DNA from: Vulcanimicrobiota bacterium
GTDB taxonomy: Bacteria > Vulcanimicrobiota > Vulcanimicrobiia > Vulcanimicrobiales > Vulcanimicrobiaceae
Direction of reading: 5' to 3'
Length of the DNA stretch: 64,000 nucleotides
Assembly: GCA_963812155.1 (NCBI GenBank)
Contig: CAWETW010000001.1
Coordinates: 704,001 to 768,000 of the forward strand
This document shows, piece after piece, positions 1-64,000 of the stretch (positions within the stretch are counted from its first letter, which is position 1; each line of letters starts with the position of its first letter). Position numbers and translations under genes: made by a program. The notes beneath the pieces are model-generated. The model made no database searches and was not told the DNA's origin. It worked only from the letters and a program-made list of their open reading frames with translations.

Positions 1-1618
1 TGCTTCCGTTGAAAAGCGATCCGCTCGCGCGTTATGCGGAGCGGCCGCCTGCGACCGCGTCCATCGTCGAGGCGGAATCGCGGTTCGAATGGACCGATGC
101 CGCCTGGATTGAACGCCGCGGCGACGGCGGCGAGCGCCGGCGCGCCGATTTCAATCTACGAAGTGCATTTGGGCTCGTGGAGACGCCGGGGCGACGAGGG
201 CAATCGCTATCTCAGCTACGACGAACTTTCGGCGGAACTCTTGCCGTACGTCGCCGAGATGGGTTTCACGCACGTCGAACTGCTGCCGGTGACCGAACAT
301 CCCTTCGACGGATCGTGGGGGTATCAGCCGACGGGTATGTTCGCGCCGACGAGCCGGTACGGAACGCCCGATGCGTTCCGGCGCTTCGTCGACACGGCGC
401 ATCGGCTGGGCGTCGGCGTGATTCTCGATTGGGTGCCGGGCCATTTTCCGAGCGACCCGCACGGCCTCGCATTCTTCGACGGCACGTATCTCTACGAATA
501 CGGCGATCCGCGCAAGGGTTTTCAGCCGGACTGGAACACGCTCATTTACAATCACGGGCGTCGCGAGGTGGCGAACTTTCTCATCGCGAGCGCGCTCTAT
601 TGGATCGAGGAGTTTCACGTGGACGGTCTGCGCGTCGACGCGGTCGCTTCGATGCTGTATCTCGATTACAGCCGGCGCGAAGGCGAGTGGGTGCCCAACG
701 CGCGCGGCGGTCGCGAAAACCTCGATGCGATCGAGTTTTTGAAGCGACTCAATCAGACGCTGCACGATACGCACGGCGATGCCGTCACGATTGCCGAGGA
801 GTCGACGTCGTGGCCGCTGGTGACCGGGGCCGTGGCCGACGGCGGACTGGGATTCGGCTACAAGTGGAACATGGGGTGGATGCACGATTCGCTGCGCTAC
901 TTGGGATACGATCCGGTCTACCGCCGCTACCATCAGAACGATCTGACGTTCGGATTGATCTACGCGTTCAGCGAACGATTCGTGCTGCCGCTTTCGCACG
1001 ATGAAGTGGTGCACGGCAAACGTCCGCTCGTCGAGAAAATGCCGGGCGACCGCTGGCAGCGTTTCGCGAACGTGCGGCTGCTGCTGGCACTGATGATCGC
1101 GCATCCCGGCAAGAAACTGCTGTTCATGGGCGACGAGATCGCTGCGCCCAAGGAGTGGAATCACGACGCGCAGCTCGACTGGGGCGTGCTCGACGACGCG
1201 CTGCATGCGGGCGTGGCGCACCTCGTCCGCGACTGCAACCGTCTCTATCGCGCGACGCCGGCGCTCTACGAACTCGACTGCGAGCCGCAGGGATTCGAAT
1301 GGATCTCCTGCGACGACAGCGCCAACAGCGTGCTCGCGTTTCTGCGGCGCAGCCGCGCCGGCGAGTTCGCGGTCGTGCGTCGTCAACGCGACGCCGGTAG
1401 TGCGCTATGGTTACCGCATCGGCGTGCCGCAGCCCGGGACCTATCGCGAAGCGCTCAACAGCGACTCCGAGCACTACGGCGGCAGCAACGTCGGCAATCA
1501 AGGCAGCGTCGTTAGCGAAGCGATCGCCGCAAACGGGCACGCCGATTCGCTTTCGCTCACCCTGCCGCCGCTGTCGGTTGCGATCTTCGTCTATGATGGC
1601 GAGGAATGTGAACGCTAG
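1..1618 (+). CDS. glgB: 1,4-alpha-glucan branching enzyme (5'-truncated by window; two apparent frameshifts near 125 and 1380)
   Basis: GH13 motifs [43 protein letters not shown] in ORF 34..1515; N-part KSDPLA...FEWTD in ORF 9..; C-terminus [11 protein letters not shown]...LTLPPL in ORF 1205..1618. Confidence 0.93.
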
Positions 1619-4028
1619 AGCAATCTTAAGGTCGCCAGAGCAAGCACGAACCGGGGTCCATGCCGTACGGGAAGCGTTGGAGTACCGCGTCGCGGTCGTT
1701 CAGGCCGCTGCGGGATGGGGAAAAACCACGGCGGTACGCACCGCGACTGCCGGCGTAGCCCACGAGTGGCACGACGCGGCGACGCTCGGTTCCGACGAAC
1801 TCCTTGCGGCGGCCTCGTCGGGGGATCGCCTCATCGTCATCGACGACGTACACGCCTTCGCCGGTAACGGGCCGGGGCCCGACACGATCGCGGAGTTGGT
1901 CGACCGGTTTCCTGAAACGCGATGGGCCTTCGTGTCCCGCCAGTCTGTCGGGCTACCAATCGCAACTTGGATCGCGAAAGGGAAAGCAGCCGCGCCGGTC
2001 GGGCAAAGCGATTTGTCATTGACGGCATACGAAATTCGCCGCGCCGCAAAGAGCCTCGGTCTGCGCACCGATGACGCCGCGATGCAATTTATCGCTGACG
2101 CAACCAGTGGATGGCCGGTCGCAGTGAGGTTCGCGCTCGCCGCTCTGCAGCGTTCGTCGTCGGATCTCTCGCGTGCCTTCGCGACGACGCACCGGCTCTT
2201 GTCGGCATACTTCGCTACAGAAATACTTCAACAACTCGACGACGATCGTCGCGAGCTGCTTTCCGATCTGGCGTTGCTGGGCGAGTTCGACGAAGGGATG
2301 CTCGCAGCACTCGGCCGTGAAGACGCATCGGCGGATCTGCGATGGCTCGACGGCGCGGCGATTCCGTCATGCGATGTAGGAAATCGGCGTTCGCTGCATC
2401 CGGTATTCGCCCAGTATATGATCGTGCAGATTCCCGCGACCCACCGGCAAGCTCGTGCACTCCGTGCAGCCGCGGCGCTACGAGCGTCGGGTCTTGTCGG
2501 ACGCGCTTTCGATTTGAAGCGGAGCTACGCTCCGGACTCGGCGCTCGCAGCGATTCGCGACGAAGGCTTGGCCCTGCTAGATGCGGGCTGTTGGGCCGGC
2601 GTGGAACAAGCCATTCGCACGCTGCCACAATCGATACGTCGCGACGACCCGATCGTCGTATGCTTGCGCGCGGAACTCGAAGCGGAAGCCGGCGCGTTAG
2701 AACGCGCGAACGCTCTGTACGAAAAAGCACACAACATAACGACGACTCCCGAAGTTCACGCCGGCATCTGTCGTCACCGGGCCCTGCATTATCTCAATCA
2801 GGGCAAGACTGAAGCTCTCGACGTAATACTCCCCGCGCTCGACGTGGGTACGGCGATAGAGCGAATGGATACGCACGGCATTTACGCGATGGCCCTGGCA
2901 TTAACGGGCCGTCTAGACGATGCGCTCCTGGAGGGACGGCACGCCGTAGACGTTGCTACAGACCTTGACGATGAGGGGTTGCTGGTCCGCTCGTTGCAAC
3001 GGCTGTCATATGTCGAATTCCAAGCGGGTCACCTTGCCGATGCAGAAAAACATGGCCGCGAGGCTTCGCGCCTCGCCCATCGCCTCGGCGCGTGGTTTCA
3101 CTTTATCTGCGCGCAGAGCATTCTATACGGTGTGGCTATTGGGATACGCGACGATCACGCTGCGGCCTTATGGCACGCGCAACAGATCGAGTGGGCGGCA
3201 GAACGCACGGGAGATCGGCGACACCGTTCGTATGCGCTCAGCGCGCAATACGTTCTCGAGGTCGAGCGAGGGCGCAGAGAGCGCGCGCTGGCGATCGAAT
3301 CGGCGATAACGGTGCATTCGGGTTTCCGCGACGCACTTGAGTGCTGTTTCGCCTTGGCAACGCGTCTGAGTTGGGACGGCGAGTTTTCAGAAGGTTATAG
3401 GGTTTTAGCACTGCTGGACGATCACGTCGTAGACCCTTCCGAACGGCGCCTCTTGAACGCGGCGCTTGCGATGTTCGCAGCTTTCGGAGGCGACGAGCGG
3501 AATGCATCACTTCGCCTCCGCGCGTGCGGCAGAGTTGCGGAAGCAGCCGCTCGAGAAAACGCCGTTGGAAACGTGCAAGCCGACTGCTATGCGGCGGTCG
3601 CGCAAATCGTGCTCGGCCACGCGGAAGCCGCAGTCCGCCGTTTACCGCATCTCGCTCCCACCGCGCAAACGCGCGCGCTGGCGTCGTTCGCGCGCGATCT
3701 CGCTGCGCTGGGTTCCGCGCTTGGAAGCGAATCGGCATCAAAGGCTCTCCAGCGCTTGCGTTTGGCGCGCCAAGAGGGAATTGCGGAAGCGGTCGCCGCC
3801 GCGCTTGCTTCGCTGCGGCATGACGAAGGATCTGCGCTGCTCACGGATGCTGAAATCCGCGTCTTGGTCGACTTGGCGAGCGGTCGAACGGCCAAGGCAA
3901 TCGCTCAAAAGCACGCCCGCAGCATCCATACGATACGCAACCAAATCAAGGCGGCCACCCGCAAACTCGGTGCCTCAGGGAGCATCGAAGCGGTGGCGCG
4001 CGCACATCACCTCGGACTGCTCCGTTAG
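1608..4028 (+). CDS. MalT-like (STAND ATPase + TPR-like + LuxR HTH) transcriptional regulator
   Basis: Walker A AAAGWGKTT, Walker B LIVIDDVH, GWP motif, C-terminal LTDAEIRVL...TAKAIA...SIHTIRNQIK...KLG LuxR HTH; GTG start at 1608 overlapping glgB end. Confidence 0.85.
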   Translation: MNARAILRSPEQARTGVHAVREALEYRVAVVQAAAGWGKTTAVRTATAGVAHEWHDAATLGSDELLAAASSGDRLIVIDDVHAFAGNGPGPDTIAELVDRFPETRWAFVSRQSVGLPIATWIAKGKAAAPVGQSDLSLTAYEIRRAAKSLGLRTDDAAMQFIADATSGWPVAVRFALAALQRSSSDLSRAFATTHRLLSAYFATEILQQLDDDRRELLSDLALLGEFDEGMLAALGREDASADLRWLDGAAIPSCDVGNRRSLHPVFAQYMIVQIPATHRQARALRAAAALRASGLVGRAFDLKRSYAPDSALAAIRDEGLALLDAGCWAGVEQAIRTLPQSIRRDDPIVVCLRAELEAEAGALERANALYEKAHNITTTPEVHAGICRHRALHYLNQGKTEALDVILPALDVGTAIERMDTHGIYAMALALTGRLDDALLEGRHAVDVATDLDDEGLLVRSLQRLSYVEFQAGHLADAEKHGREASRLAHRLGAWFHFICAQSILYGVAIGIRDDHAAALWHAQQIEWAAERTGDRRHRSYALSAQYVLEVERGRRERALAIESAITVHSGFRDALECCFALATRLSWDGEFSEGYRVLALLDDHVVDPSERRLLNAALAMFAAFGGDERNASLRLRACGRVAEAAARENAVGNVQADCYAAVAQIVLGHAEAAVRRLPHLAPTAQTRALASFARDLAALGSALGSESASKALQRLRLARQEGIAEAVAAALASLRHDEGSALLTDAEIRVLVDLASGRTAKAIAQKHARSIHTIRNQIKAATRKLGASGSIEAVARAHHLGLLR

Positions 4029-4179
4029 GCCGCATAGCCTAAAGTGGTCATGGCCCACTGCGGGCCGTTCCTGCAAGATGAGTCGCGGCAAGCCTTGCCG
4101 ATTCCTTAGCGCTTCGTCTCGGGCATCGATCAGGCATTAGTGCCCGCTTCGCCGGACGGCTCTCAGAAAGGTTCTTCAA

Positions 4180-5271
4180 TTGTTTGTGTCTCAATGCCGC
4201 CGCGCCTTACTCGCCGGGGGCGCCCTCGCGTTGCTTGCAGGTTGTTCCGGAGCATCGCAACTCTCTCCATCGACCATTGGCGCCCAGCCGGGTGCGCAGT
4301 TAGCCGGCCGTCAGCCGGCCTTCATCCAAGGGATGAAGCGACCTCTCGGCGCTTTTGCGCTTTCGGCTGCGCAACTCGAAACGCTGCGCAATAGCGGCGT
4401 CAAGGTGCCGCACGTGATACCTCCTAACGGAAGCCACGCCACTTGGGGACGCGCGCTTTTCGTGTCCGACTATCTGGGCAACGTCGTCCAGGAGTTCCAA
4501 CCGGAACGGGGCGGCACGATCATCGCGACCATCAGTGACGTGGTCGGACCGCAAGGCATGGACCGGGACCGTCACGGAAACCTGTACGTGACGAGCCAAG
4601 GCACGTCTTCGGTGAACGTTTACACTCCTGGTAGTTACACCGCCTCAAAGATCCTCAACGAAGGAAACCAACAAGCGCCGGCCTCGGTAGCCGTTTGTCC
4701 GAACGGCACGGTGTACGTGTCGAACACGTACGCCGATAACGGCAACGTCGACGGCAGCATCCAAATCTTCAAGAAGAACGCGACGTCGCCGACCGGCTCG
4801 ATCCCCGATAGCAAGATTTTCTTTTCGTTCTTCGTCGCTTGCGATGCCGCCGGTAATGTTTGGTACGACTACGTCGACCAGAACTTCGTCACCGGTGTCG
4901 CCGAGTACGTACCGTCCACTGCAACCATCACCGAGTTCGGCAGCCTCGGAATCGATTTCCCCGGCGGCATTCGAGCGCTCGGAAACGGTAAACTGTCGAT
5001 CAACGACCAGAGCACCAGCCAAACCAGTGGAACCGTGCATATCTTCAACACGTCCAACATGGCCGGCGGTCCGATTTCGACCATCACCGGTTTCGACGAT
5101 CCTGTCTCGGGCTCGTGGGTCAAGTCGGACGCCGCAACGTGGCAGGCCGACATCACGACGCAACGCGTCGATTTCGCGAAACTGACGGGGAGTCCGCAAA
5201 TCAAGTACTCCGTCGGCGCCGGAGTCCTTCAAGGCCCAGAAGATGCACTCGTCTTCCCAGGTAACCGCTAA
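4180..5271 (+). CDS. Secreted lipoprotein, NHL-like beta-propeller
   Basis: Lipobox LLAGC after hydrophobic stretch; blades such as GPQGMDRDRHGNLYVT, ACDAAGNVWY; TTG start. Confidence 0.7.
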   Translation: MFVSQCRRALLAGGALALLAGCSGASQLSPSTIGAQPGAQLAGRQPAFIQGMKRPLGAFALSAAQLETLRNSGVKVPHVIPPNGSHATWGRALFVSDYLGNVVQEFQPERGGTIIATISDVVGPQGMDRDRHGNLYVTSQGTSSVNVYTPGSYTASKILNEGNQQAPASVAVCPNGTVYVSNTYADNGNVDGSIQIFKKNATSPTGSIPDSKIFFSFFVACDAAGNVWYDYVDQNFVTGVAEYVPSTATITEFGSLGIDFPGGIRALGNGKLSINDQSTSQTSGTVHIFNTSNMAGGPISTITGFDDPVSGSWVKSDAATWQADITTQRVDFAKLTGSPQIKYSVGAGVLQGPEDALVFPGNR

Positions 5272-5311
5272 ATCGAATCACCGCTTCACGTGACCGACGT
5301 GCGCTAGCGAA

Positions 5312-5350
5312 AAGGGGACTGGCCGTGTGTATAGGCCGGTCCCCTTCTTT
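5312..5350 (+). terminator. Rho-independent terminator
   Basis: Stem aaggggactggcc / ggccggtcccctt followed by T-rich tail, ~40 nt after stop at 5271. Confidence 0.75.
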
Positions 5351-5451
5351 AATTCACACGTTCCGCTGTTGCGCGAATCGTAAAGCGGCAGCCGTCCGAC
5401 CACGAAAACGTTAGACGAGGTTTTCGCCCCCGGCAAAACGCATAAGGGCGC

Positions 5452-7585
5452 ATGATCGCATCGCGGCGAGCTGCCGTTCTACCGGGGCGGCCCTATCCTC
5501 TGGGTGCAACGTGGAACGGTGCGGGCGTGAACTTCGCGCTCTTTTCGGAAAATGCGGAGAAGGTCGAACTCTGCATCTTCGATCCGCGCGGACGCCGCGA
5601 AGTCGAACGCATCGCGCTGCCCGAGTACACCGACTCCGTCTGGCACGGCTATCTGCCCGACGCGCGGCCCGGGTTGCTCTACGGTTATCGCGTGTACGGT
5701 CCGTACGACCCGGCGAACGGCCACCGGTTCAATCACCACAAACTGCTGCTGGACCCGTATGCCGTCATGGTGAGCGGCGGCATCGTATGGAGCGACGCCC
5801 ATTTCGGCTATCGTGTCGGCTCGCCGCGGGCGGATCTGTCGTTCGACCGGCGCGACAACGCCGCCGGCATGCCGAAATGCGTCGTCGTCGATACGGCGTT
5901 TACGTGGGGCAGCGATCGCCTGCTCCACACGCGCTGGCACGACCTCGTCATCTACGAGATGCACGTGCGCGGCTACACGATGAAGCATCACGGCGTTGCG
6001 CCGGAGCGCCGCGGAACGGTTGCCGGCCTTTCGTCGCCGGCGGTCATCGAATACTTGACGCGGCTCGGGGTCAACGCGATCGAACTGCTGCCGGTGCAGA
6101 ATTTCGTCGACGACCGGAACCTCATTCAAAAAGGCTTGCGCAACTACTGGGGATACCAGCCCATCTCATTTTTCGCGCCGATGCCGCGGTATCTCTCGCG
6201 CGCCGACCTCGGCGAGTTCAAGACGATGGTGTCGCGCATGCACGATGCGGGGATCGAAGTGATTCTCGACGTCGTCTACAACCACACCGCCGAAGGCAGC
6301 GAACTCGGGCCGACGCTGAGTTTCCGCGGGATCGACAATAAGTCGTATTATCGCCTGGCCGGTGATCCTCGCTATTATGCCGATACGACCGGTTGCGGCA
6401 ACGCACTCAACCTCGCCCATCCCAGCGTTTTGAAGATGGTGACCGATTCGCTGCGCTATTGGGTCAACGAGATGCACGTGGACGGTTTCCGCTTCGATTT
6501 GGCGACGACGCTGGCGCGCACGAGCGACAACCGGTTCAGCACGCAGAGCAACTTCCTGGCATCGCTGGAGCAAGATCCGGTGCTGTCGCGCGTGAAAATG
6601 ATCGCCGAGCCGTGGGATCTCGGCGAAGACGGCTACCATCTCGGCGACTTCCCAGCCGGATGGTCGGAATGGAACGACCGCTTCCGCGACGGCGTGCGCC
6701 GTTTTTGGCGCGGCGACGGCAACATCCGCGAAATGGCGACGCGCCTCACCGGATCGAGCGACGTCTTCGACCGGCGCGGGCGGCGTCCGCGCTCGAGCGT
6801 GAACTTCGTGACGGCGCACGACGGTTTCACGCTCACCGACCTCGTCTCGTACGACTACAAGCACAACGAAGCCAACCTCGACGACAACCGCGACGGCACC
6901 GACGACAATCTCAGTTGGAACTGCGGCGCGGAAGGTGTCGACCGATGACGCAGGCATTCTCGCGTTGCGCGACCGCCAGAAGCGTAACTTCTTTGCGACG
7001 CTGCTGCTTTCGCAAGGATTGCCGATGCTGGTGGCCGGTGACGAACTCGGCCGCACCCAGTTCGGAAACAATAACGCCTACTGTCAAGACAACGATCTGG
7101 GTTGGCTCGATCGCTCGCACATGTTCGACGAAAGCGGGAGTTTGTTCGCATTCGTGTGCCGGCTGATCGCATTGCGTCGCGCGCATCCGGTTTTTCGGCG
7201 CCCACGCTTCTTCCGCGGCGCAATCTCCGGCGACTCGCCGTTGAAGGACATTACGTGGCACGCACCCGACGCGCGTGAAATGACCTACGACGATTGGCAC
7301 GATGCATCGCTGCGAAGTTTCGCCGCGGTGTTGAGCGGCGACACCGGCGACCGCTTCATCAGCCTTCAGGGCTATCGCGAGCTCGACGACAGTTTCTTGC
7401 TGATCGTGAACGCGCACGACGCTAGCGTGGCCTTTACCCTTCCGCCGGTGCCGTCGGGCGGCCGTTGGATGACGCAAATCGACACGGCGCGTTGGAATGG
7501 AACAGCCGGCAACGGCGCGCTCCTTCCCGGCGAGCGCTACGACGTGGTCGATCGCTCGCTCGTCCTCTTCATCGCGGCGCCGTGA
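5452..7585 (+). CDS. glgX: Glycogen debranching enzyme (one apparent frameshift near 6940)
   Basis: PYPLGAT, NYWGY, DVVYNHTAEG, DGFRFDLA, AEPWD, TAHDGFTL; continues in ORF 6935..7585 with LLLSQGLPMLVAGDE, NNNAYCQDN. Confidence 0.93.
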
Positions 7586-9480
7586 CGGAAACGCTCGACC
7601 GGCTCGCAGAAACGGCGGGCATCCTTCCGTCGTTCCGCGATTATTTCGGGAACGAGACGATCGTTTCGCGGGAAACGAAGGCTGCGCTGCTGCACGCGAT
7701 GGGCTACGACGCCGGGTCGGAGCGCCGCATGCGCTCGTCGCTGCGCGATGCGCAAGCCGAAAGCGCCGCCGGTGACGCCGAGGGCGCAGACGGCAGCGCA
7801 TCCGCCGAGTGCTACCTTCCGCCGGCGTGGGAGTCGCGGCCAACGTGGGCGCTCGCGACGCAACTGTACGCGTTGCGCTCCGGCCGTAATTGGGGCATCG
7901 GCGACTTCGGCGACCTGCGCGAACTCGTGGGTCTCGCGGGGCGAGCCGGGGCCGCGGCCGTGGCAATCAATCCGCTCCACGAACTCTTTCCGAACAATCC
8001 CCGTGCGGCGAGCCCCTATGCGCCGTCGAGCCGGCTCTTTCTCAACATCTTCTACATCGACGTCCCGGCCGTACCCGACTTTACGGAGTCGGCGCGAGCG
8101 CAAGCTCTCGTTGCCGCGCCGGAGTTTGCCGCAGCGCTGCAGCGGTTACGCGACGCGGCGCTCGTGGATTACGACGGCGTTGCGCGCGCGAAGCTCGTCG
8201 TTCTCGGACTGCTGTGGGAGTCGTTTCGCGTCAATCATCTCGAGCGTCCCGGCGATGCGCGTGCCCCGGATTTTCGCGCGTTCGTGCGCGACGGCGGCCA
8301 AACACTGGAACGGCTCGCGCGCTACGAGGCGCTGGCGGAACACTTTCGCGCGCGCGACGCCGCCTGCTATGGATGGCTGCAGTGGCCGGCGGAGTACCGC
8401 TCGCCGGATTCTCCCGACGTCGCGCGATTCGCACGCGAGCATCGCGATCGCGTCGATTTCTATTGCTACGCACAGTGGACGGCGGATCGCCAACTCGCCC
8501 GTGCGGCGGCTGGTGACCGCGAAAGCGGTGCGGCATTGTACCGCGACTTGGCCGTCGGCGTCGATCGCAACGGCGCCGACGCCTGGAGCGATCCGGGAGC
8601 AATTGCCGCGGAAGCGTCGCTCGGCGCGCCGGCCGATCCGCTCAACGTGCACGGACAGAACTGGGGCCTTCCGCCGCTTTCGCCGCGCGCACTGCGGGAA
8701 CGCGCGTACACACCGTTTGCATCGTTGCTGCGGGCCAACATGCGTCACGCGCGTATTTTGCGCATCGATCACGTGATGGCGCTGCAACGCGCGTTTTGGA
8801 TTCCGCAGGGGCGGCCGGCAACCGAAGGTGCGTACGTGCGCTATCCGCTCGACGCAATGCTGCGCGTGCTCGCGCGCGAGAGCGTCGCCAACGCCTGCGC
8901 GGTCGTCGGTGAAGATCTCGGCACGGTTCCGGATGGATTTCGCGAACGGCTGCAGGCAGCGCGCGTGCTCTCGTCGCGCTTGGTGTACTTCGAGCGGACG
9001 TGGGACGGCGCATTTCGGCCGCCCGCGGAATACCCGCGATTGGCGGCGGCCAGCATCGGCACGCACGATTTGCCTCCGCTGCTTGGATGGTGGACGGCCG
9101 GCGGCGGCGACGAGCGCCGCCACGCACGCTACACACTCGTGGATGCGCTGCTGCGGGAAGGCTGCATCGACGAGGCGTCTGCCGCGCGCCTGCGCGACGA
9201 TGCGGGTGCGGGCGGGAGCGCGACAGCAGCCGAACTCCTTTCCGATGCGGTGCACCGCTTTCTCGCGCGAACTCCGTCGCTGCTCAAGGTGGTCGCCATC
9301 GAAGACGTACTCGGTGAGACGGCGAGCGTCAACGTGCCCGGCACCGTCGACGAGCATCCGAACTGGCAGCGAAAGCGTTCGCTTCCGATGGAAGCGCTCG
9401 CCGCCGACGGCCGGCTCTTCCGCATCGGCGCGCTGATGTGTGATACTAAACCCGTGACGTTTCGAGTGGGAGCCGGATGA
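7582..9480 (+). CDS. malQ: 4-alpha-glucanotransferase (amylomaltase, GH77)
   Basis: [57 protein letters not shown] start overlapping glgX stop. Confidence 0.92.
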
Positions 9481-11978
9481 AGGCAGTCGTTATGGCCGGG
9501 GGCGAGGGCTCGCGCCTGCGTCCGCTGACGTCGAGCCGCCCAAAGCCCCTCGCGCCGGTCGCCAACAAGCCGGTGATGCATCACATCGTCGATTTGCTGC
9601 GCCGCCACGGCGTTACCGAAGTCGTCGCGACGCTGCACTATCTCGCCGACGAGATCGAAAACTACTTCGGCGACGGCTCGGAACACGGCGTCTCGATGGC
9701 CTACGTCGTCGAAGACACGCCGCTCGGCACGGCGGGCGCGGTGAAGCTCGCCGAACCGCTGCTCGGCGACGAACGCTTCCTGATCGTTTCCGGCGACGCG
9801 CTTACCGACATCGACCTCAGCGAGCTGCTTGCCTTCCACAAGAGCCGCGGCGCGGCGGTAACGATCGCGCTGCAGCGCGTTCCCAACCCGCTGGAGTTCG
9901 GCGTCGTCGTCACCGACGAGCACGGACGCATCACGCGCTTTCTCGAGAAGCCGTCGTGGGGTGAGATCTTCTCGGACACGATCAACACCGGCATCTACGT
10001 GCTCGAACCCGAGATCTTCGCGTACATGGAGAGCGGCAAGAACTACGATTTCTCGCGCGATCTGTTTCCGCTGATGCTGCGCGACGGCAAACCGATTTTC
10101 GGACACGTCGTCGGCGGCTACTGGAGCGACATCGGCAACCTGCAGCAGTATCTGCAGGCCAACTACGACGCGCTTTCCGGCGCCGTGCGCGTGGAGATTC
10201 CGGGAACGCAGATTCGCCCCGGCATTTGGGTCGGTGAAGACTGCCGGATCTCACCCGACGCGCAGTTGCACGGCCCGCTCGCCATCGGACGCAACGTGAC
10301 GATCGAAGCCGGCGCCGTCATCGAAGAGCTGACGGCAATCGGATCGTCGTCGATCGTCGCCGAAAACGCGCGCCTCCACCGGACCGTCGCGTGGGACGAC
10401 GTCTATGTCGGCGAGAATTCGAGCCTCACGGGTTGCACGCTCGCCGACCGCGTCATCGTGAAGGACCGCGTGACGATCATGGAAGGTGCGGTAATCGGGC
10501 GCGGCAGCACGCTCGGCAGCGGCTCGACCGTGCCGTCGAACATCAAACTCTGGCCCGAAAAATCGGTTGCGGCCGGCTCGATCGTATCGATGTCGCTGAT
10601 CTACGGCATCAAGTGGCCGGGCTCGCTCTTCGGCGCCGACGGCGTATCGGGGCTCGCGAATATCGAAATCACGCCGGAGTTCGCGCTCAGATTCGGGCAA
10701 GCGATCGGTTCGGTACTGCATCCGGGGCAAACGCTGATGACGAGCCGCGACGCGCATCCGGCCTCGCGTCTCACCAACCGCTGCATCATCGCGGGCGCGC
10801 TCTCGGTCGGCGTCAACGTGCAGGATCTGCGCGAGCTGCCAACGCCGGTTTCGCGTTACGCCGTGCGCGCGTGGGGCGACGCGTGCATTCACACCGGTAT
10901 TTCGCCCCACGATCCCGACCGTTACTTGCTCGAGTTCTTCGATAGTCACGGCGTGAACGTCGACAAGTCAACCGAGCGCAAAGTCGAGAACATCTTTTTC
11001 CGTGAAGATTTTCGGCGTACGCCGATGGAGGCGGTCGGCAATCTGAGTTTTCCCGAGCGTACGCTCGAAGGGTACAGCAACGGATTCCTCGCCGCGCTCA
11101 ATCCGCAAGCGATGTCGGGCGCGAATCTACGGGTGGTTATCGACTATGCGTACGGAAGCTCGTCGCTCATCTTGCCGCGCATTCTCAGCAATCTCGGCGT
11201 CGAGCTGATCGCGCTCAACGCGTTTTTCGACAACACGAAGGTGCTGACGTTTGCGCGCAACCGCAAGCGTCACCTCGAACAACTCAGCAACGTTACGACG
11301 TCGCTCGGCGCCAATCTGGGGATTCTGCTCGACCAGCACGGTGAAGCGCTGGCGATCGTCGACGACAAGGGCCGCATCATCGAGGACAGCCGGCTTCTGG
11401 CGCTGCTCATCATGCTGGTCGCGCGCTGCGTTCCCAACGCGCGGGTCGCCGTGCCGGTGATGGCGCCGCGTGCGATCGAAACGGTCGCCGAAGCGCTCGG
11501 CGCGACGGTCGTGCGCACGCGCAGCGACCGCCGTTCGCTGATGGCGTTCGCCGCCGAACAGGGCGCGTCGCTGGCGTTTGCCGGCGGCGCCAACTGCGAG
11601 CTCATTTTCCCCGAGTTCCAACCGGTCTTCGATTCGCTCTACGCGGCGGCGAAGATCATGGAGTTGATTGCGGCGCAGGGCGGTCCGCTCAGCGCGATCG
11701 TCGACGAACTTCCCGTTTGGCATCTGGCGACGCGCCGCGATCACTGCCCGTGGGAACGCAAGGGTCAAATCATGCGCCGCCTGCTCGACGAAACCAACGG
11801 CGAAAACGTCGAGCTCACCGACGGCATTCGCATCGGGCGCGACGGCGGTTGGGTGCTCGTGCTTCCCGACGCCTCCGAGCCGCAGTTCAACGTATACGCC
11901 GAAGGACGTTCCGACGAAGAGGCCCGGCAATATGCCGATGAAATTACGGAACGAATCGATCGATTGGTATCAACGTAG
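9477..11978 (+). CDS. Mannose-1-phosphate guanylyltransferase / hexapeptide-repeat / phosphomannomutase-like fusion
   Basis: [22 protein letters not shown] nucleotidyltransferase motif, left-handed beta-helix segment, then LFGADGVSG alpha-D-phosphohexomutase-like region. Confidence 0.88.
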
Positions 11979-12001
11979 CTCGAAGGGGAGCCTTCAAGAC
12001 G

Positions 12002-12979
12002 TCATCCCTTTTGGCTCACGACGGCGCTAAACGGCTGATACAGGCCCTGCGTGAAGCTACTAACGAGCGTGCCGTCGGAGAGGCGATAGATTTGGACGGC
12101 GTTGGCGGCGTAGTCCGGAACGATTACGAGATCGGCTCGCCGCGAAAAGCCGTACGTTAAGAACGTCTGCGCGAAGGGCACTTTCCCGACAAGAGTGGAT
12201 TTATTGCCGCTCACCTGCACCTTTAGCGCCTCCGCGCCGCCGTTTCCGGAATGCCCGGTGCCCATCAGAAACGACGGATTCACCCACACGATCGCACTGG
12301 AAGCGGATTGACGCGCCGGCCCTTGGACGAGCCTAAACGTCGAATGACCCGGTGCCAGTTTGAACAAGTGGACGTAGCCTGCTCGATAGCAATCGGAATA
12401 TCCGCAGGCGATGCCGGTCGCATACAACGTGCGTTGATCGTCGTACGTTAGAAAGTATGCGCGGTAAAAGTTGGTTTTGGGACCGTAAGACTTTCCGGGC
12501 TTTTGACCGTGGGGATAGACGACGACTTCGGCATAGGAGCGAAAGTGGCCGTAGGGATGCTCGTAGGAAACTGCAAGATTGCCGGTCGCGTTATCGACGG
12601 CGCAGGCGTAAGGAAGTCCCAGTTTCGCCGTAATGGTCGCGATCGGCGCAGATCCGCCATGTGCATACTCGTAGACGTTGCCGCTCGCGTAATCGGTGAT
12701 CCAAACGTCGCCGGCGTTGTCGGTGCACATCCCTTGCGGCGAAGTGAAGCCGGTGAGGGTGCCCACTTGTACGATATCGTTGCCGTCGTTATACGTGTAG
12801 ACCGTAACGTTGGAGGCGTTGGAGACGTACAGCAGATTCGTCTGGCCGCTCGCAGCCGGCGACATCGTCGATGCGAGCGGGGCGTTGTGAGGCGGCGCCG
12901 TCTGCGCGAGCCCCGAGCAGCCGGCCAGCATTGCCAGCAGCACGCAAGCAGCGTGTGTTCGGACAAGGTGAATGCGCAT
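12002..12979 (-). CDS. Secreted lipoprotein, beta-propeller (close paralog of 38663..39697)
   Basis: Lipobox LAGC; LLYVSN, GMCTDNAGDVWITDY, PYACAVDNATGNLAVS; ATG at 12979. Confidence 0.72.
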   Translation of the reverse strand: MRIHLVRTHAACVLLAMLAGCSGLAQTAPPHNAPLASTMSPAASGQTNLLYVSNASNVTVYTYNDGNDIVQVGTLTGFTSPQGMCTDNAGDVWITDYASGNVYEYAHGGSAPIATITAKLGLPYACAVDNATGNLAVSYEHPYGHFRSYAEVVVYPHGQKPGKSYGPKTNFYRAYFLTYDDQRTLYATGIACGYSDCYRAGYVHLFKLAPGHSTFRLVQGPARQSASSAIVWVNPSFLMGTGHSGNGGAEALKVQVSGNKSTLVGKVPFAQTFLTYGFSRRADLVIVPDYAANAVQIYRLSDGTLVSSFTQGLYQPFSAVVSQKG

Positions 12980-13061
12980 GAGTGGGCCTTCCTTACGTAA
13001 CGACCGTTTTCGTTTCCGCACGTCTCAGGGTCAGCCTGCATGCTTCGTCGAAGGAAAGATC

Positions 13062-14042
13062 ATGCTTAGGATTTCTGCCATTGGCCGTGCCGGTCTTATA
13101 GCGAGCGCCTTAGCCTTATCCGCATGCGCCGGCGACCGCCAGGCCGGACTGCCGGCCGGTTCGTTTAATCAACGCAATGAGCCGGCGCGAACCGGCTCTT
13201 GGATGGATCCCGCAGCGCTACACGGCATCCTCATTTACGTGGGCTTCTTCGGAACGGTTGACGTGTACAGTTATCCGAAAGGAACGTTAGTCGGGCAGCT
13301 CACGCTCAACGATGCGCGGGCGATGTGCTCGGACAAGTCGGGCAACGTCTGGATCGGCAACGAACAACGCAACGGTTCGCAGATGGTCGAGTACGCGCGC
13401 GGTGCGACGCAGCCCACCGCACAACTGTTTTCATATGCGCCGCAGGGATGCGCCATCGACCCGAAGAGCGGCGACCTCGCCGTGGTCGGTTATGGAGACG
13501 GCACCGGTAAGCAAAATCTTGAGATCTACCATCAAGCGCAGGGTTTGCCCCACACGTACTCGTCGCACGTTCTCAAGACGTGGTACTTCTGCGCCTACGA
13601 TTCGAAGGGCGATCTCATTATCCAAGGAGACGTGCCGACGGGTTACGGCGACGCCGGGTACGCGGAGCTGCTGCGTGGGCATCAGCAATTTACGCCCGTC
13701 AATATCACGACCAGATACGGCAGCGGCGGCGTCCAGTGGGACGGCAAGTATTTCGTGATGGCCTACGAAAACGATTATCAGCTATGGCGCTATTCGATCG
13801 ACAACGGCAACGCGACGTTCATCGATAATATTAACCTCCCCATAAAACAGCCGTACTGGTTCCGTAGCTTTTGGCTGTCGGGGAAAACGATCTACGCGAG
13901 TTCGATTGAGGAGGAAGGCTCGAGTGGCCCGACGATTGCCGGTTATCCATATCCTGCCGGCTTCCCGGCAGAAAATCCCTTCGTCGTCGGCGTATATCCT
14001 TACGCGATGACCGTCAGCGTTCCACCGAAGAGGTCCATATGA
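13062..14042 (+). CDS. Secreted lipoprotein, beta-propeller
   Basis: Lipobox LSAC; SWMDP, MCSDKSGNVWI, GCAIDPKSGDLAV, GGVQWDG; RBS-like aaggaa upstream. Confidence 0.72.
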   Translation: MLRISAIGRAGLIASALALSACAGDRQAGLPAGSFNQRNEPARTGSWMDPAALHGILIYVGFFGTVDVYSYPKGTLVGQLTLNDARAMCSDKSGNVWIGNEQRNGSQMVEYARGATQPTAQLFSYAPQGCAIDPKSGDLAVVGYGDGTGKQNLEIYHQAQGLPHTYSSHVLKTWYFCAYDSKGDLIIQGDVPTGYGDAGYAELLRGHQQFTPVNITTRYGSGGVQWDGKYFVMAYENDYQLWRYSIDNGNATFIDNINLPIKQPYWFRSFWLSGKTIYASSIEEEGSSGPTIAGYPYPAGFPAENPFVVGVYPYAMTVSVPPKRSI

Positions 14043-15481
14043 AGCGCAGCTTTGGCTTCCTGTCGGCAATTTCGGCTGCATTTATCCTGGGCGCCTGCAG
14101 CTCCACTATCACGACCAATGTGCCCGCGCCCGGGCCGACACATTCTTCCGTGCCGGGAACGCCGATTCAGCACGTCATTATCGTCTTTCAAGAGAACCGC
14201 AGCTTCAACAATCTCTTTATGAAGTTTCCAGGCGCGGACACGAGCACGATTGGACGGTGCGTGCCGTATACGCCGCCGGGCTTCAAAGAGATTTGTAACG
14301 ACCCCGATCCTCAGAAACACGTCGTGCGGATGCACCCCATCACGTTGGAGACGTGCGGCTGCCTCGGGGGAACCGATATCTCGCATACCCACGCGTCGCT
14401 CGAACTGGAATACAACGGCGGCAAGATGGATGGGTTCGACAGAATCTCACTCGGCACGAGTGGTTCGCTCGGCCCTGCGAAATTCTATCCGTACGCGTAC
14501 GTCGAACGTTCCGAGGTTCAACCGTATTGGGATATGGCGAGCCAATACGGCCTCGCGGATCACATGTTCTCCACGGCCACGACCGACAGTTTCGTCGCAC
14601 ATCAGGAGATCATCGCGGGCACGAACGAGTTAAACGATCATATGGCGCTCACCGACGTTCCATCGGGTATTCCGTGGGGCTGCGACGCGCCGAGCGGTAC
14701 GGTTACCGGCGTCATCTACTCGAATGGTCGCGTAGACGATTTCGGCGGACCGTTTCCGTGTTTGACCGAGTATGGAACGATGGCCGACGTGCTCGATGCT
14801 GCCGGCGTATCCTGGAAGTACTACGTGGAATCATACGATCTCAATTCGCCGTACGTCGATTTCGGCGGGCGCGTGTGGAATGCGTTCGACGTCATCAAGC
14901 GCGTTCGGTACGGATCGGACTGGAAGAACGTCACCATCCCGAACACCAAAGTCTTCGCGGATATCAAAAGCGGCCGGCTGCCGCAAGTGTCGTGGGTGAT
15001 TCCCAGCCTGGCCACATCCGATCACCCCGCCAGCGGATACAAACTCGGGCCTTCGTGGGTAACGTCCGTCGTCAACGCCGTCGGCAAGAGCCAATATTGG
15101 AAAAATACGGCGATCCTCGTCATGTGGGACGACTGGGGCGGTTTTTACGATAACGTTCCTCCGCCTCAGCTAGATTACACCAGCCTCGGAATGCGCGTAC
15201 CGCTGATCGTAGTGTCGCCCTACGCAAAGCACCATTTCGTCTCAAAGACGCAGTACGAGTTCGGAAGCGTACTGAGGTTTATCGAACAAACCTTTGGGAC
15301 GAAATCGTTGGGATCCACCGACGTGCGAGCCAATTCAATCGTCGATATGTTCGACTTCGGCCAGTCGCCATCCACGTTTAAACCGTTCCACGCTCAGTAC
15401 GGGCAGCGATACCTCATGGACCACCAACACTTTGAAGCAAGCGACAAACTCATCGAGCGCAACGGGGGCCCACCCGACTAA
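14039..15481 (+). CDS. Phosphoesterase / phospholipase C (AcpA-like) family lipoprotein
   Basis: IQHVIIVFQENRSFNN, LPQVSWV, WDDWGGFYDNV.PP, GMRVPLIVVSPY; lipobox LGAC. Confidence 0.88.
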   Translation: MKRSFGFLSAISAAFILGACSSTITTNVPAPGPTHSSVPGTPIQHVIIVFQENRSFNNLFMKFPGADTSTIGRCVPYTPPGFKEICNDPDPQKHVVRMHPITLETCGCLGGTDISHTHASLELEYNGGKMDGFDRISLGTSGSLGPAKFYPYAYVERSEVQPYWDMASQYGLADHMFSTATTDSFVAHQEIIAGTNELNDHMALTDVPSGIPWGCDAPSGTVTGVIYSNGRVDDFGGPFPCLTEYGTMADVLDAAGVSWKYYVESYDLNSPYVDFGGRVWNAFDVIKRVRYGSDWKNVTIPNTKVFADIKSGRLPQVSWVIPSLATSDHPASGYKLGPSWVTSVVNAVGKSQYWKNTAILVMWDDWGGFYDNVPPPQLDYTSLGMRVPLIVVSPYAKHHFVSKTQYEFGSVLRFIEQTFGTKSLGSTDVRANSIVDMFDFGQSPSTFKPFHAQYGQRYLMDHQHFEASDKLIERNGGPPD

Positions 15482-15494
15482 GCGGCGCCCCTTC

Positions 15495-15570
15495 GTCCTT
15501 CGACTGCGCTTCGCTCCGCTCAGGATGACACGGTAAGATGCGCCTGCGGGCGCTTCGCTCAGGATGACAC
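15495..15570. repeat. REP-like palindromic element, two units
   Basis: gtccttcgac...gctcaggatgacac; 15540-15570 is identical to 25817-25847. Confidence 0.8.
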
Positions 15571-15630
15571 AGATTGGGGCGCGCCTGCCTCGACGGTGAC
15601 ACCAAAGTGATGCCGCGCGTAGCGCGGCAC

Positions 15631-16782
15631 CTATTGTTTGAGTTCGTGGAGTGTGTTGGTGTCGGTGTCGGTGTAGAATAGCGCCGTGTCGCTGTCGGTG
15701 GTTCCGGTTGCGAGCAGGCCGAAGACGTGGGCCGTCATGCTCGCGTCGAGCGTTTTGGTCGCAAGCACTTTTCCGCCGGGCGTCATCTCCACAAGTTTGT
15801 TTCCGCCTTTGGTATTCGCAACGATCAGGTTGCCGTTGGGCAGCAGCGCCGAAGCGACCGGCGCGTTTAGCGGCGAGCCGCTATGGACGAGCTTCGCACA
15901 GGTGGAGGTCGGATGCTTGCAATTGAACGTTTTCCCTCCCGGCTGCACGACGATCTCGTCCTTATCGAGGAGATTGCTGGCGTTCGAAACCGAGACGACC
16001 GTGTTATTGGTTCCGTCAACGATGTAGAGGGTGTCGTTGCAGAGGCTGCCGGTCTTATGGCTGTTATACTGGATTCCGGACGGACCTAAAACGCTCCAAC
16101 CCGAGCCGTGGTTCACGGCGAAACCCTTGATCACTTCGGTGAACGTCGTTTGGCCGGTCACGGCGGTAAACGCGACTTTGATAAGCGTTCCGGTCTTGGA
16201 ATCGGAGACGTAGATGTCCTCGGGCGCGTACGGCTCTCCGCAGTACGCGTCGCCGTCAGCGAACGGCGCGCTGATGTCCGTGCTAAAACTCTTCTCGAAC
16301 GTGCCGCCCTGATCGTACTTCGCAAGGAGCTTGCTGAGCATTCCCGTCGCGTAGACTTGGTTTTGCTCGGTGATCGCATCGCCGTCGCAGCCCTGGATCT
16401 TCGTGTCTTGCGTAAAGGTCGCCGGCTTTGAGTGCGGCTTCGGATTGAGGATTTCGATCGTGGAACCTTTTCCGGCGGCGCCGGTGGAGTCTTCGAAGTT
16501 GCACAAGAGCAGTTGGCCCGCCTTGAGCACGAACGTGGATCTTACGAGCGTAATTGCGCGCGGCCCCTTATCGCCGTTATGTGCATCAACCGTCGAACCG
16601 ATGACGACGTCCGTCGTCAGTTTCTTTAAAATCGACGAGAGATCGTCCGGAGCGACGGAACGTGCGTACGGCGCAGAGGCGGGCGACGAACCGGTTGGAA
16701 CGGTCGTGTTGCCTCCACACGCCGAGGTCGCAAGCAGTATTCCCGCGACGAGCACGAGCATGCGATTGTTGAAAGACGGCAT
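15631..16782 (-). CDS. Secreted lipoprotein, putative beta-propeller
   Basis: ATG at 16782 with RBS aggag; lipobox-like TSAC; blades such as APVASALLPNGNLIVAN. Confidence 0.65.
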   Translation of the reverse strand: MPSFNNRMLVLVAGILLATSACGGNTTVPTGSSPASAPYARSVAPDDLSSILKKLTTDVVIGSTVDAHNGDKGPRAITLVRSTFVLKAGQLLLCNFEDSTGAAGKGSTIEILNPKPHSKPATFTQDTKIQGCDGDAITEQNQVYATGMLSKLLAKYDQGGTFEKSFSTDISAPFADGDAYCGEPYAPEDIYVSDSKTGTLIKVAFTAVTGQTTFTEVIKGFAVNHGSGWSVLGPSGIQYNSHKTGSLCNDTLYIVDGTNNTVVSVSNASNLLDKDEIVVQPGGKTFNCKHPTSTCAKLVHSGSPLNAPVASALLPNGNLIVANTKGGNKLVEMTPGGKVLATKTLDASMTAHVFGLLATGTTDSDTALFYTDTDTNTLHELKQ

Positions 16783-17001
16783 TCTAAACCTCACTCCTGA
16801 CACAGCGATGACGAACCTTCCGGTTCGAAGCGCCTCTTCCGTCGCCTGCAAGAGCAAGCGGACGTCGCGCCGTCCGGGGTGTGCAAGGTCGGCGGCACCA
16901 GCTCGATTAAGAAGCGGCCTTGCGGGCACTTCGACTCGCCGAGCCGGGCGGTCTCGGTCGAGATCTCATCTGCGATCGTTCACTCGGGGGAGACTAATTT
17001 C

Positions 17002-18027
17002 ATGAATCCGACTGGTTTGGCAAAATACGCCGGTGCGCTCGTTGCACTCGCGATGTGCTCGGCGTGTGCCGGCGGCTCGGCGGTCGCGCCGTCGAGCAGT
17101 GCGCCAAACGTCCAATACATCGGCCGAACGGCCTCGGTGAACGGCCGGTTGGTCACGGCGGCGCGTCCGAATCCGCACGGCGCCCACTACCACACGATCG
17201 TTTCCGACCTGAACCCGAATACGAAATCCAAGTACTTCGAGTACATCATCAACTTTTACGGCAGCTACGCCGGCATCTTCCACTATCCAATCAAAGAGAG
17301 CGAGACGGGCGAGATCAACGACGTCGGCGGCCAAGGGTGCACGAACGTCCTCCACGGCTACGGGCGCAGAACGTTTTGGATCATGGCAGCCTTCGACAAC
17401 ATGACCGAGTACGTGGTCCCGCATAAGCCGATCAAGACGCTCCCGGCCGTTACCGACGGCAGCATGCCCTCGAGCTGCGCCATGAATAACGACGGCGACC
17501 TCGCGGTCGGAATCTTGGATGGGACGTCCGAGGGCGACGTGCTCATCTTTAAGCACGCGACCGGCTCGGGTACGTTCGTCAAATCGCAGCTGCAACGTGA
17601 GTACTTCGACGGCTACGACAACCTAGGCAATCTTTTCTTCGACGGCTTCACCAGCCAAGGTGACTTTGCGCTGATCGAGCTCCCGAAGGGCAGCAATCAG
17701 ACGCAAGTGATCAAAACCAGCAACACCGTGCAGTTCCCCGGCTCGGTGCAGTGGGACGGCACGTATCTGACCGTTTTCGACCAGATCGCGAACCAGATGT
17801 ATCAATACACGGTCAACGGGACGACCGCGACGCTGCAGCACACCATTTCGTTCGTCGGCGCCAGCGACTGCGCGCAGACCTGGATCGCGAACGGCGTCGT
17901 CTATTGCGGCGACGCGTTCAACAACAACGGTGAGGTTTTTAGCTACCCTGCGGGCGGCTCACCGATTGCCATCTTCACGGGCAATTTCGACGAACCGCTG
18001 GGCACCGTCGCAGCGAAAAGTTTATAG
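17002..18027 (+). CDS. Secreted lipoprotein, beta-propeller
   Basis: ATG 17002 with RBS ggag; CSAC lipobox-like; SSCAMNNDGDLAV, FPGSVQWDG. Confidence 0.7.
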   Translation: MNPTGLAKYAGALVALAMCSACAGGSAVAPSSSAPNVQYIGRTASVNGRLVTAARPNPHGAHYHTIVSDLNPNTKSKYFEYIINFYGSYAGIFHYPIKESETGEINDVGGQGCTNVLHGYGRRTFWIMAAFDNMTEYVVPHKPIKTLPAVTDGSMPSSCAMNNDGDLAVGILDGTSEGDVLIFKHATGSGTFVKSQLQREYFDGYDNLGNLFFDGFTSQGDFALIELPKGSNQTQVIKTSNTVQFPGSVQWDGTYLTVFDQIANQMYQYTVNGTTATLQHTISFVGASDCAQTWIANGVVYCGDAFNNNGEVFSYPAGGSPIAIFTGNFDEPLGTVAAKSL

Positions 18028-18091
18028 TACGATTCTGCTTTTTAACAGGTCTACCGGAACACCAGATTATTCTTCATCAAAGGAGCTATTC

Positions 18092-19354
18092 GTGGACCGA
18101 CTGTTGAAACTCGCCGCGTCGCTGCTTGCGACGCTTGCCATCGCCGCTTGTAGCGCGGGCGGCGCCACAGACGTACCGGCATCGGCCGGCGCGTCCCAAA
18201 CCGGGTCAGTCACGTTTAAACACATTCCGCAGTGGGCAGCGAAGCACGAGGCTCGCACCGCGTGTCCGCAAGTCGTCGGGAGGCCGACGTGCCTGGCGCT
18301 TCAGGTTTTGAAGGGCGGAATCGTCCCGGCTTGCTCGCCGACGACCTGCGGCTTTACGGCCCAGCAACTCGAAAGCGCGTATGGCCTTACAAAGAAGCTG
18401 AACAACGGATCGACGACGACCGTCGCCGTCATCGAAGTCGGCGACCTCGCCAATGCTTCGTCAGATCTCGCCGCATATCGTTCGCAGTTCGGCCTGGGCA
18501 CGGCCAAACTCGTGAAGTACAACGAAAGCGGACAACAGAGCAACTATCCACCCAGCTGTGAAAACTACGGTTGGTGCCTTGAGACCGATCTCGATCTCGA
18601 CATGGTGTCGGCCTCGTGCCCGAAGTGCAACATCATTCTCATGGAGGCCGGCGGCCACTTCTTCACCGATCTCGCAACGGCCGAAGCAGAGGCGGTCACG
18701 CTGGGCGCGACGATCCTCAGCAACAGCTGGATCTGCTACGGCAGTTCGAACTGCGGCATCACGAACTTCACCAGCTACTTCGACACGCCGGGTATTGCGT
18801 ATCTCGCCGGATCCGGCGACGCCGGCTACGACAACATCGGCGCGCCCTCGGCACTCGACAGCGTAATCTCGGTCGGGGGGACGCAACTAGCAGTAAACGG
18901 TTCCGGATTTACCGAGAGTATCTGGAACGACGCCGGCGCGGGATGCGCCGACGCGACACAGGTCGGCACGGCAGTTCCGAAGCCATCGTGGCAACACGAT
19001 CCCGGTTGCGCCAGCCGCACCGACTCCGACATATCGGGCCAGGCGGGCTGTAATCCCGGAGTATCGGTGTATATCGGCCTTTACGGCGGTTGGACCGGCG
19101 TTTGCGGCACGAGCGTCTCGACACCGCTCCTTGCCGGCGTCGTTGCGCTCGAGGGCAACGCTGCGAGTCAAAATGGCGGCGAGTTTGTCTGGGACATTAC
19201 GGGACGGCAGCGACCACACCGCCTGCACGACATAACGAGCGGCGCCGACGGCAGCTGCGGCGGAAGTTATCTCTGCACCGCCGGTACGCATCAATACAAG
19301 ACCTATTCCGGTCCAGGCGGCTGGGGCTCACCCAAAAACATTCGAGCACTCTAG
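18092..19354 (+). CDS. S53 (sedolisin-like) / subtilase peptidase lipoprotein
   Basis: ETDLD (ExxLD), SNSW, SGDAG, SVGGT, catalytic GTSVSTP; lipobox IAAC; GTG start after aaggag. Confidence 0.83.
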   Translation: MDRLLKLAASLLATLAIAACSAGGATDVPASAGASQTGSVTFKHIPQWAAKHEARTACPQVVGRPTCLALQVLKGGIVPACSPTTCGFTAQQLESAYGLTKKLNNGSTTTVAVIEVGDLANASSDLAAYRSQFGLGTAKLVKYNESGQQSNYPPSCENYGWCLETDLDLDMVSASCPKCNIILMEAGGHFFTDLATAEAEAVTLGATILSNSWICYGSSNCGITNFTSYFDTPGIAYLAGSGDAGYDNIGAPSALDSVISVGGTQLAVNGSGFTESIWNDAGAGCADATQVGTAVPKPSWQHDPGCASRTDSDISGQAGCNPGVSVYIGLYGGWTGVCGTSVSTPLLAGVVALEGNAASQNGGEFVWDITGRQRPHRLHDITSGADGSCGGSYLCTAGTHQYKTYSGPGGWGSPKNIRAL

Positions 19355-19380
19355 CCCGCACACTCGTCCAAGAGACACGG

Positions 19381-19404
19381 GGGCGGGCGCGAGAGCGTCC
19401 GCCC
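19381..19404. terminator. GC-rich hairpin between convergent genes
   Basis: gggcgggcgc-gaga-gcgtccgccc. Confidence 0.5.
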
Positions 19405-19411
19405 TTCCTCG

Positions 19412-19732
19412 TCATCTGCGGGTTTTGCTCTTGTTTGCGGGTTTGGTTTTCTTGGCTCGCTCGGCCAGGGCTCCGACCACGTCGGCGGTCTCCGCTATGA
19501 GGGTGCCGGCCGCTGCTACGGTCACGCCGACCTCGTGGGCGCGGCTCGCTGTTTTCTGAACCTTGCCGGCAACCTTTCGGACCGTTTTCCGCGGATGAGC
19601 AGCCGCGGTTTTGGCGGTCTTGGTCGCGCTTGAAATAACTTTGCCGGTCGCCTTTTTTGCTTTTGCGACAGCGCCTGTGCCGGCGCGCTTTTTCCGGGCG
19701 GGGGTTTTCTTTGCGGTCTTTTTTCCAGGCAT
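19412..19732 (-). CDS. Small Lys/Ala-rich basic protein
   Basis: MPGKKTAKKTPARKKR...AKAKKATGK; RBS ggag upstream. Confidence 0.6.
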   Translation of the reverse strand: MPGKKTAKKTPARKKRAGTGAVAKAKKATGKVISSATKTAKTAAAHPRKTVRKVAGKVQKTASRAHEVGVTVAAAGTLIAETADVVGALAERAKKTKPANKSKTRR

Positions 19733-19853
19733 ATGTAGCTCCCTAAACAGTTGCTGCCCAAGATTCCCAACATGCATCGAGACTAAACGCCTGGTCGTAG
19801 CGATTGACCCTTCTCGGACGGGGGGAAAGGGGTGTCACCGGAGGGCGAAAAGC

Positions 19854-20723
19854 ATGGAGCGACGAGCGCTCGGGAACATTATCCCGCTCGTCAAGGAAAG
19901 TTTCTCAGAGTATCAGCGGCATAAGGCGCAGTGGCTGGCGGCTGCGATTTCGTATTTCACGCTCTTCGCTATTGCGCCGCTGATTATCGTGATCGTCGAA
20001 ATCGCCGGCTTCTTTCTAGGCCACCATCAGGTGGTGCTCAATCAACTGTATGGCTACATGTCGTCGACTGCGGGCCCGATGGCGGCACGCGGCATCCAAG
20101 CGATCGTCACGACGACGTTCTCTCACCGAAACGCAAGTCTGTTATCGCAACTCGTGGGGTGGACCATTTTTGTCGTGGCAGCAATTGGGCTGTTTTCTTC
20201 GTTGCAAGACGCGCTCAACACCGTGTGGGACGTCGATTCGAAGAAGAGAACGTTGCTCGAGAACATCAAAGACCGCTTGCTTTCCTTCGGAATGGTTCTT
20301 GCCATTGCGTTCCTGCTGCTGGTTTCGCTGGGCTTGAACTCGATGCTCACCGTGGCAAGCGCGGCGCTTGCCAACGTTCTGCCGGCCCTTCCATCCTTAC
20401 TAAAGGCCGGCGATTTCATCGTCTCGCTCGCGCTCGTTACGGTGCTGTTCGCGGTGATGTACGAGGTGTTGCCGCAATGCCGCATTTCTTGGCGAGACGT
20501 TTGGGTGGGTGCATTCGTTTCGGCGCTGCTCTTCGTGATAGGCCAGTTTTTGTTAGGGTGGTATCTCGGCCGCGCCGGCATTTCGTCGGGCTACGGCAGC
20601 TTCGGCGGCATCATCGTCTTCTTGATTTGGGTGAACTATTCGGCACAGATCATGCTGTTCGGCGCCGAGTTAACGCACGTTTATGCGCAACGGTTTGGCT
20701 CCCTACGGCAGACGCAGGCCTAG
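19854..20723 (+). CDS. YihY / virulence factor BrkB family membrane protein
   Basis: LAAAISYFTLFAIAPL, LQDALNTVW, YGSFGG..VFLIWVNYSAQIMLFGAE. Confidence 0.9.
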   Translation: MERRALGNIIPLVKESFSEYQRHKAQWLAAAISYFTLFAIAPLIIVIVEIAGFFLGHHQVVLNQLYGYMSSTAGPMAARGIQAIVTTTFSHRNASLLSQLVGWTIFVVAAIGLFSSLQDALNTVWDVDSKKRTLLENIKDRLLSFGMVLAIAFLLLVSLGLNSMLTVASAALANVLPALPSLLKAGDFIVSLALVTVLFAVMYEVLPQCRISWRDVWVGAFVSALLFVIGQFLLGWYLGRAGISSGYGSFGGIIVFLIWVNYSAQIMLFGAELTHVYAQRFGSLRQTQA

Positions 20724-20749
20724 TTTCGACGTCGGCCTCCGCGATTGCA

Positions 20750-21991
20750 CTACAGGAGCTTTCGGGACAGGATTTCCAGCACGAGCGGCCAGGTAAAACG
20801 CTCGGCCGTAGCAGCACCTGCGGCGCGGATGGCGTGCGGCAGCGCCGAATCGGCGATGAGCGCGTTGAGGTAAGCGGCGAGTTCGGCGGGATCCCCGGTG
20901 TCGCACACGACGGCATTTTCGAACGGTTGTGCGTAGTCTTCGCCGGTTGAGCCCGTAACCGCGACGCCGGATGCCGCCATCACTTCGAGCCCAACAAGCC
21001 CGAACGGCTCCTTGCCGCTGTTGGCAAGCACCGCGTCGGCGACGTGATAGAGCGCGAACAGCACCTCTTCCGGCACGAACGTGCGTAAGTTGACGATCGC
21101 GGATTGCGCCTGCTTCAACGCCTCGGCAAACGCCTCGGGCTCGCGCGATGAAAGCGCGACGTCTTCGACGTCTAAGCCCAGCTGACGCGCGCGGGCAAAA
21201 ATGGCATCGCCGTAGGGTTCGCGACCGCCGCGAACGACGAGCGTCGCTTGCGGGTGCTGCGCCCGAACCTGCGCAAACGCTTCGATTGCCTGCATCCAGC
21301 GCTTGTCCTCGTCGTACCGTCCGATCTTGACGTACAGCGGCCGGCGCACGATCGCCTCGCTGAGTAACGTGACGAGTTCGTCGGGTGGGCCACCGATGAT
21401 ACGCTCGGGAATTCCGTTGGGGATGACGAGCGATTCGACGCCGCGCGCGCGTAACTCGAACTTCATGTACCGGCTGACCGTCGTGATGCGGGCGGCATCG
21501 GTGAGCGCGCGCCAGTCGATCGATTCGAAGCCGTACGTGTTGTTCGCGTTCCACATGATGCCGGCGTGCGTGCGCGTACCGCGCGCGAGAAGTTGCCGGT
21601 GGAGTTCGATCGCGGCCGGTGCCGTTTGCCAATCTTCGGCGATCACGAGCACGCGTTCGCCGCGCGCGACCGCCGGCGCGACGATCGAATCGGCCACGAA
21701 CGATGGGACGCTTGCCGTGAAGTCTTGGCTCTTCCCCCACTCGCCGTCATAGACGCCGCCCGGGTGGTATGCCGAAATCCACTGACACCAGCGCCGGTAT
21801 TCGAGGTTATCCGACGGTCGCTCGACCGTGTCGCGAGCCGGATCGCCCACGAAGACGAGCGTCGTGCGGATACCGGCGGCTGCGAGCGCAGCGGCCAGCT
21901 CGGTGACGCGCGTGCCGAGACCGCCGACCATCGAATAGGGATCCGGCCCTTCGAAGGCGAGCAGCACCGCGTTAGCCGGTAAGCCGATCAT
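20750..21991 (-). CDS. Glycosyltransferase family 4
   Basis: GGLGT, EDWQT, VIPNGI, EPFGLVGLEVMA GT-B motifs. Confidence 0.85.
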   Translation of the reverse strand: MIGLPANAVLLAFEGPDPYSMVGGLGTRVTELAAALAAAGIRTTLVFVGDPARDTVERPSDNLEYRRWCQWISAYHPGGVYDGEWGKSQDFTASVPSFVADSIVAPAVARGERVLVIAEDWQTAPAAIELHRQLLARGTRTHAGIMWNANNTYGFESIDWRALTDAARITTVSRYMKFELRARGVESLVIPNGIPERIIGGPPDELVTLLSEAIVRRPLYVKIGRYDEDKRWMQAIEAFAQVRAQHPQATLVVRGGREPYGDAIFARARQLGLDVEDVALSSREPEAFAEALKQAQSAIVNLRTFVPEEVLFALYHVADAVLANSGKEPFGLVGLEVMAASGVAVTGSTGEDYAQPFENAVVCDTGDPAELAAYLNALIADSALPHAIRAAGAATAERFTWPLVLEILSRKLL

Positions 21992-22063
21992 ACGAGCGCT
22001 TTCTTATGCCGCGAGGTGAATTCCCACGAAGTGTGGGTACAGTACGGGCAGAGCATCTCGCTG

Positions 22064-22684
22064 ATGAATCTTCTAGCCGGCGTCGTGGCCCTAGCCTCCA
22101 CGAGCAGCCTAGTCGCATCGCTCGTTTCGGGAGCACCAATCGGTGGGCCCGCGGATGGTGACGGCGTGCTTGCGGCGATTTCCACGCGCAACGTCGGTCT
22201 CGAAAGTTTCACGTTTCACGCCAACGTCGCGATGGCGATGCGCCACTTTCCGTGGCTGCACTTTCACGTGCAGGGCACCGGCGATTATCGCCGCGGCGAC
22301 CACTACTTCTTGCGCCTGTCGAATCTGCCGTTCTCATCAGGCACGCACCAAATCGACTTGTCGATGATCGACACGAGCATGTGGGCGGACCGGTATCGTT
22401 ACCGAAATATCGGTGCAAACGACGGCGACGCACTGTTCGCGCTCCAATCTTTGCACGATTCATCGCTCAAATCAGCGACGGTGGCCGTGAGCCCGTCCTC
22501 CGGCGCGCATTGGGTCGATGCATCCTATGCTGACGGTACGCACATCCACATGACGGTGGGCTCTGGCGACGTTCGAGGCTTTCTGCTTCCGTCGACGCTC
22601 GACGCCGACGTCGACCGTCCGCACATGCCGCTCTCCGCCGCCGCGACGTTCAGCGACTACGTCATTTCGTCGACCACGCCGTAG
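22064..22684 (+). CDS. Hypothetical secreted protein
   Basis: Signal-peptide-like N-terminus and open ORF in an intergenic gap; no family recognised with confidence. Confidence 0.55.
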   Translation: MNLLAGVVALASTSSLVASLVSGAPIGGPADGDGVLAAISTRNVGLESFTFHANVAMAMRHFPWLHFHVQGTGDYRRGDHYFLRLSNLPFSSGTHQIDLSMIDTSMWADRYRYRNIGANDGDALFALQSLHDSSLKSATVAVSPSSGAHWVDASYADGTHIHMTVGSGDVRGFLLPSTLDADVDRPHMPLSAAATFSDYVISSTTP

Positions 22685-22816
22685 GGCTTACATTCGCGTC
22701 GATCCGCGGACTTTCTTGAACGGCGTGCATGATGTAGTTCAGCGACGAAGCGCAGGATATAGTGCAGCAGAAACAAAGCACCACGTCTTCCTACAAGCCC
22801 GTTGACAGGAGACTTC

Positions 22817-23317
22817 GTGGCCGACTTTGTTCTTCCCGATAAAAATAGCGCCTCACCCTTCGCCGATATGCGCGGTCATCACGTCGCCGTGCGTACGCCG
22901 AGCCTGGCAGAAGCCAAGGATTTCTATGTCGGCAAGCTCGATTTCCGGGTCGTCGCAGAATGGGATTTTGCCGACGCGAAGCTCGCATATTTTGCCCCGC
23001 CGACAGACGATCATTTCTATGTCGAGATCCTCGGCGGCGGTGACTCGCTTCCCACGGAGGTACGCCCCTACACGGACCTTGGCGATAGTCTGAAATATCG
23101 CGGCTACCACCACTTCTGCCTCACCGTTGCGAGCGTGGATCAAACGCTCGCCGCGCTTCGCGAGCGTGGCGTAGCGATCGTTGCCGAACCGTTTATCTTG
23201 CCTGCCATAAGCCGCAAGCTTGCCTTCTTCGCCGATCCATTCGGCAATCTGATCGAGTTAGCCGAAGTATTAGGGCGCCAATTCCGCAGCCACGCCGCCG
23301 ATCGGCGGCGCGGCTGA
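22817..23317 (+). CDS. VOC (glyoxalase/bleomycin resistance) family protein
   Basis: HHVAVRT, GYHHFCLTV, FFADPFGNLIEL; GTG after aggaga. Confidence 0.88.
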   Translation: MADFVLPDKNSASPFADMRGHHVAVRTPSLAEAKDFYVGKLDFRVVAEWDFADAKLAYFAPPTDDHFYVEILGGGDSLPTEVRPYTDLGDSLKYRGYHHFCLTVASVDQTLAALRERGVAIVAEPFILPAISRKLAFFADPFGNLIELAEVLGRQFRSHAADRRRG

Positions 23318-23434
23318 GAGCGGTGGGAGACGAGTGCCGAGCGCCGGGCCGCCCTGCATTCGACGATGGTTCAGCGGCGGCAGTCCGCAACGTGGGATTG
23401 ACGACAGGAACGATCCAGTTGTATACTGCAACTG

Positions 23435-23879
23435 TTGACTCATCGAACTATTCACGCATCGCCCGTCGCCTTCGAGCAGCAGATCGTTGGACTGATCCGC
23501 GCGCTTGGGTTGCACCGACCAGACCAGACGCCTTGCGGCGCACCGATTTCAGTCAGGGAGGCACAAGCAGTGTTTGAGCTTGCCAACGATCCCGGCATTT
23601 CTCGAAAACGAACTCGCGACGTGACTGCGGTTGGAAAAGACACGGTGAGCAGGTTCGCTAAAATGCTCTAGATGCGCGGCGGCTAGATCGCTCCAGGGAC
23701 AGGGACGATTCTCGGCTGTTGAGGCTCCGGCTAACGGCGGCGGGATCAAAGGCCGTGCAACGTCTCGCCGCGTCACGACGGGCACGTTTCTCTAAGGTTT
23801 CGATGCAATCCCCGCGCATAAACGCGACGCTCTTCTCGATTCACTCTCACTCTTATCCGAGGTCCTCGATGAAACGTAG
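23435..23879 (+). pseudogene. MarR-family regulator, multiply frameshifted as sequenced (error or pseudogene)
   Basis: HRPDQTPCGAPISVREAQAVFEL..PGIS, KDTVSR, and DDSRLLRLRLT..G wing motif in shifting frames. Confidence 0.6.
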
Positions 23880-24358
23880 TAGATACCGGCTGTCTTAGCT
23901 ATGGCGCTCGCAGTCTACCCGCTTGCGCTCCAAGCGGACGATTCGCACCAAGGCATGGTCATGGAACACGGCGCGCAGGTCATGCCGTTCGACCAGAAGC
24001 AGGCCATGCACATGTTCTTGCCGAGCGCCAGTGGGGGCGTGGTTGAAGTCGTTGTTCACGATATGAACCGACGCAGATTGCCCTCGTTCGATCGCACTTG
24101 CTCCAAGAGGCAGCAATGTTCGCCCGAGGCGACTACTCCGACCCCGCGTACATTCACGGAAAAGCGATGCCGGGTTTAGCTCAGCTGGCGGCCGCCGCTT
24201 CTCTCGTGTCGGTCCACTACTTTGAGACGCCCAGCGGAGCGGCAATCACTCTTGCGAGCGCCGATCGGAACGTGGTCGCCACCATTCATCAGTGGCTGGC
24301 GGCGCAGCAACACGACCATAACTCGAGTGAAATGAAGCATTGCGACGTGCAGAAGTAA
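23869..24358 (+). CDS. His/Met-rich exported hypothetical protein (frameshifted near 23890 and 24070)
   Basis: ORFs 23901..24179 (VMPFDQ..MHMF...GG) and 24098..24358 (FARGDYSDPAYIHG..MPGL) join into one protein-like sequence. Confidence 0.55.
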
Positions 24359-24415
24359 GGTTCGTCCACCTGCCAGGGTGATGCGTTGCCGTACAAGGTC
24401 AACCCTGCGTTGCGG

Positions 24416-25790
24416 TTACTGCAGAAAGAAGCCGGAGAGTTCGTTCTTTGAGTCAAGCACGAACATCACGGGTTGGGACGCGCCGCTGAATACGGCGCCG
24501 TAGTGGTAGCGCCGGTAGCCTTGAACGGTATCTTGGTCGATGTATTGCAGCTTGACGAACTTGCCGTCTTTTGCAAAGTATTGAGCGATCTGCTGCACCT
24601 GGTCGGCCGTCATTGCCGACGCCATGGCGCTGCTGAGCCCGGCCGGATCGAGCTTCCCGGACAAGATCGATGTGAAGAATGCCGTGAGGCGTTTGGTTAA
24701 GCCGGGGTCTTCTTCGGCAGCCTTTGCCTTCGCGTCGGCGAGCGACTCGGCGCGCAAGACGCGAACGCGATCGGGATAGAGCGCTTCGAAGGCCACCGCG
24801 TTCATCAAATACGTTGGATACGACGACGCGTTACCGAGCGAGATGACGGCGAACCGGTCGGGGACGATCATTTCGTCTTCGGCCTCGAATCCGGGCAGAC
24901 CGCCGTGATGGCCCACGAGCGGATCGCTTCCGCCGGACGACATGCCTCGTAAGGCCGAGGCCGTATGTAACGCGATGACCGAAAGTCGAGGGCTGCGCGG
25001 CGGCAATCATGCTTTGAAGCGTCGGGCTTTGGAGGAGCACGCCGTTCATCAGCGCCACGTCGAAGCGCGCGAGGTCTTGCGCGGTTGACCACGCGTCGCC
25101 GCAGGCGTAATACCACGTGATATCGCCGGGATCGGCCGGCGCGAACGTCGCATCGGGCCGGCCGACGTAGCCCGTCGCGAGCGGTATGCCGGACGGTGGC
25201 GGACCCGCGAACGTCTGCGTCATTCCCGCGGGTTCGAAGATTTTCGCGCGAAAGTATTCGTGCAGTGCCAGGCCGGAGAGGCGTTCGACGATTTGCCCCA
25301 GCAGCACGTAGTTCGTGTTGCTGTACGCGAATGCGGAACCGGGTGCCGAAAGCAATGGCTTCACGGCCATCTGCAACAGGATTTCCGGCGGGGTCGTCGG
25401 CTTTTGTGCCGACCCGTTCGCTAACGCCGTGTCGAGGTAATCGGCAATTCCGCTGCGGTGCAGCAGCAGATCGCGAACCGTGATCGACGACGCGCTCGGA
25501 AACGACGGCTCGAATCGCGCAAGCGTGTCGTCAAGCGAGAGCTCGTGATGCTCCACGAGTTGCATGACGGCGACCGCGGTGAACAGCTTCGTGACCGAGC
25601 CGATGCGAAAGCGCGTGTCTTCGGTGACGGCCGCGTGTGCGTTGATATCGGCAATGCCGGCGACTCCGGACGCCGCAATCATGCCGTTGCTGACGACGGC
25701 ATACTGCACGCCGACGGTCTTTCCCGACTCGACGACCCGCGCTGCTTCGGTGTTTAGCGCGGACGCGAGCGCTACAGCAGCGATCAACAT
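24416..25790 (-). CDS. Serine hydrolase, beta-lactamase/PBP class C family (frameshift near 24945)
   Basis: FRIGSVTK (SxxK), LLLHRSG, YSNTNY (YxN); HHGGLPGF in second frame. Confidence 0.85.
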
Positions 25791-25802
25791 GTTAGGTGTG
25801 GC

Positions 25803-25992
25803 CGTCCTTCGACTGCGCGCCTGCGGGCGCTTCGCTCAGGATGACACCATAAGGCGGCGCTTCGCTCAGGATGACACCATAAGGCGGCGCTTCGCTCAGG
25901 ATGACACCATAAGGCGGCGCTTCGCTCAGGATGACACCATAAGGCGGCGCTTCGCTCAGGATGACACATTGAAGCGTCGCTCAGGATGACAC
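25803..25992. repeat. Tandem array of REP-like 30-bp unit
   Basis: Four exact copies of ggcgcttcgctcaggatgacaccataaggc (25826-25945) plus two degenerate copies; core cgctcaggatgacac occurs six times. Confidence 0.92.
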
Positions 25993-26003
25993 ATTGGTGG
26001 CGT

Positions 26004-27394
26004 CTAGGGGGCGACGGCGTGGGGGGCTTTGTCGACGATGGGGTTCACCCAGCCGCCGGGCGGCGTGACGCGGTCGACTTCCGACGGGCCCCAGGTTCCC
26101 GGCTCGTACTGGTAGACCGGCGTCGCGTTGTCGAGAATCGGGTCGACGATGCGCCACGCTTCCTCGACGTAATCCTGGCGGGCGAACATCGTTTGATCGC
26201 CGGCCATCGCATCGCCCAAAACGCGTTCGTACGCGTCCTCCTGCTGCGCACTCGGGTGGCGGCTGACCATGAGTTCGATCGGCACCGCCTTGTCGTCTGA
26301 ATCCGCCATAATGGCGACGCCAATCGCCAGCGTGGTATCGGGACTCAAGCGGAAGCGCACGTGGTCGGAGGTGGGAGCGATTGGAAAGATTTGCGGCGGC
26401 TTGCGCAGACGCACCACGATCTCGAGCGCCGTGTCCGGCATCTCCTTGCCGGCGCGGATGTAGAACGGGACGCCGCTCCAGCGAAACGTGTTGATGAACA
26501 GGCGCACCGCGGCGAACGTTTCCGCCTTCGAATCGGCGGCGACGCCCTTCTCCTGCAGATACCCCTTGAACTGTCCGCGCACGACGCAGCCGGGGTCCAG
26601 AGTGGGAATCGCTTGGAGCACCTGCACCTTTTCGTTACGAATCGACTCGCTATCGCTGCGCGACGACGGCTCCATCGCTACCGTGGTCAATACTTGAAAG
26701 AGATGGTTTTGAATCACGTCGCGGATTGCGCCGGTGTGATCGTAAAACACGCCGCGCCCTTGAACGCCGAAGTCCTCCGCCATGGTGATCTGCACGCTCT
26801 CGACGTATTGGCGGTTCCAAAACGATTCGAGCAGCGGATTGGAGAACCGAAAGAACGTCATGTTGCGTATCGGGCGCTTCTCGAGGAAGTGGTCGATGCG
26901 GAAGATCGACGACTCGTCGAAGAAACGGTGCAGCACGGCGTTGAGATGTTGCGCCGATTTGAGATCCTCGCCAAACGGCTTTTCAACGATAACGCGCGCG
27001 CCGGCGCTGGCGCCGCACTTCGCTAACTGCTCGATCACCGTTTCGAACATCAGCGGTGGAATCGCGAGGTAGTGCGCGGGATGCTTGGCGTCGCCGAGCT
27101 GCGTCTTGAGTTGCGCGAACGTCGCACCGTCGGCGTAGTCGCCGTCGACGTAGCGCAACAGCGTGCAGAGTTTGTTGAACGCATCGTTGTCGAGACCGCC
27201 GTGTTCCTCGACGCTGTCGCGAGCGCGGACCTTCAGTTGATCGAGATTCCAACCCGCCTTTGCGACGCCGATGACCGGCACGTCGAGGGTTCCCCGTTTG
27301 ATCATCGCCTGCAAGGCCGGAAAGATTTTCTTATACGCCAGGTCTCCGGTCGCACCGAAGAAGACGAGGGCGTCGGAATGCACCGGCTGATCGC

Positions 27395-27398
<4 letters not shown>
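26004..27398 (-). CDS. zwf: Glucose-6-phosphate 1-dehydrogenase
   Basis: [43 protein letters not shown]. Confidence 0.95.
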
Positions 27399-30106
<2,708 letters not shown>

Positions 30107-30110
<4 letters not shown>

Positions 30111-30772
30111 GCTTGGGTTCCTTTCGCTTCATCCCAGAGACGAAAACCGCCGGTAAAGGCGTTGGCGTTGTCTCCCTTGCGACACAGCGGCGGCAGCGTG
30201 TCGAGTTTCTTGACGTTCCCGCCGCCGATGACGACGTCGTCGGGTTCGAGAGCGGCAACGAGTGTTTTGACGACCTTCGCGACCTGTTCGCGCCACTTCT
30301 TCTTTCCAAACCGTTTGAGCGCGCGTTCGCCGACGTAGTCCTCGAAGGTTGCCTTCTTATAAGGAAGATGCGCCAGTTCCATCGGCTCCACCGTGCCGTC
30401 GGTGATGAGCGTCGTGCCCAACCCGGTACCGAGCCCCAAGAAGAGCATCTTTCCGCCGTGGTAACTGCCGAGGGCCTGCATCGCCGCGTCGTTGACGATT
30501 TTCACCGGCTTACCGAAAGCGCTTTCGAAATCGAAGCCCACCCAACCGCGCCCGAGGTTGCGCGGATCCGCGACGGGTTTCCCGTGCAGGACCGGACCGG
30601 GATAGCCCATCGAAACGACGTCGTAATCCCAATCTGAGGTCGCGTGCTTAACACCGTCGACCATCGCTTGCGGCGTCATTTCCGGGCCCGACGCGAACTC
30701 GCGCTTCTCAGTCGCCCCCGTGACGAGGCATTTCACGTGCGTGCCGCCGATGTCGATGCTCAAAACGTTCAT
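30107..30772 (-). CDS. ppgK: ROK family polyphosphate/ATP glucokinase
   Basis: IDIGGTHVK, GYPG, NDAAMQA, GLGTGLG, MELAH, GGGN. Confidence 0.8.
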
Positions 30773-30779
30773 CGTGGCG

Positions 30780-33497
<2,718 letters not shown>

Positions 33498-33636
33498 CCG
33501 CCTCTAGAATGCGATTCAGGGCGGCCGCATCCTTTCGGGGTTGGGGAACGGCGGGGAGCGCTATCGCCGGCTTTCCCCGCGCGGGCGCGGCGGAGGGCAT
33601 CGCGCGTGCCGCGCTCGAAGCGTCCGTTCGTCTCAC

Positions 33637-34191
33637 ATGTCAAAGTTGATTTACATTGCGAATATGTCGCTCGACGGTTACGTGGAAGACGCAGCCGGCG
33701 CCTTCGATTGGGTCGAGCCCGCCGGCGTGCACGAGTTCATCACCGATTTGCTGCGGCCGATGCGCACGTATCTCTACGGACGGCGGGTGTACGAGACGAT
33801 GGCGTATTGGGATGCGGACGTCGAGGAGTACCCGCCCGAGCGGCGCGATTTCGCGCGGGTTTGGCAAGCGGCAGAGAAAATCGTCTTTTCGCGGACGCTG
33901 GCGTCGGCCACGACGCGCCGCACGCGCGTCGAGCGAGAGTTTGACGTGGAGGCGGTTCGCGAACTCAAATGGAAATCGGAGCACGACATGGACATCGGCG
34001 GCGCCGAACTGGCGTCGGTTGCACTCGAAGCCGATCTCGTCGACGAGTGTTACGTGTTTGTGAACCCGGTGATCGTCGGCGGCGGAAAGCCGGCATTCCG
34101 TGCCGGCTTGCGGCACAATCTCGAACTGCTCGAGACGGGACGCTTTGATACCGGCGTCGTCTATTTGCACTATGCGCTCCGATCGCTTTGA
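33637..34191 (+). CDS. Dihydrofolate reductase-like (RibD C-terminal) protein
   Basis: MSLDGY, YGRRVYE, KIVFSRTL, GGAELA, LVDE..PVIVGGGKP. Confidence 0.88.
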   Translation: MSKLIYIANMSLDGYVEDAAGAFDWVEPAGVHEFITDLLRPMRTYLYGRRVYETMAYWDADVEEYPPERRDFARVWQAAEKIVFSRTLASATTRRTRVEREFDVEAVRELKWKSEHDMDIGGAELASVALEADLVDECYVFVNPVIVGGGKPAFRAGLRHNLELLETGRFDTGVVYLHYALRSL

Positions 34192-34306
34192 ACGGTACGG
34201 CCGGTAGCTTGCTCTAGGCCTTTACCGTCTAGCGGCCGGTCGTTCTCATCGTTTCTTAGCCTTTGCCGGGGAATTGCGGCAGTTCATGCTCGTGCGCCTC
34301 GGGAAG

Positions 34307-35441
34307 ATGAGCCCGGTGACCTTTCACTTTTTTAGCCGAACGGTCGTCGCCGTATTTCTCGCCGCATGTCTCTGGCCGCAAGCGGCACGCTCCGATACCG
34401 TTACGCCCCAACAGAGAACGTGGGAAACGCAGATCGGCCAACAGCGTTTCATGCAGTACGAGCAGCGCGGCGAGATCGTTCCGCAGCAGTCGCCGCTCTA
34501 TCAGACGCTCGATCCGATCGGCAAAGCCATCGCCTCTGTGGCGGATCCACAGTATTTTGCGCCGTTCCACTTCGTTCTTCTCAACCAGGGCACGCCAAAC
34601 GCAGTCGCGATGCCCGGCGGCAACGTGTACGTGGCCACCAGCATGCTCTCGTTTTTAAGGAACCAGGACGAGCTGGCGGGCGTGCTTTGTCATGAGGTCA
34701 ATCACGACATTCATCACGACGTGTTCGACATATACCAGGCGACTCAAGGCGGACGAACGGCGCACGATCCTGCCGCGATTGCCTCCGAGCGTCAAGCCGA
34801 GACGAACGCCGATCGCGCCGGCGCCTACACCTGCGCGAAGGCAGGCTTCAATCCATGGGGCATGGTCTGGAACTTACGGCTGCACGGCCAAGCGTTAAAC
34901 GGCGCGCAGCAAGCTTCGAACGCCGACCATCCCAGTGACGCGCAGCGCACAGCCGACCTCATTGCGCTGTTCCAAAGCGACCCTGCGACGTTCGCAAAAT
35001 ATAGAGATAACGTCGCGATGGCAAAACCACTCAACGTACCGGCGCAGGTCTCCCGGCAGTACGCGTATCAGCAACCGCAGCAGTATCAGCAATACTCCGC
35101 AGCAGTACCGGCCGCAATACCCGCAGCAGTATGGGCAATATCCGCAGCAGTATCCGCAATACCCGCAGCAGTACGGGCAATACCCGCAACAGTATCCGCA
35201 ATACCCGCAGCAGTACGGGCAATACCCGCAACAGTATCCGCCGCAATACCCGCAGCAGTACGCGGCAATACCCGCAGCAGTACCGCCGCAATACCCGCAG
35301 CAGTACGGGCAATACCCGCAGCAGTACGGGCAATACCCGCAGCAGTATCCGCAATACCCGCAGCAGTATCCGCCGCAATACCCGCAGCAGCAAGGTCCGT
35401 ACCCGCCACCGCCTCTGCCGCCGTGCTATCCGGGCTGCTGA
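34307..35441 (+). CDS. M48 family metallopeptidase with Gln/Tyr/Pro-rich C-terminal tail (frameshift near 35095)
   Basis: NAVAMPGG.VYV, ELAGVLCHEVNH (HExxH), ETNAD, GFNP, HPS...R; tail QYPQQYGQYPQQ in ORF 34935..35441. Confidence 0.8.
35066..35395 (+). repeat. Low-complexity tandem repeat (caatacccgcagcagta-type units)
   Basis: Many imperfect copies encoding QYPQQY(G/P). Confidence 0.9.
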
Positions 35442-35506
35442 AGCACTAGCCGGCTTTGCGCGCACCCATGTGATAAAGAAGGCCCCGCCTCGATCGGCGT
35501 GGCCTT

Positions 35507-35552
35507 GCGCTTCGACTTCGCGTCCCGCGGCGCGCTGCGCTCAGCGTGACAC
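35507..35552. repeat. REP-like element, variant form
   Basis: gcgcttcgac...gctcagcgtgacac between convergent genes. Confidence 0.7.
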
Positions 35553-35574
35553 AGGAGCGCTAGCTGCAGGGTTC

Positions 35575-36351
35575 TTACAAGCGGGCGTATGCCCGCTTCA
35601 TCTTCTTCCACATGCGTTTCCAGTCGGGCTCCGGGGGCGGTTCGGCATGCATGTGTGCTGCAGCGGCCATCGCGTCGCGGTGATCGCCGAGCAACGTTTG
35701 GAGGCACTCCGCGCGGCGCGCGAGTTTCTTCACGCGCTTGCCTGCGAGCGGCCCGAAACATTCGGCGGCGTAGCGCACGTGCTTGGCCTTCATTCGAACT
35801 TGGTGGAGCGTTCGTTCGCTCGGGGAGCGTTCGTGTTCGCGAACGCGCCGGCGCGCACGGCCCCAGACCTTGCGCATCAGTTTTCGGGCCTTCTTGTGCG
35901 CCGGGCCATCGGCGGCGCCCGTGAGTTGAGGCGCGCGGGCGGCGCCGACGATGTCTTCCAGCAGGCTGACGTAGCGCGGCTCGCGCAGCGCGGCGTGGAG
36001 CTCGGCATGGCGTTCCTCGCGTTCGGCGCGCAATGGCTCGAGTCGCTCGGTTGACGGCGCACCGTTGGACGACGCCTCCGCCGCACGCTTTTCAAGCACC
36101 TCGATCAAGACGTCGAGATCGCGCGCCTTACCGAGACAGTCGTCGAGCCAACGCATGCGCTGTCGCAGCGAGTCGGCCCAATGTGAATCGAGAATCGGCC
36201 GGAACGTATGAAGATCGGAGCGCAGGCGCCGCAGCGCGACGCGCGCGTCGTGCACGGGTTCCGGATCGTTCGTCGAGCGCACGCCCCGGTCGCAGGAAAC
36301 TAAATCGACGACGCTCGCGGCGAATGCTCTGCGGTAAACCTCGCCGATCAC
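35575..36351 (-). CDS. CHAD domain protein
   Basis: VHDARVALRRLRS, LGKARDLDV, LHQVRMKAKHVRYAAE, LQTLLGDHRD. Confidence 0.88.
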   Translation of the reverse strand: MIGEVYRRAFAASVVDLVSCDRGVRSTNDPEPVHDARVALRRLRSDLHTFRPILDSHWADSLRQRMRWLDDCLGKARDLDVLIEVLEKRAAEASSNGAPSTERLEPLRAEREERHAELHAALREPRYVSLLEDIVGAARAPQLTGAADGPAHKKARKLMRKVWGRARRRVREHERSPSERTLHQVRMKAKHVRYAAECFGPLAGKRVKKLARRAECLQTLLGDHRDAMAAAAHMHAEPPPEPDWKRMWKKMKRAYARL

Positions 36352-37211
36352 ACCGGCGGCGCGACGTACATCATGTGTTGCGGAATGTCGAGTGTAAAGA
36401 TTTTATCCGCCCAAAAATCGTTGCCCACATTGCAATCGTAGACCAAGTCTTCGAACACGACGGGTGGGTGCTGCATCGCCGAGCGATGGTCGTCGAGCAG
36501 GCTCAGCGATCCGATGGTGGCGGCGATCCCTTCGCCGAGCGGCGTGCGCACGTGTTTCAAGGCGGGGTCGGCGAGATTCACGCCGAGCTTCGCGGCGAAG
36601 CGGCGGTCGATCATGATGTCGCGCGTACCCGTGGTGATCGCGCACAACCCGGTCTGGCCGTTGCCGAAATCGAAGGTTGCAAAGACGCCAAGGGACGTAT
36701 CGAGTTCGTCTTGCAGCGTGAGCGGAACGCGATCGGTGAACTGCTTGCGCTGGGGAAGCGATACAGCATCTTCGATCAACAGCTGATGCTGGCGAAAATC
36801 GAACGTCGCGGTCACGTCGCGAAACGCCGACGCCGAAATCAAGCCGTCAATACCGGTGCCATCGAGACCGCCCCAGATGCCGATCTTCTTACTATTGACG
36901 GTAAACTGGCCCAGGGCCATCGATACGACACTGCCGACCGGCAGATCGACGCGCTGGCCGGTGAGGTTCAACGTCACGAATTTGCTGGTAACGTTCACGT
37001 TGCGCGACCCGGCGCTTTGCGAAAGCACGTCGATGCCGGCGCCGAGATCGATACGCATGGGGTAGGGGCGACCGTTGACCGTGCCTTGCACGCGGATCGT
37101 TCCGTCGTCGAAGGCGAACGGTACCGTTTCGAGCGCGCGAGCGGCCTGAGGCAGCGAAAATGCGAAGACGGCAGCCATAACGGGCGCCGCGCGCAACCAG
37201 CATCGAATCAT
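36348..37211 (-). CDS. Secreted retropepsin-like (aspartyl protease fold) protein
   Basis: Signal peptide; VQGTVNGRPYPMRIDLGAG and DGLIS; two-domain arrangement with non-canonical D-T/S-G motifs. Confidence 0.55.
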   Translation of the reverse strand: MIRCWLRAAPVMAAVFAFSLPQAARALETVPFAFDDGTIRVQGTVNGRPYPMRIDLGAGIDVLSQSAGSRNVNVTSKFVTLNLTGQRVDLPVGSVVSMALGQFTVNSKKIGIWGGLDGTGIDGLISASAFRDVTATFDFRQHQLLIEDAVSLPQRKQFTDRVPLTLQDELDTSLGVFATFDFGNGQTGLCAITTGTRDIMIDRRFAAKLGVNLADPALKHVRTPLGEGIAATIGSLSLLDDHRSAMQHPPVVFEDLVYDCNVGNDFWADKIFTLDIPQHMMYVAPPV

Positions 37212-37334
37212 TGCATCCCTCCTCTCCGTCTTGTTTGTGCTTCATTGAAGCGGTCCTTGCGGGCGGCCGATGGCGGAGCGCGTGCAGCGCGCAACGATGC
37301 TACAAGGGCGAGTGGACCGCGCTCGACCTTGCGC

Positions 37335-38379
37335 CTAGCGGATCGCTATGCCCGAAGGCTCGACAAAACCGGTGTCAAACCCTTGAATCTTACGAATCGG
37401 CGCAACGTTCCCGTGCGCGCCCCGGCGCGAAGACAAGCACGGCGTTGCCGGAAGTGACATATATGCTCGCCGTCGCGTCGAGGGCGACGCCGCTCGGATA
37501 GTAAAGGCCGGTGTTGGTGCCACCAATAGTCGTGACTGGCGCGACGTTACCGGTCGCACCCGCGGCAAAGATTAGCACGTTGTTGGCGCCGGAGTTCGCC
37601 ACGTAGGTCATACCTGCGGTCGCACCGCTGTGGCTCACGGCGATTCCTAACGGCCCAGCCAGGCCCGTGTACGAGCCTTCTAGCGTGCCGATCGGTGAAA
37701 CGTTCCCGTTTGCCTTCGCCAAGTACGTCGTCACGCTGTTACTCGTATTATTCGTCACGTACATCTCTTTCTGCGCGAGGGGAGGCTCTCCGGAGAGTGC
37801 AATGCCGGTGGGAGCCTGCAGGCCCGTTTTGAAACCTTTAGTCAGACGCTTTGGGAAAACGTTACCGTGCGCTCCCGCCTCGAAGAAGTCGACGCTCTTG
37901 AACTTGTAGTAGTCGTTCGTGACGTAAACGCCGCCAAGATTGTCGGCGGCGAGTCCGTAGGGAGCGATTAATTCCGTGTTTGACCCGCTAATCGTCCTGA
38001 TTGGCACGACATCGCCGCTCGCACCCGCAGAGTAAACCGTTACCGATGGTGTATAGAGGTTGCTAACGTAAATGTTACGGTCCTTGTCGAGTGCTATGCA
38101 GAGCGGACCGTACAGCCCAGTGTAGGGACCCTGGATTGATTGAACCGGCTCAACGTCACCGTTAGCGTGCAGCGGAAATACCGTAACGTTATAGGACTCA
38201 AAGCTGACTACGTAGATGCAACGCTTTGTCAAGCAGGGGTTTCTCGCGCGGTCCACCCGAGCGCGCGATGCCATCTGTGTGGAAATCATCGCCGCAGGTG
38301 GGGTTTCTGAACCGCCGCCGCACGCCGTTAGGAGCGTCGCGCCCAGACACGCGCCGATGAGATAGCTTAGCTGTTTCAT
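37335..38379 (-). CDS. NHL-repeat lipoprotein (frameshift near 37425)
   Basis: RBS aaggagg; lipobox LTAC; repeats GNV.P...I.G..TGL..P.GIA; last repeat completed in ORF 37335..37568. Confidence 0.75.
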
Positions 38380-38473
38380 TCCGTGCCCATCCTCCTTGAA
38401 GTCAGTCCGCGTTCCGAGGCGAACGTTATGCCTACGATATAGGATGGGGCCCGTCCACGATTTCCGCAACGGA

Positions 38474-38500
38474 CACTTGTACAATTGACTTGGACAAGTG
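38474..38500. promoter_or_regulatory. Palindromic operator-like site in divergent intergenic region
   Basis: cacttgtacaa-ttgac-ttggacaagtg (11-5-11, one mismatch). Confidence 0.4.
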
Positions 38501-38662
38501 CTCTTCCTCGAACGGCACCTCGTTCCATCGCAAGTCCAAAACGCGTCGCTGAGCCGTCGGCTAGCTCTGGTCGCCCGCCTTGAGCGGGAATCGGCGACGT
38601 GAAATCCCAATCTCTAATTGTCCACGAAAGCCGGGCCTATTCAGAGAAGGGACACACGGCGA

Positions 38663-39697
38663 ATGAAGGTTTTTGGGCTCGGCCGCTACGCTTTACTCGT
38701 CTGCATTTCAATCGCCGTCCTCGCAGCGTGCAGTAGCGGCGGATCGCAGGTGCCGATCGGCGTGCCCGGTGCGATACCGCAAACCTCGGCGAGCGTTACC
38801 TATGCTGCGCACGGCAAGTCGTGGATGACGCCCGGCGCCCAAAGACAACCGAACTTGCTCTACATCTCCAACTGGGGCACCGGCGACGTCACCGTATACA
38901 CGTATCTCGACGGCAGCGGGCTCGTTTTAGTCGGGACGCTCACCGGCTTTTCTTCGCCCACCGGCTTGTGCACCGATAAAGCCGGCAATGTCTGGATCAC
39001 GGATTACGACACAAGGAAGATCTTTGAGTACGCGCACGGTGGCACAACTCCGATTTTCAAGATCACGGAGTTCAAAGCTTTTCCCTACGCCTGCGCCGTA
39101 GATCCGACAACCGGCAATTTGGCTGTTTCAAACCAGCACCCAAACGCCAAGTTTGCCCCGCACGGCGACGTCAAAGTGTATCCCAAAGGGCGGCGACCCG
39201 GAAGAATTTACTCCACCTCCGGCGGGTTCGGAGACGTATACTTTGTCACTTACGATAACAAGAGCAACCTCTACGTCGACGGGACTCCATGCGCCTATAG
39301 CTACTGCAGCGATGGGGGCGGGGGCCCGGGACTCTATAGACTTGCAAAGGGTGGATCAGCGTTCAAGCGGCTCACGCTCAAGGGTGCCGCGCTCTATCAG
39401 CCGGTTGCAATCAACTGGATCAATCCAACACTGCTGCTAGGCGATCGGAACTTTGCAAACCAGGGAACGTCCGGGGCGTATAAGCTGTTAGTCTCGGGCT
39501 CTACGGCGACCGTCGTCAACACGCTGCAGTTTAACGGAACGCAGCAAACCAATGGGCTTTGGCGGCGTGCCGGACACGTCATCGTTCCGGACTACACCGG
39601 GAGCATCGTGCGCATCTACAATCTTTCCGACGGTACGCTCTTTTCGACTATGACAACCGGCATCTCGCTGCCGTTTGCAGCCGTCGTCAGCCAGTAG
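38663..39697 (+). CDS. Secreted lipoprotein, beta-propeller
   Basis: Lipobox LAAC; KSWMTP, LLYISN, GLCTDKAGNVWITDY, PYACAVDPTTGNLAVS. Confidence 0.75.
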   Translation: MKVFGLGRYALLVCISIAVLAACSSGGSQVPIGVPGAIPQTSASVTYAAHGKSWMTPGAQRQPNLLYISNWGTGDVTVYTYLDGSGLVLVGTLTGFSSPTGLCTDKAGNVWITDYDTRKIFEYAHGGTTPIFKITEFKAFPYACAVDPTTGNLAVSNQHPNAKFAPHGDVKVYPKGRRPGRIYSTSGGFGDVYFVTYDNKSNLYVDGTPCAYSYCSDGGGGPGLYRLAKGGSAFKRLTLKGAALYQPVAINWINPTLLLGDRNFANQGTSGAYKLLVSGSTATVVNTLQFNGTQQTNGLWRRAGHVIVPDYTGSIVRIYNLSDGTLFSTMTTGISLPFAAVVSQ

Positions 39698-39722
39698 GGG
39701 TGTGGCCTCGGCGTTTGCTCGT

Positions 39723-40450
39723 TCAAGGGCCGACGGCTACAAAGGACGGACCGCTAATCTGTTTTGTTAGGATCTTCTCTGGTGCATCCTCACCAGGCCC
39801 GTAAATGGAGACGGTATTCTGCAGATTGTTGGCGACAAACAAACTATCGTCTGCGCTCATCGCGATGGAAATCGGATCTGAAACGCCTGCGGTGATCAGT
39901 CGGACGAGATTCGTCGTTCCGGCGGCAAACTCAGCGACGCTCTGCTGGTAGCTGCCTGCAGCGCTTACATTTGCGATCTAGGCGTCTTGCTGCGCGTCGA
40001 ATACAATCGCAGAGGGACCACAGATGTCCTGGGAATCGTTCGCAACAACTCTCCCGAAGAACTACTGTATACGTACACCGCACTGTTGCAGCGTCCTTCG
40101 GACACGACGTTTGTGACACCAACGAAAAGCTCCTGAGTTGTGTCCAAAGCAAGAGCCGTGATGTCCCCCGTCACTTCGACTCTGCGAGGGTTGTGTTTGG
40201 TCTTCGCTGCAGACACGGCCACCGCGCCGTTCTCAGCAACGTAGAGGTCGTCGTCACTATCAACCGCTATCGGACCGCCGCCTGGGAAAATGCGGTATGC
40301 CTTCGATGATTCGCCGTGGGGATAAGCCTCTATCCAACGGGACGTGGAAACATAATAGTTCCCGAGCTGTCGACCACGATGTGTTTCGGCTTGGTGTCAC
40401 GAGCTCGACAGTCGCTGCCAAGCCCCCAGCGCCAATCGCCGCAGCGGAGT
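39723..40450 (-). pseudogene. Degraded NHL-repeat propeller gene remnant
   Basis: Fragments HIVVDSSG, PIAVDSDDDLYVAE, ALALDTTQELFV, PISIAMSADDSLFVANN..TVSIYGPG, SGPSFVAVGP*; frameshifts, an internal stop and no signal peptide found. Confidence 0.6.
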
Positions 40451-40484
40451 TGCGCGCCGCACCGCACCTGAGTACCCTTAGGAC

Positions 40485-41420
40485 ATGATCGCAGTGAGAG
40501 TGCACCAGTTTGGCGGTCCTGACCAGCTCGTGCTCGAGGAGACTCCGCGCCCCGCGGCCGCCGAAAACCAAGCACTCATACGCGTCTGTGCTGCCGGCGT
40601 CGGACCATGGGATGCCCTTGTCCGCACCGGTACCAGCGGTCTACCGCAGTCGCTCCCGCTAACGCCTGGTTCCGATATCGCCGGCATCGTCGAAGAGGTC
40701 GCTGACGGCGCATCCGCGTTGCGACGCGGCGACGCCATTTACGGCGTAACGAATCCGGCCTTTACCGGCGGCTACGCACAGTATGCGGCGGCCGATCTCG
40801 ATTCAATCGCTTTAAAGCCTGCGTCGCTCAGTTTCGTCGAGGCCTGCGGAGTGCCGGTCGTCGCAGTCACCGCGTGGCAGATGCTCTTCGATCGCGCGCA
40901 ACTCTCGGCCGGCCAAACCGTCCTCGTTTATGGTGCTGCGGGAAACGTCGGGGCCTACGCCGTGCAGCTCGCGCGCTTCGCGAGCGCGCATGTCGTCGCC
41001 GTTGCAGAGCAACGCGATGCAAGCTATCTGCGCGCGCTCGGCGCGGCCGAAGTGATCGATTTTAAAACTGAGGCCATCGAAGACCGTGTTTCCAACGTCG
41101 ACGTAGTGATCGACACCGTAGGCGGCGATACGCAGCGACGCGCATTCGGCCTTATCAAGCCCGCGGGCATCCTCGTTTCGAGCGTCTCGCCGCCGTCGCA
41201 AGAGCTCGCGCAGACGTACGGTATTCGCGTCGCATTTTTCATCGTTCGCGTTTCGAGCGATCAGCTTACCCGAATCGCGCAGCTCGTGGACGACGGAACG
41301 TTGAAAACTCAGCTCGGCGTCGTGCTCAGCCTCGCCGACGCGCGCAAAGCGCACGAAATGCTGGCCGGCACGCTCGCGCATCCACGCGGCAAGATCGTCC
41401 TCGACGTTACGATGGTCTAA
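40485..41420 (+). CDS. NADP-dependent MDR oxidoreductase (quinone reductase-like)
   Basis: FGGPDQL, PGSDIAGIV, GGYAQY, GAAGNVG, DTVGG, GKIVL. Confidence 0.88.
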   Translation: MIAVRVHQFGGPDQLVLEETPRPAAAENQALIRVCAAGVGPWDALVRTGTSGLPQSLPLTPGSDIAGIVEEVADGASALRRGDAIYGVTNPAFTGGYAQYAAADLDSIALKPASLSFVEACGVPVVAVTAWQMLFDRAQLSAGQTVLVYGAAGNVGAYAVQLARFASAHVVAVAEQRDASYLRALGAAEVIDFKTEAIEDRVSNVDVVIDTVGGDTQRRAFGLIKPAGILVSSVSPPSQELAQTYGIRVAFFIVRVSSDQLTRIAQLVDDGTLKTQLGVVLSLADARKAHEMLAGTLAHPRGKIVLDVTMV

Positions 41421-41449
41421 AATACGACGCGAGAATGCCAAGTGAACGC

Positions 41450-42412
41450 TCAAGGTGAAGGAGCCTCGCTACTACCGATCAGATAGCTAAATCCCGCCGA
41501 AAACGAACGGCGATACACGTTGCCCGTGATACGTCCGATATCTTCGACTGGATTGACGTAGTCTACGAGCGAACTGTTGCCACCGTAGGTTGCCTGCAGT
41601 TGAAAGTTTCTCGAGAGCAGCTGTGCTGCATTAATGGTCAGGTAGGCGTCATTATTCGAAAATGCGTACTGCCCGACAAGTGCCAACAGCGTTCCTCCAG
41701 GAGAGCGCCAGAGAACGACCGCCTGCGGCGAAAATTGCCACGCGCGCCCGTTAACGCCGGACTGCGACGTCACCGGAACGTTTGCGACCGGAAAGGAGAA
41801 ATTCGCACCAATCGATCTCGATTTATTTAATGCAATGTTGAGCAGCGGATTGAGCTCGTAGGTGGGCCCTGGCGCATTCAGCCCGGGCGATCCCGTTGGC
41901 GCCTTGTACGTCGCGAGAATTCCACCCAAGACCCCTCCCTTTCGATTGAAATACAACAGCTGCTTGTAGCGGAACTCCATATCCGCCGTGCCGGCAACGG
42001 CCCCCGTTTGCGAGTTGTTAACTTGTGAAAACGTCGGCAGCACGACGGTGACCTGCGATGTTGGCGTGACGCCGATGTTGAGTATCGCGCCGGGATATCC
42101 AAAAGCGTGACTCGATACCGTAGCGGTTGCCGATCGGCCATTTACGGTATAAGGAAACGAAACGCCGGTATTCGTACCGGCGTACGTCATTTGAATGCTT
42201 CCCTGACCTCGAACAAAGACGCAGGGTGAGGCCGACAGATATTTCTTCAAAAGCTCTTGGGCACCGCCGCACGGATCCGTCAGGGCGGGCGATGGCGGGG
42301 TCGCCGCCGGCGAAGGCGATGGCGCGGTCGCCGCTCCCGGGGCAGCCGATGCCGGCGCGTTGGATTGCGCAGCGCACGCAAGAATCGTCAACAACCCGAG
42401 ATAGAAGAACAT
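41450..42412 (-). CDS. Hypothetical exported protein, possible outer-membrane beta-barrel
   Basis: Signal peptide, Pro/Ala linker, amphipathic strands, C-terminal SFSAGFSY. Confidence 0.5.
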   Translation of the reverse strand: MFFYLGLLTILACAAQSNAPASAAPGAATAPSPSPAATPPSPALTDPCGGAQELLKKYLSASPCVFVRGQGSIQMTYAGTNTGVSFPYTVNGRSATATVSSHAFGYPGAILNIGVTPTSQVTVVLPTFSQVNNSQTGAVAGTADMEFRYKQLLYFNRKGGVLGGILATYKAPTGSPGLNAPGPTYELNPLLNIALNKSRSIGANFSFPVANVPVTSQSGVNGRAWQFSPQAVVLWRSPGGTLLALVGQYAFSNNDAYLTINAAQLLSRNFQLQATYGGNSSLVDYVNPVEDIGRITGNVYRRSFSAGFSYLIGSSEAPSP

Positions 42413-42438
42413 CGAAGCGCCCCCGGCACGTGCGGGGC

Positions 42439-43887
42439 TCAGCTTACTTTGACTACTGCCGGAGGTGTCCAGGTGCCATCGAGAATCGAAGGATTGTTCT
42501 CTTTTGGCCAATACATGCGCATCATCGCGATGAAGTCGCCCTTGGGAGCCGGCAGCCAATTGGCTTCCTTGTCGGCGCCCGGCGACGTATTTTGGAAATA
42601 TAGCGTGACCGAACCGTCGGGGTTGCTCGTCAGGTTATTGCGCGGACTAACCGTGAACTTATTGAGTGGGTTGGGAACGAACCACCATCCTTGATCGATC
42701 TCGTACATCGTGATCGACCAGAAACCATTGGTTGGCGGCGTCGCATCTTTCGCGAATGTCAGCGTATAGTTGTTTGCTCCCGTCAGCGTTTGTCCCGTGG
42801 AATCGACCTGCGTGTATGGATACACGGCGTCGTCCTGCTGGTTCGCGGGCCAACCAAAGGCTGCTACGACGGCGCGTTTTAGGTAGTTGGTTCCGTAGGT
42901 ACCGAGACCTTTTGTGACCACCCAGCCGTTGACGATCGCACCTAAGGCCTTCTGGTTGGCCGCGATCTTCTTCAAAGCGGTCTGCGGAATATCGTTCAAT
43001 GCGGACTGCACTGCCGGGGCGAGCTTGCTCATCTCAAACGGCGCCCCCGGCACGATGCCGATCTTGGCCATGCGAGCGAGCATCGGCGCATCTTCCGCCG
43101 CCGGCGGCGCGGCGCCGCCCATCAGCTTGGCCATGAGGTTGAAATAACCAGCCGTCCCCAGAGCAAGAATGGCCTGCTGCGGCTTAGCGGTCATGCTGAC
43201 GGCCGGGTTCGGGTTCACCGGCGGCGCCACAGGCGTGTACGGCTTGCCCCAAGCAGAGAGCGGCGTGATCTTGTATTGCGCCTGTAGGTCGTTGACGATT
43301 TTGTAATCCTGCTCGGTGCCGTCAGCGTAGGTGCGGCCGAGAATGACCATGTAGCGAGTCGCCATCGGAATGTGCTGCATCCCGGTCGGAACGTCGCCGT
43401 TCCAGCCTGGACCGGTAATCAGATAGTTCGCAGCCTTTCCACCCGCGGTGCGGGCACTCGGCGCGGACTGCAGATCGCTCATCCAAAGGTCGACGATCTC
43501 GAACAGGTAGAAGCGGCTACCCATATCGGGGTGGCTGAACACCATTGGTTCGGAAAGGTCGAGCCAAGCTACAGAGTAGAGCGTATCGGCATTGGGGGCC
43601 GAGACGCCGCGATAGTCCGCCGGCGGGTACTTCGGCGCATTCGCGAACTGGTTCAGTGGCGCCCTTAATCTCTCGATGTCAACCCCGGAGACGTTGCTCC
43701 CCTGAACGCGGGTGACTTCGGTCGTAATGAGCGAATAACCGTAGATGTAGGCGTCTTCGGCAATCTGCCGGGCTTCCGCTGACGAGAGCGATTGCGCGTT
43801 TGCCGAACGGGGAATCGCGAAGTATGTCGCAGCAGCGACGCCTCCAACAAGCGTCTCTTGAATGAACGACCGTCTATTTGTCGTCAT
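42439..43887 (-). CDS. DUF1254/DUF1214 domain protein with Tat signal
   Basis: NRRSFI twin-arginine motif; AYIYGY, PNADTLYSVAWLDL, GFWSITMY, NWLPAP, MRMYWP. Confidence 0.88.
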   Translation of the reverse strand: MTTNRRSFIQETLVGGVAAATYFAIPRSANAQSLSSAEARQIAEDAYIYGYSLITTEVTRVQGSNVSGVDIERLRAPLNQFANAPKYPPADYRGVSAPNADTLYSVAWLDLSEPMVFSHPDMGSRFYLFEIVDLWMSDLQSAPSARTAGGKAANYLITGPGWNGDVPTGMQHIPMATRYMVILGRTYADGTEQDYKIVNDLQAQYKITPLSAWGKPYTPVAPPVNPNPAVSMTAKPQQAILALGTAGYFNLMAKLMGGAAPPAAEDAPMLARMAKIGIVPGAPFEMSKLAPAVQSALNDIPQTALKKIAANQKALGAIVNGWVVTKGLGTYGTNYLKRAVVAAFGWPANQQDDAVYPYTQVDSTGQTLTGANNYTLTFAKDATPPTNGFWSITMYEIDQGWWFVPNPLNKFTVSPRNNLTSNPDGSVTLYFQNTSPGADKEANWLPAPKGDFIAMMRMYWPKENNPSILDGTWTPPAVVKVS

Positions 43888-44041
43888 GGGGCTCCTTCAC
43901 GCAGTCCCGAGATTAAGAAAAGATAATGTTAATCCGGCCACGTAGAAGCGGCTGACCGGACCGTTCATTTTAATCACGCTATGGCCGTTTCCCTATAAGG
44001 GCACGTTCAAGGAGTTCGTTGACTCCTATGTGTTGCGCCGA

Positions 44042-45272
44042 CTAATAGAAGAACTGCTGCAGTTGGCTGAACTGCGGCCCGAACGCCCATCCCATGCGCT
44101 TTGTCGGATTGAGCGCCGGCGCCGGTTCGGCAATCGCGAACGTGAAGCCGGTGATCGTCTCGATGAGATTGCCTTGTTCGTCGTAGACGACCAGCGCGCT
44201 GCCTTGGCTTCCGCTGCAATAGAACGGATCCGTGACGAGAAACAGCTTGTGCACGGGGTCGACCGCGATCCCCGCGCCGCTGTTGCTCTGGCTGGCGTTG
44301 CCGGTGCAGGGTAACTGGACGGCGGCGATTCCCGTCTTCTGTGTTGAGGTCGTAGAACTCGACTTGCGCGTTGAGCTCCGTGGTCGTCGCCGCAACGCCG
44401 GTATTGGGGTCGACCGCCAGTCCGTTGACGTACCCCGCATGGAACGGCCCGTTGTTATAGCCGTTGAACTTCGTCTGGTTGCCGTTCTGGAGATTGATGA
44501 GCACGTTGACGGGCGGCACACCGCCGACGCGGCCGCCGTCGGGCGAGAGCGCAAACACCGCTTCGTTGGCGGCCGTGTACTGGCCGAGTTGTGGGCCGTT
44601 GCCGCCGCCGAACAGGTTGGGGTCGAGGTGGATGACGTTGCTGAACGTATTGGCCGCAACGTCGGAGACGAAGAGATCCGGTTTGTCCTGGTTCTTTAAT
44701 TCGATGGCAAATAGGACGGCGGTCGACGTCGTCTGATTTTCGGCGCCGGATTGGACGTTGACGTCGGCGATCGACGGCGTCCAGTTGCCGGTGAACTTCC
44801 CTGCGGTCACCGGCGCGACCGTGCGATATTTGCGCGTCGCGTAAATGGTGCCCTTGGGCGTTACGAAGTGCGTGACGAGCGCCACGTCGCCCATGTAGAT
44901 GCCGTTGAGGGCGTAAGAGTTACGTTTGCCGATAGAGCTTGCGAACGATTTCGTAATCTTGCCGGTGTTCTGATCGAACGTTTCGACGGATACTTTGTAC
45001 ACGCCGGGCTGGGACGTGTCGGCGGCCGACGCGAGAATGCCGTCGGTGCCGTTTTGATTCACGTCGAACCCATAGATTTGACCGCCGTCCTTCGTCGTCA
45101 GAATTTTTCCGAGGCCGATCGTTCCCGGCACCGCCGAGCCGCCCGCTCGCGCAAAGAGTCCCGAATTTGCGGGAAGCGATGAGCCGGCCGGTGCGCCGGC
45201 ACCCTGCGAACAGGCGGATAGCGAAATAGCGATTCCAATGCAGACCGCTGCGTGCGAAACCGAACGATACAT
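44042..45272 (-). CDS. Secreted lipoprotein, putative beta-propeller (frameshift near 44340)
   Basis: RBS ggagg; lipobox LSAC; GLAVDPNTG and GIAVDPVH blades across ORFs 44007..45272 and 44042..44659. Confidence 0.65.
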
Positions 45273-45336
45273 ACTTCCTCCAACGGGTGAGACCAGACAA
45301 GCCTAGGCAGCCATCATGAAGAATATCTGAAACGCC

Positions 45337-46185
45337 ATGCTCGGATTCGTTGTCGCCGCGGTGGCCGCCTCGGCCTCTCCTTCACCGGTGCCGTCTGCAT
45401 CCACGGATGCCGACGCGTACCGCATCTATGCCGCGGCGATGCGCGCACTTGCGACGCTCGACCAGCCGGCATTCATCGACGACACCGAACGGCGCATCAC
45501 GACCGCAACGGTGCCCGGAAGCGGCGACGTGCTGTCGACCGACGACCGCACGGACCGCGCGCTCTTCGATTCGACGCAGCGGCGGGAGGTCGTCTTCGCC
45601 GAGCCCGGCGATCACGAAGTCGTCATCGGCCCTTCGTACTTTGCGCCCGACACGTGGTTGATTGCGCGGCAGCAACAGCCTGCGCCGCAACCCTCGGCTC
45701 CCGATATGCTGCCCGACCTCTCGGATTTAAAGGTTATCGCCGACGTCACCGCCGTTGGCTCGCCGTCGTACGACGTACGGGTGGCGGAGCGAAATGGTGC
45801 GATCGCGCATCTCGTCTTGCATCCGCGCAAGGATCCCGTGAAACATAACTTGCGCGAGTTGTGGATCGACACCACAACGAGCCGCATTCTGCGCGCGATC
45901 GTCCAGGGCACGTACCGGCCGATGCCCGGAGAGGTGCTCGAAACGAGTTTCGCGCTTGAGGATTTCGGCCAGGTTGGGCCGTATTGGCTGGTGATTCACC
46001 GGAAGTGGACGTGGGCGCCGCCGTTTTCGGGAGTCTTGCTGCACTTCGAGGCGACCGTGCAGACGATGCGGTTTCCGCAGACGCTGCCGGCGTGGCTGTT
46101 CGACGAGCGCGCGTTTCGAGCGCATGCGGGCGAATTGCACGATGTGTTGGGGCCATCGCCGTCGCCGTCGCCCGCGACGCCTTAG
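45337..46185 (+). CDS. Hypothetical secreted protein
   Basis: Signal peptide with SPSP linker; LRELWIDTTT motif. Confidence 0.55.
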   Translation: MLGFVVAAVAASASPSPVPSASTDADAYRIYAAAMRALATLDQPAFIDDTERRITTATVPGSGDVLSTDDRTDRALFDSTQRREVVFAEPGDHEVVIGPSYFAPDTWLIARQQQPAPQPSAPDMLPDLSDLKVIADVTAVGSPSYDVRVAERNGAIAHLVLHPRKDPVKHNLRELWIDTTTSRILRAIVQGTYRPMPGEVLETSFALEDFGQVGPYWLVIHRKWTWAPPFSGVLLHFEATVQTMRFPQTLPAWLFDERAFRAHAGELHDVLGPSPSPSPATP

Positions 46186-46266
46186 GCCTCGTGCAGGGGG
46201 AGGGAGCGGCTGGATAGAACGTTCCAAGCTGCTGGTCCGTTTATGCATCAAAGGAGCAAACGCCAG

Positions 46267-47493
46267 ATGGAGATTTTCGACCCTCGTCGCTATGCATTTA
46301 GCATTTGCGTGACTGCTGCGATGCTCGCAGGCTGCAGCGGATCGCAGCCGCCGCTCGGGGCGCCCGGCTCGATCCCGCAAGCCTCAGCGATTGCATCGGC
46401 TCGCACAGTTGCGCATCGCATCCTGCCTGCGTGGTCTATTAAAGTGCTGCATAGCTTTGAGGGGCATCCCGACGGAGAGGCAGCGACAGCGGGCTTGGAC
46501 AACCTGAACGGCACGCTGTACGGCACGACCTTTTATGGCGGCACGCATGCGGTTGGAATCGTGTACAGTATCAGCACGGACGGCGCGGAGAAGGTGCTGC
46601 ATAGCTTTGGCAGCGGCTCCGACGGAATCTTCCCCTACGCGGGCTTGATCCACGTGCAGGGCACGCTATACGGGACGACTCGCGACGGCGGTACGTCGGA
46701 CAAAGGGACCGTCTACAGCATCAGCACGGACGGCGCGGAGAAGGTGCTGCACAGCTTCGGCGGCGGGTCCGACGGAGCGAAGCCCTTTGCGAGCTTGACC
46801 GACGTTGGCGGTACGCTGTACGGCACCACCTCCGAAGGCGGCCCGTCGGACAAAGGGACCGTGTACAGCATCAGCACGGACGGCCAGGAGAAGGTTCTGT
46901 ACAGCTTTGGCGGCGGCTCCGACGGAGCGAAGCCCAGCGCGTACTTGACCGACGTAGACGGGACGCTGTACGGCACGACTCGCTACGGCGGCACGTCGGA
47001 CAAAGGGACCGTCTACAGCATCAGCACGGACGGCAGGGAGAAGGTACTGTACAGCTTTAGCGGCGGCTCCGACGGAGCGTATCCCGGTGAGGGGTTAACC
47101 AACGTGGGCAACACGCTGTACGGCACGGCCGACGAAGGCGGCACGGCGGACAAAGGCATCGTATACAGCATCGAGCGCTCCGGGGCGGAGAAGGTGCTCC
47201 ACAGCTTTGGTGGCGGCTCCGACGGAGCGCTCCCCATTGGGGGCTTGATCGACGTAAAGGGCACGCTGTACGGCACGACCTTTCTTGGTGGTCCTTACGG
47301 ATGTTTCCGATCGGGCTGCGGAACCGTGTACAGCATCAGCACGGACGGCACCGAGAAAGTGCTGTACAGCTTTGACGGCTCCGATGGAGCGAAGCCCCAA
47401 GCCCGCTTGCTCCACCATAACGGCGCGCTGTACGGCACGACTCCCGAGGGCGGCATGCATAACCTAGGAAATGTGTACGAGCTGACGCCGTAG
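46267..47493 (+). CDS. Tandem-repeat (GloVer-like) lipoprotein
   Basis: RBS aaggag; lipobox LAGC; about seven ~50-aa repeats KVL(H/Y)SFGGGSDGA.P...L..V.GTLYGTT..GG..DKGTVYSISTDG. Confidence 0.8.
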   Translation: MEIFDPRRYAFSICVTAAMLAGCSGSQPPLGAPGSIPQASAIASARTVAHRILPAWSIKVLHSFEGHPDGEAATAGLDNLNGTLYGTTFYGGTHAVGIVYSISTDGAEKVLHSFGSGSDGIFPYAGLIHVQGTLYGTTRDGGTSDKGTVYSISTDGAEKVLHSFGGGSDGAKPFASLTDVGGTLYGTTSEGGPSDKGTVYSISTDGQEKVLYSFGGGSDGAKPSAYLTDVDGTLYGTTRYGGTSDKGTVYSISTDGREKVLYSFSGGSDGAYPGEGLTNVGNTLYGTADEGGTADKGIVYSIERSGAEKVLHSFGGGSDGALPIGGLIDVKGTLYGTTFLGGPYGCFRSGCGTVYSISTDGTEKVLYSFDGSDGAKPQARLLHHNGALYGTTPEGGMHNLGNVYELTP

Positions 47494-47535
47494 CTCAATC
47501 GCGCACGCAACTGCGAGATGTGACACCCGGGCGGG

Positions 47536-48084
47536 TTATGGGCGTTCGATCACCGTGAGAAAGGTGACGACGTCCCATGCATTGCGGATGCCGATGAACG
47601 TGAGTAGCAGAACGCCGGCGGCAACCGCGTACAGCGCGGGCGCGGCAGCACGCGAAAGCGCGATGGCTCCGCCGACGATCGCGCAATACGCGACGAACGG
47701 CATAATCGTGTACCACACCCAATCCTCGAGATCCGGTACGTAACCGGCCTCGGCCGCGCTCTCCGCGCTGGCCTGCCGCGTCCGCAGAATCACGCGCAGC
47801 GAGTACACAAGTCCGTAAAGCGCGCCTAAGCCGATCGTAATGTCGGCGCCCACCAGCGAGTGCCACGGCGCAATCAGCACGGCCGAGACGAACAGCGCGC
47901 CGCAGAAATGCATGACGTTCGGCGAGCTGTAAGTCGACAGGCCGTCGCGAGTGGGTTGCCTGCGTTCCATGCCTGCCACCAGCGTGATGACGACGAACAT
48001 GAGGCCGATGAGCGCGGCATCCGACGTGCACATCGTTGCGAAAAACGTCGACCAGCCCGGCAACACCGACGCACTCTCAGCCAT
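47536..48084 (-). CDS. Hypothetical integral membrane protein
   Basis: WSTFF..AALIGLMFVVITL, GIRNAWDVV; several hydrophobic segments; overlaps upstream gene stop. Confidence 0.7.
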   Translation of the reverse strand: MAESASVLPGWSTFFATMCTSDAALIGLMFVVITLVAGMERRQPTRDGLSTYSSPNVMHFCGALFVSAVLIAPWHSLVGADITIGLGALYGLVYSLRVILRTRQASAESAAEAGYVPDLEDWVWYTIMPFVAYCAIVGGAIALSRAAAPALYAVAAGVLLLTFIGIRNAWDVVTFLTVIERP

Positions 48085-49423
48085 TACGCGAACCCTTGGC
48101 GTTGAGCGCCGATGCGGCCTCTGCAGCGGCACGTTCGCCCGTTTCGATCGCGCCGTTGACCGTGCCGCCCTGGCCGTCGGTGGAGCATGCTTCGCCCGCG
48201 AAGAACAGCGTGCCGTCGACCGCTGCGGCGAGCGTTGGGCGCGCACCCATTCCGCCCGTAAGCACGTAGCTGTAGGCGCCGCGCGAGAAGGGATCGTGCA
48301 CCCAATCGTGCGTGAGGGCGCCGGTGAACTCCTTACGCGCGAGTTGCGGTTCGCCGAACAGCTCGCCAAAATCGTGCACGGCGGCGGCGATGATATCGTC
48401 GTGCGGCATACGTGCGACCGCCTCGGCGTTTGGACCACCGATCCACGCCATCACGAGTTCGCCCGGCATCGGCTCTTGCGTCCAATATCCCGCAAAGCGG
48501 CCGCCGTGCGTGCGGAAGAATGCCGCGTCGCGATAGCGTCCGTCCGCAAGGCGTTTCCAGAATGCCGAGCGGAACGTGAGCGCGACTTTGACGACGGGTC
48601 CCATCTCGATGAAGCGCAACGCATCGCGCTTTTCGGCGGGCAACTCCGGTTCGAACGATACGGCGGAGTCATCGCCCTCGTGGCGCAGCACGCCGACGGG
48701 CAACGTGACGACCGCGGCGCGGGCATGGTACGTTTGCGGAAGTTCGCCTTTGGCTATCGCCTCAACGGCCACCGCACCGGTGCGCCACGAAACGCTTTGC
48801 ACGACGGTCGAACGATGGATGCATGCGCCGGCGTTTTCACATTCCGACTGCAGCAGCGCAAACATCGGTGCGTAGGTGCCGATTGGCCTGACGGACGACG
48901 CATCGGTTCCCGATTGAAACTCTTGCGCGATGGATTTTACACTTGCGACGGCGGGGTCGGCGGCGTCGAAGCCCTCGACGAAGGCACGCGCGGCGGCGGT
49001 GGTTTCGCGCATGGCGGGGTCGGAATCGAACCTACTGAGGAACGTGTCCACGGTTTCGTCGCCGGCGAGTTCTTCGGCACGCTCGAATATTGACGCTGAG
49101 AACGTCGAATCGCGATCCGCGCGCTGAAGCGCTCCCTGCGCGTCGGGAATCCACAACGCGTCACCGAGTGGGGCCGTCGCCGTGCCGGCGGCGGTAAGCA
49201 GCTCCATGGTGCGGCGCGCCGATCCGTGTACGAACTCGGCACCGAGTTCGGCGCGAATGCGGTGCGGGCCGACGGCCTCCGACCATACGCGGCCGCCGAT
49301 GCGATCGCGCGCCTCGAGGACGACGACGCTGTAGCCCCGACGCGCAAGCGTGCGCGCAGCCGCCACGCCGGCGGCGCCGGCGCCGATGACAATGACGTCT
49401 GAGGCGTCCGTTCGACTACGCAT
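48077..49423 (-). CDS. Flavin monoamine oxidase family protein
   Basis: VIVIGAGAAG, LEARDRIGGR, ELGAEFVHG, W..DPFSRGAYS, FAGEA, GTVNGAIETG. Confidence 0.9.
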   Translation of the reverse strand: MRSRTDASDVIVIGAGAAGVAAARTLARRGYSVVVLEARDRIGGRVWSEAVGPHRIRAELGAEFVHGSARRTMELLTAAGTATAPLGDALWIPDAQGALQRADRDSTFSASIFERAEELAGDETVDTFLSRFDSDPAMRETTAAARAFVEGFDAADPAVASVKSIAQEFQSGTDASSVRPIGTYAPMFALLQSECENAGACIHRSTVVQSVSWRTGAVAVEAIAKGELPQTYHARAAVVTLPVGVLRHEGDDSAVSFEPELPAEKRDALRFIEMGPVVKVALTFRSAFWKRLADGRYRDAAFFRTHGGRFAGYWTQEPMPGELVMAWIGGPNAEAVARMPHDDIIAAAVHDFGELFGEPQLARKEFTGALTHDWVHDPFSRGAYSYVLTGGMGARPTLAAAVDGTLFFAGEACSTDGQGGTVNGAIETGERAAAEAASALNAKGSRNG

Positions 49424-49434
49424 TTACTCAGGCC

Positions 49435-49516
49435 GCGCTTCGACGCCGCGTGCTTCGCACGCTTCGCTCAGCGTGACACCTTGGGTGACACATCGCAGGG
49501 GCGCTCAGCGTGACAC
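49435..49516. repeat. REP-like element, variant form, two units
   Basis: gcgcttcgac...gctcagcgtgacac plus second gcgctcagcgtgacac. Confidence 0.7.
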
Positions 49517-49543
49517 AAACGCGTGACGCACTTTTTGAGGCGG

Positions 49544-50026
49544 TCAGTGTGACACGGTCGGGAGGTAGAGGCGTGGGCCGGAGTCTCGGAAGCCGAACGA
49601 GCGGTAGAAGGCGACGGAGCGCGCGAAGCTCGGGTCGAGCGTCGCGGTGACCTCGAGTCTGTTCCACTTCTTCTGCAGTGCGATCTCACGCGCGTACTCC
49701 AGCATCGCTTGCCCGACGCCCTGCGAGCGCATCTCCGGCACGATGTAAAACTCCTGAATAGTGCCGAAATAGCCGCCGGCGTACGGTGCGCACGATTCGC
49801 AGAGCGTCAACACGCCGATTGGGTCGCGTTCGACGGTGCCGATCGGTTCTTCGCTATGCGGCGCGAATGCCAGCAACGCACGATAGCGTGGCTCCTCGGC
49901 GATGAGCGTCGCCGTCACGTTTTCAGGTGCGGCGTTTTCCGGAGGGACGTGGCCGATTTCTTGATAGAGCCGCATGAGGAGTTTCGCGACGCTTCCGCTC
50001 TCGTCGGGAACGGCTTCTCGTATCAA
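49544..50026 (-). CDS. GNAT family N-acetyltransferase
   Basis: EFYIVPEMRSQGVGQAML, AFYRSFGF. Confidence 0.88.
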   Translation of the reverse strand: MIREAVPDESGSVAKLLMRLYQEIGHVPPENAAPENVTATLIAEEPRYRALLAFAPHSEEPIGTVERDPIGVLTLCESCAPYAGGYFGTIQEFYIVPEMRSQGVGQAMLEYAREIALQKKWNRLEVTATLDPSFARSVAFYRSFGFRDSGPRLYLPTVSH

Positions 50027-50029
50027 CGC

Positions 50030-51097
50030 TTACGGCTCGAGTGCGAGGGGACCTGGCGCAAAGTCGTGCAACGCAATCCGCTGCACGCGGTTGCCGGTTC
50101 GCGGATGATACACTTCGATGCTGCGTTTGCCGTCGGTTGAGACGTAGAGTCTTCCGTCGAGCGGACTCACCGCGAGCTCGAATGGCCGGCGTGCGAGGCT
50201 CTCGACCGAATGCGGGCAATCGCGGAAGCTGCAAAAGAAAATATGGCCGTCGGTTCCAACGCCTCTCTGCGCGAGGTAGAGATTCCCGGAACGGTCGCCA
50301 ACGAATGCTTCGAGGTTCGGTCCCCGAAAAATCTGCCGCGCGAATTGGCCCGACTTGACGTCGTAGACGTTGACAACCCTGGCCCCGGAGCTTTTTAAAA
50401 GCGGCGCAATCAACGTACCGCCGGTGTTGACGGCGAGCGCAACCGGCTCGTCGGTGCCGATCTTTAGAGAGGCCGTTTGATTGGACGAGCGCACGTGATA
50501 ACGCGTCAGCGAGTGCACTCCCAATCCTTCATATCCGACCCACAGGTCGTCGCCTGACACGAGCGTGACCAGCGGCCTGAGGATCGACTTGATCTCGATG
50601 GCAGGGTTGGTCTCCGTGTTCGGCCGGTAAATCTTGATATCGCCGCCGACGAGCGATTTCGTATTGACGTACAAGTAATCTGCGCTGTCGACGGCGACGG
50701 AGCTGCGGTCCCATCGCGGAAGGCCGCGGATCGTGCGTACGATGTCGAGGTTGCTAATATTCGCCTCGACCACCTCGTAAGCGCCGTCGCCCGCGGTATC
50801 GTTATAGCCGATATAGAGGTGCCCTCGGCGGTCGAACGCCAACGAATTCGGCACGTATCGCGCGCCGGGAAAGACGAGTTCTTTGGTGAAATTGTCGCTG
50901 TGCGGCGGGAAGATCCACACACGCTGCGCGGCGAGATTGTCGCGATTGATGACGGCAAGCGTGCCGCTACCGAGCGCTACCGGCGGGTTCGGAGAACTCG
51001 TCAGCGGCGGCGGGACGGTGACTGCATTGCCGGTGCAGCCGGCGCAGAGTAAGGCTGCGACGACCCACGAGAAACTCCGGCGTAGCGAACGAGACAT
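50030..51097 (-). CDS. Secreted lipoprotein, beta-propeller
   Basis: Lipobox-like CAGC; PNSLAFDRRGHLYI, VAVDSADYLYV, LAVSPLDGRLYVS. Confidence 0.7.
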   Translation of the reverse strand: MSRSLRRSFSWVVAALLCAGCTGNAVTVPPPLTSSPNPPVALGSGTLAVINRDNLAAQRVWIFPPHSDNFTKELVFPGARYVPNSLAFDRRGHLYIGYNDTAGDGAYEVVEANISNLDIVRTIRGLPRWDRSSVAVDSADYLYVNTKSLVGGDIKIYRPNTETNPAIEIKSILRPLVTLVSGDDLWVGYEGLGVHSLTRYHVRSSNQTASLKIGTDEPVALAVNTGGTLIAPLLKSSGARVVNVYDVKSGQFARQIFRGPNLEAFVGDRSGNLYLAQRGVGTDGHIFFCSFRDCPHSVESLARRPFELAVSPLDGRLYVSTDGKRSIEVYHPRTGNRVQRIALHDFAPGPLALEP

Positions 51098-51222
51098 AGC
51101 GTGCATCCTCCGAGGACCCCCCGTTCGGCTTGCGCCAACACCGTTACTGCTCTGTGACGTTCGTGCTTTCGGGCGACATTCTCGCCTGCTAACGTGAGTA
51201 CGTGAGCCACGCACGTTCCGTG

Positions 51223-52479
51223 ATGCAACCCAAGCCGGTACCATTTATCCCGCCGCTGCCGCTGCTGTTCGCGCAAGCGATGCTGCTGGTTTCGTGGGGA
51301 GCGCTGTTTGCAGCCGAAGCCTCGCCTGCCGGCGCGCTCTCGCCCGTCCGGTTGGTCTGGATTCATGCCGCTGCGTTGGGATGGATCACGACGACCGCAC
51401 TCGCGTTCGTGACGCACGTCGTGCCCGCAGTCACCGACGTCACATGGCGTTTCCCACGGCTCGCCAGGCGATCTATTTTGGTGCACATGGCGGGCGTCGT
51501 GTTCCTGCTGCTTGGATTCTCGTTTTGGCAGCCGGCCGTCATTGCTGCCGGCGGAGCGGTCGTCACGATTGGAATTGCAGCCTATGCGGCGGCGTTCTTC
51601 GCAACCGTCGTCACCGCGTTGCGCGACGGCGACGCCGCCGCGCGCACGATCGCGCGTGCCTTCTGCCTCGTCGTCTCGGCGCTGCTCGCGGCCGTTGTGC
51701 TCGGATTTATCATGGCTGCGGCATTGACGGGCGGACGGCCGGCGCTGCTGCAGCTGGCGCCGATTCACGGGGCGCTCGGCGTCGTCGGCTGGATCGCGCT
51801 GCTGGTCGCCGGCGTCTCGGCGCGTACGTTCAATCGTCTCATCGGGCGAAGCGACCGGCGGCGCGCGCACGTGACGATTTCTTCGACGGCATTCGCGGGG
51901 CTGATCGTGTGGATCGCGGGTTCGGCGACGCACGTGCGTGCCGTTGCGGTGTTCGGTGGAATATTGCTGGCGGTCAGCGCGTTGCTCTATGCCGTTACGA
52001 CGCTGCGCGCGCTACGTGCACCCTCGGCACGCCACCGGTTGCCACGCGAGTTCATTTTCGCATCGATGGTGTGGCTGATCGTCGCATCGCTGCTGGGCGT
52101 AACGACGATTGCCGGCTACGATCTCTCCTCGGCGATGCTCTTCCTACTGCTGGTGGGATGGGTCGGTCAAACGCTCAACGCGCACCTCATGCACACCGGC
52201 ATTCGTGTGCTGGCCACGATCGCGATCTACGACGACGACGAAACCGAACCGATCGAACTGCTCGATCGCCGCTGGGGTCTCGCCTCGCTGGCCATCAATC
52301 AAATTGCCGTCTTGTGCGGCGCGCTCGGACTATCCATAGGTTCCGCGCCGCTGCTGCGCATTGCGGCGCTGGCGGGCATCGCCGCGATGCTCGCCATGGC
52401 CGCCAACGTGCGCCACGCACTCGAGGTGGCGCGGTCGGTGCGGTCACGTTCCATTCGCCGCGTCAGCCCTAGCCACTGA
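51223..52479 (+). CDS. Multi-pass membrane protein with intramembrane His (HxxxxGW repeats)
   Basis: Many hydrophobic segments; IHAAALGW, IHGALGVVGW, LLVGW; start uncertain (51202 or 51223). Confidence 0.65.
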   Translation: MQPKPVPFIPPLPLLFAQAMLLVSWGALFAAEASPAGALSPVRLVWIHAAALGWITTTALAFVTHVVPAVTDVTWRFPRLARRSILVHMAGVVFLLLGFSFWQPAVIAAGGAVVTIGIAAYAAAFFATVVTALRDGDAAARTIARAFCLVVSALLAAVVLGFIMAAALTGGRPALLQLAPIHGALGVVGWIALLVAGVSARTFNRLIGRSDRRRAHVTISSTAFAGLIVWIAGSATHVRAVAVFGGILLAVSALLYAVTTLRALRAPSARHRLPREFIFASMVWLIVASLLGVTTIAGYDLSSAMLFLLLVGWVGQTLNAHLMHTGIRVLATIAIYDDDETEPIELLDRRWGLASLAINQIAVLCGALGLSIGSAPLLRIAALAGIAAMLAMAANVRHALEVARSVRSRSIRRVSPSH

Positions 52480-52687
52480 TAAGGGAGACTATCATCAGCG
52501 ACGACGCAGGACGCAGCGCGGCGCACAGACCGCCAGATATTTGAAGGTGCAAGAAATAGCGGGATCGCCGCACTGCGTAGGAAGGCGCTGTGGCCCCGCG
52601 GCTGAAGAGTCCGAGGTACTTCGCCTTTTCCACGCGGTCTGACGGCAGTCTTCCTCGCCGTCTTGGCTCCGCACGAAAGGACGGCGC

Positions 52688-54769
52688 ATGGTACGGATCC
52701 TTCTCATCACCCTCGCACTGAGTCTTATTCCTCAGCGCACGCTCTCCGACGAGGGCATGTGGACGTTCGATAACTTCCCGGCTGATCGCGTCGGTCGGGC
52801 ATACGGTTTTACACCGTCGCCGCAGTGGCTCGACCGCGTCCGATTAGCCTCGTTGCGGCTGCTGCCCGCCGGCTGCTCGGCGTCGTTCGTTTCTCCGAAC
52901 GGGATCGTCATGACGGCGCGACACTGCATCGACGACTGCATCCACGACCTGTCGACGCCGCAGCAAGATCTCGCCCAGATCGGCTTCGTTGCGCCCACAC
53001 CCGCTGACGAGCGGCGCTGCCCTGCTTTCGAGTTAGATCAACTCGTGCAGGTTCGCAACGTAACCGACCAAATCCGAGCAGCCATGCGCGGCAAGACGGG
53101 CGTCGAACAAACTATGGCGTTAAACGCTGGGCGCGCGAAGCTCGAGCAGAGCTGTGGGGACGACGCGAGTACCCGTTGCGATCTCGTCTCGCTGTACGAG
53201 GGCGGCGTTTACGATCTTTATCGGTACCACCGATTTACTGACGTGCGACTCGCCTTTTCTCCCGAAGAGGCTATTTCGTATTTTGGTGGCGACCCCGACA
53301 ATTTTAACTTTCCACGTTATGCTTATGACGTCTGCTTCTTGCGCGCGTACGATGGCGGCAAAGGCGCGAGCGCTTCCGATTATTTCCGATGGAGCCGGAA
53401 CGGCTCCAAGCCCGGCGAGCTCACGTTCGTCTCCGGTAACCCCGCAACCACGAGTCGCGAGCTAACCGTCTCAGAGCTGCGTTACGTTCGGGACGAAGCG
53501 TGGCCTTATTGGCTGGTGGCCTTTGCCGAGTACCGCGGCCTACTCGAACGCTTTTCTAGCGAAAGTCCGCAACGTTCTAGCGAAGCCGAACCAACTCTCA
53601 ATAATGTGGAGAATTCCTATAAGAGCATGCTCGGAAACGAAAAAGCCCTCCTCACTCCAGCATTCTTTGCAGCCAAAGAAGCCCAGGAACGGCGCCTTCA
53701 GTCGGCCGTCGCCGCGAACCCGTCGCTCGCCGGCCGGTTCGGGTCGGCGTGGGACGAAATGGCCGCGATCCAAGGCAAACGACTACAGCTCGGTGCCACG
53801 CGTGCAATAGGTAGCATCATCAGCTTTGATGATTCGGGTCTCCTTGACTACGCCCTCACGCTAGTGCAGGCGGCGGCTGAACGCGTAAAACCAAACGCCG
53901 AACGCCTGCCGGAGTTCACCGATCAGGCGTTGACAGAGGTCGAGCAGCAGCTCGAAGCGCCCACGCCGATCTACACCGATTTCGAGGAACTGCGGCTCGG
54001 TTTTGCGTTTACGTTCGCGCAACGCCAGCTCGGTCCCGACGATCCTTTCGTTCACAAGCTGTTAGGCAACGAATCGCCCGAAGAGCTGGCACAGCGGCTC
54101 GTCCGCGGCACGCAGCTCGCCGATCCGAAGGTGCGTAAGGCGCTCTACGCAGGAGGCGCGGCGGCGATCGCTGCGTCGACGGACCCGATGATTCGCCTCG
54201 CCGTTACAATCGATCCGGAAGTGCGCGCCGTGCGCCAGCAAGTCGACGCTGAGTTCAGCGCTCCGAGCCGGACCGCCGCCGAGCGAATTGCGCGAGCTCG
54301 ATTTGCCGTCTATGGAACCAGTATCGATCCCGATGCGACAGGCACCTTACGTCTCTCCTACGGCGCGGTTAAGGGATTTACCGACGCCGGAGGACGTTTG
54401 GTCGAGCCGTACACGACGATCGCCGGCCTGTACTATCGTGCGACCGGCGCCCCGCCGTTTGCCCTTCCGCAGAGCTGGGTGCTGGCGAAGGCGTCGCTCG
54501 ACCTTTCCACACCGATGAATTTCGTGACGACGAACGACACGATCGGCGGCTACTCCGGAAGCCCCGCGCTGAACCGGGAGGCGGAGATCGTCGGTGTCTT
54601 CTTTGACACGAACATCTTCGGCCTCGGCGGTAACTACGAGTACGAGGCGGCTACCAATCGTGCGGTTTTCGTGGACAGCCGCACGATATTGGCAGGATTA
54701 CGGCAGGTCTATCATGCCGACCGAATCTTTGCGGAGATCGAGCCGGGTCAGTCGACGCAACGCGATTGA
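52688..54769 (+). CDS. S46 family dipeptidyl peptidase
   Basis: DEGMWT, GCSASFVS..G..MTARHC, FGGDPDNFNFPR, GNP, PDATGTLRLSYG, DTIGGYSGSP. Confidence 0.9.
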   Translation: MVRILLITLALSLIPQRTLSDEGMWTFDNFPADRVGRAYGFTPSPQWLDRVRLASLRLLPAGCSASFVSPNGIVMTARHCIDDCIHDLSTPQQDLAQIGFVAPTPADERRCPAFELDQLVQVRNVTDQIRAAMRGKTGVEQTMALNAGRAKLEQSCGDDASTRCDLVSLYEGGVYDLYRYHRFTDVRLAFSPEEAISYFGGDPDNFNFPRYAYDVCFLRAYDGGKGASASDYFRWSRNGSKPGELTFVSGNPATTSRELTVSELRYVRDEAWPYWLVAFAEYRGLLERFSSESPQRSSEAEPTLNNVENSYKSMLGNEKALLTPAFFAAKEAQERRLQSAVAANPSLAGRFGSAWDEMAAIQGKRLQLGATRAIGSIISFDDSGLLDYALTLVQAAAERVKPNAERLPEFTDQALTEVEQQLEAPTPIYTDFEELRLGFAFTFAQRQLGPDDPFVHKLLGNESPEELAQRLVRGTQLADPKVRKALYAGGAAAIAASTDPMIRLAVTIDPEVRAVRQQVDAEFSAPSRTAAERIARARFAVYGTSIDPDATGTLRLSYGAVKGFTDAGGRLVEPYTTIAGLYYRATGAPPFALPQSWVLAKASLDLSTPMNFVTTNDTIGGYSGSPALNREAEIVGVFFDTNIFGLGGNYEYEAATNRAVFVDSRTILAGLRQVYHADRIFAEIEPGQSTQRD

Positions 54770-54846
54770 TTTGGGCAACGGTGCCGCGATGTGGGTTGGA
54801 TCGATGCCGCAGTATTCGCGCGAGGTATTGGCTACTCGACGTGCTA

Positions 54847-55852
54847 TCAGAGCGACTCGGGAGGATCGACGGCGACGCCGACGGGAGACCCGCCTGACGT
54901 TGTTACGTTGCCAACATGCGTGCAGGCCTGCCCGTTACCGCCGCCCGCCGGGTACTTGAATTCCTTTACAACGCCGAGATTCGCCTCGGCCACGAATACG
55001 CGGGTCTCTTTGCGATTGAGATCCATGCCGACGGGACGCCCCGCAACGGTGCATTTCCCTGACGGGGTCCCAAATGAGGGCGGCGCGTACGTGAGTACGC
55101 TTCCGAGTTGGTCGTCGATCAGAACGACGTGCTCACCACCCACGGATCGCACGCCACCGGGAAAACCAAATACCGCGCCGGTGTTCGTGAATGACGTACA
55201 GACGCCGGCGACGCACTTACCCACCCACAGCCCGGGAGTGCCATCACTGTAGTAGAGGGTACCATCTTTTTGGATCGTCAAAGAGTAAATCGGTTGAGCG
55301 TTCGCGTTCTGATAGTTCGCGACCAACGCACCAGACGATTTTTTCCACACCGAGATCGACCCAGATGAGCAGAAGTGTGCTAAAAGGTTCGAAGCAATGA
55401 CGTATCCATCGTCGGAGACCGTGACGTCACCAGGCACTTCGTCACCGCATTTCGCGTCGACGTAGGTCTTGAACGGGCTCGTGCCGCCCCGATGATACGC
55501 CTCGACGTTGGGCGACGGCGGTCCCTTGGTCGCGTAAAGGTTGCCTGATGAGACCATCAGACCTCCCGCGCTATTGAATCCTGTCAGAATCCCACATGGC
55601 GCCTGACCGGCAAGATTACCGGCAAAAATGTTCACCGTACCATCGGCTTGATCGGAGACATAGACCAGTAGTCCCGTCGCCGGACACGTGTTGAACCCCA
55701 CGCCGTGATAGCCGGTGCGAAAAATAATTCCCTCGCGTGCGGCTCTGGGCCGCGAACGGCACTGGCGCTTGTGTCGGGCCGCTGGAACAACCCGCCCCGA
55801 AAGCTACCGCCGCTGTGGCAAACGCGATCTGGATCGCCTTGAGAGAACGCAT
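54847..55852 (-). CDS. Secreted lipoprotein, beta-propeller (frameshift near 55700)
   Basis: RBS aaggag; MRSLK...FGAGC in ORF 55616..55888 joined to LVYVSDQ...PVGVAVDP in ORF 54847..55701. Confidence 0.65.
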
Positions 55853-56113
55853 CGCGAGTCTCCTTCCGAAGCGCGTCGGCGGCATCATTTCTCAAAACGC
55901 AAACTGCGAACCTTGTTTTATGACGGAGCGAAACGGATACGCAGCGCTGAGCATAGATCTGCCGTCATAAAAAGGCCGCAGATCGCGCGCCTTATCTTCG
56001 CACAACGAAGCGCGGCCTAGGCTCGTTCCACGAGCGGGGCTTAGTTCCATCGCGGCGCTACGGCTCGGGCAGCGGCTCAGCTGGCAGTCAATTCGCAATG
56101 CGTTTCCGTTTAT

Positions 56114-57076
56114 TTATCTCTCTTCGTGACTGAGCGCCATACCTTGAGAGTAGTCCAATCCGGATTCGATCTTCACCCGAAATTCGCCCAGAGGATAGGG
56201 GCTGATGTAGACGTTATGGTCGGCGTAATCGGAGTAATAGATGTTTCGTTGGTTTCCACCAAGAACGATTTGCGTAGCGCAACAGCCGGTGTTCACGACT
56301 TGGGACGGATGGTTCTTTCCAGGCGGATACACGTCGACGGTCCCGTTGCCGCTCTCGACGATGATAATGTTTCCGGAGCGATCGATCTGCAAGCCTTGCG
56401 GCGACGAGACGTGCATACCTAAGATCCGGCCGTTCGTCGAGTGCGGAGCAAACTCTTCGATGCTATCTACCGACCGGCCGCGATAGGCTACATACAGATT
56501 CGATGCCTGGTCGAAGTTTATACCGTCAGCTTCGTGACCCGGGGTCTTTATCGTAACATCCGGCGTCGTTTGCTGCCGCGGATATTCGGTGACGGTCCCG
56601 TTGCGGTTCGCAGCGTACACCCTGCCCGAATGATCGGTTACGACGTACAACGGACTGGCCGTGTCGGTGTAGGTAATCCAAGGATGTATCGTGCCCGGCC
56701 GATACGCCGTTATCGTAGTAGTGTTCGCGACGTACAGACCGCCTTTCGCATCCGCAAAGAGCCCGTATGCACCAGCAACACCGTCGGTAATTGCTCCGAC
56801 AGGTTTGGCATCTTTCTCTCGGAAGATTGCGACTTGGTTGCCGCCGGCAACATAGACGAGCGCTCCTGTTGCGTTTTTCGCGTCCAGCCAACCGCGCGGC
56901 TTTGCCCCGCGACTGGGACGCTCTAGCAGAGTGGGCGATGGCCTCGGAACGACGCTTGAACTGAGTAGCGACGATTGAGAGTCGGATGAGCCTATCGGTG
57001 TCGAGACGGTCGAAGTGCAAGCGGTCGATGCAAGCATCCCGGCTCCCATCGCAAGCAAAGCGAGTATTCTGCGCAT
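56114..57076 (-). CDS. Secreted lipoprotein, NHL-like beta-propeller
   Basis: RBS ggagg; STAC lipobox-like; GLFADAKGGLYVAN, GINFDQASNLYVA, PQGLQIDRSGN. Confidence 0.72.
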   Translation of the reverse strand: MRRILALLAMGAGMLASTACTSTVSTPIGSSDSQSSLLSSSVVPRPSPTLLERPSRGAKPRGWLDAKNATGALVYVAGGNQVAIFREKDAKPVGAITDGVAGAYGLFADAKGGLYVANTTTITAYRPGTIHPWITYTDTASPLYVVTDHSGRVYAANRNGTVTEYPRQQTTPDVTIKTPGHEADGINFDQASNLYVAYRGRSVDSIEEFAPHSTNGRILGMHVSSPQGLQIDRSGNIIIVESGNGTVDVYPPGKNHPSQVVNTGCCATQIVLGGNQRNIYYSDYADHNVYISPYPLGEFRVKIESGLDYSQGMALSHEER

Positions 57077-57214
57077 AAAATCCCCCTCCAATCGCAAGGA
57101 GCAGCCAAAAGCGCTTAGGCGTCTTGCAAGGCCGTTCCTACGATGGAACTCGGGGAATGTCACCGAACGTGTAGCTCGTGGTCTCGAACGCCGTTCACGC
57201 TTTATTTTTCTAAG

Positions 57215-57232
57215 GATCTAAGAATGAAGACT
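57215..57232 (+). repeat. 18-bp direct repeat, copy 1 (contains the start codon)
   Basis: gatctaagaatgaagact, identical at 58280-58297. Confidence 0.85.
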
Positions 57233-58279
57233 CTAAACACCTTTGTTGCTGCGTTACTGACCGCGGCGCTCTTGGCCGCATGCAGCGGTCGCGGCGTTTT
57301 GATGCCGACCGGTACATCGGCGATACCTTCGAATCGCCAGGCTGCCATCGCGACAAATAGCGGTGGCAGCACGGCATTGTATGTTTCAGGAAGCGGTGGC
57401 ACCGCGATCTTCGCAGCCGGCGGAGCTAAGTACCTTCGAAAGATTAGACCCAAGAGTGGTGCGGTAGCGACGGATCGCCAAGGCCATCTCTATGTTGCCG
57501 GCGAGACAGCGGCCGCGGTAGATGTCTATGAAAATCGCGGAGCTAAGCTCGCCTGGACGGTTCATGCGAAGCCCTATTATCCACGCCTGCTCGTGCTTGA
57601 TGACTCGGGCGATCTCTACTTACACTGCGGAGATCGTAACCTGTGCGAATATGGTCCGCGCAACAAGGGACTCGTTCGGCAATTTCGTGGATACGGTACT
57701 CTATTTGCGCTAGACACCGGAGGCAATCTCTACCTTGCAACAGGATTTAACTCCGTTGCCGTTTATGCACCGGGAAGTACCTCGCCCGAGCGGACTATCA
57801 CAAGCGGCATCGCAGGCCCCGAGGCGCTCGCCTTGGACTTACAAGGGAACCTCTACGTCGCAAATGCATATGTCGGTTCACAACCATCCCAGAACGTCAC
57901 AGTGTACGCTCCTGGTGGAAGTTCACCAATACGGACAATTACTGCCGGCCTTACGATACCGTACGCTATGACTACGGATAGCGCGGGAAATCTCTACGTA
58001 CTAAACTCGTGCGTGAATCGCGGTGGCTGTACAAACGATCAAGATAGTGTTGCTGTGTATAGTCCCGGTACCAATACGCCTCTGCATGTCGTTAGCCAGG
58101 GTCTCGACTTTCCCGTAACACTTGCTGTCGACGGGTCAAGCAATCTCTACGTTGCAAATAATGGCAATTACCCAACCGACCGTGGCAGCGTTACCGTGTA
58201 TGGCTCCGGAAGCTATTCACTCATTCGCACGGTTACGCATGGCATCGAATATCCAGCTTTCCTCGCGCTCGGCTCCTAA
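57224..58279 (+). CDS. NHL-repeat lipoprotein
   Basis: Lipobox LAAC; repeats P.ALA.D..GNLYVAN...VTVYAPG..SP.RTIT.G. Confidence 0.8.
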   Translation: MKTLNTFVAALLTAALLAACSGRGVLMPTGTSAIPSNRQAAIATNSGGSTALYVSGSGGTAIFAAGGAKYLRKIRPKSGAVATDRQGHLYVAGETAAAVDVYENRGAKLAWTVHAKPYYPRLLVLDDSGDLYLHCGDRNLCEYGPRNKGLVRQFRGYGTLFALDTGGNLYLATGFNSVAVYAPGSTSPERTITSGIAGPEALALDLQGNLYVANAYVGSQPSQNVTVYAPGGSSPIRTITAGLTIPYAMTTDSAGNLYVLNSCVNRGGCTNDQDSVAVYSPGTNTPLHVVSQGLDFPVTLAVDGSSNLYVANNGNYPTDRGSVTVYGSGSYSLIRTVTHGIEYPAFLALGS

Positions 58280-58297
58280 GATCTAAGAATGAAGACT
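58280..58297 (+). repeat. 18-bp direct repeat, copy 2 (directly after the stop codon)
   Basis: gatctaagaatgaagact. Confidence 0.85.
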
Positions 58298-58442
58298 TAC
58301 TTCCTATGAAGCGCCAGTTCATCTTAGAGCCCGAATGGCGCTCGGTTCCATCGCGGCGCCAAGCTTGCGCTGCCTCCGAGCCACGGCCCCCGGGCAGTCC
58401 AGACGGACTTAGGCGAATCACACTCGGAGGCTTGGCAGCGGC

Positions 58443-58476
58443 TGTCGAACGTCCTGGCACGTTATCTTCTTCGGAG
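58443..58476 (+). repeat. 34-bp leader repeat, copy 1
   Basis: tgtcgaacgtcctggcacgttatcttcttcggag; 30/34 identical to 59486-59519. Confidence 0.85.
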
Positions 58477-58484
58477 GCCAACAA

Positions 58485-59456
58485 TTGACGACTCTATTTC
58501 GCCTCGTGGCAGCGTCACTTAGTGCGGCGCTCTTGGCCGCGTGCGGAAACCTAGCTTTCACATCGCCCCCGTTCAGTGGGCTGCCGTCGCATCGTGAGGC
58601 TCCAAAGTCGACGGGATTGCGGGCGAGTCGTTCTTGGATGGATTTCCGAGCCCAAAGTGGCGATCTGTTGTACGTGGCGGATCAAGCTTACGCCGTAGTC
58701 TATGTCTACTCGTATCCGCACGCCAGGTTGGTCGGAGAGCTTACTGGGTTTGCCGATCCAACAGGCGCGTGCGTTGACGCAAAAGGCGACGTCTTTATTG
58801 CCAACTACAATGCCTCAGACATCATTGAGTACGCACACGGGGGCACGAAGCCGAAGGCAGTCCTGAGCGACTCAGGGCATCCGTACGGCTGCTCTGTAAA
58901 TGGACTGAATGGGGATCTTGCAGTCAGTAATTGGACACAGAAAGGTTCGCAATCTGGCGAAATCGCCGTATACACGGCTGCAAAGGGAAAGCCGAAGCTT
59001 TTAGCCGACCCGAATTTCAATTACGTGCTCTTTGATAGTTACGACAAGTTGGGAAATCTATTCGTGGATTCAATCTCCCATGATGGTGTGTTTTTGTACT
59101 CAGAGCTTCCTAAAGGCTCATCGAAGTTCAAAGATATTTCCCTCGACAAGCACGTAAACTATCCCGGCGGAGTGCAATGGGATGGTATCCATATGGCGAT
59201 TGAAAACGTTGGTCCATCTGAGAACGACATTTATAGGTCAACGGGAGGCAAAGTAATCGGAACCACGCATCTTGACGGATCGTGCGACGCCTTGGATTTT
59301 TTCATCGAAGGTGGCATTACGATTGTTTCAGACCCAAGTTGTAACAAGATTCGCCTATATCACTATCCGAGCGGAGGACACGCGATAACAACAATTACGC
59401 TGCCTTCGCAAAGCGCTCCAATTGGCGTCGTAGTTAGTCCCACCGCCACTCCCTAG
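58485..59456 (+). CDS. Secreted lipoprotein, beta-propeller
   Basis: RBS ggagg, TTG start; lipobox LAAC; SWMD..AQSGDLLYV, GACVDAKGDVFI, PYGCSV...GDLAV, YPGGVQWDG. Confidence 0.75.
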   Translation: MTTLFRLVAASLSAALLAACGNLAFTSPPFSGLPSHREAPKSTGLRASRSWMDFRAQSGDLLYVADQAYAVVYVYSYPHARLVGELTGFADPTGACVDAKGDVFIANYNASDIIEYAHGGTKPKAVLSDSGHPYGCSVNGLNGDLAVSNWTQKGSQSGEIAVYTAAKGKPKLLADPNFNYVLFDSYDKLGNLFVDSISHDGVFLYSELPKGSSKFKDISLDKHVNYPGGVQWDGIHMAIENVGPSENDIYRSTGGKVIGTTHLDGSCDALDFFIEGGITIVSDPSCNKIRLYHYPSGGHAITTITLPSQSAPIGVVVSPTATP

Positions 59457-59485
59457 TCGCTAGCACTCGGCGCCCGTCCGGTGAA

Positions 59486-59519
59486 TGTCGAACGCCCTGG
59501 CACGTTATTTTCTCCGGGG
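59486..59519 (+). repeat. 34-bp leader repeat, copy 2
   Basis: tgtcgaacgccctggcacgttattttctccgggg. Confidence 0.85.
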
Positions 59520-59895
59520 ATATGAGAATGAGCGGCTGGAAGATGATTGACGCCGGGCGGCCCGACGAGGTAAATAGCGTTCTGGCTACTCGTTGCCGCA
59601 CCGGAACTGAGTCTGCGGCGTAGAACACGGCCAGGCGGCGTACGAAAGCGCGAAAGTCCAACTTGCGAGTCAGCAATGGAAACGATAGCAATGACTATGC
59701 AGCGGTAAAAAGCAAAGTCATAGCCGAGATATTGGAACGCCATTAAGCGAATGCTACGCCAGGCAATGCATGGTGACACCCTCTGCATCGAGGCGCATGG
59801 GCTAGGCGCCGAGGCGTAGCGCTCGCAATTGCAATGGCGCTACGATTGCGGCGGCCCCCACCGTTGCGGAGGGTCTCCATTCGCCGGTTCAGCCC

Positions 59896-59924
59896 TTGAC
59901 GCTGGACCCCGTGCGTGCTATGGT
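59896..59924 (+). promoter_or_regulatory. Sigma70-type promoter of the Met operon
   Basis: TTGACG (59896-59901), 17-bp spacer with TG at the extended -10 position, TATGGT (59919-59924); ATG 59932 lies at the expected +1. Confidence 0.7.
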
Positions 59925-59931
59925 TTCGGCC

Positions 59932-60018
59932 ATGTCCCGGAAGCCAGTTTGTATGTTTCGTCCCATGTGCCGAATGCAGATGCATTTGGTGAGGGTCGGC
60001 ATGGAGCACGCTACGTAG
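59932..60018 (+). CDS. Met/Cys-rich leader peptide (putative attenuator peptide) MSRKPVCMFRPMCRMQMHLVRVGMEHAT
   Basis: 28 codons, 6 Met and 2 Cys, between promoter and terminator upstream of hom-metX-metB. Confidence 0.72.
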   Translation: MSRKPVCMFRPMCRMQMHLVRVGMEHAT

Positions 60019-60043
60019 TTTCCAAAATCGTTTCTTGCTTTAC

Positions 60044-60081
60044 GCGCCCCTCGTCGAATGACGTAAGGGGCGTTTTTATTT
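60044..60081 (+). terminator. Intrinsic terminator (attenuator) in the Met operon leader
   Basis: cgcccct-cgtc-gaat-gacg-ta-aggggcg then tttttattt. Confidence 0.82.
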
Positions 60082-60115
60082 CGTCGCTTTCCCATCTCAC
60101 CAGGAGGCTCGAAAC

Positions 60116-61246
60116 ATGAACGTGACCGTCGGAATCGGATTGCTCGGTTGCGGCACCGTCGGCTCGGAGGTCGCCGATCGTTTGGAGCGCGAGCGCGACG
60201 CGATCGAGCGCGCCGCCGGCGTGCGCTACGAACTCTGCGGCGTCGCGATTCGCGATGCGGCCAAAGACCGCCCGGATTCACTCGAGCGCCGCTTATTCAC
60301 GCGCGACGCGGTCGCGCTGGTCGACGATGCACGGGTGGATCTGGTCGTCGAACTCATCGGCGGCTCGACCGAGGCGGCCGGTTTGGTCGAGCGGGCGCTG
60401 GATCGCGGACGGCACGTCGTCACGGCAAACAAAGACGTCATCGGCACGCAAGGGCCGCGCTTGCGCGCGCTGGCGGCAACGCGCGCGGTCGCATTACGTT
60501 TCGATGCGGCGGTGGCCGGAGCAATTCCGCTGCTGCGGACGATCGGCGAAGCCCTAGCGGGCGACGAAGTGCGAGCGGTTGCAGGCATTCTCAACGGCAC
60601 GTGCGGTTTTATCCTCGAGGCGATGGAACGCGGTGCGTCGTTCGAAGAGGCGCTGGCGTGCGCGCGCGATTTAGGCTACGCGGAATCGGACGCGTCGAAC
60701 GACGTCGAAGGCACCGACGCCGCGCACAAACTCGCGGCGATCGCGCAACTTGCGTTCGGCGTCGCCGTCATTTCGCCGCGCATTCGGCGGCGCGGCATTC
60801 TCGGTGTTTCGGCACGCGATATCGAAGCGGCCGCAGCGAGCGGCATGCGGTTGCGTCTGCTCGCCGCGACGGCGCGCACGGACCGCGGCATCGCGGCGGA
60901 AGTTGCGGTCGCCCTCGTTCCGCGCGAGCACGAGTTTGCGCGCACGGAAGGTGCCGAGAACGTCGCGCACGTCGTCGCGCGCGATGCGGGGCGGCTCTCG
61001 CTGCGCGGCAGCGGCGCGGGTGGGCGCGCCACCGCATCGGCCGTGCTGGGCGACGTGGTCGCGGTGCTGCGCGAACTCGGCGAACGCCGCGATTTCTCGG
61101 CACGGCAACGCTTCCCGGCGCTCGAGCCCGCGCTCGACGTCGCGCCGTTCTTCGAACGGCACCGGCGGCTCGACGCGTTGCCCGATTTTCCGGTGTGGGA
61201 CGACGAGGCGATCGCCGGCGCGCTGCGGCCGGAAGCGTGCGCGTGA
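60116..61246 (+). CDS. hom: Homoserine dehydrogenase
   Basis: GLLGCGTVG, VVELIGG, HVVTANK, GILNGT, LGYAESD...DVEG.DAAHK, GAGGRATASAV; RBS aggagg. Confidence 0.92.
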   Translation: MNVTVGIGLLGCGTVGSEVADRLERERDAIERAAGVRYELCGVAIRDAAKDRPDSLERRLFTRDAVALVDDARVDLVVELIGGSTEAAGLVERALDRGRHVVTANKDVIGTQGPRLRALAATRAVALRFDAAVAGAIPLLRTIGEALAGDEVRAVAGILNGTCGFILEAMERGASFEEALACARDLGYAESDASNDVEGTDAAHKLAAIAQLAFGVAVISPRIRRRGILGVSARDIEAAAASGMRLRLLAATARTDRGIAAEVAVALVPREHEFARTEGAENVAHVVARDAGRLSLRGSGAGGRATASAVLGDVVAVLRELGERRDFSARQRFPALEPALDVAPFFERHRRLDALPDFPVWDDEAIAGALRPEACA

Positions 61247-62244
61247 TGCGCGAGGAAACGATCGGCATCGGCCCGTTCACGCTCGACAGCGGCGACGTTC
61301 TTGCCGCGGTCGAACAGCGCGTGACGATTTACGGCACGCCGAACGCCGAACGTTCCAACCTCGTGCTCGTCACGCACGCGCTCACGGGTTCGAGCCGCGC
61401 CGCAGAGTGGTGGCCGGGCATCGTGGGCGACGGCGGCCTCTTCGACCCGCGGCACTGGTGCGTCATCGGCATCAACGCGCTGGGAAGTTGCTACGGTTCG
61501 ACCGGCCCTGCGTCGCCGGCGCCCGGCGATCTTCCGTACGGCGCTGCGTTTCCGCGCGCCGGCGTGGGCGACTTCGTGCGCGCGCAAATGCGGGCGCTCG
61601 ATCGCCTCGGATTCGAGGATCTTGCGTTCGTTATCGGTGGTTCGCTCGGCGGAATGCAGGCATTGCAGTGGGCGCTCGCGGCGCCGCAACGCGTTCGCCA
61701 TGCCATCATCGTCGGAGCGCACGACGGTTTGCATGCGATGAGCCTCGCACTCTGCGCGCTGCAGCGCGAGGCGCTGTTGCTCGACCCCGCCGGCGGGTTG
61801 CGGCTGGCGCGCAAGATTGCGATGCTGACGTACAAAAGCGCCCCGCTGCTCGACGCGCGCCACGGCCGGCGCGCGGATCGACGGCAGTCCGATCGCTTCG
61901 ATGTCGAGGGCTATCTCGACGTGCAAGCCGATCGGCTGGCGGCGCGGATGGACGCTCGAAGTTACGACGTGCTCACGCAGGCGATGATGACGTTCGACGT
62001 ACGCGACGTCCACACGAACGGCTTCACGGGCCGCCGGCCGGCGCTGACGTTCGTCGGCATCGGGTCGGATTGGCTCTTTCCCGCGGACGAAGTGCGCGAA
62101 GCGGCGGAACGATTTGCCGCGCGCGGGTTCGACGCACGCTACCTGTATCTCGAGTCTCAGCACGGCCACGATGCATTCTTGGCCGACGCGGCGGCACTAC
62201 GCGCACTGCTCGAACCGGTCATCGCGGAGTGCGGCGTATGCTGA
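61246..62244 (+). CDS. metX: Homoserine O-acetyltransferase (MetX family)
   Basis: HALTGS, WW..IVG, NALGSCYGSTGP, GGSLGGMQAL, SDWLFP, HGHDAFL; TGATG coupling to hom. Confidence 0.88.
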   Translation: MREETIGIGPFTLDSGDVLAAVEQRVTIYGTPNAERSNLVLVTHALTGSSRAAEWWPGIVGDGGLFDPRHWCVIGINALGSCYGSTGPASPAPGDLPYGAAFPRAGVGDFVRAQMRALDRLGFEDLAFVIGGSLGGMQALQWALAAPQRVRHAIIVGAHDGLHAMSLALCALQREALLLDPAGGLRLARKIAMLTYKSAPLLDARHGRRADRRQSDRFDVEGYLDVQADRLAARMDARSYDVLTQAMMTFDVRDVHTNGFTGRRPALTFVGIGSDWLFPADEVREAAERFAARGFDARYLYLESQHGHDAFLADAAALRALLEPVIAECGVC

Positions 62245-63416
62245 CCGCTGCCAAGCCTGCGACGGCGCGCCGGGGATTTTCTACGCGCGCGATTTGGAGC
62301 GGCCAGGAACCGTGCGCGGCAACCGGCGCGACGATCATCCCCGTCTATCAAACGGCGACGTTCACGCTTCCGGAAGTCGGCGTTTCCAAGGGATTCGACT
62401 ACTCGCGTTCGGGAAATCCGACGCGCTTAGCGCTGGAACGGCAGATTACGTCGCTGGAAGAAGGCGCGTGCGCGAGCGCGTTTGGTTCGGGAATGGCGGC
62501 AGTTGCGGGCGCGTTGTCGCTGTTGCGTTGCGGCGACCATCTCCTCGCGGCGCGCGACATCTACGGTGGAACGCACCGGCTCTTCACGCAAGTGCTGCCC
62601 GCGTACGGGATCGACGTCACGTTCGTCGACACGACCGACGTTGACGCAACGTGGGCGCGAGCGGGGCCGAACACGCGGATGCTGTGGCTGGAAACGCCGA
62701 GCAATCCGGCACTGAGCCTCTCCGACATTGCGGCGTTCGCGCGCACGAAACCACGCCGCGTGCTGGTTGCGGTCGACAACACGTTTGCGTCGCCGTTTCT
62801 GCAGCGTCCGCTGGTGCTCGGCGCCGATCTCGTGGTGCATTCGACGACGAAATACATCTGCGGGCACAGCGACGTTGTCGGCGGCGCTGTGGTTGCAGCC
62901 GACGATGCGGTCGGCGAGCGGATTGCGTTCCATCAAAATGCGGTCGGCGCCGTGCCCGGCCCGTGGGACGCGTACCTCACGCTGCGCGGGGTAAAAACGC
63001 TAGCGCTGCGGATGCTCGTGCACTCGCGCAACGCGCAGCGCATCGCGGAGTTTCTTTCCGCGCGCAACGACGTCGCGGAGGTTCGGTATCCCGGATTGCC
63101 GGAGCACCCGCAGCACGATCTCGCGCGGCGGCAGATGGAGGGCTTCGGCGGCATCGTGACGTTTCGTCCCGCCGGCGGAACGCGGCGCGCGCGCGCCGTC
63201 GCACAAGCGACGTCGGTATTTACGCTCGCCGTGTCGCTCGGCGGCGTCGAGTCGCTGGTGTGCAGCCCGGCAGTGATGACGCACGCATCGCTCACGCCGC
63301 ACGAGCGCGAGCAACTCGGCATTACCGAGGATTTGCTGCGGCTCTCAGTGGGCATCGAAGACTCCGACGATCTCATCGCGGATTTGTCGGCGGCGCTCGA
63401 CGCGGCCGATTGCTAG
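62238..63416 (+). CDS. metB: PLP-dependent cystathionine gamma-synthase/lyase
   Basis: YSRSGNPT, FGSGMAA, YGGT, ETPSNP, VDNTF, HSTTKYICGHSD, SLGGVESL, LRLSVGIE; metB versus metC assigned from context only. Confidence 0.8.
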   Translation: MLTAAKPATARRGFSTRAIWSGQEPCAATGATIIPVYQTATFTLPEVGVSKGFDYSRSGNPTRLALERQITSLEEGACASAFGSGMAAVAGALSLLRCGDHLLAARDIYGGTHRLFTQVLPAYGIDVTFVDTTDVDATWARAGPNTRMLWLETPSNPALSLSDIAAFARTKPRRVLVAVDNTFASPFLQRPLVLGADLVVHSTTKYICGHSDVVGGAVVAADDAVGERIAFHQNAVGAVPGPWDAYLTLRGVKTLALRMLVHSRNAQRIAEFLSARNDVAEVRYPGLPEHPQHDLARRQMEGFGGIVTFRPAGGTRRARAVAQATSVFTLAVSLGGVESLVCSPAVMTHASLTPHEREQLGITEDLLRLSVGIEDSDDLIADLSAALDAADC

Positions 63417-63542
63417 CTTGCTCCAGTGCACGAAAACAGCGTGCCGCCAGCGGCGTAGTCCAGGCATTGCGAGCGCCAGCACCGTAGTAGGGGGAGCAAC
63501 CCGGGTGATGTTGCGCTCCTACTTCTCCTGAGGAGTGCTGTT

Positions 63543-64000
63543 TTGCACATCTATAAGAAGCGTTCTTTCGCTTGGGCGCCGGCGCTCGGCCCGGCGTTCC
63601 TTCTTCTCGCAGCCTGTTCCAATTCCGGATCCGCGCAGTTGCCGGCAACCGGTAACGCGGGCGGCATGCCGTCGCAATTCGTTTCGATGGACGATCGCGC
63701 GCCGGCCATGCGGCCGAATGCGACCGGGAAACTGGTTTTCGTCGATCCAATGGTGGTCGCGGCGCAGGTGTACGTCGCTTCGTACGACGCGTCGGGCTCG
63801 ACGCCGGTGGACGACTACCATGCCAACGACTCGAAGAACAACGGTCACTTCTGCCAGATTAAATCGGTCGGTGAGGGCATCAACGCCCTCGGCGTCGATG
63901 CATCCGACGAACTGTGGGTGCCGCAAGGTCTCGATCTCAAATCCGGCAAGGCCGACATCGTGTCGTACGCTCCGAACTGCGGCGCCGAAGGTACCACGCT
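63543..64000 (+). CDS. Secreted lipoprotein (3'-truncated by window)
   Basis: RBS gaggag, TTG start; LHIYKKRSFAWAPALGPAFLLLAAC; later QVYVAS and ALGVDASDELWVP; open to window end. Confidence 0.65.
   Translation, partial: MHIYKKRSFAWAPALGPAFLLLAACSNSGSAQLPATGNAGGMPSQFVSMDDRAPAMRPNATGKLVFVDPMVVAAQVYVASYDASGSTPVDDYHANDSKNNGHFCQIKSVGEGINALGVDASDELWVPQGLDLKSGKADIVSYAPNCGAEGTT

Follow-up and report, generated by a model that had tools for sequence, protein, structure and literature searches.

Transcription attenuation by translation of a leader peptide is a textbook principle. In Escherichia coli the trpL, hisL, leuL, pheL and thrL leaders combine a short ORF carrying codons of the pathway's amino acid, an antiterminator that overlaps the 3' part of this ORF and an intrinsic terminator, and the locus described here has the same parts. 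The usual RNA control of met genes is exerted by SAM riboswitches and methionine T-boxes, with which this locus shares its target genes and a terminator/antiterminator output, and from which it differs in that the sensor is a reading frame. Methionine is awkward for attenuators read by a ribosome, as it has one codon, shared with initiation. Among the literature searched, a methionine version of the principle has been predicted only, in Deinococcus and Streptomyces; neither a tested Met-codon attenuator nor anything on leaders in Eremiobacterota was found in that search, which ran mostly outside subscription papers (the broad attenuator surveys among them). The accessible portions of PMC2965389 and PMC1183508 mention no Met leader, and those of PMC1262725 report that no conserved structure was observed upstream of actinobacterial met operons.

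In Deinococcus deserti, short ORFs precede the genes for methionine-tRNA ligase (Deide_09379) and cysteine-tRNA ligase (Deide_16409), and the accessible part of that paper shows the same features of a leaderless start (mapped there) and of a set of leaders within one lineage, one of the 14 containing Met (PMC4007540). This Met leader has 15 codons, serves a synthetase gene and is predicted, with no terminator analysis described in that part of the paper (PMC4007540), whereas the present leaders precede genes for biosynthesis and sulfur uptake and have covarying helices. In Streptomyces lividans, metL, upstream of metNIQ and annotated as methionine-dependent, is also leaderless with Met and Cys codons; in the text available to us it is a predicted leader of 29 codons with the Met and Cys codons at its end and no typical intrinsic terminator (PMC8079986). 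Finally, the leaderless poly-Cys sORFs of mycobacteria (Ms5788A class), predicted earlier (PMC1262725, accessible part), have been shown by experiment to stall on Cys codons (bioRxiv 10.1101/834739, accessible part). They share with our locus a leaderless sORF and proposed stalling on codons for sulfur amino acids, but according to those texts they sense Cys and act on translation by freeing the Shine-Dalgarno (SD) sequence, while here there are Met codons and a terminator/antiterminator. The locus would work like trpL and differ from the E. coli attenuators in its specificity (Met plus Cys control codons), its probably leaderless start with no SD sequence, its weak protector and an additional hairpin over the SD of the first gene.

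The leader upstream of hom-metX-metB

The window analysed here is a stretch of 64,000 nucleotides from a Vulcanimicrobiota bacterium (GCA_963812155.1, contig CAWETW010000001.1); the closest named records are Ca. Eremiobacterota MAGs, with Hom proteins 94% and 86% identical. A first-pass annotation had proposed a methionine-sensing attenuator here, made of a promoter, a 28-codon ORF and a strong intrinsic terminator before the hom ribosome-binding site, and all three parts are present (Table 1). The promoter, with a TG extension in addition to the hexamers claimed, is the sole promoter-like site in 59300-60400 (1 found against 0.5 expected from shuffles). The ORF has Met at codons 1, 8, 12, 15, 17 and 24 and Cys at codons 7 and 13, as described; five internal Met in 27 codons, against a background of 1.44%, has P = 4e-5 (uncorrected, calculated for this ORF alone), and the control region holds more Met than Cys codons (4 against 2). 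The annotation had missed that the ATG lies 7 nt past the -10 box, with no space for an SD sequence. This spacing, found in 55 of 58 hom leaders from relatives that keep the promoter layout, suggests a leaderless mRNA, with transcription probably starting at or next to the ATG.

Table 1. Features of the leader and its operon, in positions of the window
Feature	Position	Strand	Remarks
Sigma-70-type promoter	59896..59924	+	-35 TTGACG 59896-59901, 17-nt spacer, TG-extended -10 TATGGT 59919-59924
Leader ORF, 28 codons	59932..60018	+	probably leaderless, judging by spacing
Control region, codons 7-17 (Cys7, Met8, Met12, Cys13, Met15, Met17)	59950..59982	+	as predicted by folding model
1:2 hairpin, protector or pause candidate	59969..59990	+	not dominant family-wide
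Segment 2, 5' strand of antiterminator	59983..59998	+	conserved core 59987-59995; within ORF
Segment 3, common to antiterminator and terminator	60045..60060	+	pairing, covariation
Intrinsic terminator	60045..60081	+	hairpin 60045-60072, U tract 60073-60081
RBS hairpin	60079..60114	+	core 60086-60108; lower stem 60079-60083 : 60110-60114
hom, homoserine dehydrogenase	60116..61246	+	NF004976, 356.5 bits, cut-off 205
metX-like homoserine O-acyltransferase	61243..62244	+	NF001209, E 1e-86, 291 bits, below cut-off 331
metB-like cystathionine gamma-synthase	62238..63416	+	NF005871, E 6.5e-149, 496 bits, below cut-off 513

The terminator hairpin has a predicted energy of -17.4 kcal/mol and is followed by 8 T among 9 bases; a simple terminator scan found none, probably because the hairpin is bulged. 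The antiterminator claimed between segments 2 and 3 has 15 of its 16 positions paired (3 G-U), and in folding a transcript that ends at 60060 adopts it, while the full transcript adopts the 1:2 hairpin plus the terminator. Both of the 1:2 pairings proposed exist in this copy, 59969-59977 with 59982-59990 (9/9 pairs with 2 G-U, hairpin energy -12.2) and 59963-59973 with 59996-60004 (a duplex of 7 pairs, -10.7).

The order hom-metX-metB is backed by NCBIfam, with hom above its cut-off and the other two genes slightly below theirs as best matches, and the three genes are coupled by overlaps (the metX-like start overlaps the hom stop). Predicted lipoproteins of a repeat-rich type flank the operon (54847-59456 and 63543-64000 of the window; no NCBIfam match for 58485-59456), and the gene upstream of the promoter varies even among the closest relatives. 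In this genome (84% complete) no further leader of the family was found, covariance model R1 giving one strong match, and the promoter scans gave no second leader judged to have the attenuator layout. At this completeness of 84%, the queries used detected no ilvB, ilvC, trpD, lysA, cysH, cysI or ssuA; MetJ was likewise not found, nor was metE by Pfam. The genome does contain metH, and it has a metY-like gene and a further metB-like one, both lacking leaders.

Known RNA regulators were searched for with Rfam, which gave no riboswitch match at the locus or in 14 related loci. At E values up to 10, region 59300-60400 has four weak unrelated matches, far below gathering score, and none to SAM families; the SAM riboswitch RF00162 was found in 0 of 41 relatives and 0 of the 14 loci, and the T-box RF00230 in 0 of 21 genomes and not at the locus, the controls being detected in both genome searches.

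Conservation of the leader and the predicted effect of a stalled ribosome

A Hom search of 41 relatives gave 30 loci, 29 of them readable upstream. A promoter and a Met/Cys-rich leader precede hom in 17 of the 29, among them every one of the 12 same-genus loci; two (L025, L026) have Thr/Ile-rich leaders and ten, one of them from an unpublished genome (L018 in G022) on which no other result depends, have none, in at least two cases because hom sits inside an operon. In four loci of family f2 (L019, L021-L023) the promoter upstream of hom is directly followed by a GC-rich hairpin and a U run with no leader ORF, which is possibly a remnant or some other control. A 21-base motif 3' of the terminator was matched in 135 of 301 genomes of the family (0 in the control), a tally that, like the one for the RBS hairpin below, includes up to six unpublished genomes. 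Starting from 30 motif loci, 60 of about 110 further matches and the loci from the Hom search and named records, we assembled 108 distinct loci, which were selected through the downstream motif and by hand for genus spread, not blindly; 105 have promoter and leader (101 by script, 4 by eye) and 3 do not. The first gene behind the 101 leaders is hom in 58 (21 genus labels), an ssuA-type sulfonate transporter gene in 34 (3 genus labels), metB in 4 and cysH in 4, one leader being at a contig end. Two loci stand apart: L033 (DASRXM010000058.1), titled Candidatus Babeliales, has a hom 67% identical with the same leader and RBS element, which could be a mislabel, misbinning or transfer, and in L111 (G102) the hom frame extends over 816 codons, apparently into metY, by fusion or sequence error.

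Both helices covary, which is what the annotation had suggested checking. In an alignment of 60 sequences, double changes occur in 10 of 12 terminator pairs, and many terminators of the family have interrupted U tracts. For the antiterminator, 82% of cells are paired against 40-64% in slid controls and 6 of 9 pairs show double changes (equalled in 30 of 500 shuffles); its pair types were equalled in 98 of 500, and two of five measures were not clearly above shuffles, so that this covariation is modest, the sequences being kin and not independent. When the ORF was paired with its own terminator arm the energy was -25.2 kcal/mol, against -20.5 kcal/mol with arms swapped between 30 genus-class groups (0/500). 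The region 5' of the terminator has a mean column identity of 44-46%, leader lengths range from 19 to 29 codons, and all three stop codons are used: what is conserved in the leader is its codons rather than its sequence or fold.

The effect of a waiting ribosome was modelled by masking its footprint codon by codon and computing the fraction of segment 3 paired upstream. In this equilibrium model, with a truncated transcript and an assumed footprint, the antiterminator probability in this copy is 0.61-0.63 at codons 7-8, 0.85-0.86 at codons 12-13, 0.71-0.86 at codon 15, 0.51-0.72 at codon 17 (depending on footprint) and 0.2 at codon 24. Codons up to about 16-17 should thus be able to act, Met12, Cys13 and Met15 best, and Met8 and Cys7 more weakly; the claim that the internal Met codons are the sensors holds in the model for Met8, Met12 and Met15, is borderline for Met17 and fails for Met24. 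A clear fall in antiterminator probability is seen in 88 of the 101 leaders and none in 13; in 86 of the 88 the probability is about 0.8 and drops at codon 15-20. In these 88 leaders Met codons number 251 before the fall and 34 after it, and Cys codons 200 and 15, the two together 451 and 49; with one leader per genus and gene class, such an excess was reached in 0 of 10000 permutations. As a control of the model, the control codons of the five E. coli leaders (5' ends set from assumed lengths) fall in the permissive zone.

The trp-type 1:2/2:3/3:4 layout that had been proposed is present in this copy, but its 1:2 protector is not dominant in the family. In super-attenuation, as presented in the accessible part of PMC1183508, such a protector causes termination of the untranslated leader. 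Here, with no ribosome, the predicted antiterminator is at or above 0.5 in 79 of the 101 leaders (median 0.74; 0.62 in this copy), against 0.06-0.59 in E. coli, so that the untranslated state would mostly be read-through and a protector of this kind is not predicted; the value of 0.59 for thrL means that the model may understate protectors. Such a default appears doubtful as a special adaptation to methionine, since two Thr/Ile-type leaders scored 0.97 and 0.38 in the model. Even a ribosome that has reached the stop codon leaves the antiterminator at or above 0.5 in 57 of the 101 leaders (0.27 in this copy), and termination would then depend on timing, as the ribosome crosses segment 2.

With pathway codons enriched in frame in a short upstream ORF, an intrinsic terminator (predicted fold plus covariation) between leader and first gene, a mutually exclusive antiterminator with modest compensatory change, and control codons at positions where a ribosome that stalls is predicted to leave segment 2 free, the locus is very probably a ribosome-mediated transcription attenuator that senses Met-tRNA with a Cys component. 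Transcription would begin at the leader ATG or beside it, giving a leaderless 5' end on which a ribosome would load. When charged tRNA-Met and tRNA-Cys are ample, the ribosome would reach segment 2 (from about codon 17) and cover it, leaving segment 3 to pair with segment 4 and polymerase to stop in the U tract. If Met-tRNA, or Cys-tRNA, is scarce, the ribosome would wait at codons 7-15, segment 2 would capture segment 3, and polymerase would proceed into hom-metX-metB. The ribosome's effect would come from masking segment 2 as it moves through, and the protector would contribute little.

What the leaders probably read

Relative to 2011 coding-like ORFs from this genome, the leaders are enriched 9.3-fold in Met, 9.4-fold in Cys and 2.1-fold in Ser, all others reaching at most 1.2-fold. 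ATG occurs 322 times in frame in the 101 leaders, and 24 and 6 times in the other frames; both Cys codons are in use. Met enrichment is conserved in relatives, as expected from the first reading of the locus: 62 of 63 leaders of hom/metB type have at least two internal Met codons. The sensor was nevertheless misjudged in part, as the control region is Met-rich but Cys is equally enriched and absent from only 1 of the 63, and we regard the sensor as Met plus Cys.

An attenuator that senses cysteine alone, with the Met codons as by-products, would be in keeping with this near-universal presence of Cys and with its peak right before the predicted fall (0.45 at -3), and mycobacteria have proven examples of leaderless ORFs that sense Cys (bioRxiv 10.1101/834739, accessible part). 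It is very unlikely, however, given that only 30 ATG triplets are out of frame and that Cys content tracks the operon, with 2.6 per leader in operons with metY (35 loci), 1.3 with metB (6) and 1.5 where metX comes first (13), while Met stays at about 3.1 whichever the type. The four cysH leaders average 4.25 Cys and 0.75 Met; in the four metB leaders Met averages 3.0 and Cys 0.75. In genomes G109 and G018 the metB leader is Met-rich with zero Cys in codons 2-17, and a cysH leader 1.4 kb away has 5 Cys and no internal Met.

Across the phylum, 72 of 151 genomes contain a match to the covariance model built from the leader: 59 of the 71 genomes of this family, with few and weak matches in other families. 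Sixty of the weaker matches were retrieved, and they supplied 48 of the 50 downstream proteins that we scanned; these are metY, metB, cysH, cysI, hom, thrC, ask, ilvB, ilvC, ilvA, aroA, aroF-type, aroH, trpD and lysA products, two having no match. In codons 2-17, leaders of met genes (9) average 2.8 Met and 1.8 Cys, those of cys/sulfonate genes (8, two before unmatched genes) 3.8 Cys, those of ilv genes (15) 3.6 Leu, 3.1 Val, 1.4 Ile and 0.1 Met, and those of aromatic genes (12) 3.2 Tyr, 1.3 Phe, 1.1 Trp and 0.1 Met. Tyr/Phe/Trp leaders precede aro genes and trpD, Lys leaders lysA, and Thr leaders thrC, ask and some hom genes; four hom leaders, excluded from the means by the promoter filter, have 7-9 Thr each. 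That the control codons swap with the pathway on one scaffold is the strongest argument for the Met codons as sensors. Seven of the 60 weaker matches have no credible leader, one more is ambiguous, and in one before metB (L245) the leader, as called, is not Met-rich. Outside the family, an ilvB leader was found in family f2 (L218) and a Met/Cys leader before hom-metX in f3 (L028); weak R1 matches in f3 (L226, L241) and in other families (L224, L225, L239, L240) are plain terminators with no credible leader and were rejected.

The paralogous leaderless attenuators (in L186-L245; Thr, Ile/Leu/Val, Tyr/Phe/Trp, Trp and Lys types) have similar terminator/antiterminator sequences, and a single genome can have up to 9 model matches. 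Three leaders before hom or the aspartate kinase gene (L025 in G018, L026 in G016, L213 in G073) mix Thr, Ile and Met codons, a composition that would suit multivalent sensing of homoserine-derived products. Genus g34 (L187/L192/L206 in G186 and G054; L198/L204 in G199) shows two attenuators in tandem: on one strand, about 2.6 kb separate a Met/Cys leader that precedes metY from a Thr-run leader that precedes hom. In genus g32, Cys-rich leaders (L191, L195) precede a protein of 262 aa, unmatched in NCBIfam at 1e-30, which we take to resemble a membrane sulfite exporter.

These data also bear on two readings in which tRNA charging plays no part. TnaC is a nascent peptide that halts its ribosome when a small molecule is sensed, and the recurrence of Met/Cys pairs in many leaders might point to a similar arrest or to a function of the peptide itself, such as metal binding. 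Yet beyond Met and Cys no residue is enriched more than 2.1-fold, spacing and length vary, and a stall induced by the product would presumably turn the operon on when product is abundant, which is the wrong sign; such a peptide seems extremely unlikely. An undescribed metabolite riboswitch, for SAM for instance, might instead drive the terminator with the ORF incidental. The lack of SAM-I in the 41 relatives means that an unknown SAM sensor could exist, and the RBS hairpin described below has a near-invariant, aptamer-like core; this element, however, lies 3' of the terminator and so cannot steer it, the upstream region is poorly conserved in its columns and kept as codons with a frame bias, and the paralogues retain the helices and switch the codons. 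We find this explanation just as hard to credit.

A hairpin over the hom ribosome-binding site

The attenuator is followed by a second element that the first-pass annotation had missed, a hairpin whose near-invariant core consists of an anti-SD, an 11-nt loop and the SD. Within this family 92 of 206 genomes have it, against 0 of 94 in the other families of the phylum, and it was found only before hom, metB, ssuA and cysH; many sulfur-gene leaders detected by the covariance model lack it. Its consensus fold has 5 invariant pairs and zero covariation, as a result of this invariance. Before hom and metB it is extended by a variable lower stem, whose pairing is backed in met-type loci only (-5.5 with own partners against -4.8 swapped, 6/1000), the same comparison giving no support for ssuA and cysH loci. 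In three loci from three genera (L034 in G286:C1, L084 in G143:C323 and L120 in G125:C34) the promoter abuts the hairpin and hom is intact, the leader ORF and the terminator being missing; G286 retains a full leader before metB on another contig (L138).

A hairpin over the SD could mean that control is mainly translational, by opening and closing of the hom ribosome-binding site in the manner of the mycobacterial poly-Cys sORFs, and that the terminator is secondary. Segment 4 can indeed pair with the pyrimidine stretch before the SD in 85% of cells, but covariation of this 4:5 pairing is weak, whereas that of the terminator is strong. Release of the SD by segment 4 in the read-through transcript was considered and rejected, since the pairing is possible and predicted access is not gained: the SD is predicted to be poorly accessible either way, and the antiterminated state brings no increase (0.06 vs 0.10, 58 hom leaders). 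The poly-Cys mode, in which the control codons themselves pair with the SD further down and a terminator is lacking, does not fit here either, a terminator being present and the SD pairing locally, with predicted access not raised by stalling, and we give translational control of this kind almost no credence. Transcription attenuation remains the preferred reading, to which the hairpin might add a second control, on translation, for sulfur genes. Such a two-sensor unit, in which the 23-nt hairpin could stand alone and would act either as a very small riboswitch of the SAM type or as an RNA-binding protein's operator, is conceivable but on present evidence rather unlikely.

About 100 natural variants with the full terminator/antiterminator anatomy, Met-rich, Cys-rich or mixed, are thus at hand, and their sister leaders for Thr, branched-chain, aromatic amino acids and Lys use a similar RNA scaffold. 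The 190-nt cassette makes it possible to ask whether internal AUG codons can serve as a sensor of methionine, and whether a read-through default would spare the operon from shutdown when initiation fails for shortage of methionine. For a mostly uncultured soil lineage in which neither SAM-I riboswitches nor T-boxes were found in the genomes searched, these leaders would offer a first regulatory picture of amino-acid synthesis.
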